Source: Eledone cirrhosa (lineage: Eukaryota). Taken from it: a DNA stretch of 64,000 nucleotides. Made by a program: the position numbers and the translations under genes. Where the stretch lies: positions 146,382,001-146,446,000 of the forward strand of contig OZ024743.1 of the NCBI GenBank assembly GCA_964016885.1, in the 5' to 3' direction. How positions within the stretch are numbered: position 1 is the stretch's first letter; each line of letters starts with the position of its first letter. Positions 1 to 64,000 of this stretch are shown one piece after another. The notes under the pieces were generated by a model. It saw only the letters and a list, made by a program, of their open reading frames with translations, did no database searches and was not told the origin of the DNA.

Positions 1-264
1 ATAGGAGCGGTGAAAAACAATTACGTGCAAGAACAGAACCACGTTTATGGTATAAAAGAGGTCGTAGACTAATGTTCTCTAAGTGGTGCATAGAGACGTT
101 CTCTGGCAATGAACGAAAAAACGAAGATAATAAGTCATATGTGGAGCGTGGAGAACAATAGCACGCAAAGACAAAACCACGTAAATGGTATAGCAGAAGT
201 TGTAGACTAAAATTCTAACTAGGAGACCGAATGAATCTCCGCTACAGAGTTAAGAACAAAGTAA

Positions 265-298
<34 letters not shown>

Positions 299-367
299 AA
301 AAAGAGATGAAATCGAAAATGCAACTGGAGTCTTATTTTAAAAAAAAATATATTTATTTATTTGGTT

Positions 368-405
368 CCTTTACCGGTTTCGCAGTTCTTCTGCTTTTCA
401 AAAGG
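368..405 (-). ncRNA. Minimal type I hammerhead-like motif, variant core (Penelope-type)
   Basis: Minus strand reads CCTT-TTGAAAA-GCAG AAGAA CTGC-GAAA-CCGG-TA-AAGG. Stem I is CCTT/AAGG, stem II GCAG/CTGC, stem III palindromic CCGG, site GUA. The core UUGAAAA deviates from CUGANGA. Confidence 0.55.
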
Positions 406-828
406 TGAGTTGAGATGGAGGGTCTGTGGTTTTTCTCACATCTGGTTGGTCTCTGAATGTTACTTGTTTTATATGGAAAAAGTGGCTCGAAATGCCAGGT
501 TTTTCGAGAAGTAATTTGATTGGTTTGTCAATAATTATAATAAATTTCGCGCCAGTTCGCGTTACAATAGTTCTTCAAATAAGAGGGAGGGGGGGGGGGG
601 GTTGTCACAGGTTGTTTTTTCATATATGAGTGTTTGAATTTCTTTTTACTTGAAAAAAGGAGGCTCACGAAGGCTTTTTTTTGGTTGGTTATATATATAT
701 ATATATACACATATATGTTCCACCACACCATGAACAGATTGGTCACATCACCAGTGAGGCTGATGCCATTGGCTGCCTCCTCTTCTTAGATGTATGTTTT
801 ATTATTGAACTTAAACACATAGCCCCCT

Positions 829-1110
829 CGCTATGTTGATGATATCAATATTGTAGTAAAAATACCCCTACAAGAGAGTACCCATGGATCAGAACTAGAA
901 GCTTGCACCATGGGGAGCATCCAGCAAATAGCTAACTCCATCTACCAGAGCATTAAAGTAACAGTAGACCACCCCACTAAACACCCCAATCGCAGACTGC
1001 CCATGTTAGACACAGAACTCTGGATGGAAACTAAGAATGATAAGGTCCAAATCCTCCATTCACATTATACCAAACCCATGGCCTCAAAGTATCTGATCCA
1101 CCAGAGTTCA
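829..1110 (+). mobile_element. Penelope-like element reverse transcriptase fragment
   Basis: In frame with ORF 910..1146: RYVDDINIV...IANSIYQSIKVTVDHP...LPMLDTELW...HYTKPMASKYLIHQSS. The YVDD catalytic motif and the LPxLD and YxKP motifs are typical of PLE RTs. Confidence 0.75.
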
Positions 1111-1236
1111 GATCTAGTTGTCAAAATGGCCGGAGCTCAGTCCTGACTCTTTTCCTATTATTACCCACTCTACTACCCTAAGTATTGAGTACTCTGGTGT
1201 GTTATGATTCATCTGTAGCCATATATGTATATATTA

Positions 1237-1760
<524 letters not shown>

Positions 1761-1788
1761 CGGGTGTGTATGATTGTGTATAGAAGAT

Positions 1789-2189
1789 TATATTAATAAA
1801 AGGAATTCCAGCTTTGTCTTATTTACTCGTTTTATTTACAATCCTTTAAAATTATAATGATATTATAATGAAATAGTATGGTAGAATATTAAACGTTAAA
1901 TGTTAATTGAACAAGTACTTTAATGCATTCGCAATCTTCAGGTTCATATTCAGTGGTGACGTCAAGTAGGCAATTTTCAACTTGACTGTTACCACTGAAT
2001 ATTGCCAACTTGACTGTCACCACTGAATATGAACCTGAAGATTGCGAAAGCATGAAAGTACTTGTTCAAGTAACACTTAACATTTAATATTCTACCATAC
2101 TATTTCATTATAATATCATTATAATTTTAAAGGGTTGTAAATAAAACGAGTAAATCAGACAAAGTTTGAATTCCTTTTATTAATATATA
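1789..2189. mobile_element. Fold-back (inverted-repeat) element with hammerhead motif in both arms
   Basis: Arms ~1789-1975 and ~2001-2189 are reverse complements with few mismatches and are flanked by microsatellites. Confidence 0.85.
2030..2068 (+). ncRNA. Minimal type I hammerhead ribozyme motif
   Basis: TGAAC-CTGAAGA-TTGC GAAA GCAT-GAAA-GTAC-TT-GTTCA. Stem I is TGAAC/GTTCA, stem III palindromic GTAC, site CUU. The mirror copy at 1908-1946 (-) has GAAA>TAAA. Confidence 0.75.
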
Positions 2190-2191
2190 AA

Positions 2192-2280
<89 letters not shown>

Positions 2281-4109
2281 GTGTGTGTGTACACAGAGGA
2301 AAGAGAGAGATAGGAACATATAGAGAGATAGTAAATTTATAATTAGTGAGTTTAATTTCAAAATTTAACCTTAGCTCTGCCTGGTATTTATTTTATGACT
2401 AAACAGAAAAATTACAAAGTAAATAAAATGAGAAAAGAGAATTTAGAGAATGTTGATGGTCATTTAATTGGCAGAGATGAGATGATACATAGAGATGTAA
2501 GAATCAAATCCTGTAACCCAAAACTGTATTGAAGCCTTATGAAAACTTCATGTTTCCTTTTGGAATGATAAAGAAGCAAGAGAGGAATTGCTTTGAAATA
2601 TTTGGTATTTCAAAACATTTTAGAAATTGAAAAGAGATAGGGGGATGATAAAAATTGCTGTGGTATGTTCAGTAAGGGTTTGGGTGATGTAGGTAATGTA
2701 GCATAAGGGGCTTAATATATGCATTCAGTTGAATAAACTAGTTGATTTGTTTAACTTAATCATTAAGAGTTATTGTCTTTTAAACCATCTACCTCTTCCT
2801 CCCTTACCTACACACACATTTCATTTTATTATAAATTGTTTAGTAAGTTGGGAAAAGGTACTTAACACCACACAATCTAATCTAAACATGTTGGATATGT
2901 TGATCTGAATTAGCTGATGGAAAACTTCCGGGGAAGCTGATATGTTTAAAAGGAGATGAATTTAGATTTTTATAATACAATTGTAAAGATGGAGAAATAA
3001 ATTTACTAGAGTTTCAAATCAAATCATTTTAAATAATTACATTTATTTCTATTTCACTTGTAAACGGAATGTTATTGGAAAAACAAACAAGAAAACTAAC
3101 AGCAGCAACAACATAATCATCAAAAAACCATACCACAAACAACAAAACATCTTCTTACAAACTCCATGGAATTGTTTTAAATGAATGTGTAAATTGCTGT
3201 TGTCAGATATTACTTATCTCTTTTGTTCTGATCTCATTTACTCGTAGTTTGCCGGTAATATTTCAGTTATAGCCGTGGGATTCCAGAGGGCAGACATAGT
3301 CTATTGCTTTGACTTCTTCCTAGTTTAGCATTTGATTATCTCAAAAGACATGCTAGCTTCTCTATTTAATTAGATTGAGTTTATTAAAACGAAGAAACTG
3401 AATTGAATATCCTTCTTTCAAAAGTCTACATTGCTTATAGCATCTCTCTCTCTCTCTACTCTGACTCTTTCTCTTGCATCCAACCCCTTTGTTTTAGCTT
3501 AGGAGTAATTATGTACAGTGGAAAACCATGTTACTTAATTATACTTTTGTTTAAAGGAGATAATAACTTTTTAACATTTTCAAAGCGGTATGAACAAAAG
3601 ATAAAGAACTGAGAATGTTAAAAAAAAAAACGCAGTTAAAATAAAGGAAAAAATAAGAATATATTATAACTATTGGTAAATATTTTTTCAATGTAAAGCT
3701 AGATGATAATTAAGTTTTTAAAGTGTAGATATTTTAAAGAGATACCAACTAATAGCGAAGTGGGTAGAACATTTGTTTAAAGAATCCTTTGAGTTTCATA
3801 TCTCAGTTAAGCAGGTGAGAAAGCTGTCTGTAAGTGATATAGCTATAGTGTTTTTACTGATAGAATTGTCTAAATTTTGAACATTGTATATCTATGTCTG
3901 GATGTTGCTATCCTAATGTACAAGAGTGGGTACACTGAAGTGTTTTCCTGTTGCTTTTACTGGCAGGCATAGAAATATATAAAGAGAGTGAATAAATGGA
4001 GCAGTACTATTCTTGCTCTTTCCAGTGAGATTAGGCAGTGAATGCTATAGTTTTGCAATAGGTGTTCATTGTATAAGGTTTCCTTGAAGAATCTGCTCAA
4101 GTTACTGAG

Positions 4110-4158
<49 letters not shown>

Positions 4159-4166
4159 TATATGTG

Positions 4167-4485
4167 TGTGTGTATTGAACAATGAAAATACATAAGTGGT
4201 TAATTGTTTTACGGCCGTTTCAGAGGGCTCATTGATCATGGTAGATCAATATATCAACTAGCAGGTAGTGGTTATGTTACTACCTGTTTCAGAAACAATC
4301 TTCTGGGAAAGACGGTGAGATTGATCAGGGATTTCAAGACTAGAAATAGGTAGTAAAGTGACCACTACCTGCTAGTCCATATATCAATCTGCCATGATCA
4401 ATCAACCCTCTGAAACAACCATAAAACAACGAACTCATTAACCTCCTAACTCTGTCTTTGTTTATTTTCATTGTTCAACACACAC
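4167..4485. mobile_element. Diverged fold-back element with degenerate hammerhead-like remnant
   Basis: Arms ~4167-4290 and ~4344-4485 are imperfect reverse complements. Minus strand 4298-4204 reads TTGTTT-CTGAAAC...GAAA-CGGCCG-TA-AAACAA. Confidence 0.6.
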
Positions 4486-4495
4486 ACATACATAT

Positions 4496-4546
<51 letters not shown>

Positions 4547-6424
4547 AGTTTGAAAAATTCTCTATCATTATTCGTACCGTTTTTGCTAGATTTATTTTTC
4601 CTAATGGTGATTTTAATAATGCTAAAGTTGAATTAATAAAATGCTGTTAATTTTATGCCATCAAATGAGTTTTATACAAGACTGCTTTTCTTATCTTTAC
4701 GTTGGGCGAGGAAACTGAGCTGGTGATCTGGTAAAAAATGTTATGGAACACTAACCAATAAACAATATATATTTCCAAAAGACACTAGAATGAAGACCGT
4801 ATTGAAGATATGAACAGTGATGGTGGATTAAGACATCTAGAATGGATATTTTTGGGGGGTTTGATTGAAAGATTAGCTGAGATGAGTGTGGTATTAGGAA
4901 AATTTGACTGCAATTTGTATTAGCTTATTGTTTAGAGGTTAAATATATATGCAGGACTGATACACAGTCTTTTGCATAAGACTACAAGGTTTATTTACAG
5001 TCTTAATATATAGGAACCTGAAATTACTGGAGTTCTGTATAAAATTAAATGAAAGACTCTCCAGATTGTTGTTTATGATGAGCTACAACTCAATCTATAA
5101 TCAAAGTCAATTCAGCTATAACCATCCTGTATTTTTCCTTGCATGGTACACTCAAGACCACATTACCTAATGTGTCCTCCTCCTAAAATAGTAGAGTGTG
5201 ATCTGAAGGTAATTTGGTTACTATTCCTAGGAGTTAGATCAACCGCATAGAGACTCCCATGTTGGCTGAACACACTCCAGATTTAATTAACCAATTGTGG
5301 AGGTGGAGATCAATGAAACATTTCCATGAATTTCTGTATATGAATATATACACATACATATTATACAGATGGCTTGCAGGAATGTAGCAGCATTTTGTGT
5401 TTAAGGGGAAACAGTAGTGCTTTGTCACTGTGTTAGTGACTATTTCATAGGAAAAACTTTAATACATTTTCAGAAAATACACAAACTACATTGCTCCCCC
5501 TCTCTTTCTATCTTTCTCACAAACATATGTGCATGCATGCACGTGTGTTCACATATATACATACATCCATACGACACCCAAATACACGTTCTCTTTCTCT
5601 TTTATAGAGTCAAATGTACATATGCACATGTATACTCATACATGCACACATGCATGCTCATACATGCACACATGCATGATCACATATATGTACACACACA
5701 TAGACACACACACACACAAATAGACGCACACATACACACACATACACATACTAAGGAAGATTACAGGATGTGATTTTGTTCACTTGCCACTTTTCCCAAC
5801 CTGATTACTTGTAACAAATGAAGTGACAATTTCTTTGTCATATATAACTCCTAATTCCATTGTTGATGAAAAAAACAAAAAAACAAACAAAAACAAGAGG
5901 AAAGTAAGGAATAAGGAAGGAAAGTAACGAGGAAAGAAAGAAAAGAAAAGGAAAACATTTTAGAAGGTTGAAAGGAATAGAAGAAAACTTAAGTAGAAAA
6001 ATCTAGAACAGTTAGAAAAAAACAAAAACAAAAACAAACAATATAAGAACAGTAACAATAATATTAATTCTGAAAGTATGTAACTTAAGTCCTTACATGA
6101 CTGCTTCATGCTTGATTGCACTGGAATATATTAGTAGCTTTAGCAAGATGGGATTAAAGGGAATTTATGAATAATAATTAAACAAGTAAAATAAAAAGAA
6201 GGAAAATAATTAATAAAAAAAAAAAAATTTAATGTCAGATTTTTGTCAGATCATATCAAATGTGAAAAGATACCTTCTTGAACCTCTTCAAAGTTGAGTG
6301 TGATTGGTTAATAATGAAACCAAGAATATATATATAGACTGCTATATAATCAACCAGCGATAGATACGTACAATTTCTACAGAAGCAACACTGTTTTCAC
6401 TGAAGAGATATTTCTTATTTCTAT

Positions 6425-6827
6425 TATATACATACATATATATACATACAAATATACATACATACATATATATGCATGCATACATATATACATGCATATA
6501 TACATACGTATATACGCATGCATACATATATATATACATACATATATACACATGCATATATACATATATACATACATATATACATACATACATACGCATA
6601 CATACATACATATATACATACATATATACATACATGTATACATATATACACATGCATACATACATATATACATATATACATATATACATAAGCAAACATA
6701 CATAAATACATACATACATACATACATACATACATACATACATACACATACATATATACATACATCCATGCATGCATACATTCATACATACATGCATATA
6801 TACATATGCATGCATACATATATACAT
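6425..6827. repeat. Degenerate (TACA)n/(TA)n microsatellite
   Basis: Direct reading. Confidence 0.9.
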
Positions 6828-8499
6828 GATGGCTGCCCCCTCGTTATCGAGTATGGCCATTGCACGATATACCATTATTAGTAATTATTAATTAATTCTA
6901 TCGTGCAATGCCTGTGCGTGAAGATATTTTTTAAAGCGAGGAAAGACTGTGCACTGAGCTAATCCCACTCTCTGAGCGACAGTAGCTATAACCCGAAAAG
7001 AAGAAAAGATCAACATCATTGGTAACTATTGAGCCGCAGGTTTTATATCGGAGTTATCCCAATTTCTTGAGTTGCCTTCTCCTAGAAGAATGCCCTGACA
7101 AAGGCTAGTAGGGGTCCTTCACTCCCAGTGGTTTAACCATACGGTACATATGTATATACATATTTACACACTTTTGGATGGCCATTGACTCTTATGAGTT
7201 CTTCCGCATACATACATACATTCATAGACACATGCATACATACTTACATTCATACATATGCATACATATATACATACATATATATGCATACATACATGTA
7301 TATGCATACAAACATATATACATTCATACATACATATTTACATATATGCATAAATACATACATAAATATATATATACATACATACATGCATACATAATTA
7401 CATACATACATATGCACACATACATATACACATTTATACATACATATACACATTTATACATACATACATAGATACATATATACATACATACACACACACA
7501 TACACACACATACACATACATACATATACGCACACATAAATATACATACATATATACACACATACACACGCACTTATTCATACTATCTTTCTTTACATCA
7601 GAAATATAGATTTCATAGATTTTTATCTTTGTTTGTTCGAAATGGAAAAATGTTCAATCAAAAGTAATGTTCTCTTCACTTTTATTATGGGATTGATTAC
7701 AAATGTCTAGACAACTTTCTGATGAATAGACTACTTTCTCCTTAGACAACACACAATGGCATATCATTGTGTTTTCATCTGTTTATACACGTTCACTGTT
7801 GACAATTTATATGGTCTTGTGTGCGAGACGTGTGAATGTGTCTCTGTGCACACATGTATATGGATTATATGTGTTAAAAACATTATACAAGTTATGTATA
7901 TATATATATACATATATACATGACAACCCGTCTAACCCATGCTAGCGTGGAAGAACGGACGTAAAACGGTGATGATGATGATGATGATGATATAAAACAC
8001 TTTTTTAATATATCAATATATCTAAATCGGTAAGGTGGTTCATTTAGCAGAGACATTAGAAAGCTGGATATACTGTGTTATGATATTTGTTCTGGTTCTC
8101 AGCACAATACATTCAAATCCTACTAATATCAAATGTGTTCTTCATCCTTTTGGGAGTTGATAAAGAAATTAGTTGCCCAATGCTGGTGCAACCCTTTCTT
8201 TCTCCCACATCCTGGACATGCTGGGCTAACAGTATGATGGTTGAGAGGTTGTTTGTCTCCGTTCATGATTACATGAGTACCTAAAACCCTTAACAAAAGC
8301 GTGGTACATTCTACCAAGTCATTCTCAATTGTGAATGATAGCTGTAGTTTTCATTTTTTATTTCTATGTTGGTATCTTCAATGAAAGCTACCCATTTTCT
8401 CAAGTATAGCAGCATCAGGTGTGAAAGAGAACCACTTGGTGTTCATACATAAACACACACATATATATGCATACAAGCATGGATACATACATACATACA

Positions 8500-8815
8500 T
8501 ATAGGAAGACATCTACGGATCATTGATGAGGAGTTTGCTGATCCAGTATCCAAGATACACCTTCTGCTTCATATCCATTATTATTGGATCTGTAGGTTAT
8601 ATACCAACCTACTTGGACCAAAGTATGACTGAACTTTGATTTGTGGACAAAGAGTGCAGCTCCCTAATTCATAGACTATAAATCGTCACAATATCTGGCA
8701 CCTTCAAAATTTGCTAAACATTCTTGCAATTCAAGGAATAACAATTTCTTTTACAATCTTGCCACCAGGAAGGTGGCCAGTCAAAAATGTACTCGAAATT
8801 AAAAAAAAGAGAAAC
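8500..8815 (+). mobile_element. 3' fragment of RLE-type (R4/Dong-like) non-LTR element in (CATA)n
   Basis: Homologous to the reverse complement of 50546-50860. Encodes degenerate FISIIIGSVGYIPT...SGTFKIC and is bounded by (CATA)n on both sides. Confidence 0.55.
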
Positions 8816-9632
8816 ATACATACATACAATACAATCGTACACACATACATATGTACATACATACATCTACATCCACATATACATATGATGGGCTTGTGAA
8901 AAGTGTTTATGTACCAAATTCCACTCTCAAATAATAGGTTAACTTGAGGTTATGATAAAGGATACTTCTCTAAGGTGCTGGGCATTGGTACCAAAACTAG
9001 AATCACATTATTGCAAAATTAACTTCTTAACTACACAGTCATGCTTGTGTCTAAAATAAAACAACAAAACAAAACAAGATTTCAAATAGCTGAACCCTTG
9101 GCTTTATGAAACCATGTAGTCTATGAAATGATTAACATACTCAATTCTTTCATTACCATATTTCTAATGAAAGACACTACTTTTGATTTTCAAATCATTT
9201 TGAAAATAATCAAGAATTTTGAAGGATTTACTAATATAACTAGCTTTCTCATTGTTAAGTTATTAAGCTGGTGTTTGGAACATGACAAAGATTCTTACAT
9301 AAAATCATGCTGGAAATTTATTATATAAATACAAACACATTCAAACAAATGGCTTGGTATTGTAATGTCAAGGGTCGTATCAAGCAGCTTGATTTCAAAA
9401 AGGTTAAAATATATCTTAGTGGATTGTTGCTGTTGTTGTTAAACCCCAGGTCGAGTCTGATGAAACAGACTTCTGGTGAAAGTTATTCCAATCATGCCCA
9501 TCCTGTCTTGAATTCAGGCATAGTGTATCCAGATCTACATTTACAAGTTAAAAACAACAACAACAAAAACATGGTATGTTGTTTGACAGAGACTTAGTTA
9601 TTATTTCTATCAGGTTATTTGACCATATAGAG

Positions 9633-10093
9633 CAGAGGTTCTCAAAGTGGGTGCTACCACTCCCAGGGGGGCGTTGAGAAGGTCCAGGGGAGCGCTGGGG
9701 CCTAATGGGGCGCTAGAGATGATATAACAGTATATTGAATATCAAATGATACATATTATATATAACTAGTAAAATAAAAAATATATAATATATACTTATA
9801 CATAGTATATATTATATCATTTCATCATCATCATCATCATTTGACGTCCGCTTTTCCTTGCTTGCAAGTGTGGGATGGGTTCTTTTCAACACAGCATCTC
9901 TCAATTTGTCATGGTCCTTTGTCATCTCCTCTGTGAGCTTCAGCGATCTGAGGTCAACTCTCAACAATTCTAATTATTATATATTATTTACAATTTGTAT
10001 GTAGGCAGGTCTCTCTGGAAATAGGATTCGGGTATCTGAGGATATTACGTGACCATGAAGACGGGGGTAGCCCCAAAAGTTTGAGAACCTTAG
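9633..10093. mobile_element. hAT-type MITE with 8-bp TSD, containing a nested RTE 3' fragment (~9823-9965)
   Basis: Termini CAGAGGTTCTCAAA...TTTGAGAACCTTAG; TSD ATATAGAG at 9625-9632 and 10094-10101. Confidence 0.8.
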
Positions 10094-10294
10094 ATATAGA
10101 GGCTCCTCCATATACTTCATACATTTCTTATCAAAGACAACTATATGCTTTACATAGATGCAGCATAACAGTGTGGTTAAAAAGTTCAGTTAAAGATTCT
10201 TGTTCTGGGTAGAGCTAAGGTAAGTGTTGTGTTAGTCTAGCATTTAAGACACTCCCTTGTCATTCTCACCATTGGAAATGTAGTCAACCAGTAA

Positions 10295-10486
<192 letters not shown>

Positions 10487-10489
10487 TAA

Positions 10490-10901
10490 CCAGGAGAGAT
10501 GACCCCTTAGCCTTTGTCAAGGCAGAATTCTAGGAGAAGGAAAACTCTGATATAACACCTGCAACCCTGATGGTATCCAATGATGTTGACTTGTTCTTCT
10601 TTTTGGTAAATATCATCTTGGTTAAGAGAGTGGGAATGGCTTTGTGCAGTGCCTTTGCTCACTATAAAAGCTTCACGGCACAGGCATTGCTTTATATCTG
10701 GAGATCTCTCTGCACTTGTCATCACATGGTACCATGGGCCCAGCACTATGTGTCAATAATTGTCACAAATGTAGTGTTTGTACCAGAGTTTTCAAGTCGC
10801 TGGCTGGACTAAAAAGTCACACTCGTTCAGTGTATCGGTAGGGGTTCTCCTACATGGATATAAAGTAGTGGCCGTACTCGAAAACGAGTTGGCAGCCACC
10901 A
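10490..10901 (+). mobile_element. Non-coding retroposon family E, 5'-truncated, inserted in (TATG)n
   Basis: Near-identical to 44300-44711, 51122-51533 and the reverse complement of 36601-36893. Ends in hairpin TAGTGGCCGTACTCGAAAACGAGTTGGCAGCCACCA followed by TGTATG. Confidence 0.8.
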
Positions 10902-10961
<60 letters not shown>

Positions 10962-11242
10962 TGTGTGTGTGTGCACTATATATAATATATATATGTATAT
11001 ATGTATGTATGCATGTATGCAATATATTATATATATATGTATATATTGTTATATTTAGGGAGGGTCATATTGTTATAATATTGCCAGAAATAATAATAAA
11101 ACACACTCACTGTTTGCTTTGGATTGGTTTTCGCTTCTGTATCTTTTATATCTCCATAGTTAATTTATCTGGCAATCAATGTTTATCATTGATTGACCAA
11201 CGGTAAAAAATACAGATAGAAATATATATATATATATAGTCT

Positions 11243-11284
11243 ATCAAAGTTCTTTCGTCACACATCTGTGGCATCATCAGTGTT
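11243..11284 (-). ncRNA. Degenerate minimal hammerhead motif
   Basis: Minus strand AACA-CTGATGA-TGCCACA GATG TGTGAC-GAAA-GAAC-TT-TGAT. The core is intact; stems I-III each have one mismatch. Confidence 0.5.
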
Positions 11285-11333
11285 ACTATTATGTTTCCTC
11301 CCATTGTATTGTAATGTCTACACCACATATATA

Positions 11334-11798
11334 TCATCATCATCATCATCATCAACGTTTAACGTCCGTGTTCCACGCTTGCATGGGTTTGGACGGGGGT
11401 TTTCCCACTTGAGGCAAGAGTGATTGTCTTGCTCGCATAGGACTGTCTGGCAGGTTTTCTACAGTTGGATGCCCTTCCTAACACCAACCACATTTACAGT
11501 GTGGGTCTGGGAGGTTTTTACCGTGTTGCCTACACGGCCACATTACAGCGTGGACTGTGTGTTTTTTTGTCGTGACACCTACACGATCTCATTTGTTTCG
11601 GCCTGGATGGTGTGGCACCAACATAACTTTACATAGAAGGGGGCGGTGTGGATGGGGTGGGGGTGGTGGGACGGGGGCGTATTTTGTTAGAGATGCCTAC
11701 TGACTGTAGTAGGTTTTACTTTGTATTTAGGTAAGGCGGGTCTTCTCTATTACTGAGTACCGCCAAAGGTCTCGGTCCAGTGACATTGTCTTGGTGAG

Positions 11799-11800
<2 letters not shown>
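11334..11800 (-). mobile_element. RTE-dependent non-autonomous element (family C) with (CAT)n tail
   Basis: Contains the GGATGCCCTTCCTAACACCAACC motif, the RTE-type 3' end and an RTE ORF C-terminal remnant (DRDLWRYSV). Near-identical copy at 45975-46418 (+). Confidence 0.75.
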
Positions 11801-11866
<66 letters not shown>

Positions 11867-12544
11867 GTATATATATATATGTATGTATGCATATATGTAT
11901 GCATGTGTGTATGTATGCATGTACACATGCACCACACAGACATATATACATCATATTTAAGAGTATTAAATGTGAATTGTTTACAGCAAAATTGGTTTTA
12001 GCCAATAATTTTTAAATATTTTTTTTATTGTTAATGTTTATGTATGTATATTGCATGTATATGCAGTATGTACACAAACTTATGAATACATATATATCAT
12101 GATGTACATATACCTATATATCATGGTGTCTGGATATACATATGTATATCTATAAAGAGCAATTTCATTGACATCATGTAAATTTATGTATCTGTTTATC
12201 TGTATGTATATTTGTATGTGTATTTATATTCTTATGCTTATATATATGTGTATTTGTATGCACTTGTGCAAACAATGTATGTACGTATGTACGTATGTAC
12301 ATATGTACGTATGTATGTATGTATATATGTATATATATATGTATTGTATGTATGTATGTATGTATGTATGTATATATGTATATATATATGTATTGTATGT
12401 ATGTATGTATATATATGTATTGTATGTATGTACATATGAATGTATGTATGAATGTAGGAATGTATGCATGTATGTATGTATGAATGTATGTGTGTATGAA
12501 TGCATGTATATATGTTTGTACACATGTTTATATATATATATATA

Positions 12545-12893
12545 CAATGATATTAAAGAAATGGAAACTATATTTATAAAACCATATTTATTTTATTTTA
12601 TATATTTTAAGGGTACCAAAACTTTGGTACGCTCTCATCAGATAAAATACTAAGTTTGTTTTATAAATGTTGACATAACCAAGAAAAGATACCTCAACGG
12701 TTCAAGTTTTTCTTGGATAGCTGAAACTTGAACCGTTAAGGTATCTTTTCTTGGTTATGTCAACCAAACTTATGTAAAACAAATTTTGTATTTTATCTGA
12801 TGAGAGTGTACCAAAGTTTTGGTACCCTTGAAATATATATAATAGAAGAAATATGGTTTTATAAATATAGTTTCCATTTATTTAATATCATTG
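12545..12893. mobile_element. Fold-back element with hammerhead motif in both arms
   Basis: Arms ~12545-12709 and ~12724-12893 are reverse complements. The right arm continues as a unique tail to ~12990 before (TA)n. Confidence 0.85.
12791..12847 (+). ncRNA. Minimal type I hammerhead ribozyme motif
   Basis: TTTTAT-CTGATGA-GAGTGTACCAAAGTTTTGGTACCCTT-GAAA-TATATA-TA-ATAGAA. The mirror copy at ~12591-12647 (-) has GAAA>AAAA. Confidence 0.75.
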
Positions 12894-13365
12894 AATATTA
12901 TACTCCAGAAAATTCTGTTGAGTGCTCTGAATCAGTTATAAACATTTATATTTGTTGAATTACCAACAAATTGAATATCCCTTTTGCTCATATATATATA
13001 TATATAAGTATGTACATATATACATAAATATGTATATATAAACATGTGTATAAACATATATACATACATCATCATCATTTAACGTCTATCTTCCATGCTA
13101 GCATCGGTTTAGACGGAAATTGTCCCACTTGAGGCAAGATTGGTTGTCTTGCTCATACAGGACTGTCTGGCAGGTTTTTTACGGCTGGATGCCCTTCCTA
13201 ACACCAACCACAGTGTGGACTGAAAGGTTTTTACTGTGTTACCTACACAGCCACATTACAGCGTGGATTGTGTTTTTTTTTTGTTGTGACACCTACACGA
13301 CCTCATTTATTTAGGACTGGATATTGTGGTACCAACATAACTTTACAGCGAAAGGGGTGGTGTAG

Positions 13366-14130
13366 ATACATACATACATCCATAAATACATGCATACATA
13401 CATATATAAATACATGCTTGCATACATACGTAGATACATAATACATACATACATACATACATGCTTACATACATACATCCATAAATACATGCTTACATAC
13501 ATATATACATGCATACATACATATATAAATACATGCTTGCATACATACGTACATACATAATACATAGATTCATACATACATAGATACATACATACATGCT
13601 TACATACATACATCCATAAATACATGCTTACATACATATATACATGCATACATACATATATAAATACATGCTTGCATACATACGTACATACATAATACAT
13701 AGATTTATACATACATAGATACATACATACATGCTTACATACATACATCCATAAATACATGCTTACATACATATATACATGCATACATACATACATACAT
13801 ATATAAATACATGCTTGCATACATACGTACATACATAATACATAGATTTATACATACATAGATACATACATACATACATGCTTACATTCTTACATACATA
13901 CATACATAAATACATGCTTACATACATATATACATGCATACATACATATATAAATACATGCTTGCATACATACATCCATCAATACATGCTTACATACATA
14001 TATACATGCATACATACATATATAAATACATGCTTGCATACATACGTAGATACATAATACATACATACATACATACATACATACATACATACATACATAC
14101 ATACATACATACATACATACATACATACAT
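13366..14130. repeat. TACA-derived higher-order tandem repeat (~135-nt period)
   Basis: CCATAAATACATGCTTACA recurs at 13479, 13614 and 13749. Confidence 0.85.
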
Positions 14131-14392
14131 ACTGACTGGCACATAAGGACATCATAATGGGAACACTTTTGTTTACACATTAGTCTGTTGTGCAAATGAT
14201 GTACTGGTTAGCACCTCATGTTGTTATAATTAGACATTTGGGAAACAGTCCAGCTGCTGAGTTCATCTGATAAGGAACTTGTATTGAGACCTACAGGCAA
14301 GTTAGGAAATTATGGGATAGAATTAAAATGGAGAGGACAACTATACCTATACTATCAATACTTCAATACTATTGTACACTATATTTTTGTTA

Positions 14393-16078
14393 GTTGTGGT
14401 CGTTGTTGTGGTTGTTACTGTTGTTGTTGTGGTTGTTACTGTTGTTGTGGTTGTTACTGTTGTGGTTGTTGTTGCTGTTACTGCTGTTGTGGTTGTTGTT
14501 GTTGTTGTTACTGCTGTTTGGTTGTTACTATTGTGGTTGTTACTGTTGTTGTTGTTGTTGTTACTGCTGTTGTGGTTGTTACTGTTGTTGTGCTTGTTAC
14601 TGTTGTTGTGGTTGTTACTGTTGTGGTTGTTACTGTTGTGGTTGTTGCTGTTACTGCTGTTGTGGTTGTTGTTGTTGTTACTGCTGTTGTGGTTGTTACT
14701 ATTGTGGTTGTTACTGCTGTTGTGGTTCTTACTATTGTGGTTGTTACTGTTGTTGTGGTTGTTACTGTTGTGGTTGTTGTTACTGTTGTTGTTGTGGTTT
14801 TTACTATTGTTACTGTTGTTGTGGTTGTTACTGTTGTTGTTGTTGTTACTGTTGTTGTTGTTGTGGTTGTTACTGTTGTTACTATTGTTGTGGTTATTAC
14901 TGTTGTTGTGGTTGTTACTGTTGTTGTTGTTGTGGTTGTTACTGTTGTTACTATTGTTGTGGTTATTACTGTTGTTGTGGTTGTTACTGTTGTTGTTGTT
15001 GTGGTTGTTACTGTTGTTGTTGCTGTTGTTGTTGTTGTTGTGGTTGTTACTGTTGTGGTTGTTACTGTTGTTGTGGTTGTTACTGTTGTTGTTGTTGTGG
15101 TTGTTACTGTTGTTACTATTGTTGTGGTTATTACTGTTGTTGTGGTTGTTACTGTTGTTGTTGTTGTGGTTGTTACTGTTGTTACTATTGTTGTGGTTAT
15201 TACTGTTGTTGTGGTTGTTACTGTTGTTGTTGTTGTGGTTGTTACTGTTGTTACTATTGTTGTGGTTATTACTGTTGTTGTGGTTGTTACTGTTGTTGTT
15301 GTTGTGGTTGTTACTGTTGTTACTATTGTTGTGGTTATTACTGTTGTTGTGGTTGTTACTGTTGTTGTTGTTGTGGTTGTTACTGTTGTTGTTGCTGTTG
15401 TTGTTGTTGTTGTGGTTGTTACTGTTGTGGTTGTTACTGTTGTTGTGGTTGTTACTGTTGTTGTTGTTGTGGTTGTTACTGTTGTTACTGTTGTTGTGGT
15501 TGTTACTGTTGTTGTGGTTGTTACTGTTGTTGTTGTTGTGGTTGTTACTGTTGTTGTTGTTGTTGTTGTTGTTGTCGTTGTTACTGTTGTTGTGGTTGTT
15601 ATTGTTGTTGTGGTTGTTACTGTTGTTGTTGTTACTGTTGTTGTTGTTGTGGTTGTTACTGTTGTTGTTGTTACTGTTGTTGTTGTTGTTGTGGTTGTTA
15701 CTGTTGTGGTTGTTACTATTGTTGTGGTTGTTACTGTTGTTGTTGTTGTGGTTGTTACTGTTGTGGTTGTTACTATTGTTGTGGTTGTTACTGTTGTTGT
15801 GGTTGTTGTGGTTGTTACTGTTGTTGTTGTTGTTGTGGTTGTTACTGTTGTGGTTGTTACTGTTGTTGTTGTTGTCGTTGTTACTGTTGCTGTGGTTGTT
15901 ATAGTTGTTGTGGTTGTTACTGTTGTTGTTGTGGTTGTTACTGTTGTTGTGGTTGTTACTGTTGTTGTTGTGGTTGTTACTGTTGTTACTATTGTTGTGG
16001 TTGTTACTATTGTTGTGGTTGTTACTGTTGTTGTTGTTGTTGTTGTGGTTGTTACTGTTGTTGTTGTTACTGTTGTTG
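14393..16078. repeat. 1.7-kb compound trinucleotide repeat (GTT/GTG/ACT/ATT)
   Basis: Direct reading; produces poly-V/T/N/L/C pseudo-ORFs. Confidence 0.95.
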
Positions 16079-17322
16079 CGCTTGAGATACAGAAAAAAAT
16101 TAGGAAATGTATATGTGTGTGGGCTTGTGTAAAATTCATCAAAATCAAACACATATGTGCACATAGACTTACACACTTATACATGCTCAAACACATACAT
16201 ATACACACACACACTTATACACATATGTATTCAATTACCAAATATATTTTCACCATTCATACGTAAAAAATCATACAAACATGTGTATACATGCACACAT
16301 ATACACACACATCCATTCACACATATATACACACATCTATTGACACATATACATACACATCCATTCACACATATACACACACATCCATTGACACATATAC
16401 ACACACATCCATTCACACATGCATACATATATGTACACATATATGCATATCTACATATTTCATAAGGGACCAAAGACTGATGAAACCTAAAGCTAGAAGA
16501 ATGGTGTATTTACATTATATAATGCAATAGTGAGTTTTTTTCTTTCTTACATCTGCATAAGGCTGAATATTATGGCAGGAAGAAGCAGAGCCAGTAGAAT
16601 CAGCCAGTGGAATCAACACCAATTTATTACCAGTTCTTTATTTTTGATCCTGGAATAATTAAATACAAAGTTGGTTTCAGTGAATTTTAAACTCTGAATC
16701 TAAAGGGCTGAACTAAATACCACAAGGCATTTTGGTAGTATTCTAGTGTTTATTTTGTTTATTTTTTCCATGCTTAGTCAGAGAAAAAGGGACAATATTC
16801 ACAAACGTTTTTAGAGCCACACAGACTGGTTGAAGGTAAGGATGAAGTTATGTTCAGATTAAACCCTTTTCTGAATGTTTGCAACAGACTAGACTCGATT
16901 ACAGGTGCACATAGATCATTGGTGATATTAAAGCAGATGAAGGATTAAGTCTACTATGTGAGATTATGTCACCATGCATATCTAGTCTACTACCCATGGT
17001 GATTAATCATGGTCCAGTTGTAACATATATGTTTTATTGATAAACAGAATTATATATTAGTATATAAACACAATTTATGTAAAAAAAAGGAACAAAGAAG
17101 TGAGAGAAGACATGCACACACAATCACACACCATAGCAAGGGATACTGGAATTTCCCTCTAATAATCTTTGAGGAAAGCCAACACACTTGCAGCATTGTC
17201 ACAGGTGATAGTGAGGCAAAGGGGCTGGAATAATTTAGTACCCATGCAGGCATCAGCTGATAATTATTACTAAACAGTATATTTTAGATGAAGGAAATAT
17301 ATAATAAAGTAAGTAAGCAGTG

Positions 17323-17545
17323 TGGAGGCCTAGCGGTAAGGGTGTTGGACTTACCATTGTAATGTCATGGGTTCAATTCCTGGACTGAGTTGTGTGTTGT
17401 GTATTTGAGCAAAACACTTCATTTCAGCTTGTCCAGTATACTCAGCTGATAATGAGTACCAACTGTAGCTGGGAGAATAGCCCTGTGATGGACTGGCATC
17501 TTGTCCAGGGGGAAGTCTTGTACTGTCAGTCACTTAATGCTATGG
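17323..17545 (+). mobile_element. Diverged tRNA-derived SINE
   Basis: GGCCTAGCGG A box, GGTTCAATTCC B box, and a TTGAGCAAAACACTT core like family B. Confidence 0.6.
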
Positions 17546-18488
17546 AAAGCAGTATATATTTTTTTAATGATTTGTTGTGATATATAATCAAATACACTGG
17601 ACAAATGTAAATAAATATGTTTTTAAACCTAAGATCAAATCTACTGTTCAAATTAAATCTACAATGTAAAATAAAATCTATCACCCATTTACCCATGTCA
17701 TTCACCATGTCATTCACCATCCCATTAACAAACCAACAAATGAGTCTATATGTGGTTACTTGTCCTGCTAGAAATAGAAGCCAAATCATAAAATTCTCCT
17801 ATCTTAAAAAAAGAACACATGAAATAATGTCTTCCTGGGTTGATCTTGATAATAATATAAATGACTTTCTAGCATTAGCAGTAGGGCACAAGTTTTAGAG
17901 AAGAGTTTAGTCTGTTAACCCTTTTATTACCATATTTTTAATCAAACACACTGTCTATAATTTTCAAATCCTTTTCGAAATAATCAGAAATTTGGAAGGA
18001 TGTAATAATTCAACTAACTTATTATGATGGAAGGTTTTTAGATAAATATAAATACCTTAAAATAAACAGCTTTGTATCATAGAATCAGGTGTAGTTTTGG
18101 GCAGTTTGGTCTCAAAAGGGTTAAATAGAGGCCAATACAATGCTACAACTAACAGGAAGATACTGATCCAAGAGATGAAAATGTTTTTATTAATGGCTGG
18201 CTTCGTTATCTTTGAGATATTGGAAGTTAGTGCAACAAGACCAGCAGATCACCTTTCTTGGGAATTTGGCACACTGTAGCGTACTTCCAAAGATCATGAT
18301 ATATCTCTGTTGTTGTTGTTGTTGGTTATCATAAATAAGCTTTGATTAAACAGACATATCATTAAGGGGTTCAGCTATGACAATCCTGCCTTTTTAGGGG
18401 TATATAGGATTCCATCATCTATGTGTCCTTTCTTTTGTTAAGTTGGTAAGATGTGAGTTGAGGAAGATTTGACTACTATTTCTAACAG

Positions 18489-18769
18489 TTATGTAATAAA
18501 CAACGTAAGATAATTATTTCATTTACCAGTGGTTTCTTGAAAGCAGATATTGTATCTGTTTTCAGTCGTCGGAATGAATAAAAAACATGGTGTTTTACTC
18601 ATTTTATTCATTCCGACGACTGAAAACAGATACAATATCTGCTTTCAAGAAACCACTGGTAAATGAAATAATTATCTTATGTTGTTTATTACATAACTAA
18701 TAAGCTCTGTAGCCTACATAGAGCACTCTTTTTTCCTGTACCTTTCCGATGGAATTACTTCATTTACTT
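18489..18769. mobile_element. Young fold-back hammerhead element with TSD, inserted in an older repeat
   Basis: 97-bp arms 18487-18583 and 18602-18698 differ by one mismatch, followed by a ~70-nt tail. TSD TTTCTAACAG at 18479-18488 and 18770-18779. Confidence 0.85.
18607..18667 (+). ncRNA. Type I hammerhead motif with CCGACGA core variant
   Basis: TTCATT-CCGACGA-CTGAAAACAGATA CAA TATCTGCTTTCAA-GAAA-CCACTGG-TA-AATGAA. Identical mirror copy at 18518-18578 (-). Confidence 0.7.
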
Positions 18770-19019
18770 TTTCTAACAGGTAGAATGACCACGTAGAGTC
18801 TCAACATATAAGTTGTTGTTGTTTAGCCTCAGGTCATGACTGATCCAGATCTATGATCAAATGTATTCTACTCATGACAATCTCTTTTTTTGTTATAAAC
18901 TTGTCCTTCCTTTTTTTAAGATGTTTAGCTATGATATGAGGTTTGAGACACACACACACATGCACACATGCATATGCACACACATACACATACACACATA
19001 TAAGTTTATATGCAAAAAG

Positions 19020-19134
19020 TAAATGGAAATAACAAAGCAAACAACACAGTACAACGAAGAAATATATTAGTTTAATGCTTGAGAGAGTAAGAAAAGAGTT
19101 TTTACATGTTTGACACTAGTACTTCATCAGAAGA
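19020..19134 (-). mobile_element. Decayed Penelope-type terminal repeat with broken hammerhead
   Basis: Minus strand CTT-CTGATGA-AGTACTAGTGT-CAAA-CATG-TA. The downstream sequence aligns by eye with 47103-47185. Confidence 0.5.
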
Positions 19135-19277
19135 TAGAATGAAAAATAAAAGATGAAATAGAAAGATAGAGAGTAAGAAGAGGAAGAAATGGAAAACATT
19201 TTGTTGAAACTAAGCATATGTATATTTGTTAGCCATCTTGGGGAAAATGGCTGACTACACACACACACACATATATA

Positions 19278-20549
19278 CAATATGTGTCAGAAAAGAAACA
19301 GGACTGGGGTCGCAAAAAATATTTCAAAATATTTCAAATCCAAACTGCAAACTATACAAGTTTTCCCCTTCGAAATAACCCCCCTCAATTCTAATGTATT
19401 TTCCCATCCTTCTTTGCCATGCCCCCATGCACTCCTGGAAGGATTCTTCTAGGATACTCCACAGCTCTGTTATCACGGACCTCTTGATGGCTTCCACATA
19501 TGGAAAACGGGTTCCCTTGATGGCTGTCATGAGTGTGGAGGAAAGGAAAAAAAATCACATGGAGCCCGAGCGGGTGAGTAGGGAGGTTGCTCCACCACAA
19601 TGGTGTTATTCTTGACCGGGAACTGCTAGATGCTCAGGGTGTTGTGAGCTGGTGCATTATGGTAGTGAAGCAGCCAGGAGTTGTCCTGTCACAAATCTTG
19701 CCTTTTCTCATGCCCTCAATGAAGCAAATGCTGCAGTATCTCTCTATGTTAGTTGATCGTCTGGCCCTGTGGCAAGAACTCTTTGTGGACGATGTTACTC
19801 ACATCGAATAATGTGATCAACATGAGCTTGACTTTGGATTTTGACTGTTTTACTTCTTTCGTCTTGACAACTCTAGACTCATCCCCGAAGGCTCTGATAC
19901 TTGGTCTCCAGATTGTACTCAAAGATCCATTACCAGTGATGGCTCTCCCTAGCATGTCTGGTTTGGTTTCAAGGATGTCCTGACACATGCATGCACCATT
20001 CCTTCAGCACTGTCATTGCGCAGATCTTCCACATGCACAAACCTTTAGTGATAATCTTCCAAATGCAATCACAGTTCCCTTGCAATCAGTCAAACAGTCA
20101 GCCAATGATTGCTATGCATCACCACCTGCCTTACACACTCAACATTGGCCTCAGTCCTGCTCATTGAAAGCCTTCTGCTCCTGGAGTAGTTTTCTATGTC
20201 CATGTGTCCCTCTTTGAACCGTTTGTGTCACTTGAAAACCCTTGAGCATGACATCATCTCATCTCCATATATTTACTGTAGTATTCTGAGTGCTTCCGAT
20301 GAAGTTTTCTCCAGCAGCACTAGAAACTTCAGGTTGATTTGTTGCTTTGTGCCCATCTCTCAACAGCCTAAAATTGAGGAGCTGTTAACAAAAGCAAGTG
20401 AAAAATACCATACAATGGCTGCTGAGAGCTGAGATTGTGATTATATACTCCTTAAAAATGATGTCACATGGTGACACAACTCACTTACTCCTACCCCACA
20501 CATAGCTTATATGGCACATTAAGTCCTGTTACTTTTTTGACACATCTCG
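19278..20549 (-). mobile_element. Mariner transposon relic (full length, transposase pseudogene)
   Basis: Imperfect TIRs CAATATGTGTCAGAAAAGAAACAGGACT / AGTCCTGTTACTTTTTTGACACATCTCG with TA flanks. Minus-strand motifs KVKLMLITLFD..IVHKEFLPQGQTIN, LLHYHNAPAH and PPYSPARAPCDFF (consensus YSPDLAPxD). Confidence 0.9.
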
Positions 20550-20589
20550 TATGTAATATATATATATATATATAGTTCAAGGAGAGAAC

Positions 20590-20683
20590 AAACAGAGGTA
20601 CAAAAAGTCTTATTAGTTTCACACTTTATATGGAAAAAAGGAAAGAAAGTTCGACGTGTCGGGCTTTAGCCCTTCTTAAGGAG
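20590..20683 (-). mobile_element. Decayed Penelope-type terminal repeat with broken hammerhead
   Basis: Minus strand CTC-CTTAAGA-AGGGC TAAA GCCC-GACA-CG-TC-GAA, with two core substitutions relative to the 47067 motif. Confidence 0.45.
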
Positions 20684-20747
20684 TATAAAATTTGAGACAG
20701 GAACATAAAAGAGATAAGAAATAAAGGATTTCCAAATAAAGAGAAAT

Positions 20748-21045
20748 ATCATCACCATTTTACGTCCATTCTTCCATGCTAGCATGGGTTAGACGGGTTG
20801 TCCTGTTGTGGGCAATGCCAGGTCAGGCGACCATGTCTTGCTCATACAGGAACTGATTCTGGCTTGGTTTCTACAGCTGGATGCCCTTCCTAATGCCAAC
20901 TTCATTTACAGTGGGAGGGGTGGCGGCATACTGTTTATATGCTTCAGCTTTGGCTTGTACCCGTGGGAAGTCAGTTCTTCTGTATTACTACGTAACACCA
21001 GAGGTCTCTGTCCTGTGTCATCGCCTTTGAGTGGTGCAATTGGAC
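20748..21045 (-). mobile_element. Family C / 3' end of long-UTR RTE
   Basis: Same 3' end and ORF-terminal sequence as 59528-59935. Confidence 0.7.
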
Positions 21046-21519
21046 ATATTTATATATATATATATACAGCTCTGGGTCAATCATTAAGCAAAATAGGTAT
21101 GTTCAAGAAAAAGGTTTCAAGAAAAAGAGAGGCCAATAGAGTTTTTCCCCAGTGCTGAATTTACAATGGACAATGATGTAATGTGACAGCTGAACGAAGG
21201 TACCATCAAAGGGAGCTCTCCATAATCTGTTCAGTGTTTTGGACTGTTAAAGGTTTTAATCCATTTCTGTGTATATATATATACACACATATGTCATCAT
21301 CACTGTTTAATGTCCATTTTTTCACACTAGCGTGGGTTAGATGAGTTGTCCCATTGTGAGTCAAGGTGACCATGTCTTGCTTATACAGAACTGTTTCTGG
21401 CTTCGTTTCTATGGCTGGATGCCTCTCCTAATAGCAATCACATTTATAGTGTGGACTGAGTGCTTTTTGTTAAACCACGAGGCAAACACACACACACACA
21501 TATCTATCTATCTATCTAT

Positions 21520-21945
21520 CTAGGGCGGGTAAAATTCCCAAGATCCATGGACGAGTTCTCTCCAGCGGTCTCTGTCCCTCATTATCGCTGCCATGTCCTG
21601 CGTCTCCAACAGACCAGTGTCTGTCCTTAGGGCATCAACATACATTAACCTTGGTCTTCCTCTACCAGTGTGTCCATGTAGGGGCTCCCATAGGAGCACT
21701 GAGTGCAATGTCAACTCTGGGTGTCGGTAAGCATGTCCAGCTAACCTCAATCTCCTCTGTGTCACTTTTGAGCTGACTTTTGGGGGGCTCCCATACAGCT
21801 CTGAGATTTTCATCCTCAGTGTATACTGATTAATGTTCAGAGCCATCCTCAGCATTCTCGTGTAGCACCCATCTACCATCTGAGTGAGTTTCTTGGTCAG
21901 TGTCCACGTCTCAGATCTGTACAGCAGCACAGACTCCACTACAGC
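21520..21945 (-). mobile_element. RTE/RTE-X clade LINE 3' fragment
   Basis: ESVLLYRSETWTL...RMLRMALNI...RRLRLAGH...GRGRPRL..DRDRW, followed by (TAGA)n. Confidence 0.85.
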
Positions 21946-22230
21946 AATGAGCTTCTGCAGTTTTCATCTACCAAATTGGTCAACTCAATGCTATAGTAGA
22001 AGACACTTGCCTAAAGTGTCACACAGTAGAACTGAACCTAAATACCACATGAATTTGAAGTGAACTCCTTAATCACACAGCTATGCCTACACATACACAC
22101 ACATATACATATTCATGCATGCATAATTAAGTTTATACATTCAGATACATATGCACAGGTTTACACATATACATATGCATACCTATAAAAGTATATATCA
22201 TATACATACATACACACACACACACATACA

Positions 22231-22261
<31 letters not shown>

Positions 22262-22319
22262 ATAGATACACATATATATGTATGCCCTCGTTATTTTAAA
22301 CATACATTTTTTGTGTTTA

Positions 22320-22355
<36 letters not shown>

Positions 22356-22567
22356 ATATATATATATGTATATATATATGTAGATAAATCTACCAAGAGT
22401 GTACATAGATCTGTTGAATATGCATGCCAATTCTAACACATATATATCCTAGAAACGATCGTTAAATAATGAACTTTTTTTGTTTAATATAAGGAACTGT
22501 CTCATTGTTTATTCATTATTTGTTTAATATTTTATGTATATATATATATATATATATATGTAGATAA

Positions 22568-22716
22568 ATTATTTCTGAAGACGGCGTATATATGTGTTTG
22601 GTATGTATATTTAATCTTGATAATTTGTATAATTTTGTATAATTTTGTACATAGATCTGTTGAATATGCATACCAATTCTAACACATATATATCCTAGAA
22701 ACGATCGTTAAATAAT
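22568..22716 (+). ncRNA. Type I hammerhead motif with very long stem II
   Basis: ATTATTT-CTGAAGA-[~116-nt hairpin: GTATATATGTGTT TGGTATGTATATTTAA...TTGAATATGCATACCA..AACACATATATAT]-GAAA-CGATCG-TT-AAATAAT. Its 3' half is tandemly duplicated at 22401-22535. Confidence 0.65.
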
Positions 22717-22764
22717 GAACTTTTTTTGTTTAATATAAGGAATTGTTTATTCATTATTTGTTTA

Positions 22765-22796
<32 letters not shown>

Positions 22797-22799
22797 CAT

Positions 22800-22850
<51 letters not shown>

Positions 22851-22990
22851 TAAATATCATATATATACATATACATATATATATGTATATGTATTGATAC
22901 ATATATTCAATTATACTTATATCAGTTTATTTCAATCTCTTTGTATTCTCCCCCCTGTGTGCGTCTCTGATATTTAAGCCTCCTATCTAT

Positions 22991-23200
22991 ACCACAACCA
23001 CAACCACAACCACAACCATAACTACAACCACAACCACAACCACAACCACAACCATAACTACAACCACAACTACAACCACAACCATAACTACAACCACAAC
23101 CACAACCACAACCATAACTACAACCACAACCACAACCATAACTACAACTGCAACTACAACCACAACCACAACCACAACCACAACTACAACCACAACCACA
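22991..23200. repeat. (ACCACA)n hexamer repeat with ACCATAACT variants
   Basis: Direct reading. Confidence 0.9.
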
Positions 23201-23420
23201 AACACACATACACACACACACACATAACATACACTTACACACAGTTACCGATATAAACTGCCATGACTGATGTACACATGCACACAAATTCACATACACA
23301 TACACACATACACATACACATATATACACATACAAAAAACACACACATACACATACACATACATAAACATACAAAACACACACATGCGCACAAATTCACA
23401 TACATACACACACACACCCA

Positions 23421-23700
23421 TACGCATACAAAAAAAGACACATGCACACAAATTCACACACAACACATACACACACACAAACACACGCGTGCACACACAC
23501 ATATACACATACACATACGCATACAAAAAAAGACACATGCACACAAATTCACACACAACACATACACACACACAAACACACACGTGCACACACACATATA
23601 CACATACACATACGCATACAAAAAAAGACACATGCACACAAATTCACACACAACACATACACACACACAAACACACGCGTGCACACACACATATACACAG
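23421..23700. repeat. CA-derived minisatellite (~95-nt period)
   Basis: TACGCATACAAAAAAAGACACATG recurs at 23421, 23516 and 23611. Confidence 0.85.
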
Positions 23701-24457
23701 AGACACACGCACGTAGAGACACACATGCAGAGCATATTTCTATGAAATGAAGATTGTGTCTTTGTCATCTTTGTTGTTCGCTTCCATCAAGTTTTCTTCT
23801 GTCATCTGAAGACATTTCAACAATGAAACTCTCACCAGACATATTTTATGTTATCAACATTAGACTTTATTAAAATATCTCAATAGCTTTTGTACATTCT
23901 CTTCTATTGTCAGTGAACTGGTGTGTTGATATATTGCATGTCTGCTAACGTGTAGTTATTGGTGTGTATTGTATAATGTTTAGCTATTTATCTGTATATA
24001 TGTCTGTATTATGTGTCTATGTATGACTGTGTCTGTTTGTGATGTGGTTCTATTACAATATACAATGAAAATGTGTGTGTGTGTGCGTGTGTGCATGTGT
24101 GTATGTGTTGTGTACATATGTGCATATGTTGTGTATCTGTATGTGCATGTGTCAAGGAATGTGTATATGTATGTGTGTGTGTGTGAAGGAATGTGGATAT
24201 TTGCGCGTGTGCGTGTGCATGTGTGTGTGAGTTTGTGTGTGTGAGTTTGTGTGTGTGAAGAAATGTGTGTTTGTGTGTGTATGTTAAGACTTGTTAGTAT
24301 ATTTATGTGAACATACACACCGTACATAGCTCACATAAATGTACTCACAGACCCTGCATTTTTATATACATATATGTACCATATAACTGCCTATCTGCAT
24401 ATCTGTGGGTGTATGCCTCTTTAACACACACACACACATACATGTACATACACATAG

Positions 24458-26300
24458 AGGAAGCCCTTGTGCTATGGAGGTAATGCATTCTTGAAGATCT
24501 TGCCATAACTTGTAATGAATTTTCTCATTAGTTTTTAATATTATAAAGTGAGATGTGTTGCAACTGATTAAAAAAACAAAACAACAAAAATCCCAGACAA
24601 ATACTAAAAAAAGACAAGTAATGCAACCATTTTTTTTTACATGAAATTAACAATTTCTAAACATACAGAGTACTATATATATGTATAAAAACATTTGAAG
24701 AGAATTATGTTAGGGAATATATAAGAATAGTAATGATATAATAGCGTAGGTTCTTATCACAAACATGTTGAATACTGTTAGAGGTGAGGATGAGAGACAC
24801 TATTTTCTATCATCAACATCTTCTTGAGAGTTGAAGAACTTATCCAAAGTTGTTTGTTGTTTATGGTGTATCATCTCTTTGTATAGTTCAGTGTAGGAAC
24901 TGAGCTCATTGTAAACTCTTTTTGAAATTTTTATGTTATATTCATTATCAGCAAAATAACTTGTAGACTTTCCCCTATAAATGCCAACCTTTTAGCCATA
25001 TTCTGTATTCTCAGTTTGCTCTTGTTCTAACAGCATCAGTTCTTTATGGAACATTAACAATTCAACCATTTCTTCCTCTATGACTTCTATATCATTTGCA
25101 AGTGTCACAATATCTTTCTGTATTTAATGTAGACTTTCTGTTTGTGGAAAATTTGTAAAGTTAAGGATTCAGTTTGCCCATATACTTTTCCAAGCACCAT
25201 TCAAAGTTAAGGGTTTCACTTTACCCAAGACTCAGCTATGTTATCCATAACATCCATAATGTTGAACTCTTTTCAGAAGTCTCTAACTGTAGGTTTATCC
25301 ATCCCATCACTTGCTTTTATAAGTTGTTTCAAAGTTCTTCTCATACAATATTCCTTAAAATTAGATATCACATCTTGTTCCATTGGATTTAGCAAAGAAG
25401 TTGTATTGGGAATATATTCTACTCTCACAATGTTAGAAAGCTCATTAAAATGAGCAATTCTTTGTTGGAAATATGTCTGGCACTGTACCTTTCTACAGTA
25501 GGATAAAATATGTTTGTAAATCACTCTTCAAAAAACCTCTTAGTCATCTATACCTCCTTATTTGAATGCCAAATCAGAGGAAGATTAAACTTTGCATAAC
25601 CCTTGAAAGTGCTTCAATTTTTGAAGTGATACATAAGTAAGGGATTTAATCTCATATCACCTGTGACATTTCCTCCTTGAAGAGGCGGGCAATTTTTGGA
25701 AGCTTTAAATCCTGGTGTTGATTTGTTTCTCAAGAAATAAAAGTTCTAGCAGGTATGTAACTTTTAGAAAAGTGAACTTTCATCAACGTTGTATATTTTC
25801 TGGTGTGTAAGCCCCCTTCAGTAATTTTCTTCACCTGCTCAGGATAATTAGTAGTAGCCTCTGTAAGCTACAGAGAATCATTTATTGTGTAGTGATCAGG
25901 TTAATTTAGTCATTGGGCCTCATTCCTTTCCATTCTATTATTGGTTTCTTATATAGGCACACAAGGCCAACAATTTTCGATTAGATCGACCTCAGTGCGT
26001 GACTGGTACTTTATTTTATTGACCTCGTAAGGATGAAAGGCAAAGTTAACCTCGGGGAGATTTGAACTCTGATCATATAGGGCCGTAACTCTATGCTGCA
26101 AAGCATAGCGTCCGACCATCTACCGATACTGCCAATCCACCGCCTAGTCTATTATTGATAGTCTATTTGTTTGATTAAAAATGCTTCCTTGATCCATAGA
26201 TTGCCTACATTTTGTTCTATGACCAATATGGTGGTGGTTAGGCTCTTTTCCTTATAATGTATTTAGTGCTTCCAGAATAATGAATAGTTAGTAGTGATGT
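24458..26300 (-). mobile_element. Tigger/pogo DNA transposon relic, interrupted by a SINE
   Basis: Minus-strand motifs IYNVDESSLF, PGFKASK and PNTTSLLNPMEQDVISNFK (consensus PPNTTSLLQPMDQGVI). Boundaries are approximate. Confidence 0.8.
25940..26144 (-). mobile_element. tRNA-derived SINE (family A)
   Basis: A box TGGCAGTATCGG, B box GAGTTCAAATC, central GCCTTTCATCCTTACG..GTC.ATAAAATAAAGTACCAG. Confidence 0.8.
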
Positions 26301-27473
26301 GTTTTTTTATTTGGATATGCAGAATAATGCATGCACACTGGCCAACTCTCCTATCAGCAACATAGGAAAATACTTACATGTATATGTAGTGTACTGGGTA
26401 AGGTGAAATATATGTGATGAATGCTACATTGACATTACAGTTCAGCTCTTGCACATCTAGATATTAGAACACATCACAAACTCTACTACTACTCCATTTC
26501 TTCATATTTTAAAGAAGGTCTTACCAGTTTGGCAGGTTTGCAAGGATTGTGAGCACACTCGTTTCTCCACACTAAATAAAATTTAACTCCCCTAAAATAA
26601 TGATGATCATTTTACACAATTTACACAATTCATCATCCAATGGGAGATCTTCTATGTGGTTGCTTAATTTGTTAGAAATAGCAGCCAAATATCCTTCAAT
26701 CACAGTTTAAAGCAAAGAGCATACTGGATACCATGGTTTGAGGCACATTGTTCCTGGAAAGAAAGACAAGATGGTCATAGCTTGAATGCCTTTGATCATA
26801 TTTTTGCTTGACTGGAGCTGACTTTGGCATAAATAACATAACAATATCAATGAAATAGTTATGAAACAGTGAGAGAATATAAAAGGTTTTATGCTGTATA
26901 ATATAATAGAACTACACAACACATTGAAAGTGCTTGTTCACTAATTACTAAGAGACTTAAAATGTATATAAACATCCTAAATTCTCTTTTCGACTTCAAG
27001 ATCTATTAAAATATTAATTCCACTTCTGCTGTTCTAAAGGAGAAGTTTCAATTTTCTAATTTGTTTTTATTGTTTAGCCAGAGAGGGAAGGGTAATATCC
27101 AGGAGCCTTTGTCAGGACCTCTGAAACTAATGGGAGAGAGGGTAGAAGATATTTTCAAACCAGACAGCTGGCCCAAATCCTTGCAACAGAATGGACTCCA
27201 TTAAAGACGTCCAAGGACCAAATGGTGTTGGTGAAATCATAATGGTATTTACTTTATGCCCCAGTCTCTCTAATTTCCATATGTGTAATAATATTGAAAA
27301 ATAATACACTGCATGTAATGATAATCCCAATAATTAACAGAAACATTAATTAATTTTACTTTGAATATCTAATATCTACTGCAACTTGAAAAATGTTTCT
27401 TTCATCCAATATGAGGATTAATATCTCCTTACAAACAGTATAACTTAGACTACATTATTCCCTTCTATGGCAA

Positions 27474-27852
27474 TGGATTGGCAGTATCGGTAGAGGGTCG
27501 GATTCCATGCTTTGACGCATAGAGTTACGGCCCTTGCCATTCTGAGTTCAAATCTCGTCGAGGTTAACTTTGCCTTTCAACCTTACGGGGTCGATAAAAT
27601 AAAGTACCAGTAATACACTGGGTAATTGCTGGCCTTGTGCCAAAAGTAGAAACAATTATTAGGGTGGTGGATTGGCAGTATCAGTAGAGAGTCAGACACC
27701 ATGCTTTGCAGCATAGTTACGGCCCTTTACAGTCTGAGTTCAAATCCCGTCGAGGTTAACTTTGCCTTTCGTCCTTACGGGGTCGATAAAATAAAGTACC
27801 AGTAATGTACTCAGATAATTGCTGGCCTTGTGCCAAAAGTAGAAACAATTAT
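27474..27852 (+). mobile_element. Head-to-tail dimer of family A SINEs
   Basis: Two ~190-nt copies with outer TSD ATTATTCCCTTCTATG at 27454-27469 and 27848-27863. Confidence 0.85.
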
Positions 27853-28979
27853 TCCCTTCTATGTCTTGTAAATTTTATTTTACTATTTAAAAAAAATGAA
27901 AACAATGTGTATTATGGGTGTGATTTAACTGCTAATTCTAGCAGATAGCATGATTACATTGAAGTTTCTCTGTTCACTTGATTTTGAATAGATTGTTCCA
28001 TTGGGGAGGAAGAGAGTGAATAAGCAACAGTTAATGTATATATAAATAAAGGTTTCTTTCAGAAAATGGACTTTTCACAGAAGATGACCATACACCTTTT
28101 AAAGGTTATAGAAACTGTTTTCTCACCAAATAATGTTTATTAATGATATTGAATAAAACCTATCTTCTCATTATTCATTCTTTTTCATACAATTTTGTAA
28201 TAATCATGCAAAAACTTAAAGTTTATCTCAGATATATTGTAGACATTCCTAATTAACGATAAAGTAGATTATGAATGGATTGCCAAGCTTTTCAATGAAA
28301 AGTAATATCATACATTATAAATACCAATAGGAGACAGAACGAAGATAAATAATCCTATTAATAGGATTTTACATTGACAAACTAGACAATATGTTGAAAT
28401 TAAAAATCCCTATGTTGAACAACAGGGTACATGAATTTACCTGTGAGCTCAGTAGTGATTGTCTATTGTAGTTCTATATATTGAAAATGCATGGTGAAAA
28501 TACATATATTGAAAATACATGGTGATATACCAATAATTCTTTATTCACTAAAAATATTATATATATATATATATTATCATCATCATTTTACGTCCATTTC
28601 TTTTCCCTGCTTGCAAGGGTGGGATATATATAGGAAAAGAGTCAGGACCCCGATGGCTGAGCCCTGGCTGTTTCGACAGCTAGATCCGAACGGTGGTGCA
28701 TTATGGTCCACCTTTGTTATATATATATATATATATTTTAGTGAAGGCACATGACTGAGTGGTTAAAGAATTAGGCGATGTGTTATGTCCTTGAGCAAGA
28801 CACTTTATTTCACTTTGCTCCTTCTGCCTGGATTTGCGACCGGTAGATAGTATTAGCAATTGGAAAGACCAATGGAAACATTGTTTCCTTGGTCTGATTT
28901 GATGAGCTCCACCCCACTGGTTAAGCGAATGAGGTCTGGAATCTTGTTGATCAACTGTTATATATATCTAAATATATAT

Positions 28980-29303
28980 CATCATCATTTCATTTTAAGT
29001 CCGCTTTTTCCCTGCTTGCAAGGGTGGGACGGGAACTGATGCTGGCTTGATTTCTACAGCTGGATGTCCTTCCTAACACCAACCTCATTTACAGTGAGTA
29101 CTGGGTGCTTTTTTGCTGTGGCACCTCCACGACCGCTTTGCAGTGGAATGATATGGACCCCAGTCCCTATCATCTCATTTCTACAGCTGAGTAAACTGGA
29201 GCAATGTGAAATAAAGTGTCTTGCTCAAGGAAACAACACATCACCCGGTCTGAGAATTGAAATCACAACCTTTTGATTGCAAGGCCAATGCTCTAACCAC
29301 TAA

Positions 29304-29304
<1 letters not shown>
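28980..29304 (-). mobile_element. Family B SINE
   Basis: Near-identical to 1237-1573. Confidence 0.8.
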
Positions 29305-29377
<73 letters not shown>

Positions 29378-29644
29378 ACTAGAGATTGATTAACATATAA
29401 ACAAACATGAATAATTACAGGAGTTAATTTTTACAAGTGTGTAACCACGCATAGCTAGGTAGGTAACTAAATAAAGTTGACCAGAACTTCAAAAATAGAT
29501 ACCTTATAATATGATTAATCTTCCCTGTATATATCCATTAAAGAAATATATTTCACCAATTAATCAGATGGTAAACCACAGAAGTGGAGATTGGGATTTT
29601 CAACAAGGAAGAAATTTCCAGCAATCCGTGTTTACACTTCAAGT

Positions 29645-29800
29645 GAGGTGTTTAACTCCATCAATACTCCGATATGTCCAGCTCCTGGCTGGGTTGTTAT
29701 TTCTCTGAGGAACTGGAATCATATGATTCCAGTTTCTCAGAGAAATAACAACGCAACTAGGAGCTGGGCATATCGGAGTATTGATGGAGTTAAACACCTC
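29645..29800. repeat. 156-bp spacer-less palindrome at the 5' end of a hammerhead element
   Basis: Centre GAATCAT|ATGATTC at 29722/29723; arms pair with a few mismatches. Confidence 0.9.
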
Positions 29801-29837
29801 AACAACATGTGTACCCGTCTCTACCACACCAATTTGG

Positions 29838-29892
29838 ACTGCCTGAGGAGGTCACAGCCAAAGATGGCTGTCACCGAAATATATATAGCAGT
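29838..29892 (+). ncRNA. Minimal type I hammerhead ribozyme motif (most canonical in window)
   Basis: ACTGC-CTGAGGA-GGTCACAGCCA AAGA TGGCTGTCACC-GAAA-TATATA-TA-GCAGT. Perfect 5-bp stem I, G-C closing stem II, site AUA. Confidence 0.85.
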
Positions 29893-30030
29893 AATAAACG
29901 AAGCCAAATTTTAAATATTTGACTTATTTATTTTATTTTACATTACTCCAGAGTAACCAAACCAACCTGCGCACTTCGTCGAGTGCTCCAATCTGCATAC
30001 TGAGGTGTCGGTAAACAACCAACATATACT

Positions 30031-30063
<33 letters not shown>

Positions 30064-30067
<4 letters not shown>

Positions 30068-30482
30068 CTGGGTACTTTTTGTTGTGACACCTACACGATA
30101 CTATATATATACTATATATATATATATATATGTATATATATAGTATATATATAGTATCGTGTAGGTGTCACAACAAAAAGTACCCAGCACACATTGTAAA
30201 TGTGGTTGGCGTTAGGAAGGGCATCCAGCCATAGAAATCCAGCCTCCAAACACCTAGCCCACACTGTAAAGTGGACGTGTAAAAGACACGACAAAAAGCA
30301 CCCATCACCCACTGTCAATGTGGTTGGCGCTTGGAACGGCATCCAGCCGTATAAAACCAGCCAGAAACTCTCCTATATGAGCGAGACATGGTCATATGGC
30401 CCAACTTGCCTCTAATTGGGACAAACCCGTCTAACATATGCTAGCATGGAAGATAGACGTTAATCAACGATGACGATGATGG
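30064..30482 (+). mobile_element. Family C element with inverted 5' duplication around a TA tract
   Basis: 30064-~30115 is the reverse complement of ~30138-30189. The element ends GGAAGATAGACGTTAA..GATGACGATGATG. Confidence 0.7.
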
Positions 30483-30946
30483 TAGTATATATGGTATAAC
30501 TAAACCTAACAACAGAAATGACTAAAGACCACGAGGGCTGGTGCTATGCAGTGCTGAAGAAGACCTGACCTGCAGCACACAATGTGATGTGATCTACCCC
30601 GATGCTTTCCCCACATTCCTTGCTGCTCACCCTATGAAGTGGTTGGTGATGAAAAGGGCATCCAGCCACGGAGAGATTGCCAAACAAAGGATATAACAAC
30701 CGCCCTAGTGTTGGTGATTTACATGATAAATGCACCCAGTACATGCTGTAAAGTGGGTGGTGATAGGAAGGGCATCCTGTATGCTTGATAAACTGTATGA
30801 CCATACATAAGTGAGATGCAGACCCCTTGGCCTGCCTAGTTAGTTAGTAACCCCACTTCAGTACTAACTCGGTCTGTGTGGACCCATCCAATGCTTGCTA
30901 ACAGGGAAAGTGGATGTTAAACTATGATGATGATTATATATATATA

Positions 30947-31022
30947 CAGGGTGTCCCCAAAATGTATACATACTTTTATTAGAATGTTGTTGAAGTGTGT
31001 ATACTATTTTTGGGACACCCTG
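30947..31022. mobile_element. 76-bp Tc1/mariner-type MITE
   Basis: TIRs CAGGGTGTCCC(C)AAAA / TTTTTGGGACACCCTG with TA flanks. Confidence 0.8.
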
Positions 31023-31097
31023 TATATATGTGTGTGTTGTGTGTGCATGTGTGTGTGTGTGTATGTGTGTGTATGTGTGTGTGTATGTATGTGTATG

Positions 31098-31225
<128 letters not shown>

Positions 31226-31739
31226 CGTGTGTGTACTGTTATGTTAAAAAACTTAGTCATAAAAACATTACTTAAAAGTGTTCAAATCAAAAGAGCTTTG
31301 AAATAAATAAGTAAATAAACTCAAGTAAATCTTCATCAACAATGAATATGCTATCAGGTGAGCTGAGAAATGTATATAGATGTATGATGAGATAATTAAT
31401 AATAAAAATAAGAATATAATCGATGAATTTGTGGATAATATGTTACATAAAATTTTATTGTGTAAGTAAATGCAGTAGTAACATAGAACATAATGCTTAA
31501 TGAAATTAATAAATATCATGTTAGGCACCTAACAGATAATCTAAATTGAATTTATTATATAATAAAAGAACAAACAAGCAAAGCTTTACATGATGATTCT
31601 TCAATAATGAATCTAGATAGACTATTGATAGCTAGACATGATATGAAATACAATAACACTACAAGCATTTTAAGGCCATTTCCCACATAATACAAGGGTT
31701 AGTTAGTCTTGCAGGCTCCCACCCCTCTCCACAACATTC

Positions 31740-32165
31740 ATTTCTGCCTATATCATCTTTAACCATATCATTCTTCTCCTTTCTTTATTCCTTTCCACAT
31801 TCCTTTTCATCACTCCTCTCACCCAATCTTCCTCAACACATGACTGAACCATCTCATTCATCACTGGCTCTATTCTCACCATCCACTGCAATCCGTTATT
31901 TGTCTTCACCTCTCTGAGCAATATTCCACTCATCCACCAAACCAGTTTAATTTTCAATCCTTTCCTGTCACTCTTGTCTTACTACCATAATTCATGACAC
32001 TCCTTACACATGCAGAATACACCTTTCCTTTCAGTTCCAGTTCCCATTGATAGCACAGATCCTGGAGCTTCTTTTATGCACATCTTGATCTAACTATAGT
32101 TGCCAACTCCTATCTATCTTTTCCATTCAATAAGTCGCCTAGATGACAAAACATTTTCAAACTTA
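31740..32165 (-). pseudogene. Highly decayed RTE LINE fragment
   Basis: Minus-strand remnants LVWWMSG...EEDWVRGVMKRNVE resemble an RTE C-terminus. Confidence 0.5.
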
Positions 32166-33125
32166 TCACTTTTCCCATTATTCCTAAAATATATATATTC
32201 CTAAAATATATATATTCAATTGCACTCATGGAACATTCTAACTTCCATTGGATATATATAGACATTCATGTTGAGGCATGTCACCAAAACACATATGCCA
32301 CTGAGCAATGCATACATACATAGGGAAGATATTGATATAATTTTATTCTGACTAGAAAAACACCACAGAAAAGGTTTGAACAACACACACAATTACAGAC
32401 AACAAAACGGAGAAAACTAATAACATCTTCAGTTATTTCAAATACTGCAACATTTATAACAGTATACAAACTGTTTCATTTTATTTAAAATTATATATCT
32501 AAATTTATAGTGTAATTAAAAAAAATCCATTATGTTTTGTTTCTAATTCTAATAGTATACATATCAAAAACATTTCCTGATGAAATTTCAACCAAATTCA
32601 CAATATAAGACTTTCACATTACACACACTTTTAAATAATGCCATTATGAAATTTAAAAAAAATGGTGGAAATGTTAATTTTATACATCTGCACTGTATCA
32701 AAACTTTGTTGGAGGTGGTTAAAGTTTACTTACAGTATTTTACTGGTATTCATTTTATCATCTGGTTGTAGGCCTGGTTGTGTGATTAAGAAGTTTGCTT
32801 CGTAATCACATAGTTGTTGGTTTGATCACACATGGCACAGTAAGCAAGTGTCTTCTAGCATTGTCTCAGGCTGACCAATACTATGCTTAAAGAATTGGGT
32901 AGATGGAAACTGTGAAAGCCTATTGTATCAAAGGCATGGCAACTGATACATCCAGTACACTCTGTAAAGTGGTTGAAGATAGGAAAGGTAGTGAGCCATA
33001 GAAAACTTGCCAAAAGAACAGTTGGGAAAACTTCTCAGCTGTGTCAAAGGCATAACAATTCCACTTGTGCTGGTGCTGCGATCGAATACGTCCTGTTGAT
33101 GATGATGATATATGTATGTATGTAT

Positions 33126-33168
<43 letters not shown>

Positions 33169-33429
33169 GGAAAAAATGAAACGAAATTTCATTTCCCACT
33201 CTTAGTACGGCTGTTACTTAAATATAAGTATGTATACGTACATACATATATGTATACAGACGTACAGTAGTATGTATATATATATACATACATGCACACA
33301 TATATATATGTACGTATGGATTCACCGAACATTTATTATAATGCTCGGTGTGTTTGTAAACAAACATCCCGTATTAAGCCGTAGTGTCCAGCAACCATCG
33401 TTGCTCATTTGTTCAACACTGACAAAGGA

Positions 33430-33472
33430 ACGCTGTACTAGTTTCAAGCTTATTAGCTATCATCAGCAACGT
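33430..33472 (-). ncRNA. Minimal type I hammerhead ribozyme motif
   Basis: Minus strand ACGTTG-CTGATGA-TAGCT AATA AGCTT-GAAA-CTAG-TA-CAGCGT. Confidence 0.8.
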
Positions 33473-33779
33473 ATACCTTCCTGCCAGATTGTTGAACGTA
33501 TATACTTACCTTATGCATATTAACGGCTGAGTAGCCCAATTTGCATATCGAGTGGGTTAATCGGCCGGGTGCACCGAAAACGATAAACGGAAAAAATGAA
33601 ACGAAATTTCATTTCCCACTCTTAGTACGACTGTTACTTAAATATAAGTATGTACATTTTTTCGTTTATCGTTTTCGGTGCACCCGGCCGATTAACCCAC
33701 TCGATGTGCAAATTGGGCTACTCAGCCGTTAATATGCATAAGGTTAGTATATACGTTCAACAATCTGGCAGGAAGGTAT

Positions 33780-33822
33780 ACGTTGCTGACGATAGCTAAT
33801 AAGCTTGAAACTAGTACAGCGT
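33780..33822 (+). ncRNA. Minimal type I hammerhead ribozyme motif
   Basis: ACGTTG-CTGACGA-TAGCT AATA AGCTT-GAAA-CTAG-TA-CAGCGT, with palindromic stem III CTAG and site GUA. Confidence 0.8.
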
Positions 33823-34937
33823 TCCTTTGTCAGTGTTGAATAAATGAGCAACGATGGTTGCTGGACACTGTACGGCTTAATACGGGATGTTTGTTTACAA
33901 ACACACCGAGCATTATAATAAATGTTCGGTGAATCCATACGTACATATATATATGTGTGCATGTATGTATGTATATATACACTTGTGTGTACATATCTTT
34001 CACTTATGTATATTGGTAAAAGAAAACAAGCCGATGTTTTATGAACAAAGTGCTTTGCAATATTCCTTCTGCTCTGAGTTACAAATACTTCCTTGTCTAC
34101 ACCTACCATCAGAAATTAAAGGAACTGGTGATTAGCCCATTAGAAATCTGTAATCAATTGCAATAGGAAATGGCAAACATACATGGTTCCATAACTCTCG
34201 AGGGAGTCGTAGGGCTCTTATTAACACACACCATTTCTATGGCATTTAAACAATCTGGTGAAGCTCAATCCTCTCCAGGTCTGAATACAGCAGATTTCTT
34301 CTAGAGAAAGATAGAGAGAGTGAGAGAATGGGAGTGAGAAAGAGATACAGAGGAAGAATCAAACTCAGTACTAGACTGATACTTTTTTTTATCAACTTTG
34401 AATGAATGAAAGGTAATGTGGACCTTGCCAGGATTTGAACTAAGAGAGCAGAGAGCTGAAATAAATACTACAAAGCATTCTAGCTGACATTCTAATGACC
34501 CTGCCACTTTGCCGCCTATAATATGAAATAGATAAATTAATTAATAAATAGATAAATAATAACATAGATGGATGGAAGGCAAAGTAAGCCCTGGTGAAAT
34601 TTCAATTCAATCCAGAGGGACAAAACTAGATACAGGTGCAATTGATAAATCTACTTGGTTTCTCTTTGAACAGGTATCTTATTGCAATTAAATTGTAAGA
34701 AAAACTGCAACGGTCATCATCATTTTCACAGAGAATGTGATTGGGTAGCATCATACTACTGATCTTACATATAATTTATCTCTGAATGGCATTTCTGCAC
34801 ATGTATTCATAACATTTATCAGCATAGAATTTCATAATCACCCCTTGACATTTTTCAGGCAGTTTGTTTTTCTTTCCTTCTATGTAGATATATTTGTATG
34901 AGATTATGTGTTCATGAGCATATAAATATAAATATGA

Positions 34938-35002
<65 letters not shown>

Positions 35003-35500
35003 AGTGATTAAAATAATGGAGTATTCCACTATTACTTTTAGTAAGGTGAAAGAAGCTCAATGCACACTAAAAGTCCTCAGCACGTAAGGAATTCAAAATG
35101 GATGAAATATTCTTTGAAAGTTAAAGTTCTTGTTGTTGAGAACAGTACTGGTGGCAAAGCATTAATATTTAAAATGAAGAAAAACCAAGGTTAACAACTT
35201 AAATCCATTCTTTAATTTCTGTATATGTTTCTATACAGGTGATAATGACACATGCATATGTAAACAATAAGTTAATTGGAAACAATACATATGACATCTG
35301 CATATCACCAGGAAATCCCCAAAAGAGATACAGTTTAACCAAATTCAAGTGATTCTGCACAAGTCACTGATTTAGTGGGTATTTTCTTAAAGGCAATTTT
35401 CCATCTTTTGAAGGGGTCTTATTTTGTGATGATACTCTCTTCGCTGCTATCAGAAATAGTAGAAGCCTTGAGCTAAATAAAAACATCTGACAGCTTCATT

Positions 35501-35549
<49 letters not shown>

Positions 35550-35562
35550 GAAAGGTATAGAA

Positions 35563-35599
<37 letters not shown>

Positions 35600-35616
35600 G
35601 GAGACACAAAGCAGGC

Positions 35617-35657
<41 letters not shown>

Positions 35658-36600
35658 GGAGACACAAAGCAGGCTTTGTTTATAAACGGCTAGCGAATTT
35701 GAAAATTAAGTAGTAACATATGTTTATGCTGTATTAGACTAAATAGAATTAGTCTGTTAGTTGGGATTAAAAAAATCCTCTGAATGGAAAAAAAGGATGA
35801 ATGTTGACATACGTGGGACACAAACCCACATCTTTGGTTTGCCGGAAGGTGGTGGAATAGCAAGGTGGATGAGGCAATTAACAATAAGAAACAGGTATGG
35901 AAAGACTAGCAAAACAGGGGAAGCAGGGAACAGTATCAAGAATCTAAGGTGTAAGGACTGAATCTTTCAAGTATCTTCCAAGAGATCTTCAGTGTCTCAG
36001 TCTGAGTGAGAAATTTAGGATATTACAAGGTTTGTCATCTTTGAACATTTACTTGAACTCAAAGAGTAAAATTTTAGAGGATGCCCCCATCTCAAACCCC
36101 AACTATTTGCTAAGTGGAAATATTCAACCAATTCGACTGATTTTCAACCACCTTGATTGAAAATTATATACTTCCATTATATCTTTTCTTTCTCTTTTTC
36201 TTTCCACACTTACATAACACAATACACCTTCTACACTACTATACTCCATACCTTAATAAATCTTACCGCCTCTATATTACATTCCTCCACATAATACAAT
36301 ACTTCTACTATAGTATACAAACAGAAACCTGAGGTCCATCTCAAATTTCAAATTTATATCTTGGAGTTATTTCCCTTTGTTATATTACATTTTTTTCATA
36401 AACATGTGTTCTTAGCAAACTTTACTTTTAACAGTATTTCCTAAACTTGTATAACCTCCTGGAGAAAGGTCACTAATTTGATACCACAAGTATTCTGGAG
36501 GTATGGTCAAATTTGAGGCTTGAAACCTTGAGTAGCGCCTTTGTGTTGTGTGAACATAGATAAATATTATAATACATACATACATACATACATACATACA

Positions 36601-36893
36601 TGGTTGCTGCCAACTCGTTTTCGAGTACGGCCACTACTTTATATCCATGTAGGAGAACTCCTACCAATGCACTGAACAAGTGTGACATTTTAGTCCAGCC
36701 AGCGACTTGAAAACTCTGGTACAAACACTACACTTGTGACAATTATTGACACATAGTGCTGGGCCCTTGGTACCATGTGACAACAAGTGCAGAGAGATCT
36801 CCAGATATAAAGCAATGCCTGTGCCATGAAGCTTTTATAGTGAACAAAGGCACTGCGCAAAGCCAGTCCCACTCTCTTAACCAAGATGATATT
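36601..36893 (-). mobile_element. Family E retroposon, 5'-truncated
   Basis: Reverse complement of 10609-10901, flanked by (CATA)n. Confidence 0.8.
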
Positions 36894-37119
36894 TACATAC
36901 ATACATACATACAAACATACATACATACATACATACATACATGTATGTATGTATGTATGTATATATATAATATATAGAAATAAACACAGTAAAATGTGTG
37001 TTTAAAATTACAAGGACTGAAAAACCATCTTGCTAAAATGCTCGGTTTTTATACTTAGAGCTTAATAATTACAGGGTATTAATATGAGTGTTTAAATCTG
37101 CCTTTTATTTGTATATATA

Positions 37120-37462
37120 TCATCATTCATCATTCCATTTTATGTCCGCTTTTTCTCTGCTTGCAAGGGTGGGATGGGAACTGATTCTGGCTTGATTTCT
37201 ACAGCTGGATGCCCTTCCTAACACCAACCTCATTTACAGTGAGTGCTGGGTGCTTTTTTGCCGTGGCACCTCCACAACCACTTTGCAGTGGAATCATATG
37301 AACCCCAGTCACTATCATCTCAGTTCTACAGCTGAGTAAACTGGAGCAATGTGAAATAAAGTGTCTTGCTCAAGGAAACAACACATCAACCAGTCTGAGA
37401 ATTGAACTCACAACCTTTCGATTGCAAGGCCAATGCTCTAACCACTAAGCCATGTACCTCCA
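37120..37462 (-). mobile_element. Family B SINE
   Basis: Near-identical to 1237-1573 and 28980-29304. Confidence 0.8.
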
Positions 37463-37902
37463 TATGAAATATATGCATTTCAATGCAAATGATCATGATA
37501 ATAGTCAATCACTACTATAAATATTAGTTGAAAAAAATTGTGTAAAGTAACCATGGAGATAGAAAAAAGTGGACAGAAATACTTGAGATGAATTGAGCCT
37601 CTGTATCTCTCAGATACCAGGAAAGTGCATTAACCACTATGCCAAAGAGCCACTGGGCACTAATTTTGTATTTTTTAAGTAGATTCTAAAACTGCACTGA
37701 GAAATGTAAACACAGTTGATTTAGGAATCATTGGAATTTGAAATGTGTGCATCCAAATGTAAATGATCAAATAATTGTTTCTACTTTTGGCCATAAATTG
37801 TAGATGCTGATGATGATGGGGGTTGATTCTGCTTTTGTCACGGGGTCGGCAATTATCCCAGTGTGTTGCTGGGGCTCTGTTTTATCAACTCCGTAAGATA
37901 AT

Positions 37903-38089
37903 AATAATTGTTTCTACTTTAGGCACAAGGCTAGCAATTACCCAGTACATTACTGGTACTTTATTTTATCGACCCCGTAAGGATGAAAGGCAAAGTTAAC
38001 CTCGGCGGGATTTGAACTCAGAGTGTAAAGGGACGTAACTATGCTGGAAAGCATGGTGTCCGACCTTCTACTGATACTGCCAATCCCAC
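37903..38089 (-). mobile_element. Family A SINE
   Basis: Reverse complement of the family A consensus. Confidence 0.8.
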
Positions 38090-38156
38090 GAAATGGTCAT
38101 ATAATATTTATATATAATATATGCATGTGTATGCATACATACACACACAAACACAC

Positions 38157-39117
38157 ATCATCATCATCACCGTTTTACGTCCGTTCTTCCACGCTAGCAT
38201 GGGTTAGATGGATTGTCCTGTTGTGGGCAGTGTCTGGTCAGCTGACCATGAGTTGCTCATACAGGAACTGATTTGGCTTGATTTCTACAGCTGGGTGCCC
38301 TTCGTAACACCAACCTCATTTACAGTGAGTGCTGGGTGCTTTTTCGTGGCGCCTACACGTCCACTTTACAGTGTGGGCTGGGTGCTTTTTTGCCATGGCA
38401 CCTCCACGACCACCTTGCAGTGGGAGGGTGTGGGGGCATATTGTCTATATGCTTCAGCTTGTACCCATGGGAGGTCGGGTACTCTGTATTACTGCGTGAC
38501 GCCAGAGGTCACAGTCGTGTGTCATCGCCTTTGAGAGGTGTAATTGGGTAAGGTCGGCTTTTATCACCTCATCCCAGGTCTTCTTGGGTCTCCCCACTCC
38601 GCGGTTTCCATTGACTTCTGGTGCTCTGCACCTTTTTATGCAGCTGTCATCCTTCATACGCATCACATGTCCATACCAACACAACCGCCTCTTCTGCACA
38701 CAGCATTTGAGTCCTCTTATGCTCAGTCTCTCTCTCAATTCCTTTATGCTTTGTCGTTCGCGTATATTACTATTACACATCCATTGGAGCATGCAGGCTT
38801 CGTTTCTCTCTAATCTACGAAAGTTTTCCACCTTCAGCGTCCAGGTCTCACTACCATGTAACATTGCTGTTCGGATACACGCATCATACAGTCTGCCTTT
38901 CATTTTGAGGGAGAAGCCTTTTGCAGCTAGCAGTGGCAGTAGTTCCCTGAACTTCTTCCATCCTGTTCTTACCCTAGTTATTGTACTTTCTGAACACCCA
39001 CCTCCGCTGCTAATTTGGTCACCTAGGTAGCAGAAGCTGTCTACTGTCTCTACAGAGCCCTCCCAGAGATTGGTGGTACTTGTTTCCTCTGGCTGTTTGC
39101 TGCTTGCTGTCCCAGTA
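38157..39117 (-). mobile_element. 5'-truncated RTE LINE (long 3' UTR type)
   Basis: ORF VDSFCYLGD...[12 protein letters not shown]...MLHGSETW...RRLCWYGHVMR...GRPKKTW, then a ~300-nt UTR and (ATG)n tail. Paralogous to 59528-60505. Confidence 0.9.
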
Positions 39118-39175
39118 CATATATATAGTATATGTGTGTGTGTGTTTGTGTGTGTATGAATACATACACACATAA

Positions 39176-39207
<32 letters not shown>

Positions 39208-40253
39208 TATATGTGTGTGTATGTATACACACACACATATATATATGCAGGTGTACATACACATACATGTATGTATATGAATATATTAATGTATAGATGT
39301 ATGTGTATATCTATCTATATATATTTAAATGTATGGATTTGTTATTTTGTAAGTATATGTGTGCGAATGTATATGCATATATGTCTGTCTGTGTGTTTGT
39401 GTAACTGTTATATATGAGTGTTGGAGAAATTGGTGACTTTATTAAACAGTTCCCATGCAAGGTGTAATATGAGATGCTATCAATTCATACCTGTTGCGAT
39501 ATGTAATAACACTTTTACTGATGCACGAACAAGATGAATGAAAAGTAATTATAAAGTTCAACACACACACACACAGAAAAAAGAATACTCCACCAAAAAC
39601 CGATATAGAAAATCATTAAATTAACACAATACTCAACATATGTATATACATATCGAGCAAAGTATAAAAAATTAATTAATACTAAAAAATACAGAAAAGC
39701 ATATAACATAACATAACAAACATAGATATAAATTTTAACTTAATGAATGAATAGATAAATAAACTCTCTACCGTTTGAAATTCATATTCAGATGGGAAGA
39801 TAAAACAATTTATGAAGAAATACTGGTATTGTTTATGCCATATTGACCTAATTTCTTGAAAATCTAAAGAATGGAAGAATTCTATTGAATTTTTGGCTAA
39901 TTGAGAATGAAAATAGACTTATTGTACATGTAGACATTATTGGTGAATGATGATTGAATGAAAATAAACAATCTTTCTTCTTGATTAAATAGAGTCCCTA
40001 TTCATTGGTAGGTATATTGTAAACATGAATGCTTACTATCAGAGAATATTTTGCATCTGAGAGCTATAATTTCAGAATCATAATTCTCTTAGCGAATAGA
40101 AGAAAACAACAACAAAAATGAAAAAAAAATTAAAACAGTAATAAACATAATAAAAAAATAAATAATGCAAACAATTACAACAATGAACACACACATACAC
40201 ATGCACACATACACAAATACACACACACATACACAAATACACGAGAACAAAAC

Positions 40254-40523
40254 AAGAAGAAGAAGAAGAAGAAGAAGAAGAAGAAGAAGAAGAAGAAAAA
40301 GAAGAAGAAGAAAAGAGAAGACGGAGAGGCAGAAAAGGAAGAAGAAAGAAAAGGAAGAAAAAAGAAGAAAAGAGCAGAAGGAGAGGAAGAAAAGGATGAA
40401 GAAAGAAAAGGAAGAAGCAAGAAGAGGAAGAAAAGGAAGAAGAAAGAAGAGGAAGAAGAAGAAGGAGAAGAAGAAAGAAGAGGAAGAAGACAAAGAAGAA
40501 GAAGAAGAAGAAGAAGAAGAAGA
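40254..40523. repeat. (AGA)n purine-rich tract
   Basis: Direct reading. Confidence 0.9.
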
Positions 40524-41021
40524 ATTTGTTTTCAATGTAGGTTTTAAAGATGTGATATTAAGGAACAATAGCTTTAATTAAGTTATGGCAGTTAGTTTTG
40601 ATGTTTCATTGTTGGAATGTCAGTTTAGTTTACTGTTTTCCTTAGAGGAGACAGACATGCTTGTTACCAGTGAGTGCACCCCATTATTTCTCACTTGATA
40701 TACTCCTATGGAACTGTGGCTTCTCTTTGCAATTCAGTTGCAATGATCGTTTGTATGCACATATACATGTGTGTATAAATTTCTTTTCCCATTTTCTTCT
40801 AACCAGTTTCCACTAAAATCACAATCAAGTCGCCTATGAAATTATTTTTTTTTTTATAGTTTTCCACTTTTTAAATCATTTGTATTATATTTCCACTGTC
40901 ATATTTCCATTTTCATTAATGTAATTTTTTATGACTTGTATTTTCAGACATATTCATATATTCATAGACTATGTTTCATATATTAATTGGCTAAGTTTAG
41001 TGTCATTATTTCCACATACAT

Positions 41022-41216
41022 AGGGCGGTGGGTTGGCAGTATCGGTAGAGGGTCGGATGCCATGCTTTGTAGTACAGAGTTACGGCCCTTTATGGTCTGA
41101 GTTCAAATCCCGCCGAGGTTAACTTTGCCTTTCATCCTTACGGGGTCGATAAAATAAAGTACCAGTAATGCACTGGGATAATTGCTGGCCTTGTGCCAAA
41201 AGTAGAAACAATTATT
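41022..41216 (+). mobile_element. Family A SINE with TSD
   Basis: TSD ATTATTTCCACATACATAG at 41005-41023 and 41211-41229. Confidence 0.9.
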
Positions 41217-42815
41217 TCCACATACATAGTCTACATTACTATGTGGAGCCAATGAGGTAGCTTATACACAGACTCACAAGGTTTTAAAAGTAGCAGCCAA
41301 CTTCCCCTAAAAATCAAAACCTACCATCTTATATAAGAACATGACACATTCTGGAAGCATAACTTGGAATCAAAAGGTCTTAAAGTTAACTTGGCAATGA
41401 CTAATGTCCTAGTAAGTAGAAAGGAAAACAAGGCCCTGACCCTTTCAGAGAAATTGCTCTGCTTAGTGAGTAGGAAAAGAGTAGGTAGAAATTACATCCC
41501 CTGTCCAATAAGTACACAAAAGATGTAATGGGATCTCAGGCTGGCTAGCAAAGAATATCGGTTTTATATGTAGTCAATACACAGGAGCAGTAAGCAGCAA
41601 GTGCTCACAGGAAACAAGCTCTACCAAATTCTTAGAGGGTTCCCTAGAAGCAGTTGATAGCTTCTGCTACCTGGGTGACCAAATTAGCAGAGGAGGTGGG
41701 TGTGTGGGTAGTTGTGCTGGTGACTTGACAGGAGGCACCCAGTTCTCCCTGTAAAGTAGTTGTGTTGGTGGCATGATCTGCACTGTGGAGTGGACATGAC
41801 AAAGAGCATCCAGTCTGCCCTGTAAGGTGGTTGTATTGGTGACATGACAAAAGCACCCCTATAGAGTGGTCATAATAATGACATGACAGTAAATGCCCAG
41901 TCCACCATGTAAAGTGATCGTAATGGTGACAACAAAAGGCATCCACCCTATCTTGGTGACATGACAAAAAGTACCCAGTCCACACTGTAGATGTGGTTAG
42001 CATTAGGAAAAAACCAAGTCCCAAATAGTTCTGTATCAGCAAAACAAATCATCTGATCTGATTTGTCTCACAATGGAAAGACTCATCTAACCCATACTAG
42101 AGTGGAAAATGGCCGTTAAATGATGATGATGATGATGATGATGATTATAATACAGCGTAAACTTTCTTTTTTAGCCTTATAGGGGTTGATAAAACAAGTA
42201 CCAACACTTGTTTAACCTCAGGTCTGCCCTGAATAAGTAAACCAATTATCAAGGGTGCCCAGCCATGATATTCTGTCATTTTAGTGGTATGTAAGGCTAC
42301 ATTATTTCATGTGTCCTTTGCTTAATTAACATAGCATGGTGTGTGTGATTTAAGGAAGATTCGACTATTATGTCTAGCAGATAGAGCAAACTCATTGAGG
42401 CTCCCTCCTCAACAGTGAAATAGTTTTTTTAGCTCTTGGTTAGACTTCATTGAGCAGATCTATGATCAAATACATTCTAGCCATGAGAACCCATAATTCT
42501 AGCAGTAAGCAGGACTATATTCTCTAATCTCTCCTTTCCTTGTTAAGGTGCTAGAGTATGATTTAAGGAAGATAGCAGCCACAAAGTGTCCTCAAAGGAC
42601 ATCCTACTGCTTTTAAATAGAACCACATTAGATAATGTGGTTCTAGATACATTGTGTTTGAAGGAAAAAAATGACATGGCTATAATCAAAATACTTTTGA
42701 TTAAAGGTTTGCTCAATCAAAGATTACTTAGGGATAAACAACAACAAAGATTATAATGTTGATATTTCCAGTAAAATAGCGAGATGGTATCAGAAGATAT
42801 TTATTAAGTTAGTAA

Positions 42816-43006
42816 AATAATTGTTTCTACTTTTGGCACAAGACCAGCAATGACCCAGTACATTACTGGTACTTTATTTTATCGACCCCGTAAGGATGAA
42901 AGGCAAAGTTGACCTTGACGGGATTTGAACTCAGACCGTAATGGGACGTAACTATGCTAGAAAGCATAGCGTCCAACCCTCTACTGATACTGCCAATCTA
43001 CCGCCC
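42816..43006 (-). mobile_element. Family A SINE
   Basis: Reverse complement of the consensus; flanks AGTAAAATAAT / AGCAAAATAAT. Confidence 0.85.
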
Positions 43007-43754
43007 TAGCAAAATAATGATTCCAGTTTCATTGTCTGACCAAGCTGATGAATATCTCCTGAATTAGCAGCTAAATATTTCTCAACTTGTACCCTACTGT
43101 CTTAGAAAGAAAAAAAAAGGACTCTTCCAATACTGTGATTCTAGATATACAATGTCTAAAAAAATGCATTTACTCATTAGTCTGCTGGATGAGGGCTGAC
43201 AATAAAAGTAACTCTAAATACCAGAACTTGACAGACTGCTTTATTTTCATTTCATGCCAATCACTGTTGAGACGTCTGGTATCCTTGATTCGTGAATTGC
43301 CATTTCCGTCTGAAAAATTGGGAGGAGTGTATCCCATATGAAGAAGGACTGCTTTGAGCTTGAATGGCCGATGTAGTAAGTGTTGCTGGTTGTTCTTCAC
43401 AGCAATATCTTCATCATATTGTCCACAGTCGGAAGCTGAGAAATACCATTTAGACCAGACAAAGGCAACCTTTTTTAAGAAGCAGGCCACATGAGATATG
43501 TTTCATCGCCAGGCGGGCCGCAAGCGCTAATTTACATTCGTGCCCGCATTAAAAAAAAGGGCAGTAACTCAGGTTGTTCTGACTTAGGCGAGCCATTCAG
43601 AAAGGTTCGCGGGCCGCAGGTTGCCCATGACTGATTTAGACTGTGGTGTACAGTTTGCTGCCTGTTTCCCTCCTTTTTCTTATCATCATCATCAGTATCA
43701 TCATTGTCAGTATCATTATTTTGACTGATATATCTGTTTACATACTTACATACT

Positions 43755-43818
<64 letters not shown>

Positions 43819-44086
43819 TGTTCTTCTGGTTTTATAATTTTATAAATGTTTACCAATAGAGCTTCAAGCTCAGTCATAACTTTATTTAAATGAATGAGCA
43901 TGGTGAGCATCCGTGAGCATGCATGAGCATGGCCTTTTTATTTCTTTTGCTGCAGCATATGCAGAAAGGAATCTAAGTCCTTGGCCAGGCTAAAAAGCCA
44001 ACCATATATAAAAGAAAGGTCATGGGATGGCAATTTGCAAAACCGAGATGCAGCCAATATGTATGTATGTATGTATGTATGTATGT

Positions 44087-44711
44087 TGCCAGTTTAGTCG
44101 CCAACGACCCGACCATGAGACAGGTTGTACTGGGATACATGTTACCAGTAGCACCAACTGGTGACCTGACACAGGTCACCAGTCACCCTCCCCACCAAGG
44201 TTTCTTGGTGAGGAGGGTGACTGGACATCCTGCGGGACTAAAAACAAAACCTGTCAAAGGGCAAAGGAGCTCTTAAGAGTCAATGGCCATCCAAAATCAC
44301 CGGGAGAGATGACTCCTTAGCCTTTGTCAAGGCAGAATTCTAGGAGAAGGAAAACTATGATATAACACCTGCAACCCTGATGGTATCCAATGATGTTGAC
44401 TTGTTCTTCTTTTTGGTAAATATCATCTTGGTTAAGACAGTGGGACTGGCTTTGTGCAGTGCCTTTGCTCACTATAAAAGCTTCGCGGCACAGGCATTGT
44501 TTTATATCTGGAGATCTCTCTGCACTTGTCGTCACATGGTACCATGGGCCCAGCACTATGTGTCAATAATTGTCACAAGTGTAGTGTTTGTACCAGAGTT
44601 TTCAAGTCGCTGGCTGGACTAAAAAAAGTCACACTCGTTCAGTGTATCGGTAGGGGTTCTCCTACATGGATATAAAGTAGTGGCCGTACTCAAAAACGAG
44701 TTGGCAGCCAT
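44087..44711 (+). mobile_element. Family E retroposon with inverted 5' segment
   Basis: 44087-44170 is the reverse complement of 50928-51008; the remainder is collinear with 51012-51533. Confidence 0.8.
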
Positions 44712-45221
44712 CATGTATCTATCTATCTATCTATCTATGTATCTATCTATCTATCAAGGGCAGAGGAACTCGGCAGAATCAATGGCCATCCAAATAGTAT
44801 TTTTATTTTTATCTTTTATTTTCTTTTTTGCCTGGGAGTGAAAGGCTCCCAGTTGTTGTCACAACACCTTTCTAGGAGAGGGAAACTCAGAAAAAAAACC
44901 CCCTACAGCTACGGAAGTATCTGATAATGTTGACCAGTTCTCCTTTACGGGTAGTGTTTTTGATGCTCAGAGAGTGGGATTGATCAAGTACAAAGCCTTT
45001 CCCCACTTGAAAAACCTCCAAAGTACAGGCATTGCTTGTTCAGGATATGTTACACTTTCGTGTCTGGCCGTAGCCTAAAAGTGCACCAAACTCTATAATC
45101 TGACATGCGATTGCAGTACTCTTAGCAGGGTTTGCAGCTATCATATATGTATTTATACATGCATGTATGTATGTATTTATACATGCATGTATGTATGTAT
45201 GTAAACATATATGTATGTATG

Positions 45222-45258
<37 letters not shown>

Positions 45259-45861
45259 GTCTATCTATGTATCTATCTATTTATATACCTATCTAGCTAT
45301 TTATCTATCTATCTATCTCTTGCTCTCTCTATATAAATATAAATAGATGCACACACACACATTTGTATATGTACACATGCACACAAAACATGAACATGCA
45401 CACCCACATATATATTTACACATATGCATAAATATAATCGAATTTTATTCATGATAATATATATTTAATTATTTTTTGCTGCAATGTTTCTTTTTTGAAA
45501 ATTTATTCATTTTATTAATTTGAAATTTATTCATTCTAGCTTTTTTTCTTTCTAATATTCATTCCATTTTAAATATATTTTCTCTGATAGCACAGTCAAT
45601 ATTGGATTGGAACTGTAATTAAATATATCTTCATGTTAGGAAAAACGTAGGCAATGAAATTGGATCAGCATCAGCGAACCGTTTGGCTTTTGGCCAAAGT
45701 TGATAAAATAACTGAGAATGAAGAAGTTGTGTTTATAAGGGTGGGTGAGGGAGAAGATATTTGATGATGGTGTTATAATGGAGGATTATTTCTTGATGAA
45801 CATATAGTTAGTAATTTAAAAAGAATGGAAAGAAAAAAGGCTTTGTATATGTGTGTATATA

Positions 45862-45892
<31 letters not shown>

Positions 45893-45974
45893 CATGTAGG
45901 TATTTATATCCATGCTCTCTATTACACTCTTTCTCTTTCTTCTCTCTCTATCTCTATATATATATATGTATCAG

Positions 45975-46418
45975 TAATAGAGAAGACCCGCCTTACCTGA
46001 ATACAAAGTAAAACCTACTACAGTCAGTAGGCATCTCTAACAAAACACACCCCTGTACACACCACCCCCACCCCATCCACACCGCCCCCACCCCATCCAC
46101 ACCGCCCCTTTCAATGTAAAGTTATGTTGGTGCCACAACATCGAGGCCGAAACAAATGAGATCGTGTAGGTGTCACGACAAAAAAACACACAGTCCACGC
46201 TGTAATGTGGCCGTGTAGGCAACACGGTAAAAACCTCCCAGTCCCACACTGCAAATGTGGTTGGTGTTAGGAAGGGCATCCAGCTGTAGAAAACCCGCCA
46301 GACAGTCCTATGCGAGCAAGACAACCACTCTTGCCTCAAGTGGGAAAACTCCCGTCCAAACCCATGCAAGCGTGGAACATGGACGTTAAACGATGATGAT
46401 GATGATGATGATGATGAT
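45975..46418 (+). mobile_element. Family C element
   Basis: Reverse complement of 11334-11758, with a (GAT)n tail. Confidence 0.8.
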
Positions 46419-46655
46419 ATATATATATATTTATATATATATATATATATATATATTAATTCTATACACTCACAAAATCACACACACATACAAACACACA
46501 CATATATATATATATACATAAACATACTTACACTCATACAGAAGGTAGGAATTTGTATGTATGATCTCTAACACTTTCTTTCTCTCTCTAAATATATGAT
46601 GTATGTATGTCTGGACATCCACTTATACACACACATATATGCATACATATATTTG

Positions 46656-46687
<32 letters not shown>

Positions 46688-46688
46688 G

Positions 46689-46729
<41 letters not shown>

Positions 46730-46801
46730 TACATATATCATATACATATATATATATGTATACTTATATATACATACATACATTTTTATATATATATATA
46801 A

Positions 46802-46976
<175 letters not shown>

Positions 46977-47066
46977 AACCATGAATGGACCTGTTATTTT
47001 TATCTAAAGGCATTTTTTCCAATTCCAGCCTGCCCGTCCCCTCAATCTATCTTATTTCTCATTCTT

Positions 47067-47102
47067 TCTTCTGATGAAGGACTAGCGTCCGAAACGTTAA
47101 GA
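47067..47102 (+). ncRNA. Ultra-minimal type I hammerhead motif
   Basis: TCTT-CTGATGA-AGGAC TAGC GTCC-GAAA-CG-TT-AAGA. Stem III reduces to the palindrome ACGT. Confidence 0.75.
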
Positions 47103-47818
47103 CCCTCTTCCTGCTATATCAAGCGTTAACCTAATATATACCTTCCATATACTGTACCGATTGTGTTGTTATTTCTGTTTACCTTTTACATACATATCAT
47201 CATCATCATCATCATCATTTTAGATCCGCTTTTCCCTGCTTGCAAGTGTGGGACGGGTCCTATTCAGCACAGCACAGCATCTCTCCATTTGTCACGGTCC
47301 TTCGTCATCTCCACCATGAGCTTCAGCGATCTGAGGTCTGCTCTCACCACCTCTGCCCATCTTTTTTGTGGTCTATATATATATATATGATCCAACAACA
47401 TATATATATATATATGTTGATATATACAGTTGATTCATTAACATGTATGTAGTTGAGTCTTTCACAGACATGTGCACACAATGTAGTTTACAGGGAGATT
47501 CAGTGTGACACACTGTATGACACACCGTGTGACACATTCTGTGACACACTGTGTGACCAGTATAGTTGAGTGGCTGAAGCAATATGAAAAAAAAAGGGTT
47601 TTGCTCAATGACACTACGCATCTCTTGGTCTGAATTGAACTCACACCTTATGTTTCTGAGTCCAACACTCTAACTACCACACAATGCACCTATAATATAT
47701 ATACATATATATATTACATATATATATTACATGAATCTCATACATATATGCATATACGTATATGTGCGTGTGTGTATATATATATATATATACGTGTGTG
47801 TGTGTAAATGTATATGAC

Positions 47819-47850
<32 letters not shown>

Positions 47851-47854
<4 letters not shown>

Positions 47855-48744
47855 TCATCATCATCATCATCCTCATCATTTTACGTCCGCTTTTCCCTGC
47901 TTGCAAGGGTGGGACGGGTCGTATTCAGCACAGCATCTCTCCACTCGTCACGGTCCTTCGTCATCTCCACCGTGAGCTTCAATGATCTGAGGTCTGTTCT
48001 CACCTCCTCCGTCCATGTTTTTCGTGGTCTACCTCTACCACGTCTTCTTTCAACTGGCATTTCCTGGCACTTCTTCACCCATCGGTTATCCTCCATGCGC
48101 ATCACATGTCCATACCACCTCAGTCTCCTCTCCCGTACACTACATTCTATCCCTCTCAGACACAGTTTCTCTCTCAACACATTTATGCTGGGTCGTTCAC
48201 GCACATTTACACTGCACATCCAACGGAGCATGCTTGCCTCATTTCTCTCCAGTCATCGCATATCCTCTGCAGTTGCTGCCCATGTCTCACTACCATGCAG
48301 CATCGCGCTCCTCACACAGGCATCATACAACCGGCCTTTCGTACGCAGGGAGAAACCCTTTTTCATCAACAGAGGAAGCAGCTCCCTAAACTTCTTCCAA
48401 CCCGTCCTTATTCTAGATACTATGGCTTTTGAACACCCTCCTGCCATGCTAATCTGATCTCCTAGGTACCGGAAGGTATCCACCACTTCTATAGTGCCCT
48501 CCTGCATTTGAAAAATGTGTCTATCAATGTGACTTCTACTGTCTAATTTCCCTGTACATCTACTGCATACATATTTCTCCCTACCTGTTAGTTTGCCTAC
48601 TATCCCGCTACATCTCTTGTGTACCCAGGATCTGCATTGTGTGCATTTTATAGAATTTATGCCAGTTCCTTTTCTGCATATCGAACATGGCCATTTCCCT
48701 GACGGAATCAGGGTTTTGTCCTCTTTTCTACTCATCAACACTTT

Positions 48745-48746
<2 letters not shown>
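47851..48746 (-). mobile_element. 5'-truncated RTE LINE (short 3' end type) with PHD-like finger; one frameshift
   Basis: WPCSICRK...[12 protein letters not shown]...[36 protein letters not shown]. The ORF stops within the tail TRPTLASREKRT*-(ATG)n. Confidence 0.92.
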
Positions 48747-48821
<75 letters not shown>

Positions 48822-49524
48822 TTATATATACATATATACTCACACACATATATACATATATATATGCGTGTATATGGCCACCTTCATATAGCAGTATAAG
48901 AAATAAACAATAAAAACTCATAATATATCATCAATATGGAATTTCTACAATATTAATATCATTGCACAATTTTTCTCCAGAAAAGTTATATTTATTTAGA
49001 GAAAAATAAAAAACACACATACACACACACATATATGCACATCGTACCCTTACACATATGCACATCGTAACCCCCCCCCCCTTATACACACCATACCCCC
49101 ATATACACACCATACCCCCCCCCCCCACACACACATATACACATCCTACACATTAATATACACTCATGCACACAATCACACAGGAAAAAAATAATTGTTT
49201 TTATTTCTGGTAAGTTTATTGTATTTCATAGTTTTGTCAATTACCAGGCGAAAATGTTTAGTTTTGCTCTGGGTTTTGACTGAATATAGGAATGTGTATG
49301 TATGCTTAGGTTTATGCATATTATGTGTATCTCTTCTGATGCACACACACATATACATGCACATGTCTATGTATGTATGTATGTATGTATGTATGTATGT
49401 ATGTATGTATGTATGTATGTATGTATGTATGTATGTATGCATGCATGCATGTATGCAAGTACAAACACTCACATACACATATATATATACACACACACAC
49501 ATATGTATACATTCATTTGTAATT

Positions 49525-49870
<346 letters not shown>

Positions 49871-50545
49871 TGCCCCCATTAAAATCAGATTATGATATAA
49901 TGAACATACTTTTATAAAAAACATTCTGTAGAAACTTGTTATCAAGTTAAATTTATATTAATAATATTTAAAAAAATATATTCCCCCAAAATATAAAACC
50001 AAGAAAATCTAAAATAAATAAAGGCCCCCCCATTATGGTTTAAGCTCCCGGTTGGATATAAAGTATAAATGTCAACTTAAATATAATCACAATAGCCAAG
50101 CTGTAATCGGCAAATTAACTCTAAATGCATATTAAAGTACAATATATATTTTTATCTTTATAGATATAACATTATATAAGGTGGGCGTATGTATTTGAAT
50201 GGAAATTCTTACTGGCAACACTGACACCTTAAAGTTTCTACATGTTGATATATATTTCCTGTGTAATATAACCATACAAGTGTCTTTTACACACTCTCTG
50301 TCTGCCCTATTCTGTCTTTATTATATACACACAGGCTCAAATGTATACAAAAGCATAAACACACATTTTTGCTGATTTCTGAACATTATTTAAGAAGGAA
50401 AGAATTATCATAGCTGTATTTTTCCAAACACTCTATCAGATAAAAGAGGTTTGATGATGCTTATAACTATTGCTTTCTAAATTGCTTTAATGTATACTTT
50501 ATGCTTTTTCTTATGTTTGTATGTATGTATGCATGTATGTATGTA

Positions 50546-50858
50546 TCTCTTTCTCTTAATTTCGAGTACATTTTTGACCGACCACCTTCCTTAGGGGCAA
50601 GCTTGTAAAAGAAAAGAAATTGTAATCCCTTGAATCGCAAGAATGTTTTGCAAATTTTGAAGGTGCCAGCTATCGCAGCCATTTGTAGTCTATGAATTAG
50701 GGAACTGTGCTCTTTGTCCACAAATATAAGTTTAGTTATACTTTTGTCCAAGCGGGTTGGTATATAACCTGTAGCTCCAATAATGATGGGTATGAAGCTG
50801 AAGGATCATTAAACTGTAAACTCCTCATTAATCGTCTGTAGATGTCCTCCTTCTCCTC

Positions 50859-50860
<2 letters not shown>
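50546..50860 (-). mobile_element. 3' fragment of RLE-type (R4/Dong-like) non-LTR element
   Basis: Minus strand SFIPIIIGATGYIPTRLDKSITKL...LQMAAIAGTFKICKTFLRF resembles the PIVIGALG...LQKAxLLGT C-terminus. Flanked by (CATA)n. Confidence 0.6.
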
Positions 50861-50890
<30 letters not shown>

Positions 50891-50927
50891 TGTATGTATG
50901 TATGTATGTATGTATGTATGTATGTAT

Positions 50928-51533
50928 GTCAGGTCACCAGTTGGTGCTACTGGTAACATGTATCCCAGTACAACCTGTTTCATGGTCTCGTTGGCGACTA
51001 AACTGGCAACCTCACCAAGGTTTCTTGGTGAGGAGGGTGACTTTGGACATCCTGCAGGACTAAAATCAAAACCTGTCAAAGGGCAAAGGAGCTCTTAAGA
51101 GTCAATGGCCATCCAAAATCACCAGGAGAGATGACTCCTTAGCCTTTGTCAAGGCAGAATTCTAGGAGAAGGAAAACTCTGATATAACACCTGCAACCCT
51201 GATGGTATCCAATGATGTTGACTTGTTCTTCTTTTTGATAAATATCATCTTGGTTAAGAGAGTGGGACTGGCTTTGTGCAGTGCCTTTGCTCACTATAAA
51301 AGCTTCACGGCACAGGTATTGCTTTATATCTGGAGATCTCTCTGCACTTGTCGTCACATGGTACCATGGACCCAGCACTATGTGTCAGTAATTGTCACAA
51401 GTGTAGTGTTTGTACCAGAGTTTTCTAATCGCTGGCTGGACTAAAAAGTCACACTTGTTCAGCGCATCAGTAGGGGTTCTCCTACATGGATATAAAGTAG
51501 TGGCCGTACTCGAAAACGAGTTGGCAGCCACCA
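50928..51533 (+). mobile_element. Family E retroposon, apparently full length (~600 nt)
   Basis: Longest collinear copy, with (TATG)n on both sides. Diverged relatives at ~6828-7200, ~44755-45140 and ~51897-52611. Confidence 0.8.
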
Positions 51534-52299
51534 TGTATGTATGTATGTATGTTCTTCTGGTTTTATAATTTTATAAATTTTTGCCAATAGAGAGAGAGTC
51601 GGTTTCTAACATAGACACAAGACTCTCTCATTGGAATTTAAACATCAACTAGGTAGATTATGTATGCATGGCTGCATACATGCATGTGTTTGCAGGTATG
51701 GATGTTATTGCATGTGTGGATGTGTATATTTTGAGTTATATGTGTGCATGTGCATATGTTTTGTATCTGTACATGTGTACATGCAGTTATTAGATGCAGA
51801 ATTTTTGGAATGTATGTATGTCTGTATGTCTGTATGCCTGTATGCCTGTATGTCTGTCTGTATGTATGTGTGTGTGTGTGTATACATGTATGTATGTCAG
51901 GTTGCTCTTCAGTGCTACTGGTAACATGCAACCCAGTACAACCTGTGCATGGTCGGGACGCTAACCTTGCTTGGTGAAGAGGGTGAATTTGGACATACTG
52001 TGGGATGAAAAACAAAACCCATCAATGGGCAGAGTACCTCAGGAGAGTCAGCGGCTATCCAACAAAGTATTTTTTTTTGTAGAGTGAGAGACTCCTAGTC
52101 TTCATTAAGTCTTCTCTCTAAGAGAAGGTTACCCTGATATGAAACCTATGACATCGTTTGCATCCAATGATGTAGCTGAGTTCTTCTTTTTGAGCAAATG
52201 CATTCACAGAGTGGGATTGACCCTGTGCGAAGCCTTTCCTCACTTAAAAAAGCTTTAAGCATGGGCATTGTTTGATATGTGGCATTATTTGTGATGCAT

Positions 52300-52489
52300 G
52301 GTGGGGGATTGGCAGTATCGGTAGAGGCTCGGACGCCATGCTTTCCAGCATAGTTACGTCCCTTTACGATCTGAGTTCAAATTCCGCCGAGGTTGACTTT
52401 GCCTTTCATCCTTACGCGGTCGATAAAATAAAGTACCAGTAATGCACTGGTTAATTACTGGCCTTGTGCCTAAAGTAGAAACAATTATT
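52300..52489 (+). mobile_element. Family A SINE with TSD
   Basis: TSD ATTATTTGTGATGCATGGT at 52284-52302 and 52484-52502. Confidence 0.9.
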
Positions 52490-52637
52490 TGTGATGCATG
52501 GTATTGCTGGCCATGAGCTAGTCTCCAGCCAGACTAGGAAGCCATGACCGTGATGCTCATGCTTAAGTATCAAGCAATGGCATTACTCAAAATCGAGTTG
52601 CAGCCATCATCATGAATGTATGTACATTCACCTACAC

Positions 52638-52664
<27 letters not shown>

Positions 52665-52669
<5 letters not shown>

Positions 52670-52854
52670 ACAAAGAGGGTGTGGTAAGATACCAGGTGGA
52701 CCATAATGCACCAGAGTACTCGATACCTGGGGTAGTAGTGTGGGTAATATGAAAAGAGTCTGGACCCCGACGGCTGAGCTCCGGCTGTTTTGACAGTATT
52801 CGGATCTAGCTGTTGAAATGGACAGAGCTCAGCCGTTGGGGTCCTGAATCTTTT

Positions 52855-52858
<4 letters not shown>
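52665..52858 (-). mobile_element. Short hairpin-bearing repeat related to the sequence 3' of the Penelope-like RT
   Basis: Internal inverted repeat at 52748-52857. Homologous pieces at 1105-1216, 28630-28720 and 55970-56095, all next to TA tracts. Confidence 0.6.
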
Positions 52859-52893
<35 letters not shown>

Positions 52894-53348
52894 AAAGACC
52901 TGTAATGCTTCATATTAACTATACTACTATATATGTATATATATGTGTATATGTGTGTTTGTGTGCGCATGTGTATGTGTGTAAATATATATTGGTGATA
53001 GGGAGGGCATCCAGCTGTAGAAAGCTTGCCTAACAAAAGGTTGGGAGGACCTTTCAGTTGTGTCAAGGATATGACAACTTCTCTTGTATTAGTGCACTCA
53101 TTAGAATATGGAACTGTACATAAGTGAGATGCTGATACCTAGCCTGTTTAGGAGACCAGTAGATCTGCTTTTCTATTGAGTCTGTCAGTGAAGACCCATC
53201 AACCCTTGCTAGCAGGGAAAACGGATGCTAAACAATAATGGTAATGATAGTATATATGCATATATATATATTCTTTTTACTATTGTAACTAATTATATAT
53301 TATTATCATCATCATCATCATCATCACTGTTTTATGTCCATATATATA

Positions 53349-53397
<49 letters not shown>

Positions 53398-53552
53398 TAG
53401 ATATAGTTGAAAAAGGGGGTGGGTGGGTAAAGTTTTAGACAAAATAAAGGTTATAGTTAAAAAGTTAAGGTGAAAATACACAGAAGTATATTTAAAGATT
53501 ATTTTTTCTTTAATCTGGCAGAATGAATAATTTCATAATTGTTGCATTAAAT

Positions 53553-54155
53553 ACTAGCTGAATTACCCGTGCCTTGCTGCGTTTCACACATTTCTTTTGT
53601 AAGAAAATGATGATTGATTTTAAATCAGTGATATAATTTATGGAGAAAAAATAAAGGGAAAATGTTAAAAAAGTAGAGGCATTAACTAATCATTTTTGTT
53701 GTCATAATTCTAGTGATGTTTTGCCATAGACAAAATGTCTAAATTAGCCAAATTTTACTATAAAAGAGAGGTGCTTTTTGTTGTTGATTAATTAATAGAA
53801 AAACCCCGTGATAATAGAGGTTCCAATACTCAAGTTATGGGCTTCCAAAATTTTCACTATAGGGGGTTTAACCTCCATTAGGGTGTCTTAATATTATTGA
53901 AATTTGCTGAAATTTTGTGAATAGACATCATATCTTAAACCTATGGTTTAAATTTCATATAAATCGAAGGGAAAACATTTTCAGTGGGGGTTTATGCCTT
54001 CGGGGAACCCTTTGATTAAAATGAAATATACTTATCCAAGTACCCTGGGCATTGTAGTTTCAGAATATGGTTATGGGGTCTATCTCCAAAACCATAGGAG
54101 GAGTTCATGAACAAACAAACAAACAGACAGAAACTACAACTTTATATATATAGAT
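53553..54155 (+). mobile_element. Helentron/HINE (DINE-1-like) non-autonomous element
   Basis: Starts ACTAGCTG..TACCCG and ends AGGAGGAGTT..(ACAA)n(ACAG)n..CTTTATATATATAGAT, the typical end architecture of these elements. Confidence 0.6.
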
Positions 54156-54891
54156 AACCGGTTTTGATTGGTATAACACTCTTATAAAATATCCCTAAAA
54201 CTTATAAAATATCCCTAAAACTTAATTTCATTTGTGCCATGTTCTCTGGTATGAATTAAGTCATGAGTAACATAAAACTTTGTCACTGAACTGCCATTTT
54301 CTTCTACAAAATCAGGAGGAGTGTATTCTACTTGAGGAAGGAGCCTCATGCAGTAGAATGTTGGATGCAGCAGGTGTCACTACTTGTTCTCCATGGCAAT
54401 GCCTTTGTTTTTTTATTCCTGGGGTGCAGGTAAGACATACCAACTAGACTGGAGTGTAGTCTGCTGCTCCCTCCCCATCTTCCCTTACTTTCACTATTTA
54501 ATTTTTTCTTTTCTTTTTTTTAATTTTATTCTTTCTATTGTATGTTTTTGTGTATTTTCATTTCCATGAGTAAAGGATTTCCTATTTATATATATGTAAA
54601 AAATTAGGATATGTGAACATAGAAGAATGAAATGCTGCTCAAGTCTGTATTCAGAAGAGGATTTGAGCTAAGACCAGTGAATATTAAATCATTTGGTACG
54701 TATCTAATTGCTTTTATATTTATAATTTAATCAGGGTTAATGAGTGTGAAGTGAGAAGGGAATGGGTGAGATTGATGTTGATGATACCAAGTTTGAATAA
54801 ACATTACATAGGTCAACATCTGCAGAAAAATTATGATTGGTCAAAAGTGAAATCTGGTAAATCACTAAAGAAACCTGTTGGCACACTAATT

Positions 54892-55446
54892 CGAAAAAAG
54901 AGGCATTTAAAGATAATGGATAAGATGTAGGGAACTTAGTTATTAATTGTATAGCCAGTTTATAGTATATGGTATCCAATAGTTGGTGAATTGGCAGAGA
55001 TAGAATACTTTACAGTATTTGTCCCACCTCATTGCACACTCTGAATTCAAATCCTGCTGAGGTCAACTTTGCCTTTCATCCTTTCGAGGTTGATAAAAAA
55101 AAAATACCAGTCCAGTACTGGGGTCGATTCTTCCTCTATAGAAAAGTCAGCTGTGTTCAAACCTGCCAAGTTTCAAAGTGCCCTAGACATGCCATTTGAT
55201 GGTACTTCTATGACACCACAAGGATTTATGGGATCTTCTTATACAATATGTTTAAATGCTACAATGGTTAAAGGTTAAAGTGAAATAAAAAAATCAATAT
55301 TATTTCAAAAAATTATTTCACTTTAACTTTTAACCATTGAAACATTTAAACATATTGGATACCATATACTATAAAATGGCTATACAATTAACAACTAAGC
55401 TCCCTACATCTTATCCATTATCTTTAAATACTTCTTTTTTCAAATT
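54892..55446. repeat. Old fold-back element whose left arm is split by a later insertion
   Basis: 54892-54981 plus 55249-55290 pair with 55312-55446. The insert ~54982-55248 begins with a SINE and is bounded by CAATA repeats. Confidence 0.75.
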
Positions 55447-56199
55447 TTTTGAGTGATTTGTCAAGATATTTTATTGATTGTTTATAGATGTAATAAACTC
55501 TGATGATTCCTACAGTTTGTACTGACTAACAGCAGATTGTTAAATAAAATAATTTGCTGTTAAATATACATTCTTATAAGAAGAAACAATTGTCAGTAAT
55601 TAAATGTCTTAACCCTTTAGCATTTAAACTGGTCATATCCTGCTAGAATTCTGTTCAAACCAGCTGTGAGCAGCCACTTATACCGTTGTTTAGGTATTTT
55701 TCTCAAAATAAATATCAAAATCATTCGATATTATGTGAAATAACTATTTGAGATAAAGCCTTTATTGCGAAAATAGAATAGTATATATTGTGTAATGTAA
55801 ATGCTAAAGAGTTAAACATTTAAAATTGATTAGTCACTTCATTACAATTATACATTGGCTCTGCTTGATTTATTTATCATAGCAATGAGCTAAAATACAC
55901 CTGTTGAATGAGTAAAACCTATTTCTTACTCTCATAAATATTATTATTATTATTATATGTATATATATATATAACAAAGAGAGTGTGGTAAGATACCAGG
56001 TGGACCATAACGCACCAGAGTACTCAATACTTAGGGTAGTAGAGTGGGTAATAAGAAAAGAGTTAGGATCCCGTTAGGGTCCTAACTCCTTTCCTATATA
56101 TAGATGTTTTAATTTATATGTGATAGATATTAATGGGACTGGCATTAAAGTTTGTCCTTTGAAGACATGCATACCTGAAGTGAGAGTCTACCTATCTTT

Positions 56200-56470
56200 T
56201 CATATAAAGATGAGGTAGAGTAATAGCATTTAACTACAGCGCAGTAAACAAGCTGCTGGATTGTGCATGTCTGAAAACTTCAGTATGAGGAATTGGGTCC
56301 TTCCAAATGATTCCAAGGATATATTGTAGACAGCAGATGTGGAAAGTTCCAATGTTCTCATTTGTTTCCTTTAGAACATTCATGGATTTCATCCATAAAC
56401 AATGGCCTTTGTATCAAAACAAACAGTCCAGTACAAGAAGATAACCTCATGCAAGCGACCAAATGCTAAA
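56200..56470 (-). pseudogene. Decayed RTE (BovB-like) fragment
   Basis: Minus strand FHICCLQYILGIIWKDPIPHTEVFRHA (consensus FHxRCLRxILxIxWxDxVPNxEVLxRA). Confidence 0.6.
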
Positions 56471-56479
56471 GAGGCTTGA

Positions 56480-56826
56480 GGGTGGATTGGCAGTATCAGT
56501 AACGTATCAGGCATCATACTTTGCAGCATAGAGTTATGGCCCTTTGCGTTCTGAGTTCAAATACCGCCGAGGTTAACTTTGCCTTTCATCCTTACAGGGT
56601 TGATAAAATAAAGTACCAGTAATTCACGGGTAATTGTTGGCCTTGTGCCAAAAGTAGAAAAAATTATTTTAAGGGCATTGGATTGGCAGTATCGGTAGAG
56701 CGTCAGACACCATGCTTTTCAGCATAGAGTTATGGCCCTTTACGTTCTGAGTTCAAATCCTGCCGAAAAGCACCAGTAATAAACTTGGGTAATTGCTGGC
56801 CTTGTGCCAAAAGTAGAAACTATTAT
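56480..56826 (+). mobile_element. Two tandem family A SINEs (second internally deleted)
   Basis: Match to the family A consensus. Confidence 0.8.
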
Positions 56827-57173
56827 TAAATTCCGCAATCACTAGAGAGGAAATTTATTTTATATATGTGATAGCCTTTATCATAGATGAATGTATTCTT
56901 AAGCCTTTTGATAACAAACTGACTAAAACTATCCTTAATTCTACCATAGAAATTGTTTGTTTCAAAGTGTTTATATTTATATGAAAATCTTCCATCATAA
57001 TTCTCTGTAAGAACCTTTGTATGTTATGTTCCAAGCATCAACTTGATTAGGAAGTTAGTTATATTACTAGATCCCTCCAAATTCCTGATTATTTTCAAAA
57101 TGATTCAAAAATAATAGGCAGTGCCTTTCATTAAAAATATGGTACTGAAAGAGTTAAATAGCCAAGAACATAC

Positions 57174-57330
<157 letters not shown>

Positions 57331-58027
57331 AAAAATATAACAGAGAAAGACATATGTATGCATAGTATATGAGCAAGACAAGGTCAGTCGACTGGCCACT
57401 GCCCACAACAGGACAACCCGTCTAACCCATGCTAGCGTGGAAGAATGGATGTAAAACGGTGATGATGAAGACGATGATGATAATATATATATATACATAC
57501 AGATAATTGTAAACAGTGGTAATAGCACATAAATAGTGACAAGATAGAAAAAACAAGAGAGAGTAAGATAGATAGATAGAGAGATAAAGAAAGAGAGAGG
57601 GGGAAAAGAGAGAGAGAGGGGAATATAGTAATTTAAACAGTGACATTGAGATAGTGGAATGGTAGCTGTTCATGTTTCGACCTTATGTTGACAACTTTCT
57701 ACTCATTATTGCCACTAGTTTTCCCCCAAGTTAAGTATGTAGGGAAACTAGCTGACGTTTTGTGACAGATGGTTAATATGAGAAGAATTATTTTCCTATT
57801 TTGCTAAAAAGCCCACACACAGTGCCTGCATGTGATACTTGAACTTAACCAATATACTGATTGTGGTTCTTTAACAAGGTGTCTGCTTAAATAGGAGCTT
57901 ACCATTTGAGCTCTCTTTTTAACTCCTGCCTACAATAAACTACAGTGTCATTATCAACCCAACCCCCAGAACTATCATCTGTCACACCATTAAAAAATCT
58001 ACCCCAGAAATATCAGGAACAGCATCA

Positions 58028-58207
58028 TGGATTGGCAGTATCAGTAGAGGGTTGGATGCCATGCTTTCCAGCATAGTTACGTCCCTTTACGATCTGAGTT
58101 CAAATCTCGCCGAGGTTGACTTTGCCTTTCATCCTTACGGGGTCGATAAAATAAAGTACCAGTAATGCACTGGGTAATTGCTTTGTGTCTAAAGTAGAAA
58201 CAATTAT
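58028..58207 (+). mobile_element. Family A SINE
   Basis: Match to the family A consensus. Confidence 0.85.
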
Positions 58208-58948
58208 CAATTCAACCCTAACAATATCAGCAATAGCAACAAAACTGAATAGATGCAGGAGCCTCTACTTAGTTACTTGACATGCTAGAAATAGCAGTCA
58301 TATCTCCATGAAATTATACTAGAGTGTTTAAAAGATAAAGAAGACACTGGACAATATAGTTCTAGGCTTACAAAGATAGGGCATAATCTCATGTGGAATA
58401 CTCTTGACCTGTGGTTAAACAACAACAAAAGGTGCAAAATCATACTACATCTCATGTCTTTATAGCTCTACAGCTCACAAAGTGGCCTCTACATGGTCAA
58501 ACTGCTAGTTCATGGTTATGAAGTTAGTTGCCATATCCATGAGAAAATTTGTTTTCTCACTGCAGTTTGTCACTCACTGCTCTGCTTTCCTTAATGCCAT
58601 TGCTACCAAAATTGAACATAATGGATCAAACTACAAAACCACAGACTCAGTCTCTATTGTCATCCTCACGTAATGACTCATTAAAGCTTTCATATTTCAG
58701 ACACTTCCTTTCATGAATCCAGTCCTTATTGCTCTCCAAAAAAAACAAAAAAACAAGAAAAATACAAAAAAAGAAAAACAAAACACCGTCCATTTTGTTC
58801 AGGTGTAGTTGTATTCTTTCCACAGTACTTGGTTACATGAGTTCCTTCTCCAAATCCACCTGCATCTTCCAGTTATTCATACCATTTAAAAGAATTTGTT
58901 GTCATAGACTTCCTCTACTGAAGCTTCTGTATGTTCATTATCTTTCAC

Positions 58949-59134
58949 GGTGGATTGGCAGTATCGGTAGAGGGTCGGACGCCATGCTTTCCAGCATAGT
59001 TACGTCCCTTTACGATCTGAGTTCAAATTCCGCCGAGGTTGACTTTGCCTTTCATCCTTACGGGGTCGATAAAATAAAGTACCAGTAATGCACTGGGTAA
59101 TTGCTGGCCTTGTGCCTAAAGTAGAAACAATTAT
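58949..59134 (+). mobile_element. Family A SINE with TSD
   Basis: ATTATCTTTCA occurs on both sides (~58937 and ~59130). Confidence 0.85.
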
Positions 59135-59527
59135 CTTTCATATTGAAAACTTCAGGACACATCTTGTGTAATATCTGCCTGCATTCATCATGTTTCTCTG
59201 CAATGCAAGTTTGTTTTTAAGGAATATGTTAAAAAGTTAAGAAATAGGAATAATGAATAAAGAACTGTTGTTATAGGTATTTGTCTTTGCCCTGTTGTAT
59301 GTAGCATAGTATGTAGTTTTATGTAAAATAAAATATATGTATATTTATGGTAGTGTTGGGTGTGACAATTTCTTATATAAAACTTGTCTTTGCCAAACTT
59401 TCAAATGTTTACATTCTTTTACAATTCTGTGACACAGCCTCAGCCTTCATAATAAAAAAAATCACTCAATCCTACAATAATGATGAAATTTAAAATGACT
59501 GTAGATAAACACACACAAACACACATA

Positions 59528-61234
59528 TCATCATCATCATCATCATCATCATTACCGTTTTACGTCCGTTCTTCCATGCTAGCATGGGTTAGATGGGTTG
59601 TCCTGTTGTGGGCAGTGTCTGGTCGGCTGACCGTGCCTTGATCATACAGGAACTGATTTTGGCTTGATTTCTACAGCTGGATGCCCTTCCTAACACCAAC
59701 CTCATTTACAGTGAGTGCTGGGTGCTTTTTTCCGTGGCACCTACGCGTCCACTTTACAGTGTGGACTGGGTGCTTTTTTGCCGTGGCACCTCCACGACCA
59801 CTTTGCAGTGGGAGGGTGTGGGGCATATTGTCTATATGCTTCAGCTTGTACCCATGGGAGGTCGGGTACTCTGTATTACTGCGTGACGCCAGAGGTCACA
59901 GTCGTGTGTCATCACCTTTGAGCGGTGTAATTGGGTAAGGTCGGCTTTTATCACCTCATCCAAGGTCATCTTGGGTCTCCCCACTCCATGGTTTCCATTG
60001 ACTGCTAGTGGTCTGCACCTTTTTATGCAGCTGTCACCCTTCATATGCATCACATGTCCATACCAACGCAACCGCCTCTCCTGCACACAGCATTTGATTC
60101 CTCTTATGCTCAGTCTCTCTCTCAATTCATTTATGCTTTGCCGTTCGCGTATATTACTATTACACATCCATCGGAGCATGCCGGCTTCGTTTCTTTCTAA
60201 TCTATGTAAGTCTTCCACCTTCAGTGCCCAGGTCTCACTACCATGTAATGTTGCTGCTCGGATACATGCATCATACAGTCTGCCTTTCATTTTGAGGGAG
60301 AAGCCTTTTGCAGCTAGCAGTGGCAGTAGTTTCCTGAACTTCTTCCATCCCGTTCTTACCCTAGTTATTGTACTTTCTGAACACCCACCTCTGCTGCTAA
60401 TTTGGTCACCTAGGTAGCAGAAACTGTCTACTGTTTCTACAGAGCCCTCCCAGAGATTGGTGGTACTTGTTTCCTGTGGCTGTTTGCTGCTTGCTGTCCC
60501 AGTACAGCTGCTACATGTGAAGCCTACATTCTTAATTAAGCTTCTTGAGATCCCACTACATCTCTTGTGTACCCATTGTTTGCATTTGGGGCAGAGAATG
60601 GAGTTCCTACCTACACCTTTCCTACATACTGAGCAAGGCCATTTCCCTGAGGGGATCTGGGTTCTGTTTTCTCGTCTACTTACAAGGACCTTAGTCTTTG
60701 TCATGTTGACTTTGAGACCCTTTCTTTCTAGTCCCTGCTTCCATGTTTGAAATTTCTTCTCTAGTTCTACCATAGATTCAGCTATAAGTGTGAGGTCATC
60801 TGCATACAGGAGTTCCCATGGGCATCCGGTCTTGAACTCCTCCGTTATTGCCTGCAGGACTATGATGAACAGGAGAGGGCTAAGAACAGAGCCCTGGTGG
60901 ACACCAACCTGTACGCTAAATTCCTCGCTATACTCATTGCTAATCCTAACTTTGCTGACTGCTCCTCTATACATGGCTTGTACAGCTTTCACAAGCCATT
61001 CATCTACTCCTAGTTTTCTAAGAGCCCACCAGATTATAGCACGTGGAACTCTGTCAAAGGCTTTCTCGAGATCGACGAATGCCAGGTAGAGTGGCTTACT
61101 TTTAACTAGGTACTTTTCCTGTAACTGCCTCACAAGGAAGAGGGCATCAGTGGTGCCTCTTCCTGGTACAAACCCAAATTGCATCTCATCTAGTTTCACC
61201 CGGTCCCTAATCAACTGTGCTATAACTCTTTCTG
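59528..61234 (-). mobile_element. 5'-truncated RTE-clade LINE: RT domain, PHD finger, long 3' UTR
   Basis: Open ORF 59841-~61234: QFGFVPGRGTTDA, FVDLEKAFD, GVHQGSVLSPLLF, LYADD, then CSVC..CPKC..WVHKRC..CSSC, YLG, RRLRWYGH. (ATG)n tail. Confidence 0.95.
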
Positions 61235-61246
61235 TATATATATAAT

Positions 61247-61306
<60 letters not shown>

Positions 61307-61307
<1 letters not shown>

Positions 61308-61935
61308 CATCATCATCATCACCACCATATAACATCCATTTTTCCATGTTAGCATGGGTTAGACAAGTTGTCCAGACAAGTTGTCTGCCAAGCCAGAGTA
61401 GATGACTGTGTCCTGCTCACACTGGGTCGATTTTGGCTTGGTTTCTATGGCTGGATGCCCTTCCTAACACCATCCACATTTGCAGTGTGTATTGGGTGCT
61501 TTTCTCGTGGCACTAACATGACCACTTAACAGTGTGGACTGGGTGCTTTTCATCATGACATCTACATGACCACTTAACAGCGTGGACTGCACCTACACGA
61601 CCCCTTTACTGTGTGACTGGGTGCTTTTTGTCATGACACTTACATGATTACCTTACAGTGTAGATTGGGTGCTTTTTGCTGTGACACCAGGAATGACCAC
61701 TTTATAGTGTGGACTGGGGCTGGGGGAGGTACATGGGGATTGGCGAGGTAGATCTAGGGTGGAGTACTTATCAGGTGAGGGGTAGATCAAAGGAGGGATG
61801 TTAGGGCATTGAAGTTGTATGGAAAGGGGAGGTAAAGGAGAGCAGTGCATACTAGATGTATGTTTGAACCTGTGCACATTAGAAGGTGGGACTTCTGTAT
61901 TACATAATGTCAGAGATCTCGATCCTATGTCATCG

Positions 61936-61940
<5 letters not shown>
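61307..61940 (-). mobile_element. Family C element with expanded internal ~36-nt tandem repeats
   Basis: Repeated GACCACTTAACAGTGTGGACTGGGTGCTTTT units; RTE-type 3' end with (CAT)n. Confidence 0.7.
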
Positions 61941-62018
<78 letters not shown>

Positions 62019-63439
62019 GAAGTACACAATGAGATATGTGTTTAATCACCAGAGTGACAAACGTAATACCTACGGAAGGAATGGTGAATACAAATCAATA
62101 AAAAGAATATATTAAAGTGTACTAACCATCCGATTATAACAATACACCCGGACATGTGTATGAATAAGAGTATGTTTTGCTATAAAAAGTGAAGAATCGA
62201 TATTGTAGATGTTGATTTATAAAGAGCTCTGAATCTATTCCTTGAGCTAATTAGATTATAGGGGTTTAATGTGAGTTTTTAACTCCATTTTTTAACGGTA
62301 CTACTCATATTAATTTAGTACTCAAATAGGTTCCTGCCACATAGGTAAATAGATGTTTCTAGCAGTTAACATAGCATCATAATACCAAAGCCGTTCCATA
62401 TATATACTGTCATCAGAGTATGAAAAGAAAAGTGTGATGTAACAGATTTTGCTTTTATTTACACTTGACAGAGAAATCAGACAGACACAGCAAAAACCAG
62501 AAATAATGCAAACTCCACCACTGTCTCTGTGTGAAAAGAACTTTACAAGAAAAATCAAACAATTAAAGCCACAAGCAAAAACAATATTTAAATACAGCCG
62601 ACAAAAGTTGACTATTAATATGGATAATGTTGAAATATAATCTCTTTGGACAGTATTGTTTTATTTTCAGTTTCAATCTCGTGTTCTTTTATAAAGCTCT
62701 TTTACACTCAAAGAGACAGTAGCAGTGTTCACAGTATTCCAATTTTCATCTTATCTGCACATTTGTTTCGACAATATAAATGGAAGTACAAATGTTACAT
62801 CTCTTTGTCTTTGTCTCATGAAGATGTCATAGACATGGATTAGTATAGATACTATATTTACAACTAGAAACATATTTATCCATCTGTCAGGTATTTGATA
62901 TGGTAATGTTTACATATTGAATTGCTATGTGTAATAACATTCCCTTTTCTTGAGCGATTTAGATTTCAGTTGGTGATATATATTCATGCACACTAACATT
63001 ACACATCCAGTGAAGGATGCTTGCTTCATTTCTTTTTAGCTGTTGCACATCTTCTGCACTTAAGACCCATGTCTCACTGCCATGCAGCATTGCAGTTCAA
63101 ACACATGCATCATATAATTTGCTCTGCACTTTGCACCCCCTCCTGTGTCTGGTCATGACATGGCAGGGGGGTTTACACGTTCTATAGATCTGAGAGAGTG
63201 TTACCGTCTGAAGCTTTGCTCCTGGTAGAGTGACCCTTGGTGGGCTGGTCTCCCAGGGATATTCCAAACAAATGGGGACCTGTGGGGCCTCAGTTTATCA
63301 CCAGGATGGCAGCTTCATCATTCGACTATACTGCAGCGGGCCAACAGCCCACCCAAGGTCATTGTCATCCTGAAACCAGAGTGTCACTAGGGTTCAGAGT
63401 GTCACTAGGAGGTCAAACATCTTCAACCAGAACCCTGTA

Positions 63440-63720
63440 TGATTGCCTTGCCCAATGTTCCATCCTGGCAACAATGCTCTTTAGCATCTACATGTGTGGT
63501 ATGCCCAGGAAAACTTCTAAGAAATTTGCATATGTAGATGACATCACCTTGGCTACCCAATCTATTGATTTTGACAAACTCAACTTTACACTAACAGAAG
63601 ACCCAAAGAAGATGGAGGACTACTACTGCTACTGGTGCCTTCAGCTCAACTCATTTGTTCATAGAAATGTGATTGTGGGTGAGCATGGAGCAAATGAGTT
63701 TCTTAAATCATTTCATTGAG
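63440..63720 (+). pseudogene. Decayed non-LTR RT fragment (Vingi/Ingi-like)
   Basis: CLAQCSILATMLFSIY...KKFAYVDDITLATQ..F..L..LTED..MEDYYCYWCLQLN resembles GLPQGSVLAPxLFNxY...YADDxxLATQ. Confidence 0.65.
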
Positions 63721-64000
63721 AGGTAACACTGGAAAATAAACCCTTAAACATGTATTTAAGATATATAACCTGATAGATTTTCTCTTAGAAACACCTAGGA
63801 GAGAATCTTAATCAGAAAGCTATTGATATCGCTGTCAATTAATTAGTATTCCCACTGCTTTCAGAAGTGAATTGTACCAGTCACTACCTTCTTTCTGCTT
63901 GGTGGACAAAACTATACGGTAAGTGTCTCAGAAGTGATATTTATAGCAGAACAGACAGGAAAAGAATTAATCCTCATTAATAGTAGAGTAGGTATTGTTT

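Follow-up and report, generated by a model that had tools for sequence, protein, structure and literature searches.

How does a palindrome with a hammerhead motif in each arm, a tail on one side only and a target-site duplication (TSD) around the whole come to lie inside an older repeat? The locus in question, in a window of 64,000 nucleotides from the Eledone cirrhosa genome (contig OZ024743.1; all positions below are those of the window), had been read in a preliminary description as a sign that fold-back ribozyme units are mobile products that integrate in one step. The layout given there is matched by the coordinates. Two inverted arms of 97 nt each (18487–18583 and 18602–18698) lie 18 nt apart and differ by one mismatch (G18505/T18680), and both carry the core variant CCGACGA, at 18613 on the plus strand and at 18572 on the minus strand. 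The TSD has an exact 10-nt core, TTTCTAACAG, at 18479–18488 and 18770–18779, and reaches 15 nt if one mismatch (A18478 versus T18769) is allowed, with the left copy at 18474–18488 and the right copy at 18765–18779. At the mismatched place, 19 of 19 paralogs of the host repeat have an A in the flank alignment; thus, the right copy is the changed one. The tail, on the plus strand from 18699 to about 18766, is indeed one-sided, but its length is about 67 nt, the roughly 70 nt first described having taken in target bases. Each outer end of the insert has 2 nt in common with the TSD: on the left AG, the final 2 nt of the left copy, which are also arm sequence, and on the right TA. What looks like an 18-nt loop is not foreign DNA: it consists of 14 further antisense element bases (18584–18597) and a 4-nt filler, CTCA (18598–18601, plus strand). 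Being antisense on the top strand, the spacer is part of the tail-less arm. The insert has no ORF.

The host repeat has a left part (18340–18488, plus strand) with 72–91% identity to 40 other places, and a right part (18780–18895, plus strand, right limit approximate) that continues it at offset 0. When the two flanks were aligned separately to 19 paralogs, they joined without a gap: the mean identity of the next 20 nt was 0.53 at offset 0, compared to 0.15–0.43 at other offsets and 0.24 for the insert's own start. The proposal that removing the insert rejoins the repeat is thereby confirmed. Relatives had been placed near 5210, 9600 and 42360, and these are present, with junction-equivalent positions at 5233, 9613 and 42380 and a further one at 26669 on the minus strand; in the relatives, 11–13 of 20 downstream bases match. 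The host repeat is an old, abundant family with internal repeated sub-units. As a target, it is a complex repeat, unlike the usual (TA)n/(CA)n targets of the family to which the insert belongs. Over about 155 positions, the direct arm plus tail departs from the family majority at 2, whereas the host repeat is only 72–91% like its paralogs, which suggests that the insertion is the younger of the two. Thus, the single recent integration claimed for this locus is supported by the TSD, the gap-free join and the closeness to the family majority, with the qualification that the insertion is young relative to its host repeat and carries no absolute date.

A check for an empty site in the reads of four sequencing runs (X1, X2, X4 and X6) yielded no clean empty allele; the contigs show presence and not absence, and the result decides neither way. 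One apparent skip, of 18481–18777, had a 21-nt side and four other letters and was read as a paralog. Contigs of runs X1 and X2, both from one sample, span 18063–18516 with no substitutions and extend past the left junction by 28 letters, an overhang below the tool's bar of 31 letters. No bridging of the right junction was seen among the listed contig pieces, and loose ends were seen in run X4 at the right part of the host repeat. The ribozyme–tail region was also observed, with few or no differences, in two other organisms (runs X4 and X6), which suggests that the family, or a sister of it, extends beyond this species.

The hammerhead of the direct arm (18607–18667, plus strand) is of type I, with the core at 18613–18619 (U4C at 18614), a 6-bp stem I, an 11-bp stem II, a GAAA at 18649–18652 and a 3-bp, near-palindromic stem III that is palindromic around one base; the predicted cut falls after the GUA at 18661. 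The inverted arm mirrors this motif on the minus strand (18518–18578, core at 18572–18566). A search of Rfam found no hammerhead family, either in the window at the gathering score or around the locus at E ≤ 10, with hairpin-driven miRNA matches only; the ribozyme assignment therefore rests on a motif-and-stem scan. Whether the core variant is fixed in the family had been proposed as a check, and the outcome speaks against it. An exact 23-mer with CCGACGA has two matches in the 3.0-Gb genome, both being the arms at this locus, against 241 exact matches for the canonical 23-mer. Among the 29 closest other copies, 27 have CTGACGA, one CTGATGA, one CTGACAA and none CCGACGA; CTGACGA is also seen in 130 of 141 readable cores, many of whose loci were chosen by that core. 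Thus, CCGACGA is a private T-to-C change at this locus and not a family trait. The U4C change is reported in PMC3088659 to reduce cleavage considerably in vitro while allowing viroid infectivity, and the hammerheads of animal Penelope-like retrotransposons (PLEs) are described as weak and dimer-dependent in PMC4209133. The whole insert is predicted to fold into a single hairpin (−160.5 kcal/mol). Ribozyme activity is most likely lacking, and the insert is most likely a dead end, as it has no ORF and one long hairpin would bury both cores. Ribozyme core variants in single transposon copies should accordingly be treated with caution and not be taken as functional alleles.

The insert had been assumed to have relatives, and an arm-plus-tail query against the 3.0-Gb genome indeed returned 2,463 first-look candidates; among the 40 of these that were scored, the other full-length matches are 92–98% identical. 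An inverted arm lies within 1.5 kb in 12 of the 29 closest other copies. Of ten longer regions examined, the locus L090 is a whole, decayed element, in which the hammerhead and the same tail run unbroken into a frame with the RT motifs A/B/C and a GIY-YIG-type core, followed by a 3′ UTR that is long and of low complexity and then by a second direct repeat without a tail. At L021 and L160, the tail also continues into the same sequence as in L090, and in full-length copies it leads on into the 5′ UTR and ORF. Whereas L090 is broken and no intact ORF of the window's exact subfamily was seen, a sister subfamily with 84% nucleotide identity to L090 has intact 714-aa ORFs, which start about 110 nt past the tail end of the same hammerhead–tail leader. 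Pfam and PDB searches of the ORF found nothing significant, and some members of the nearest Atlas clusters (0.96–0.99) carry GIY-YIG, RVT_1 and HTH_animal families, so that the RT/endonuclease identity rests on the motifs and Atlas features. The protein of the L111 copy has the RWK, DKT, CxCx5C linker, CxxC and CxH motifs and lacks the CCHH, while RWK, DKT, the linker and CxH were found in L090; the GIY-YIG core of the protein has no cysteines. The description of the Hydra clade in PMC8557442 gives this same set, namely RWK, DKT, the CxCx5C linker, no CCHH, and CxxC plus CxH. Judged by these motifs, the parent is a PLE with Hydra-clade signatures. An assignment to the Neptune clade was dropped on the motif check for want of a CX2-5CxxC linker, and so was an ORF N-terminus made up of an ATG before the ribozyme plus an intron, the intact ORF starting about 110 nt past the tail. 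A 5′ UTR intron that genomic copies retain is one trait of EN+ PLE insertions; putative signals for such an intron, GT...CTAAT...AG, lie at 18659–18711 and, as judged from the sequence alone, are conserved across copies. Given its many intact ORFs and its tandem copies at intervals of about 4.3 kb, the sister subfamily is probably active, or else very recent; a fragment of its thumb gave 33,712 first-look candidates. Downstream of its intact-ORF copies (L109–L114 and L117) there is often an inverted pLTR that belongs to a third subfamily, is about 73% identical to the window arm and has an altered core such as CTGAAGA or CTGTAGA. We consider the hairpin in all likelihood a doubly truncated insertion of a PLE, and not a self-mobile ribozyme unit; as such, the locus itself is ordinary, being one among thousands of PLE stubs.

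The ends of the copies bear on the way in which such stubs are built. We examined 108 loci, with 14 duplicates removed; the second copy in L089 and arms shorter than 56 nt or below 85% identity were dropped, and 151 arms in 106 loci were scored. First, the arm ends fall into two classes, with 66 of 151 at family positions 92–105 and 73 at 159–168, against 12 elsewhere. Second, among the 106 loci, 39 have two arms head to head, two have them in direct orientation (L090 and L091), two tail to tail and one is complex, with the other 62 having a single arm within 1.2–1.5 kb. Third, the two end classes are strictly paired: every one of the 39 head-to-head pairs joins a short arm, with its end at 82–105, to a long arm that ends at 120–168 (35 of them at 159–168), and none has two tails. 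The one-short/one-long rule also holds in 26 of 26 pairs of the subset picked by core pattern only, in which short and long ends are about equally common. The window copy follows this plan: its inverted piece (18487–18597, minus strand; family positions about −14 to 97) stops at the first fixed terminus, its direct piece (18602–18698, plus strand) covers positions 1–97, and its tail (18699–18766, plus strand) stops at the second, with a TA common to the target. It is an exception in its surroundings, as 120 of the 139 termini adjoin dinucleotide repeats or microsatellites, which is why TSDs are unreadable at most other copies. Upstream, both arms are truncated at variable points and either may reach further; a single sharp 5′ stop, as at an RNA start or a cap-templated C, was not seen, the stops being spread, with 28 of 141 between −20 and +8.

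These patterns bear on the possibility that the palindrome arose after insertion, through replication or repair that duplicated a solo pLTR-plus-tail copy in inverted orientation, or that it is an assembly artefact. Such an origin would suit the private change common to both arms and the right junction left unbridged among the listed contig pieces. However, the TSD encloses both arms, the inverted arm stops at a family-wide terminus, the same layout recurs at 39 loci, and the one-sample contigs cross the left junction without substitutions (by 28 letters), which together leave this explanation barely any credence.

The pairs also show that their two arms are of common origin. In the 31 pairs used for variant counts (8 of the 39 having been left out for fewer than 60 shared columns), subfamily variants are shared within pairs in 25 cases, compared to 4.0 expected between loci, and a 3-nt deletion is concordant in 30 of 31; sharing this far above chance indicates that both arms come from one source. 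In a one-strand fold-back, cDNA primed at the tail end would snap back at the upstream hairpin and copy itself to position 97. The element itself provides a hairpin at the junction, self-priming at junction palindromes has been proposed for rotifer PLEs (PMC3846280), and the U4C change in both arms would follow at once. Against this, the tail-less arm at our locus holds bases missing from the tail-bearing arm, namely the antisense spacer. In 8 of the 39 pairs, the tail piece starts at 22–105 while the inverted arm covers 1–98; the tail piece thus starts too late to have been the template for its partner, which contradicts fold-back as a general rule. Further, pairs with spacers of 2.5–5.9 kb follow the same end rule. 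We regard one-strand fold-back as unlikely; priming from both target strands at two sites fits better. Partial snap-back of the top-strand cDNA is possible as an added step.

The reading that we prefer for the locus, and hold to be likely, is a 5′-truncated insertion of a hammerhead-bearing PLE in one event, with both cut strands priming reverse transcription. In this scheme, the cuts made by the element's endonuclease in the two target strands would be staggered by about 13–15 nt, with a 3′ overhang at each end. Priming from the top strand would occur at an inner start site (position about 97, where 2 nt, AG, match) and priming from the bottom strand at the end of the tail (about 165, where 2 nt, TA, match). 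Both cDNAs would terminate prematurely close to the AATAAAAACA/TGTTTTTATT hairpin, which lies upstream of the ribozyme, and be joined head to head with a short filler, and gap filling would then produce the TSD. The T-to-C change may already have been in the source copy of the template RNA, a copy absent from the assembly, or may have been copied from one arm to the other, through hairpin-templated repair or a partial snap-back. In more general form, PLE inverted pLTRs would reflect a fixed two-ended priming, with one target strand always initiating at the tail end, its partner always at the inner site, both on RNA from one source copy, and the truncated cDNAs then joined head to head; we lean toward this generalization with less assurance than toward the reading of the locus itself. 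Two-ended priming agrees with the in vitro work of PMC11167929, in which both strands were cut and extended by a purified PLE protein, with initiation at two sites that mark the boundaries of the tail. If true, it would explain the one-sided tail and would make this locus a clean natural record of the reaction: the copy gives a readable stagger of 13–15 nt, while most copies lie in microsatellites, where the cut geometry is unreadable. PMC8557442 counts the formation of PLE inverted pLTRs and of the one-sided tail among the open questions; the 39/39 pairing rule is directly testable in the existing in vitro system (PMC11167929).

One feature calls for something beyond two independent cDNAs. 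Rare changes shared by both arms number 4 in the 31 pairs, versus 0.13 expected, and two independent cDNAs alone do not explain a genome-unique change in both arms. Such a change needs a missing source, arm-to-arm conversion or repair, or partial snap-back, which the data do not tell apart. All four belong to pairs with a short spacer (4/18 vs. 0/13, p = 0.12), a tendency that counts in favor of one-strand fold-back. Ongoing arm conversion in tight palindromes finds no support, since arms with short spacers resemble each other no more closely (divergence of 2.8 vs. 2.5 differences, p = 0.41). As to RNA editing as the source of the T-to-C changes, the arm-specific differences are symmetric between T>C (13) and A>G (10). 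One of the four, the both-arm change of the locus L026, is not genome-private, as it occurs in 17 places in the genome.

The same locus, L026 (G000:C11:29035810), bears on whether a fold-back copy could have been re-mobilised whole, that is, whether transcription of a palindromic copy and its reverse transcription in a single run took it to new sites. The junction filler ACTCATT occurs at only two places in 3.0 Gb, the present locus and L026, with no third copy of it or of the CTCA filler junction; both copies show the same T-to-C departure from a perfect snap-back, and a G at that position is found in 2 of 65 scored arms, again at these two loci. This common filler slightly favors re-mobilised fold-back copies, for which we see a small chance. 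Conversely, the two loci differ in their T-run and filler length, each has its own both-arm change that is absent from the other, no other CCGACGA copy exists genome-wide, the other centre junctions inspected all differ from copy to copy, and both outer ends lie on ordinary family termini. We therefore rate wholesale re-mobilisation as quite improbable, below even one-strand fold-back. A self-mobile fold-back unit or MITE was likewise rejected, as the centre junction pattern is present at two places only and the inverted repeat does not reach the end of the insert on the side of the tail. The suggestion that fold-back ribozyme units are themselves the mobile products is not supported: the hairpin is better described as a by-product of a protein-coding PLE, with variable centre junctions and a variant core that is private. 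An unusual centre was seen in one of the 39 pairs, L157, whose filler comprises about 1.5 telomeric TTAGGG repeats after GGG and looks as if telomerase had extended a free cDNA 3′ end.

Several of these traits are already on record for PLEs: the inverted pLTR, one-sided tail, TSD of 8–10 bp and junction palindromes (PMC3846280; PMC8557442), and dual hammerheads 100–700 bp apart on opposite strands (PMC4209133). The inverted pLTR, one-sided tail, TSD and hammerhead are thus published PLE traits. Truncated insertions of EN+ PLEs (PMC3846280; PMC8557442, Fig. 2) resemble the locus in their head-to-head pLTRs, one-sided tail, junction palindrome and pLTR hammerhead. The TSD of about 10 bp here, or up to 15 nt, compares to 8–10 bp in rotifer copies (PMC3846280); the locus differs from the published stubs in having no ORF between the repeats, an extreme double truncation, and in a tail of about 67 nt versus 30–40 in published EN+ PLEs (PMC3846280; PMC8557442). 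EN+ PLEs have a single ORF with the RT followed by a C-terminal GIY-YIG, and the family is linked to such an ORF through L090 and the sister subfamily (by motifs and Atlas features). With respect to the Hydra clade as described in PMC8557442, the likeness lies in the motifs and in the Hydra-like (TA)n insertion, which is paralleled by the 120 of 139 family termini next to a dinucleotide repeat. The unit length of about 4.3 kb (intact sister, tandem spacing) departs from the 'generally <3 kb' given there, as do the long low-complexity 3′ UTR and an ORF about 110 nt past the tail. The Anolis Poseidon PLE studied in vitro (PMC11167929) is like the family in its two adjacent start sites bounding the tail, AT-rich targets and extension of both strands; its start sites come from a clade different from that of our family, and its ORF starts inside the ribozyme, in contrast to about 110 nt past the tail in the family's intact ORF.

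The strict pairing rule is what the family adds to the published PLE traits, and its mechanistic value is modest. L1 5′ inversions have a variable second start point and non-overlapping pieces. In the present family, by contrast, the second start lies at a fixed place near position 97, and the ribozyme region is usually present twice, once in each piece. LINE-1 twin priming, as covered in PMC10760644, likewise involves a second priming at the target site, cDNAs joined by microhomology and an outer TSD. Our literature search, which had older subscription papers outside its scope, returned no PLE paper using the term twin priming for inversions. Non-LTR retrozymes (PMC7229834; 10.64898/2026.07.22.740005) are also short non-coding PLE-related sequences with a type I hammerhead. 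They are described as head-to-tail tandem units (10.64898/2026.07.22.740005), whereas the locus is a single head-to-head insertion, and no tandem arrays of the short unit were found among the 108 loci; we therefore set aside a retrozyme identity.

Other hammerhead-like sequences occur elsewhere in the window. A second head-to-head hammerhead pair with long inverted arms, from an unrelated family, lies at 33330–33930, with cores at 33466 (minus strand) and 33786 (plus strand), CTGATGA and CTGACGA, respectively. Single type I hammerhead-like motifs of other families, with a short palindromic stem III, are present at 12797, 29843 and 2035, all on the plus strand. Finally, near-identical tRNA-like matches on the minus strand, at 1507–1564 and 37391–37454, are likely the heads of a tRNA-derived SINE.

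Follow-up and report, generated by a model that had tools for sequence, protein, structure and literature searches.

The 64,000 nucleotides of Eledone cirrhosa DNA analysed here (the window) contain a long palindrome directly upstream of a hammerhead ribozyme motif, which raises the question of how such a structure was formed and from which element it derives. The sequence-only reading of this DNA had described a palindrome of 156 bp; its spacer-less centre at 29722/29723 is as described, and its length is 158 bp, with one more pair at each end. The two arms (29644-29722 and 29723-29801; 79 bp each, 0-nt spacer) are 94% complementary, with mismatches in five of 79 pairs, three of them of the G-T type, and folding of the central 86 nt gives -37.3 kcal/mol (z = -15.8), a value equalled by none of 200 shuffled sequences. 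We confirmed that the left arm ends short of the ribozyme and that the right arm continues through the hammerhead and a tail (29723-30033). The insert contains pieces of two repeat families, designated A and B, and both of its flanks, examined for a target-site duplication, consist of (TA)n (Table 1).

Table 1. Features of the locus in window coordinates; position +1 of family A is window 29723, and family B positions are those of its repeat unit.
Feature	Position	Strand
(TA)35 microsatellite, left target tract	29305..29374	.
Family B piece, 270 bp, unit positions 154-427, up to the tail-less terminus of B	29375..29644	-
Family A inverted left arm, pLTR +79 to +1, cut at the B junction	29644..29722	-
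Natural micro-palindrome TCAT/ATGA centred on the axis, a hot spot for junctions across the family; putative 5' end of the RNA	29719..29726	.
Direct arm of a predicted Hydra-clade Penelope-like element, +1 to +311 at its pLTR end	29723..30033	+
Type I hammerhead motif; stem III short and palindromic; cleavage predicted after A29887	29838..29892	+
Tail of about 93 nt on one arm only, about +219 to +311	29941..30033	+
(TA)16 microsatellite, right target tract	30033..30064	.

The hammerhead motif starts 36 nt beyond the right end of the palindrome and, in agreement with its first description, its conserved core, stems and TATATA-type stem III can be read directly from the sequence. Stem I comprises 5 bp (ACTGC at 29838-29842 with GCAGT at 29888-29892), the core is CTGAGGA...GAAA, stem II has about 10 bp with one C-C mismatch, and stem III is short; folding recovers stems I and II (z = -2.09; 5 of 200 shuffles equal). 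The Rfam hammerhead models did not match the motif in 29780-30030, with one irrelevant match at E = 8.5, and no hammerhead appeared among the 150 matches listed, of 250, in an Rfam search of the whole window, nearly all of which were microsatellite-driven miRNA models under the gathering score. Published hammerheads derived from Penelope-like elements (PLEs) share with this motif the 5-bp stem I, long stem II and short palindromic stem III, and they also form opposite-strand pairs originating from truncated PLEs, with no notable difference from the arrangement seen here; monomers of this type are reported as inactive or weak.

A resemblance of the tail and stem III to those of an element at 12545 had also been proposed. 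The likeness is above chance, though weak (local score of 115, against a mean of 76.8 and a maximum of 103 in 300 shuffles), but the 12545 element belongs to a separate family and has an inverted repeat that is not shared with ours (12535-12902, 88%). This other family is present as a head-to-head stub at 12535-12990, whose arms are 88% identical and which also has a tail and, at 12797, a hammerhead motif; it has relatives in loci L033, L063 and L151. The window also contains an inverted-repeat element at 33400-33850, with hammerhead-like CTGAYGA...GAAAC cores on both strands (33466, minus, and 33786, plus), and further hammerhead-like motifs at 47071, 11280 (minus), 2035 and 9457; that at 11280 resembles a partner family found in L065, L004 and L005.

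A genome search with the right arm, the ribozyme and the tail retrieved 2150 candidates for family A, of which, as in all our DNA searches, only the best 40 were scored, showing 92-97% identity. The full-length copy L134 is organized as inverted pLTR, pLTR, ORF and pLTR. In full-length copies the ATG of the ORF is at +369 and the tail region is non-coding 5' UTR, and upstream of the axis the parent copies contain the end of an ORF. Pfam retrieved nothing meaningful with three ORF pieces from L047 or with an 894-aa ORF, including no GIY-YIG match, nor did a PDB sequence search with the parent protein; because these databases recognise nothing in it, the assignment of the family rests on motifs and Atlas neighbours. 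As predicted from these, the family A parent is a PLE of the Hydra clade, a group of C-terminal EN+ PLEs that, in the accessible text of PMC8557442, includes the cephalopod Hydra-1_Obim. An AlphaFold single-sequence model of residues 1-480 was set aside (pLDDT 34.7).

In common with the Hydra clade, as characterized in the accessible text of PMC8557442, family A shows the RWK motif (RRMRWKAF, in the N-terminal region of the natural 894-aa ORF of L099/L136), the change from DKG to DKT (HADKTNN in L099 and L093), the CxCX5C linker before the endonuclease (CNCRNPESC in L099 and CNCRNPELC in L085) and, at the C terminus, a GIY-YIG-like region without CCHH and with CxxC and CxH around E/N (IVYGCRV...LYIG, CKLCLNE and TCRH, as read by eye from the ORF). 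Likewise, it contains a hammerhead within the pLTR, recognised by motif and fold, is inserted into (TA)n, with TA tracts adjoining the arm ends, and carries a 5'-truncated pLTR in inverted orientation that faces the direct one head-to-head, together with a one-sided tail. The Atlas neighbours of the parent protein are RVT_1/HTH_animal clusters (0.93-0.97). Family A is longer, with its 894-aa ORF and a 3' region of approximately 1.7 kb, than the Hydra elements in the same text, which are below 3 kb; Hydra-1_Obim, compared by metadata and not by sequence, has 2507 bp. The tail of family A, in turn, has about 93 nt, versus the 30-40 bp stated for PLEs in the text available. A search with the parent RT gave 38240 first-look candidates, and the 144 that were scored included several in open frames of 800-896 aa; this clade is therefore abundant and partly intact. 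In L016, a 100-bp tandem repeat of about three copies (reference -1392 to -1090) overlaps both the end of the family A ORF and the first part of the 3' region.

Does the palindrome belong to the family, or only to this copy? Across the axis, 863 exact matches read through without a palindrome, and because of this it is not a fixed internal feature of every copy. The parent sequence has a natural TCATATGA micro-palindrome at this very point, a coincidence that the sequence-only reading had proposed to look for. The samples taken from the family A search and with a 26-nt centre pattern (177 forward and 179 reverse matches) were chosen for an intact centre; 14 of 30 loci read GAATTCAT, followed after the axis by ATGATTCC, as parent copies, and the other 16, including the studied one, have a junction at -3 to +2. 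A 14-bp perfect centre is found in 326 genome loci, versus four for a reversed control. Additionally, of 29 copies selected only by their tail, 10 begin at -3 to +1, within 5 nt of the axis (P of about 3e-12 under uniform truncation over 600 nt). The axis is thus a recurrent, family-wide hot spot, neither unique to this locus nor a chance truncation. We did not retain further apparent hot spots, seen near -199 and -180; the copies at -199 have a rearranged upstream structure in common and probably constitute one subfamily.

The outer ends of the arms are also constant. Among the exact-centre loci in the first 16 places on contig C1, one arm extends to +310/311 in 15 and the other to +214-224, adjoining TA, in 13; six of them are complete, nine have an arm interrupted at most 45 nt from the axis and one contains a duplication. 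In 12 near-complete palindromes, the two arms differ by 1.3% within a copy, compared with 6.6-7.2% between copies, and for 22 of 24 arms their own partner is the nearest or tied-nearest sequence, with no fixed arm-specific column. We therefore rejected the amplification, as a unit, of a single palindromic master; since arms match within a copy and differ between copies, the palindromes were formed many times or homogenised in place. Gene conversion could also be a source of this within-copy identity, which does not discriminate between twin priming and fold-back.

Either arm can stop at the axis independently of the other: the tail arm alone does so in L009, L011, L029 and others, and in L057, L063, L067 and L089 it is the inverted arm that reaches the axis and the tail arm that stops elsewhere, with the inverted arm of L089 being joined to a copy truncated inside the ORF. 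Judging from the sequences compared, these independent stops best fit cDNAs that would run off a fixed RNA 5' end. We consider it probable that a Hydra-clade PLE left this head-to-head stump during integration, made of two cDNAs joined at a fixed point and with a left arm that was later shortened by deletion. The endonuclease would cut (TA)n, and the two target ends would prime reverse transcription inside the pLTR RNA, at about +311 for the tail arm and about +218 for the tail-less arm. Both cDNAs would then run off the RNA 5' end, around -3 to +1, a putative transcription start with CCAAT at -54 (present in the eight parent copies checked), and their self-complementary TCATATGA ends could either pair with one another or fold back, and then be extended. 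Finally, the loss of +80 to +218, of a TA tract and of the rest of an adjacent family B insertion would leave the 79-bp arm.

Several of these steps have parallels in other elements. The start site lies inside the pLTR in other PLEs, and, in the accessible text of PMC11167929, the tail of an Anolis PLE is delimited in vitro by two internal sites at which RT starts, and both target strands are extended. Family A resembles this Anolis element, PAc, in the AT-rich targets, in the two internal RT starts proposed to bracket the tail and in the proposed cleavage and extension of both strands; PAc differs, in that text, in belonging to the Poseidon clade and in starting inside the ORF, whereas both ends in family A fall within the 5' UTR, upstream of its ATG (+369). 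Twin-hairpin folding at the fixed ends of family A was weakly supported (z from -0.7 to -2.1). The sequence after each of these ends (+221 and +311) contains a CTCC...YYGAGYGCT motif, at 29945-29990 of the window and at about 2535-2560 of L134.

The structure had originally been attributed to hairpin self-priming at a truncated 5' end during integration. Its origin at integration, and at a natural micro-palindrome, agrees with our data; the axis, in turn, does not correspond to a chance truncation, and a simple hairpin accounts less well than two independently primed cDNAs for L057, L063, L067 and L089. As a general explanation, a single cDNA that terminates at the micro-palindrome and, once folded back, serves as its own template, with the left target end capturing the new strand, is possible but less favoured, and it is equally tentative that capture would usually occur at an AT-rich stretch near +218. 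Self-priming, which was already proposed in the accessible text of PMC3846280, is consistent with the palindromic nature of the TCATATGA axis, with the match of the arms within copies and with the multi-turn junctions of L058 and L127, and it explains as well or better the very short inverted arms of L108 (17 nt) and L118 (12 nt). Because these last run straight into TA, as a simple fold-back predicts, hairpin priming probably contributes. However, the inverted arms of L057, L063, L067 and L089 contain sequence near the junction that is missing from the tail arm, which would demand further deletions or a long loop; the hairpin at the parent cDNA end is not unusually stable (z = +0.9), and the end of the tail-less arm is fixed in 13 of 16 loci.

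The shortness of the left arm requires a separate explanation. As had been pointed out, this arm stops before the ribozyme; this is most likely the result of a later deletion, the simplest reading, and not a primary feature. Tail-less arms usually extend to +214 to +224, and the studied one ends at +79 because it adjoins the second repeat family, which the sequence-only reading had not recognised, at a junction that is unique in the genome (one match, allowing up to one mismatch). Microhomology at this junction is clear for only 1 nt; GTT is common to both parents, and the locus is one T short of a GTT join. A search for family B gave 2167 candidates, with 95-97% identity for the best 40 scored. 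It is made of a tandem unit of about 565 bp, with a PLE-like layout, TA targets, inverted pairs of its own and fixed 3' ends at unit positions 427 and 570-580; the unit is also present in L081 (3387-3951). We compared family B with non-LTR retrozymes, which have a tandem unit carrying a type I hammerhead: the tandem unit is present, and no canonical hammerhead was found by a relaxed motif scan or folding. No linked ORF was found, the ORF matches in 6 of 44 B loci not being traced to B; neither could we detect any sequence shared between families A and B. In L106 and L065, the loss of a TA tract has left a family A arm fused to the interior of a different hammerhead family, and the partner element in L106 keeps both of its own arms, which indicates that deletions across TA tracts do occur. 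The family fused to the A arm in L106 has a very long stem I, of about 40 bp (L106 1547-1710; L069 1620-1920).

Alternatively, the fusion of B and A could be primary, the product of one integration that used a family B RNA for priming at the left target end and a family A RNA at the right one; we regard this as unlikely, and the same applies to the accompanying proposal that a 79-nt fold-back from the A cDNA bridges both pieces. Two TA tracts flank the insert as a whole, which contains no other and has canonical polarity, with the tail-less end of B (427) at the left and the tail end of A (+311) at the right; because of this arrangement, a primary two-RNA chimera stays as a reading, to which the similar age of both pieces, about 97% identical to their nearest copies, also conforms. 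Nevertheless, around half of the deletions between neighbouring stumps would give that polarity by chance, deletions across TA occur next to a complete partner element, as in L106, a single template gave rise to both arms in complete copies, and A and B have no detectable sequence in common. Likewise doubtful, in our opinion, is a combined reading in which the axis is the transcription start of the Hydra pLTR RNA, two cDNAs primed at opposite target ends zip up by their TCATATGA ends, and the locus may record such an event on two RNAs, with B at the left and A at the right; if true, this would constitute genomic evidence for two-ended priming in the integration of PLEs.

It is very improbable that the palindrome is a fold-back artefact of assembly or sequencing. 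At four of the five mismatch sites, one of the arms has the allele of the other 29 of 29 copies, and the fifth site is polymorphic in the family; because one arm keeps the family allele at those four sites, the mismatches correspond to neutral decay and not to a copying artefact. Also, 31-36-mers across the palindrome centre were found in Logan contigs from three runs of one sample, a 61-nt Logan contig in run X1 matches the right arm exactly, including private alleles, and junction variants are not the same from locus to locus. Among Logan contigs and RAD-seq reads, none spans the whole locus or the B-A junction, which proves neither presence nor absence; this leaves the artefact the argument that no long read or contig found covers the locus, nor the runs compared the junction. 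It is just as improbable that selection maintains a cruciform or RNA hairpin for regulation beside the ribozyme: the fold is very stable and the centre is spacer-less and AT-rich, but the arm mismatches are private decay without compensation, and by-product copies exist in hundreds, often with broken arms (9 of 16). Extrusion as a cruciform, which had been suggested, is physically possible, with no indication of a function.

The studied locus is, then, ordinary transposon debris with an already described layout, and implies no host function. Inverted pLTRs, junction palindromes and one-sided tails are known features of PLEs, with self-priming proposed in 2013 (accessible texts of PMC3846280 and PMC8557442), and the junctions of EN+ PLEs in PMC3846280, as far as its available text goes, combine a head-to-head inverted pLTR, a palindrome and a tail on a single arm, as here. 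Unlike in the description given in that portion of PMC3846280, one axis recurs in hundreds of copies of family A, with either arm stopping independently, and the inverted arm of the studied copy is fused to another family. In our literature search, in which subscription papers were mostly uncovered, we found no paper on a twin-priming mechanism with inverted arms in PLEs, and the idea may be published; with the same coverage, PMC3846280 was the sole match for Penelope self-priming. The present analysis adds a count of the junctions at this hot spot, which coincides with a natural micro-palindrome, and an account of the short left arm. How PLEs make inverted pLTRs and tails is a question flagged in the accessible parts of PMC3846280 and PMC8557442, and family A provides a usable natural dataset for it, in which a single axis and two fixed outer ends are combined with a copy number in the hundreds, as well as exact coordinates for RNA 5'-end mapping and an in vitro test.

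Directly after the TA tract of the element, the window contains a second spacer-less palindrome (30061-30194; 67-nt arms, 97%), centred on TA. It is an inverted copy of the first 67 bp, approximately, of the right host flank, the start of a SINE-like repeat, and possibly arose by fold-back repair at a nicked TA tract. Farther upstream, positions 14387-16078 are occupied by a (GTT)-rich tandem array of 1.7 kb with a strong strand skew.
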